Shown here piece by piece: positions 1 to 13,325 of a stretch of DNA of 13,325 bases. The DNA is from Acidobacteriota bacterium. Lineage in GTDB: Bacteria > Acidobacteriota > UBA6911 > JACQSX01. Where the stretch lies: contig DASXQR010000231.1 in the NCBI GenBank assembly GCA_036507075.1, forward strand, positions 1-13,325. The letters run 5' to 3'. A program made the translations under genes and the position numbers. Under the pieces are notes generated by a model. It was not told the origin of the DNA. It saw nothing but the letters and a program-made list of their open reading frames with translations, and ran no database searches. Positions within the stretch are counted from its first letter, which is position 1. Every line of letters begins with the position of its first letter.

Positions 1-164
1 AGGGATGGAGGGATGGAGAGATAGAGGGATAGAGAGATGGAGGGGAGATGGAGGGACGCGAATGCTTTTCTCTTCACCTCTCTTTCCCTCCGTCTCTCAA
101 TCCCTCCGTCCCTCTGTCTCTCAATCCCTCCATCCCTCCATCCCTCCATTCCTCCGTCCCTCAT
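1..164. repeat. Inverted pair of 8-mer tandem arrays (AGRGATRG x~7, truncated at window edge; TCCCTCCR-type x~10), no gene between
   Basis: 1-58: agggatgg agggatgg agagatag agggatag agagatgg ... agggacg. 85-164: tccctccg tctctcaa tccctccg tccctctg tctctcaa tccctcca x3 ttcctccg tccctcat, the reverse complement of the left unit. Spacer about 26 nt. Confidence 0.95.
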
Positions 165-189
165 CCCGGTTTCGGAGGCTCGGGTGGCC

Positions 190-226
190 ATGTCAGGTCG
201 CCTCGACCGTTTACAATTGAACCATG
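190..226 (+). promoter_or_regulatory. Candidate sigma70 promoter for a leaderless larA transcript
   Basis: TACAAT at 212-217, 6 nt before ATG 224. Weak -35 ATGTCA at 190-195. No Shine-Dalgarno upstream. Confidence 0.45.
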
Positions 227-1498
227 CTGATAGAACTTGCGTACGGCCGAAGCGGACTGTCCGTCGACTTGCCCGGCGAGGCCACGGTCATTGAGCCTGC
301 CTACATCCCGGGGCTGCACGATGAATGCCTTGCTCTTCAGCAGGCGCTTCGAAATCCGGTGGCGGGAAGACCACTGCGAGAATTGGTCGCATCAAGGCAG
401 CGCATTGCCATCGCCGTGTGCGACATTACCCGGCCCATGCCGAGCGCGCGCGTGCTGCCGCTCCTGCTGAACGAAATTTCCCATGTGCCATCCGATCGCA
501 TTGCCATTCTGGTGGCGACCGGGACACACCGGGGAAATACCCCGGCAGAGCTGGAAGCAATGCTCGGGAGAGAGGTAACCGGCCGCTATTCAGTGATTAA
601 CCACGATGGCCGGGATGAGGCGAATCTTGCATTCGTGGGAAGAACGGAGCGAGGAATTCCGATCTGGCTGAATCGTCGCTGGATGGAAGCGGATTTCAGG
701 ATTACAACGGGCTTCATTGAGCCGCATTTTTTCGCCGGCTTCAGCGGAGGCCCGAAGATGGTGGCTCCGGGTCTGGCCGGGCTGGAGACGGTGATGCACC
801 TGCATGGCGCCGATCTGATCGCACATCCTGATTCGACATGGGGGATTACCCAGGGAAATCCCATCCACGATTCCATCCGCGAAATCGCGCGCAGGACCGC
901 CGTCCATTTCAGCGTGGATATCACCATCAATCGGGATCATAGAATCACAGGTGTTTACGCAGGAGAGTTATTCCAGGCGCACGCTGCGGGCTGTCTCTTT
1001 GCCAAAGAAACGGCAATGCGGCCGGTGCCGGATCCTTTCCACGTGGTGGTGACGACAAACAGCGGATATCCGCTCGATCTTAATCTTTACCAGGCGGTAA
1101 AGGGGATGTCGGCAGCAGCACGCGTGGTAGCGCAAGGAGGAACGATCATCTGCGCAGCGGAATGCTCCAATGGAATTCCCGATCACGGCGAGTATGGGAA
1201 GATCCTCCGATCAGGACGGAGCCCGGCCGATCTGCTGGCGCAGATTCAAATGCCGGGCTACCGGAGGCAGGACCAGTGGCAGGTCCAGGTTCAGGCAATG
1301 ATTCAACAAAAAGCTCGCGTCCTGTTCAAGAATTCCTTTCTCAGCACCGAGCAGGTCCGGAGCGCCCACCTCGAGCCGATTGATGATGTACCGAAAGCGG
1401 TGCAGGATTCCTTAAGGGAACACGGCGCGGGATCCCGGCTGTGCGTCCTGCCGCAGGGACCGATGACAATTCCATATTTGCGCAGGTTGAGTGCATGA
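224..1498 (+). CDS. larA: Nickel-pincer-dependent lactate racemase family protein (LarA/LarAH, DUF2088), 424 aa
   Basis: LarA family motifs: DITRP, ATGTHR, EPHFFAGFSGGPKMVAPG, YPLDLNLYQAVKG, AAECSNG. Typical length. Exact substrate cannot be assigned from the sequence. Confidence 0.92.
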   Translation: MLIELAYGRSGLSVDLPGEATVIEPAYIPGLHDECLALQQALRNPVAGRPLRELVASRQRIAIAVCDITRPMPSARVLPLLLNEISHVPSDRIAILVATGTHRGNTPAELEAMLGREVTGRYSVINHDGRDEANLAFVGRTERGIPIWLNRRWMEADFRITTGFIEPHFFAGFSGGPKMVAPGLAGLETVMHLHGADLIAHPDSTWGITQGNPIHDSIREIARRTAVHFSVDITINRDHRITGVYAGELFQAHAAGCLFAKETAMRPVPDPFHVVVTTNSGYPLDLNLYQAVKGMSAAARVVAQGGTIICAAECSNGIPDHGEYGKILRSGRSPADLLAQIQMPGYRRQDQWQVQVQAMIQQKARVLFKNSFLSTEQVRSAHLEPIDDVPKAVQDSLREHGAGSRLCVLPQGPMTIPYLRRLSA

Positions 1499-1500
1499 AG

Positions 1501-1658
1501 TTTCTACCACAAAGACACAAAAGACACGAAGTTGGACGTGGGGCAGGCAGAGACCGGCCAGCTTTGACGACCCGCTGGCGCCTCTCGCCGTGTGGAGCTG
1601 GCCGGTCTCTGCCTGCCCCACGTCTTGCTTTGTGTTCCTTGTGTCTTTGTGGTAGAAA
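1501..1658. repeat. 158-bp palindromic element (63-bp inverted arms, 32-nt loop) with 9-mer CACRAAGRV-type termini; MITE/REPIN-like
   Basis: 1501-1520 pairs perfectly with 1639-1658 (20 bp). 1535-1563 pairs perfectly with 1596-1624 (29 bp). The 14 nt between are partly matched. Starts 2 nt after the larA stop. Confidence 0.93.
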
Positions 1659-1676
1659 ATCAGCTTTTCCCTTACC

Positions 1677-2234
1677 ATGTGGATTTTAATCGTTCTAGCC
1701 GTGCTGGTTCTGCTGGTGATCGTTGCATACAACGGTCTGGTCCGGCTGCGCGTCCAGGCAGATAACGCCTGGGCGGATATCGATGTTCAATTAAAACGCC
1801 GCCACGATCTGGTTCCAAACCTTGTCGAGACGGTGAAGGGCTATGCCGGTCACGAACGTCAGACGCTCGAGGGCGTGATTAACGCTCGAAATCGCGCCAT
1901 GTCGGCGCAGGGTCCGGAAGCACGCGCCGAAGCCGAAAATGCTTTGACCCAAAGCTTGAAATCGCTGTTTGCCCTGGCTGAGGCTTATCCGCAATTGCGC
2001 GCCGTGGAGAGTTTTAATCAACTCCAGGCCTCGTTAAGTCAGATCGAGGATGCGATCCAGAATGCCCGCCGCTACTACAATGCGGTGGTACGGGACTTCA
2101 ATACCCGGATAGCACAGTTTCCCGCCAATATTCTTGCCGGCCTGTTCGGATTTCAGCGGCGCGAGTTCTTCGAGCTGGCTGCGCCCGCCGAGCGGGAAGT
2201 TCCAAAGGTCAGTTTTGAGACCGGCAGCCGCTGA
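1677..2234 (+). CDS. lemA: LemA family protein, 185 aa
   Basis: N-terminal TM helix followed by YNGLV, NAWADIDVQLKRRHDLVPNLVETVKGY, AEAYPQLRA, ARRYYN, FPANILA, all LemA hallmarks. Confidence 0.96.
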   Translation: MWILIVLAVLVLLVIVAYNGLVRLRVQADNAWADIDVQLKRRHDLVPNLVETVKGYAGHERQTLEGVINARNRAMSAQGPEARAEAENALTQSLKSLFALAEAYPQLRAVESFNQLQASLSQIEDAIQNARRYYNAVVRDFNTRIAQFPANILAGLFGFQRREFFELAAPAEREVPKVSFETGSR

Positions 2235-2246
2235 CTCTCTTTCGCG

Positions 2247-3983
2247 ATGACACGGCGTCTGATTCTGTTCCTGCTCCTGACGGCGACATGCCTGCAATCC
2301 CGCCTGCTGGCCCGCTCCCTTGTGATCGAGAGCTTCGAATGCGAGATACGCGTCAACACGGATGCCACCCTGGATGTGCTGGAAACGATCCGTCCAAAAT
2401 TTAGCGGGGCCTGGAATGGGATTTATCGAACGATCCCGCTGGAGTACCGCACGCCGCAGGGCTTCAATTACACGCTGCTTCTGGACTTAGAAGGCATCAC
2501 CGACGAAAACAACCGGCAATTGAAATATGAAAGCAGTCGCAGCGGGGCGTACCGCAAATTTAAGATCTGGGTACCGGGAGCAGTCGACACCACCCGCACC
2601 GTGCGCATCCATTATCGAGTGCTGAATGGACTGAGATTCTTTGATCAGCCGGACGAAACCTTTTCCGAGAAGCACGATGAGCTTTACTGGAATATTACCG
2701 GAAATGAATGGGAGATCCCGATAGAGAGCGCTTCAGCGCGCATTTACCTTCCGCCGGGGACCTCCGGGCTGCGGGCGCTCGCGTTTATCGGAGTCTCGGG
2801 CTCGCGCGAACAGGTCTCCGATATTGAGTTGGGACAGGATTACGTCCAAGTGCGATGCCCAAGAAAGCTCGAACCGGGCGAAGGGCTCACAGCGGCGATT
2901 GGCTGGAAATCAGGCATCGTGCACCGTCCCGGGGCTGTTGCGCAGGCAGGACTTTTCCTCCGGAGCAATATCATCTTCATCATTCCTCTGCTGGTGTTTC
3001 CACTGATGTGGCGGCACTGGTACCGCCGCGGGCGGGATCCGCGACTCCGTCCCATCGCGGCCACCTATGAACCACCCGGCAATCTGACGCCCGCCGAGCT
3101 CGGAACGCTGGTCGACAATCGTCCTGATATACGCGACATTACCGCCAGCATCGTGGATCTCGCGGTGCGCGGCTATATCCTGATCGAAGAAAGCAAACAG
3201 GAGCAGTTTTTCGGGCTCTTTTCAAAATCGGAATACACCTTCCATCGGAGGAAGCCCGCTTCGGATTGGTCGCAGCTCTTGCCTCACGAGCAGAAACTGC
3301 TGGAGGGACTGTTCCAGGGACGTGAAACCGTCATGCTCTCGGAATTGCAGAACAAGTTTTACAAGGAGCTTTCCGGCATTAAAGACAGGATTTACGATCA
3401 GTTGGTCGCACGGCGTTTCTATCTGCGAAGGCCTGATCGGGTGAAGGTCATATACGTGGCGGCTGGAATCGCGATCGGTTTTCTGGTGGGATTTGTCGGA
3501 GCCGCCATCAACAGTGCCCTGGGCGCGGGAGCGAGCAGCGCCGTGGTCGCAGGGCTGCTCACTGGCGGGATCATAGTGGCTTTTGCCTTCTTCATGCCGG
3601 CCCGCACGGCTGAAGGCGCCCGCGCACTGGAAGGTGTGCTGGGATTCGAGGAATTCCTGACGCGCGTGGAGTCGGATCGCTTCGAGCGCGTGATCAAGAC
3701 GCCGCAGATGTTCGAAAAATACCTTCCATTCGCCATGGCGCTGGGCGTGGAGAAGAACTGGGCGGGCGCCTTCCGTGATATTTACCGCCAGCCTCCGGAG
3801 TGGTATCGCGGCGCCGGCTACCACACCTTCCAGCCGAGTATCTTTGCAAGCGACCTGAGCCGCATGTCGACACAGGCGGCCTCTGCCATGAGTTCCGCCC
3901 CGCGAAGTTCGGGCAGCTCGGGTTTCGGCGGCGGAGGGAGCAGCGGCGGCGGTTTCGGCGGCGGCGGCGGCGGCGGTTTTTAG
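2247..3983 (+). CDS. DUF2207 family membrane protein, 578 aa
   Basis: Signal peptide, GIYRTIP and DELYWNITGNEW extracellular domain, LTPAELGTLVD, ASIVDLAVRGYI, several TM segments, FEKYLPFAMALGVEKNW, and a GGGSSGGGFGGGGGGGF tail. Lies 12 nt after lemA, a common pairing. Confidence 0.92.
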   Translation: MTRRLILFLLLTATCLQSRLLARSLVIESFECEIRVNTDATLDVLETIRPKFSGAWNGIYRTIPLEYRTPQGFNYTLLLDLEGITDENNRQLKYESSRSGAYRKFKIWVPGAVDTTRTVRIHYRVLNGLRFFDQPDETFSEKHDELYWNITGNEWEIPIESASARIYLPPGTSGLRALAFIGVSGSREQVSDIELGQDYVQVRCPRKLEPGEGLTAAIGWKSGIVHRPGAVAQAGLFLRSNIIFIIPLLVFPLMWRHWYRRGRDPRLRPIAATYEPPGNLTPAELGTLVDNRPDIRDITASIVDLAVRGYILIEESKQEQFFGLFSKSEYTFHRRKPASDWSQLLPHEQKLLEGLFQGRETVMLSELQNKFYKELSGIKDRIYDQLVARRFYLRRPDRVKVIYVAAGIAIGFLVGFVGAAINSALGAGASSAVVAGLLTGGIIVAFAFFMPARTAEGARALEGVLGFEEFLTRVESDRFERVIKTPQMFEKYLPFAMALGVEKNWAGAFRDIYRQPPEWYRGAGYHTFQPSIFASDLSRMSTQAASAMSSAPRSSGSSGFGGGGSSGGGFGGGGGGGF

Positions 3984-4036
3984 AGAGTGGGAGAGCGGGG
4001 GAGTGGGAGAGTGGGGGGACTGGGAGAGTGGGGAGT
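3982..4036 (+). repeat. Left arm: 8-mer array GGRGAGYG x~7
   Basis: agagagtg ggagagcg ggggagtg ggagagtg gggggactg ggagagtg gggagt. First unit overlaps the DUF2207 TAG, and the array ends 1 nt from the four-helix-bundle stop codon. Confidence 0.93.
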
Positions 4037-4037
4037 T

Positions 4038-4446
4038 TCAGGACCTACTGAGGGCCCAATCTTGGGGACGAATTGCCATTCTTACCAGTTTGCCCAGAAT
4101 TAGGTCATAGGTGCTGTATAGGTCGCGGCCTACGAAGAGATCAACATAGCCGCATTTGACTGCAAACTCTATCCAAACCTGAGTTTCTGCAGCCTCTCCT
4201 TCAGCGTCGGAAATCTTGCTGACGAAGGCCTTGGCGTAGCGCCGTTTCCTCCAACCCTCAGAAGTTATTGGAACACACGGACCGCGATGCTTTCCGAATC
4301 TGTGCTGTCAATGAAAACCGTTCCTCAGTGGGAAATGACTTCGACAACTCGAAAATTCTCATCGCGCATTCGAAAGCCTTCTTGTACACCTCAAGATCCC
4401 GATGACTCTTGATGTTTTGTCTCTTACGCTTCTCCATACCAAACAT
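4038..4446 (-). pseudogene. Four helix bundle protein (TIGR02436 / 23S rRNA IVS protein / Avd-like family), split by a 1-nt frameshift near 4260-4266
   Basis: First frame: (MFG)MEKRKRQNIKSHRDLEVYKKAFECAMRIFELSKSFPTEERFSLTAQIRKASRSVCSN. The +1 frame, translated by hand, continues (TS)EGWRKRRYAKAFVSKISDAEGEAAETQVWIEFAVKCGYVDLFVGRDLYSTYDLILGKLVRMAIRPQDWALSRS* with TGA at 4040-4038. This matches family motifs DLxVY, FPxEExFxLxxQxRxxSxS, NxxEG, ExxETxxW. Start is 4446 or 4437. Confidence 0.9.
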
Positions 4447-4507
4447 AACTGTGCTATTTCAAAATCCACGAACATTTTTTTCATTTTTACACTTTATCCC
4501 CGCAAAA

Positions 4508-4618
4508 TCTCCCACTCCCCCACTCCCCCGCTCTCCAACTTCCCCGCTCTCCCGCTCTCCCACTCCCCCACTCCCCCACTCCCCCGCTCCCCCGCTCCCC
4601 CGCTCCCCCGCTCTCCCC
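4508..4618 (+). repeat. Right arm: 8-mer array CTCYCCCR x~14, reverse complement of 3982-4036
   Basis: ctccccca ctcccccg ctctccaa cttccccg ctctcccg ctctccca ctccccca x2 ctcccccg x4 ctctcccc. Confidence 0.95.
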
Positions 4619-4665
4619 AGTTGCCCCGGCTTGCGTTATGATCAGAACAATACAAGGAGAGCGGA

Positions 4666-6099
4666 ATGCAGATTCGCAGAACTGAATTTCTAACGCGCGC
4701 ATCAATGGGACTCCTCCTTCTGACCCTGATTCTGGGTCAGGGCCATAGCGGGCCGCGCGCGCACCGCAACCAGACGGCACTGGACAGGTATGTTTTCAGG
4801 CCGGATCCGGAATATGGATACAAGGTGATTAACACCATAAAAGGCGAAGGTTACACCGTCTTCGTCCTTCAGATGACCTCACAACAGTGGCGCAGCGAGG
4901 CTGAAGTGGATCACCCGATATGGCAGCACTGGCTGACGATCATAAAACCGGACCAGGTCGAAACATCGACCGGTTTCCTTTTCATCAACGGAGGTTCGAT
5001 CACCAGCAAAGCGCCCGGGTCGGCAGATCCGGCCTTCATCGGGATGGCCATGAACACGCATTCGGTCACTGCGGATTTGCGGGGCGTTCCGAACGAGCCT
5101 CTGGTTTTTAAGGAAGAGGGAAAAGTTCGAAGCGAAGACGCAATCATCGCCTATTCATGGGTGAAGTTTTTGAAGACAGGTGATGAGAATTGGCCCCTTC
5201 GTCTCCCCATGACCAAGAGCGCGGTTCGCGCGCTTGACACGGTTACCGCGTTCTGCGGCTCTCCTGAGCAGGGCGGCGTGAAAGTGAATCGATTCGTAGT
5301 GGCAGGCGGATCCAAGCGCGGATGGACAACCTGGACGACTGCAGCAGTCGACGACCGTGTGGTCGCCATTGTGCCGTTTGTAATAGATGTTTTGAACAAC
5401 GAGAAATCAATGGATCATCATTACCGCGCGTACGGATTTTGGGCCCCGGCGATCGGAGATTACACGGAGATGCATTTAATCGACTGGGCCGGAACGCCCC
5501 GGTATAAAGCGCTGATGAAGATAGAGGATCCCTACTCGTACCGCGACCGGCTGACGATGCCCAAATTCATCGTGAATTCCACCGGCGATCAGTATTTTCT
5601 GCCGGATTCTTCGCAGTTCTACTACGAAGACTTGAAGGGCGAAAAGTACCTTCGTTATGTACCCAACACCAAACACAACCTGTCCAATTCTGACGCCCGG
5701 GAAAGCATGGTGGCTTTTTACGAATCGGTGATCAAGGGAACTTCGCGACCCAGATTCTCCTGGAAGTTCGAAAAGGACGGAGCGATCGTCGTTGAGATGA
5801 AGGACAAACCCTCGGAAGTAAAGCTGTGGCAGGCTACGAATCCGAAAGCTCGCGATTTCCGACTGGACACCATAGGCCCCGCCTACAAGAGTTCGGTTCT
5901 GGACCCGGCTAAAGAGGGTGTTTACGTTGGACGCGTGCCGGATCCAACACAGGGGTGGACAGCGTATTTTGTTGAGCTGACGTACCCCAGCGGTGGAAAG
6001 TATCCATTCAAATTTACCACCGAGGTCCGCGTGACCCCGGACACGCTTCCGTTTCCGTCACCCAAGAAGGATTTATCCGCGGCGGTGCCGGCACTCTGA
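4666..6099 (+). CDS. PhoPQ-activated pathogenicity-related (PqaA) family secreted alpha/beta hydrolase, 477 aa
   Basis: SD AAGGAG upstream and an N-terminal hydrophobic signal. MTSQQW, WQHWL, VPNEPL, EDAIIAYSW, LPMTKSAVRALD, nucleophile elbow GGSKRGWTTW, GDQYFLPD, YVPNTKH. Confidence 0.88.
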   Translation: MQIRRTEFLTRASMGLLLLTLILGQGHSGPRAHRNQTALDRYVFRPDPEYGYKVINTIKGEGYTVFVLQMTSQQWRSEAEVDHPIWQHWLTIIKPDQVETSTGFLFINGGSITSKAPGSADPAFIGMAMNTHSVTADLRGVPNEPLVFKEEGKVRSEDAIIAYSWVKFLKTGDENWPLRLPMTKSAVRALDTVTAFCGSPEQGGVKVNRFVVAGGSKRGWTTWTTAAVDDRVVAIVPFVIDVLNNEKSMDHHYRAYGFWAPAIGDYTEMHLIDWAGTPRYKALMKIEDPYSYRDRLTMPKFIVNSTGDQYFLPDSSQFYYEDLKGEKYLRYVPNTKHNLSNSDARESMVAFYESVIKGTSRPRFSWKFEKDGAIVVEMKDKPSEVKLWQATNPKARDFRLDTIGPAYKSSVLDPAKEGVYVGRVPDPTQGWTAYFVELTYPSGGKYPFKFTTEVRVTPDTLPFPSPKKDLSAAVPAL

Positions 6100-6152
6100 T
6101 CGTGAAGCAGCCTAAGGTCTGAAAAAAAGTCAGATCACGAGGCGGTTTTTAC

Positions 6153-7811
6153 ATGAGAGATTCTATGAAACGCAGAACAATACTGCTCATTCTTGGATGC
6201 TTGCTTGCCGGTTGGCTTCTGGCTGATGAAACAGTCGATCTTGCAACGGTCTGGAAAATCAAGGATGAGGGCCTGAATCGGTCTCAGGTTATGGATACGC
6301 TCAGCTTTCTAACCGATGTTTACGGTCCAAGACTGACGGGATCTCCCAACATCAAGAACGCCCAGGAGTGGACGCAGAAAAAACTGAAAGAATGGGGTTT
6401 GGTCAATGTTCACCTGGAAGGCTACCCGTTCGGCAAAGGATGGGTCCTGGAGCATCTCTCCGCCGAAATGCTGGAGCCGGCCTATTCTCCGCTGATTGCA
6501 TGGCCCAAATCATGGACGCTGGGAACTCAGGGCCCGGTCACCGGCGGCGCGGTTCTCGTCAATATCCAGAATGAGAATGATTTTGAGAAATATCGCGGCA
6601 AGCTGAAAGGAATGTTCGTGCTCACCCAGGCGGAACGGGAAGTCACGGCGATCACCTCGGCTCCCGCTAAACGATACAGCGATGAAGATTTGAAGGAGAT
6701 CAGTACCGCGCCCCAACCAGGTGCGCGTCGAAGCTTTCCCGCCGGCACTCAGCCCAACATCGAGCTGCAGCGAAAGATTAATAATTTTTATCAGAGCGAA
6801 GGCGTGGCGGCGCTGCTGGAGCCGGGAAGAGGAGACGGTGGAACTCTGTTTGTGACCACCGCACGGCAGCGAAACACGGGAGAACCCTCTCCGGTAGCCA
6901 ATCTTGTGATGGCCGTGGAGCACTACAACCGGATTGTCCGGATCCTGCAAAAGAAGATTCCGGTTCAGTTGCGCTTGGATGTGCAGACGCGGCTTCTGGA
7001 TGCCGACCTGAACGCCTACAACGTAATCGGAGAGATTCCGGGCAGTGATAAGAAAAATGAGTTGGTTATGGTCGGAGCTCATTTTGATTCGCACCACGCC
7101 GGCACAGGAGCGACGGATAATGCGGCAGGATCGGCGGTCGCCATGGAGGTAGTACGCATTCTCAAAGCAATTGAGGCCCGTCCGCGGCGCACTATCCGGA
7201 TTGCATTGTGGAGCGGAGAAGAACAGGGACTGCGGGGCTCAGCAGCTTACGTAGCGGAACATTTTGCATCCCGACCCAGGAACGATGCCGCCTCCCGGTC
7301 CGACGCCCCAAGCCCTGAATCAACCGATTCGCCGCAAACGCCGGCGCCCGCTGCGGGCGGAGGCAGATTCGGCCAGCCATCAGGGCCGCTTCAACTCAAA
7401 CCGGAATACGCTAATTTTTCCGCCTACTTCAATCTGGATAACGGCACTGGAAAAATCCGAGGGATCTATCTTCAGGGGAACGAAGAAGCCCGGCCGATAT
7501 TTACCGCCTGGATGGAGCCGTTTCGCGATATGGGAATGACGGTATTGTCGATACGAAATACCTCCGGAACGGATCACCTTTCGTTCGACGGCGTCGGTCT
7601 TCCCGGGTTTCAGTTTGTCCAGGACCCGGTTGAGTATGATACGCGCACGCATCACTCGAACATGGATGTGTATGATCGCATCCAGAAAGGGGACGTGATG
7701 CAGGCCTCCGTGATCATGGCTTCCTTTGTTTGGAACGCAGCCACGCGGGATCAGAAATTCCCGCGCAAGCCGCTGCCTCGCGATCAGGTTATCCTGCAGC
7801 CAAAGCCTTAG
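6153..7811 (+). CDS. Secreted M28 family metallopeptidase (carboxypeptidase Q-like), 552 aa; alternative start 6165
   Basis: Signal peptide, LTDVYGPRLTGS, Zn-ligand motifs GAHFDS, GATDNAAG, WSGEEQGLRGS, FNLD, GTDHLSF, THHSNMD. Confidence 0.92.
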   Translation: MRDSMKRRTILLILGCLLAGWLLADETVDLATVWKIKDEGLNRSQVMDTLSFLTDVYGPRLTGSPNIKNAQEWTQKKLKEWGLVNVHLEGYPFGKGWVLEHLSAEMLEPAYSPLIAWPKSWTLGTQGPVTGGAVLVNIQNENDFEKYRGKLKGMFVLTQAEREVTAITSAPAKRYSDEDLKEISTAPQPGARRSFPAGTQPNIELQRKINNFYQSEGVAALLEPGRGDGGTLFVTTARQRNTGEPSPVANLVMAVEHYNRIVRILQKKIPVQLRLDVQTRLLDADLNAYNVIGEIPGSDKKNELVMVGAHFDSHHAGTGATDNAAGSAVAMEVVRILKAIEARPRRTIRIALWSGEEQGLRGSAAYVAEHFASRPRNDAASRSDAPSPESTDSPQTPAPAAGGGRFGQPSGPLQLKPEYANFSAYFNLDNGTGKIRGIYLQGNEEARPIFTAWMEPFRDMGMTVLSIRNTSGTDHLSFDGVGLPGFQFVQDPVEYDTRTHHSNMDVYDRIQKGDVMQASVIMASFVWNAATRDQKFPRKPLPRDQVILQPKP

Positions 7812-7818
7812 GGGACCG

Positions 7819-8012
7819 AAGGATGGAGGGATGGAGGGATGGAGGGACTTAGGAAGAGAGAGGCACGCAACAATTGGAGGAATTATTCCCGTCCTCGATC
7901 TCTCTCAATCCTTCAATCCTCCATAGTCCCAATCCCTCCGTCCCTCATTCCCTCCATCCCTCCATCCCTCCATCCCTCCATCCCTCCATCCCTCCATCCC
8001 TCAGTCCCTCAA
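7819..8012. repeat. Inverted pair of 8-mer arrays (AGGGATGG x~4; TCCCTCCA-type x~13) between convergent genes, no gene between
   Basis: 7819-7850: aaggatgg agggatgg agggatgg agggactt. 7901-8012 includes six perfect TCCCTCCA at 7949-7996. Same unit as the element at 1-164. Confidence 0.95.
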
Positions 8013-10270
8013 TTCTGTGCCACCGGCATGGTCGCGAACTGGCGTGGGCGCGTCTGGATCACCGTGGCTGCAACACGACCGTTTGTCCTTATCTTCACAA
8101 CAGCCAGCAGATTAGAAAAGTTGACGGGCTGGTTCCACCTCAGCTGCCCGACGAACTTGGCTGAGTGACCGCCGGGCCTGATGGCATCGTCGCCGTCGAT
8201 TTTCGCTGTCGCCAACAGCCTGCCATCGAGGTCGTACAGCTCGACGTCGGCTGTAACGTTGCTGCTCTCTTCAAGGCTCATCAAAGCGATGCCGGTGTCG
8301 GTTCCCAGGGCGGTGTTGGTCTCGATCGGGGCGGAAAATCCGCTTAATAAACCGGCGCTCGACCCGACGCCTGCGACGCCGAAATCTCCGCCGAAGATAA
8401 TCACGCCGGCGATCGGCCGCACAGCGCTCACGGCGACAGAACCGCCGCGCAGAGGACCGTTGCCGCTCGTCTTGAGGATGCGGAGACCGCCCGCCGGAAT
8501 AATGAGCGTCTTCGTTCCGTTCACGGTTTCACCATTCAAATCGACCGTCATCAGCGCGCCGGTGTCATCGCGGACCGTCAGCGTGACTTCGGTCTCAAGA
8601 GCGGTCATGGTGAGAAGCATGATCTCGCTCGTGATTCTCTGCGTGCCGGTGACAATCCCCGTTCCGAAATGCGCAAAATTGAGTCGCGTGTTGGAAGCAT
8701 CGCCCGTAAGCGGCACGACGGGAAGTGTCGCGTATTCGCTCGGCGTAACCTGCACGACGGTGCCTGCAACTCTGCCGTTTGTGGTAACCCGCAGGACCGC
8801 CTGCAGGTTGGAGAAGTTCAGCGCCGGTGTCCAGGGCAGTTGCGACAGGAACAATGCCCTGTGGCCTCCTGCAGCAATGGCGTTAGCGCCGTCGAGCCGC
8901 GCGGTCGCAAACTGCCGGCCGTCTGTGTCGGCCAGTTGGAATGTTGCGGTTAATGCGTTCGTTTCAAGATTCATAACCGCGATTCCCATATCCGTGCCCG
9001 TGGCGCTGTTGGTTTCCATGGGCGCGACAAAACCACCGCTCATGGGAAGGCTGTTGCCCACTCCTGCCAGGCCGAAGCTCCCGCCAAAGAGAATCACACC
9101 CGCCAGCGCGTTGTCGGAGCTTACGGTGGCCGACCCCGCCGTGAGCGGCCCCTGACCGTCTGTCTTCAACACCCGCATCCCTCCTGGCGGGATCGTGAGC
9201 GCCCTGTTTCCAACGACAGGCTCACCGTTCAGCCTGGTGGTCAAATTCCGCCCCAGATCGTCGCGGAGCGACATGGTGGCGTTGGTCACCACGGTGGACT
9301 GATTCAGCAACATTGCCTGGCTGAAGACTTCAAACGTGGTCCCCACTTTGCCGTTGCCGAATTGAGCAAAGTAGAGCTTGAAATTACCGCCCAGTGTGGC
9401 GATCTTTCCCGCAGTAGCAACAACACCGGGGCCGGCAAGGAGGTCGGAATCGGGAAACCCATCATGGTCAAAATCAAAGGCCATCGTATCCGGGGTTCCA
9501 TCGAGATCGGTGTCGCCCATGGGAATGAAAATTTGCGGGACCTTGTTTTTGGCTTGAACGCCGAGCACGGACGAAAGAGCCCAGGGAATGGTCGCAAAGT
9601 CCGCCTTGCCGTCATTGTTGATGTCCACGCCGACAAAATTGATCGTGGTAGCGGGCAGAGTGGTAAAATTATCCTTTCCTTCAATTCTAAATGCTTCGTA
9701 AATACCGTTGTTATCTCCATCGATCATGTTCAGCGTGTAGACAGCCGGAAGATTGTGCGTGAAGCGCACCTTGCCCGGGGGGACATAGGGAGTGGAGCCG
9801 GCCGCGTCGGTGATGCGGAGTGTTCTAGGCCTGCCGTTTGCGTCGAAATTGGAAAACTCCGCAGCGATGGTTTGGGTTCCGAACTGGCTCGTGAAGCGGA
9901 CCGTTCCCGTCAGAAACCTGAGGCTTCCGGGCTGCGGATTTGAAAGGGCAGCCGTTGTTTGGCCCGGAAAAAGCGGCCGATACTTGGTGCTGACGAGCGA
10001 GAGGTTGTTTGAGCTTCGGCTGGCGTCGATGGGTTCATCGGCCGAGTCGGGCATTCCATTTCCGTTTGTGTCGGCTCTCGCCATGCTTGTCCAGGGATCG
10101 GCAGTGGGCGGAAGAAATGCTCCCGAACCGGACGTCTGCTGGCGGTCGAAATTCGAAGGCCCCCTTTTGACTGCTTCCGTGCTGGTCAGGGAAACGCTCA
10201 CGACCAGCAGAACGAATATCGCAATCAGGATCCATCTTTCTTCTCTCAGACCGGGATGCTTCAAATTCAT
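8009..10270 (-). CDS. Secreted hypothetical protein, 753 aa, with DxDxDG-type Ca-binding motifs and two tandem ~225-aa beta-rich domains
   Basis: SD GGAGGAG upstream (ctcctcc near 10278-10284 on +). N-terminal hydrophobic segment. Motifs DTNGNGMPD, DGDNNGIYE, DINNDGKAD, DTDLDGTPD, DFDHDGFPD. Duplicated units KLYFAQFGNG...YATLPV and RLNFAHFGTG...FATMPV. Confidence 0.88.
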   Translation of the reverse strand: MNLKHPGLREERWILIAIFVLLVVSVSLTSTEAVKRGPSNFDRQQTSGSGAFLPPTADPWTSMARADTNGNGMPDSADEPIDASRSSNNLSLVSTKYRPLFPGQTTAALSNPQPGSLRFLTGTVRFTSQFGTQTIAAEFSNFDANGRPRTLRITDAAGSTPYVPPGKVRFTHNLPAVYTLNMIDGDNNGIYEAFRIEGKDNFTTLPATTINFVGVDINNDGKADFATIPWALSSVLGVQAKNKVPQIFIPMGDTDLDGTPDTMAFDFDHDGFPDSDLLAGPGVVATAGKIATLGGNFKLYFAQFGNGKVGTTFEVFSQAMLLNQSTVVTNATMSLRDDLGRNLTTRLNGEPVVGNRALTIPPGGMRVLKTDGQGPLTAGSATVSSDNALAGVILFGGSFGLAGVGNSLPMSGGFVAPMETNSATGTDMGIAVMNLETNALTATFQLADTDGRQFATARLDGANAIAAGGHRALFLSQLPWTPALNFSNLQAVLRVTTNGRVAGTVVQVTPSEYATLPVVPLTGDASNTRLNFAHFGTGIVTGTQRITSEIMLLTMTALETEVTLTVRDDTGALMTVDLNGETVNGTKTLIIPAGGLRILKTSGNGPLRGGSVAVSAVRPIAGVIIFGGDFGVAGVGSSAGLLSGFSAPIETNTALGTDTGIALMSLEESSNVTADVELYDLDGRLLATAKIDGDDAIRPGGHSAKFVGQLRWNQPVNFSNLLAVVKIRTNGRVAATVIQTRPRQFATMPVAQN

Positions 10271-10443
10271 GAGATCACTCCTCCAAACTGGTCACTTTTA
10301 ATTCGATTATCGCAGAAAGCCGCCTTGGCACGGGCTGCAGGGGTCGGCTCAAATTGCTAAATTATCCCGGAAGTTGCAGAGAGTTTCAATGGTTGCTTTA
10401 ACAACAGATAGTGGTTGCGGGTTTCAAAAATTCGAGTCAGAGC

Positions 10444-10507
10444 TTTCCACCACAAAGGCACAAAGAGCACGAAGCAAGATGCGGGGGCAGGCAGAGGTCG
10501 GTCAGGT
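10444..10507 (+). repeat. Solo diverged arm of the 1501-1658 palindromic element
   Basis: tttccaccacaaaggcacaaagagcacgaagcaagatgcgggggcaggcagaggtcggtcaggt aligns to the reverse complement of 1596-1658 with about 11 substitutions and 1 indel by hand count. Confidence 0.88.
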
Positions 10508-10547
10508 GCCCAACGGTGAACGCGCCAAAGGGTTTGAAAGGTGAGGT

Positions 10548-10581
10548 TTTGAAATAATAGGGGCGGCCTGAATGGCCGCCC
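10548..10581 (-). terminator. Probable intrinsic terminator of the M48 gene
   Basis: 8-bp GC stem GGGCGGCC (10561-10568) / GGCCGCCC (10574-10581) with a 5-nt loop, 16 nt past the stop. Followed on the minus strand by CTATTATTT, an imperfect U tract. Confidence 0.65.
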
Positions 10582-10597
10582 GATTCGCCGAGTTCTC

Positions 10598-12022
10598 CTA
10601 TCCGACGATCTGAACAGAACGGACCACGTTCTGGAAAGCGTTCTGGTAGTTGCGATAGTCCTGCTCGGGCGCCACTGTGATGATGTAGAACAGATTTCCG
10701 TCGCGCATCAGCGTAGTGTAGATGGTCACGACCTCCGTCCGTCCTGTGGCTTCCGAAATATTGCTGAAGACAGCGCTCAGACCCTGATAGCCGGCAACGG
10801 TGGCACGCTGGTATCCGGACTGCTGTCGCATGTTGGGATTCCCCTGGCTTAATGCCGCCACAAATTCTTCGGTGGCATCCCGTAGATTGTGCATCTCATT
10901 GCGTGTCAGCCCAATCTGGACGCCGTGGGTAAACACGTCATGGCCTCGTACTTGTCCGTATGCGCCATCGGGAGCGAAAGTCACCGCGTTGTTGCCAGAG
11001 AGCTCGCGCCAGTTTTCGGGCACGCTCACTCGGAACAGGTTCCCTTCGTTGTAGGTTCGATAACGACCGGAAGGCGCTTCGACGCGCCCGCCGACCTGGG
11101 TTCCCGATGGATAGGTTCCACCTTCCCGCCTGCCTCGGCCGCCGCCGCGCATGATTTCTTCTGTTGAACGAGCGGGAGCCAGACCGCCCAGAAGTGACTG
11201 GACCCGGGCGAATTCACGAGTGTCGCGAACAGGATTCTGGACACGCAGAGATTGGGCCTCGTCGCGGATATAAGCGATCCGGTTTCCCGGATTGGGGTGG
11301 TCGCTGAGCCATTGCGGGCCGCCGCGTCCACCCTGTTTTTCGATGATTTCAAACATATGCGCCATATCCATTGGGTCGTAACCGGCGCGCGCCATGGTCT
11401 GTGTGCCCAGAAGGTCGGCCTGCTTTTCGTATTCCCGGCTGAATCTCAAAAATGCCGCTCCCAGTCCGAACTGGCTTCCCTGCGCGACGACGCTTCCGAC
11501 GTTGCCGCCGATGATGGCCCCGAGAATAGCCCCGGCCACGGCGCCCACTTGATACTTCTGGGCCTTGGTGGCCTGAGCTGTGCCGTGACGGAGTGCGACG
11601 TGGCTCATTTCATGCGCCATTACTCCGGCGACTTCACCTTCCGTCTCTGCCGCTTCAATCATTCCACGATTGACATACATCGGCCCTCCGGGCAGAGCAA
11701 AAGCGTTGATATCTTTGGCGTCCACGACCTTGAAAGTGTAGCGGAATTCCGGGTGTTGATATTCTGGGGGAATTGAAGCCGCCAGTTTGCGGCCCAGGTT
11801 TGAAATATAGGAATTCACCTCTGGAATCCCCAAAATCGGCAATTGTTTATCCGCTTCCGCCGCCGCCTGCTGGCCGAGCTCTACGTCCTGGCTCACACTG
11901 TACTTGTTGCTGGGCGGTTTGATCCTGGTTTGAGCAAGGCCGGCAATCGGCGTTGCCACAATCAGGAAGGCCATCAGACACGCAAGTATTCTGTTTCTCA
12001 GGTAATTATTCATTGCATTCAT
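10598..12022 (-). CDS. M48 family Zn-metalloprotease (BepA/YfgC-like) with extra C-terminal domain, ~474 aa
   Basis: INAFALPGG, HEMSH (HExxH), FSREYEKQADLLG, WLSDHP and a signal peptide. Start moved from 12064 to 12022 because GGAGG (12034-12030) lies 7 nt upstream of that ATG. Confidence 0.92.
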   Translation of the reverse strand: MNAMNNYLRNRILACLMAFLIVATPIAGLAQTRIKPPSNKYSVSQDVELGQQAAAEADKQLPILGIPEVNSYISNLGRKLAASIPPEYQHPEFRYTFKVVDAKDINAFALPGGPMYVNRGMIEAAETEGEVAGVMAHEMSHVALRHGTAQATKAQKYQVGAVAGAILGAIIGGNVGSVVAQGSQFGLGAAFLRFSREYEKQADLLGTQTMARAGYDPMDMAHMFEIIEKQGGRGGPQWLSDHPNPGNRIAYIRDEAQSLRVQNPVRDTREFARVQSLLGGLAPARSTEEIMRGGGRGRREGGTYPSGTQVGGRVEAPSGRYRTYNEGNLFRVSVPENWRELSGNNAVTFAPDGAYGQVRGHDVFTHGVQIGLTRNEMHNLRDATEEFVAALSQGNPNMRQQSGYQRATVAGYQGLSAVFSNISEATGRTEVVTIYTTLMRDGNLFYIITVAPEQDYRNYQNAFQNVVRSVQIVG

Positions 12023-12210
12023 TAATCGTCCTCCAAAACAGGGGTGGTTGCGCCACAATTCCACGCCCTCTACAGGGTTTAGAGAGTCTGGCGCTCAATT
12101 GGTTTCATCGACGCCCTTCTCATCGGCCCGCGCGCCCGCGGACCGGGCTCTTTTACTTGCCTGAACCAATTACATTTAATCATTGAAATCTCCGCCCGCA
12201 ATTTAACGCT

Positions 12211-12226
12211 TATAATCACCTCGATG
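12211..12226 (+). promoter_or_regulatory. Candidate -10 box for a leaderless transcript
   Basis: Perfect TATAAT at 12211-12216, 7 nt before ATG 12224. No SD and no well-spaced -35. Confidence 0.45.
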
Positions 12227-13036
12227 CGTCGTGCCGACCTGCTTGCCATGCTGGTTTTATTACTCCTTGCAAGCCTGTCTGTGTTGCGTTGGGCCCCGCA
12301 GAGGATGGGCACACTGGCCGATTACGCACCGCAGGGTCCTGTTTTCTATTTTGAAATAGCGCCAAGATCGATGTTTCTCGGGAATGCGGAAAAACTGGCG
12401 AATTTTGGGCAGGACCAACAGTGGCTTGCAAACGCCCTGGCCAAGATGCCGACCGGGGAGCGTCCCAGGGTTCAAAAGCTGCTCTCTGATCAATCTACCC
12501 GCATTGCTCTGAGCATATCCGATCTTCACGCTGCGCCAGCGGGCGCCACAAAGCTGGAATTTCTGCTGCTGGCGCAAACCTCCCGGGAGCACTTCTCCGA
12601 TCTGGCTTTGGTTGGCGACCGATGGCTGCGTGCCGCGCTTCCACCAGGGCATGCAGTTGAGATGCAATCCCGGCCGCGGCTGGGCGCGCTGGTCGGCGAG
12701 CCGCCAAAGAGACTTTACTATTATGAGGATTTCCCGCTGTATGCTGTATCCAACAGCCCTGGCCTGATTTCCTTGTTGCTTGAGATTCGCTATCGGAACC
12801 TTCCTTCCCTCGCGGCACAGAGGGAATTTCGGAATACCCGGCAGGCGCTCGCCAGCGCCGGCGGGGCCGTGCTGTACGTGAACCTGCGCCGTCTTACACC
12901 GGCGCGCTCGAACGTATTTCTAAGTCCTTTTATGATTCTGCAGGCTTTGAACATCACCGATTGGGCCACGCTCGCCTACGGTTGGGACGATGTGCGCGGC
13001 GAAATAGTACGCAGGACCATCCTGATCAGGCGTTAG
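12224..13036 (+). CDS. Hypothetical exported or membrane-anchored protein, 270 aa (weak DUF3352-like resemblance)
   Basis: Longest ORF in the gap, with an N-terminal MRR + hydrophobic segment. The C-terminal VSNS...SLA...F...LYVNL pattern is only reminiscent of DUF3352. Confidence 0.7.
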   Translation: MRRADLLAMLVLLLLASLSVLRWAPQRMGTLADYAPQGPVFYFEIAPRSMFLGNAEKLANFGQDQQWLANALAKMPTGERPRVQKLLSDQSTRIALSISDLHAAPAGATKLEFLLLAQTSREHFSDLALVGDRWLRAALPPGHAVEMQSRPRLGALVGEPPKRLYYYEDFPLYAVSNSPGLISLLLEIRYRNLPSLAAQREFRNTRQALASAGGAVLYVNLRRLTPARSNVFLSPFMILQALNITDWATLAYGWDDVRGEIVRRTILIRR

Positions 13037-13091
13037 GGAGAGGGGTCGCCAGGGGAGCCGCGCGCATAAGCAAGCAAGCGGACCCTCTGGT

Positions 13092-13237
13092 GTCATTGGT
13101 CATTAGTCATCAGTCATTAAGTGCAGTGCGAAAGTTCAGGAGCTTCGTGCCTCGGGACTGAAAAAATTGAACCACCAAGACACCAAGCCAGGTTTCCACA
13201 ATGACCAATGACCAATGACCAATGACCAATGACCAAT
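13092..13237. repeat. Inverted pair of 7-mer arrays (GTCATTR x4; CAATGAC x5.5)
   Basis: 13092-13119: gtcattg gtcatta gtcatca gtcatta. 13199-13237: caatgac x5 + caat. 79-nt spacer. Confidence 0.95.
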
Positions 13238-13325
13238 AGGGGTATTTACTTGACTCCACCACGTACTACAGGTTGTGGTTTGATCAGAGTTGAAAATGGA
13301 GCTGGCTCGACCTGCACGGCCTGCT

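Follow-up and report, generated by a model that had tools for sequence, protein, structure and literature searches.

What does a small gene do when it lies between two host genes, runs against both, and is boxed in by inverted arrays of a short tandem word? The locus lies in the 13,325-nt stretch of DNA analyzed here (the window), which is the entire contig C231 of a 6.1-Mb Acidobacteriota genome in 233 contigs. The enclosed gene matches PF05635, a very common family for which we know of no function. The initial annotation read the locus as a candidate full cassette of a mobile or excisable unit with a stem of tandem repeats, which might be processed as RNA or spread by a trans-acting enzyme.

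Architecture of the cassette

The window cassette consists of a gene on the minus strand between two 8-mer arrays of opposite orientation (Table 1). About 7 and 14 repeat copies had been estimated; TRF gives 6.8 and 13.5, and the two arms are 74-78% complementary over 51-54 nt. The left arm was said to extend from the host stop codon to the stop codon of the cassette gene. This is confirmed by the coordinates: it extends from the DUF2207 stop (TAG, 3981-3983) to 1 nt before the cassette-gene TGA (4040-4038). The proposed hairpin, with the gene as its loop, agrees with a stable predicted fold of the 651-nt stretch (z = -4.5 for the minus strand and -4.3 for the plus strand against 20 shuffles, none of which was equally stable), and the arm duplex energies of the two strands are nearly equal. 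Two features had gone unmentioned in the initial annotation: a promoter-like element located within the arms, on the right-arm side, and four gene-less inverted-array pairs elsewhere in the window.

Table 1. Features of the window, with positions counted from its first nucleotide.
Feature	Position	Strand	Evidence
Inverted pair without a gene, built from a related 8-mer word (AGGGATGG / TCCCTCCA) and truncated at the contig start	1-167		TRF and inverted-repeat search
Gene-less inverted repeat of CACAAAGA-type words (the family at GxxExxY genes of the genome)	1501-1658		63-nt arms, 89% complementary
Host DUF2207 gene, upstream neighbor of the cassette, after lemA	2247-3983	+	PF09972 and PF20990
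Left arm, tandem 8-mer array (GRGAGYGG; GAGAGTGG)	3983-4036	+	TRF period 8, 6.8 copies, 77% matches
Four-helix-bundle (PF05635/TIGR02436) gene, frameshifted	4038-4437	-	Translation; Pfam on both halves; alignment
Competence-regulon-type promoter (predicted): A-tract, -35 box, and a -10 box whose end lies 5 nt upstream of ATG 4437	4443-4481	-	28.2 bits, matrix from 8 host genes
Right arm, reverse-complement 8-mer array (CCRCTCYC; CCCACTCC)	4508-4619	+	TRF 4511-4619, period 8, 13.5 copies, 85% matches; inverted match to left arm
Host PqaA-type gene, downstream neighbor of the cassette	4666-6099	+	PF10142
Gene-less inverted pair, 8-mer family as at 1-167	7821-8013		TRF and inverted-repeat search
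Gene-less inverted pair, GTCATTG / CAATGAC heptamer (word of the C225 four-helix-bundle cassette)	13092-13237		TRF; word match

The enclosed gene is a frameshifted PF05635 copy

The antisense orientation described earlier was borne out, and both halves of the gene match PF05635, the N-terminal half with 53.2 bits (3.8e-14; cut-off 33.8) and the C-terminal half with 31.9 bits (1.6e-07). The N-terminal part (4437-4261) begins at ATG 4437 and runs for 59 codons to a TGA at 4260-4258. The C-terminal part (4259-4041) continues in the +1 frame up to the final TGA. The break falls within the R-x3-S-x3-N-x2-E motif that is conserved in the family alignment (A1, with 2 loci excluded); an excerpt of PMC3936711 also gives an R-S-N-E motif for the PF05635 family. 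The window gene belongs to PF05635/TIGR02436 by profile and lacks an intact frame through this motif. The frame is open across the break point in 77/78 scored window-clade relatives, and no near-identical intact protein was present among 65 matches, the best of which reached 72%. The description of the locus as a full cassette fails at this point, since the gene is frameshifted with a stop inside a conserved motif. The window copy appears decayed rather than full, and the break may be real decay or an assembly error. Decay is common in the source genome, because 3/7 PF05635 and 2/6 GxxExxY loci are broken. The GC content is 0.489 at 4081-4440 versus 0.64 at the DUF2207 3' end and 0.561 in the genome, in agreement with the earlier estimate of about 49% and its ranking below the DUF2207 3' end.

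The fold was modeled on an intact paralog, L067, which matches TIGR02436 with 1.5e-26. The predicted structure (pLDDT 92.9) is most similar to XCC0516 (2GSC; TM 0.83, Z 18.8), a toroidal homopentamer according to an excerpt of PMC4990558, followed by BT_0352 (2RLD; Z 15.8) and Avd (8UB7, Z 15.2; 4DWL, TM 0.74, Z 14.5). The four-helix-bundle fold is thus predicted for the intact paralog rather than for the broken window copy. The kinship to Avd that had been stated for this family is upheld by the Avd-like fold of the L067 model; the Avd profile NF033474 gives L067 41.3 bits against a cut-off of 80. A reverse transcriptase (RT) was not found beside any four-helix-bundle locus of the genome: its two RT matches are on C146 and C119, and the cassettes are on other contigs. 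By eye, these two matches look group-II-like. No catalytic site is known for the PF05635 protein.

Arms and words accompany the protein clades

Enrichment of inverted arrays around relatives of the gene had been named as a test of the original reading, and it is found in both clades that were sampled. Inverted words surround 66/78 scored window-clade loci (direct words, 15; shifted controls, 12/52) and 68/76 scored sister-clade loci (direct words, 11; shifted controls, 7/63). The loci of these two large clades came from similarity searches with two queries, and those with short flanks were dropped (20/98 in the window clade and 4/80 in the sister clade). Inverted words are also present around 22/29 class-relative cassettes, with direct words at 5. 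A second test was whether the repeat unit tracks with protein clade, and it does. On a FastTree of 205 proteins, built without loci that were fetched twice, contained stops, or were shorter than 70 aa, the repeat period changes 21 times compared to a shuffled mean of 76 and a minimum of 68 in 200 shuffles. An octamer is found in 70/73 members of the window clade, and a GCAG/GCGG core (GCAG-type) is found in 67/70 members of the sister clade, which spans six phyla. The linkage of word and clade persists at 50-70% protein identity. It shows long co-inheritance. It is no proof of recognition because related proteins have their word labels in common and the arms move together with the gene, and it is partly a product of physical linkage.

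Genomes hold several divergent clades of PF05635 at sites that are not syntenic, and 16/61 class genomes have no match. The search of 60 relatives for an empty DUF2207-pqaA site gave none, because there is no orthologous junction of these two genes; pqaA was matched in 8/61 genomes and DUF2207 in 12/61. The closest pqaA locus, in G001, has a different upstream gene and no arm. Three of six DUF2207 loci were viewed: two carry a different heptamer arm directly after the stop codon and another downstream gene, and one has no arm. The tRNA-Sec/dprA junction holds the gene with its arms at 6/20 loci and arms alone, of other words, at others, which is turnover at a single site. Outside the source lineage, most cassettes sit right behind the stop codon of the upstream host gene, which is co-oriented in 67/69 loci.

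Gene-less pairs are abundant in the source genome

The source genome contains 2647 short tandem arrays (score of at least 40) that make up 2.1% of its length. Adjacent arrays less than 200 nt apart are inverted in 452/846 cases and direct in 15/846, compared to 2.5% inverted among random pairs. Array polarity is fixed for each word, with ratios such as 114:0, 21:0, 20:0, and 19:0. Most inverted pairs are without a gene. There are 462 such gene-less pairs, and 135 of these abut a stop codon versus 541/5470 random placements. Arrays occur within 450 nt of 7/7 PF05635 loci and the words differ among these loci; TRF-scored arrays accompany 4/6 GxxExxY loci, and the remaining two have short repeats by eye. 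Almost half of the arrays (1253/2647) share their word with a cassette of their own genome. The largest unmatched words (AATGCGG and AAAGTCG) make up the arms of further PF05635 clades found in G001 and G003.

Partial copies connect the gene-less pairs to the cassettes. A sister of the window cassette with an internal deletion is present at C82:21195-21521, a different locus; it has the same word and is 87% identical over 122 nt covering the promoter and the gene start. A fragment on C17 is 81% identical to the C225 cassette. The deleted sister supports that part of the initial annotation which proposed a mobile unit, as the repeat-armed unit recurs at unrelated sites; excision as RNA in the manner of an intervening sequence (IVS) fits the window copy poorly. 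Taken as a whole, the earlier observation is partly confirmed and the interpretation built on it is partly supported. The spacers of gene-less pairs are singletons in 230/345 cases and contain cassette-gene remnants in 2, and the two arms of a gene-less pair match each other only slightly better than they match the arms of other copies. Simple copying of a master element is therefore disfavored. Direct repeats of at least 5 nt are located at the edges of 52/456 elements versus about 63 in shuffled pairings, a comparison in which the edges are fuzzy and short target-site duplications could escape. The lack of a clear target-site duplication stated for the window thus extends to the genome as no excess over shuffled pairings, and the duplication that marks MITEs and classical IS elements was not found.

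A promoter-type motif is shared with DNA-uptake genes

The predicted promoter of the window cassette was scored with a matrix trained only on eight host genes (recA, dprA, ssb, comM, comF, comEA, a pilin, and radC). These genes were picked by eye from matches to a pattern first noticed at cassettes, and the training set is not fully independent. Sites of at least 20 bits occur 56 times in the genome and twice in the reversed genome. NCBIfam searches with 39 proteins encoded behind motif sites confirmed the eight training genes, the pilin being ComGD-like, and added comEC, recG, recQ, a Hef/ERCC4 nuclease, an AddA-like fragment, six IS200-like transposases, and four RAYT-like transposases. The window element has the two boxes and the spacing seen before comEA, comEC, comF, comM, dprA, ssb, and recA. 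The distance from the -10 box to the ATG is 5 nt in dprA, comM, comF, radC, the pilin, and the window gene, and this spacing suggests leaderless starts at motif-bearing genes. Motifs of at least 18 bits are present upstream of 5/7 PF05635, 5/6 GxxExxY, and 8/12 Y1 (IS200/RAYT) loci versus 23/4195 crude genes.

The same motif is found in G001 and G003, two genomes of the same family in a sister genus. It precedes 6/9 and 8/9 fetched cassettes (12 and 10 matches, respectively), 14/18 in total, and these motif-bearing cassettes belong to several protein clades with different words. The exact pattern occurs 43 times in G001 and 36 times in G003 versus 0 times in the control. The 35 scanned G001 sites (36/43 were fetched) lie before recA, a comEA-like HHH_3 gene, radC, a pilin gene, comM, one GxxExxY gene, 15 Y1 genes, and 14 genes without a family. 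With this matrix, the motif was found at 1/20 cassettes in six other class relatives, at 0/78 window-clade relatives, and at 4/76 sister-clade loci. Only 2/30 dprA genes of class relatives score at least 10, and no motif common to the cassettes and comM/dprA was seen by eye in five more distant hosts. In G015, G051, G053, and G041, variants of similar appearance were noticed, by eye only, upstream of dprA as well as of four-helix-bundle genes. The word is thus a property of the protein clade and the promoter one of the host lineage; several unrelated cassette clades carry the motif of their host.

The motif was absent at 18 bits or more upstream of all 34 sigma-70 region-2 matches, the best score being 13.5. 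Repair genes are among the motif-bearing genes, and therefore this may be a DNA-damage regulon instead of a competence regulon. A literature search that covered sources other than subscription journals returned no description of tandem-armed PF05635 cassettes and no tie of PF05635 to competence or to GxxExxY. The tie of PF05635 cassettes to a competence-type promoter is new and testable.

Proposed mechanism and alternatives

The best explanation for the window locus, which has about an even chance of being correct, is a decaying copy of an undescribed, widespread, REPtron-like cassette family with competence-linked action on single-stranded DNA. Each unit consists of a tandem-word arm, a small gene, and an inverted arm, and every protein clade keeps a 6-10-nt word of its own. 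Arm pairs that have cassette words but no gene would be non-autonomous remains or products of such units, analogous to REPINs. Activation of the competence (or DNA-repair) sigma regulon would lead to production of an Avd-fold oligomer, which would bind the arrays of its own word on single-stranded DNA. Arm-flanked DNA bound in this way may be kept, recombined, or copied more readily during transformation. Cutting and joining would be left to co-expressed enzymes, namely RecA/DprA/ComM, HUH transposases, or GxxExxY nucleases. Outside the source lineage, most cassettes would depend on host read-through because they have no such promoter and lie co-oriented right behind the host stop codon. A more far-reaching proposal is tentative and may well be wrong: the cassettes would be widespread transformation-driven selfish elements whose non-catalytic, competence-induced Avd-fold oligomer recognizes its own word on incoming single-stranded DNA, biases survival or integration, and seeds thousands of arrays per genome. 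If true, it would provide a function for PF05635 and an explanation of STRR-like repeats, and it would unite the four-helix-bundle, GxxExxY, and RAYT cassettes as parasites of competence that form a single ecological class.

An element acting at the RNA level is an unlikely explanation of the locus. Here the arms would pair in the host transcript, RNase III would excise the cassette, and the Avd-like protein would recruit an RT in trans for copying to new sites. An excerpt of PMC4990558 traces the family to IVSs with an RNase III-cut terminal stem, and the stable fold is predicted on both strands. The co-oriented upstream host genes outside the source lineage fit this scheme; the window gene is antisense to its host operon and has its promoter inside the arms. 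Its own transcript would therefore lack the 5' arm, and RNase III excision would give no translatable element from the window copy. The Avd fold match of L067 is consistent with a partner of an RT, but its NF033474 score is about half of the cut-off and neither RT match in the genome adjoins a cassette. The limited complementarity of the arms and the absence of excess target-site duplications also argue against copying through RNA. The IVS/RT model may apply to copies other than the one in the window.

There is likewise only a small chance that the gene has a domesticated host function, as a competence- or damage-induced accessory or defense protein whose arrays attract incoming DNA as bait or offer it a landing site and spread only by slippage and ordinary recombination. 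The motif common to core uptake and repair genes and the position of the gene directly before dprA at 6 loci are what a host function would predict. Family members are placed within cas loci in an excerpt of PMC3936711, and a bait role for RAYT/REPIN is raised in an excerpt of PMC5581495. A maintained host gene is hard to reconcile with three of seven broken four-helix-bundle loci and one more deleted, with divergent clades at non-syntenic sites, and with class genomes that have no match at all. Passive microsatellites or terminators gathering in intergenic gaps, with an ordinary transferred gene between two of them by chance, are very improbable: arrays cover 2.1% of the genome and most pairs hold no gene, but close neighbors are far more often inverted than direct, polarity is fixed per word, inverted arms around relatives far exceed shifted controls, and the linkage of word and protein clade, which holds across six phyla, largely refutes this reading.

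Relationship to known systems

The preferred reading, a REPtron-like cassette, was compared to the systems that it resembles. In the ORF-bearing 23S rRNA IVSs (S23p) of Coxiella and Leptospira, PF05635 is also enclosed by a terminal stem. In contrast, the window cassette is outside an rRNA gene, antisense to the host operon, and has tandem-word arms with a promoter inside them; Rfam had 0 matches in the window, and the locus lies between DUF2207 and pqaA rather than within a 23S rRNA gene. Avd of diversity-generating retroelements shares its fold with L067, whereas L067 is nearer to XCC0516 and BT_0352 and scores below the Avd cut-off, and no adjacent RT, template, or variable repeat was seen at the cassette. 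Cyanobacterial STRR heptamer repeats are dispersed intergenic tandem 7-8-mers, and some of their words are similar to those of the arrays described here. The literature search returned no STRR paper linking these repeats to a gene cassette. The DUS/USS of Neisseria and Pasteurellaceae are short words present in thousands of copies, often as inverted pairs, and are tied to transformation. They are read by one uptake receptor, whereas the arrays here are tandem and fall into numerous dialects, every one of which is linked to a small intracellular gene clade.

As a working analogy, the RAYT-REP (REPtron)/REPIN system comes closest; it likewise has a gene between inverted lineage-specific repeats, many gene-less pairs, and a competence link. 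Inverted, lineage-specific flanking repeats that are abundant as gene-less pairs are present here as well. The resemblance does not extend to the protein. The gene enclosed here encodes a PF05635 four-helix bundle instead of an HUH Y1 tyrosine transposase, and 0/12 Y1 matches of the genome fall in the window. The arms are tandem 6-10-mers instead of palindromic REPs, and the gene-less spacers are mostly unique. The E. coli RAYT yafM is reported to be induced with competence (excerpt of PMC5581495, citing Sinha 2009), and the motif described here supports, from a distant phylum, this rarely pursued suggestion that RAYT transposases are competence-induced. It also supplies an uncultured lineage with a candidate competence promoter. 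The promoter shared with uptake genes makes PF05635 function testable in terms of when the gene is on, what the protein binds, and whether arm-flanked DNA gains in transformation. The Y1/RAYT genes of genome G000 have the arm-promoter-gene-arm layout too, with palindromic REPs as the arms.

Repeat arrays in the window and in related genomes

Repeat families are nested within one another throughout the source genome (G000), where the spacers of tandem-arm pairs are occupied by REP-like palindromes and by further arm pairs. Positions 13236-13325 of the window form the end of a multicopy element with seven identical matches of 89-90 nt, all of them located at contig ends. Arrays of the GTCATTG/CAATGAC family directly precede 6 of the 7 matches, and the element looks like an insertion element that uses arms of this family as its target. 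The repeat family of 1501-1658 has a further member at 10444-10533, a lone arm (77-86% identity) that lacks a partner. Two window ORFs have no Pfam match (table).

At the DUF2207 homologues of two sister-genus genomes (L014 in G001 and L015 in G003), an arm built of a different heptamer begins exactly at the DUF2207 stop codon, and its partner lies in frame within the N-terminus of the following gene. The tRNA-Sec/dprA junction (loci L356-L382) is a hot spot where several words occur, in complete cassettes as well as in pairs that enclose no gene. At this junction the right arm runs up to the start codon of dprA, and no ribosome-binding site is obvious.

Copies of the competence-type motif

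One 30-nt promoter instance is present in about 10 identical copies in G003, and the single copy scanned precedes an IS200-like gene, which suggests recent expansion of an element. In G000, the 3′ end of an ECF-like sigma gene holds a 29.2-bit copy of the motif, which precedes an anti-sigma-like/TPR gene; this locus is a candidate part of the control loop of the motif's regulator. Strong motif copies in G000 also precede six genes that lack an NCBIfam family or fell outside the NCBIfam scan, and these are putative new competence genes.

Coordinates of the window ORFs and the motif-associated genes of G000
Feature	Location	Strand
ORF, 753 aa	window 8009-10270	-
ORF, 270 aa	window 12224-13036	+
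ECF-like sigma gene	C17:70862-72093	
Gene behind strong motif	C28:575-2407	
Gene behind strong motif	C48:57222-58103	
Gene behind strong motif	C87:5355-5624	
Gene behind strong motif	C97:18644-19267	
Gene behind strong motif	C192:97720-99135	
Gene behind strong motif	C83:143915-144433
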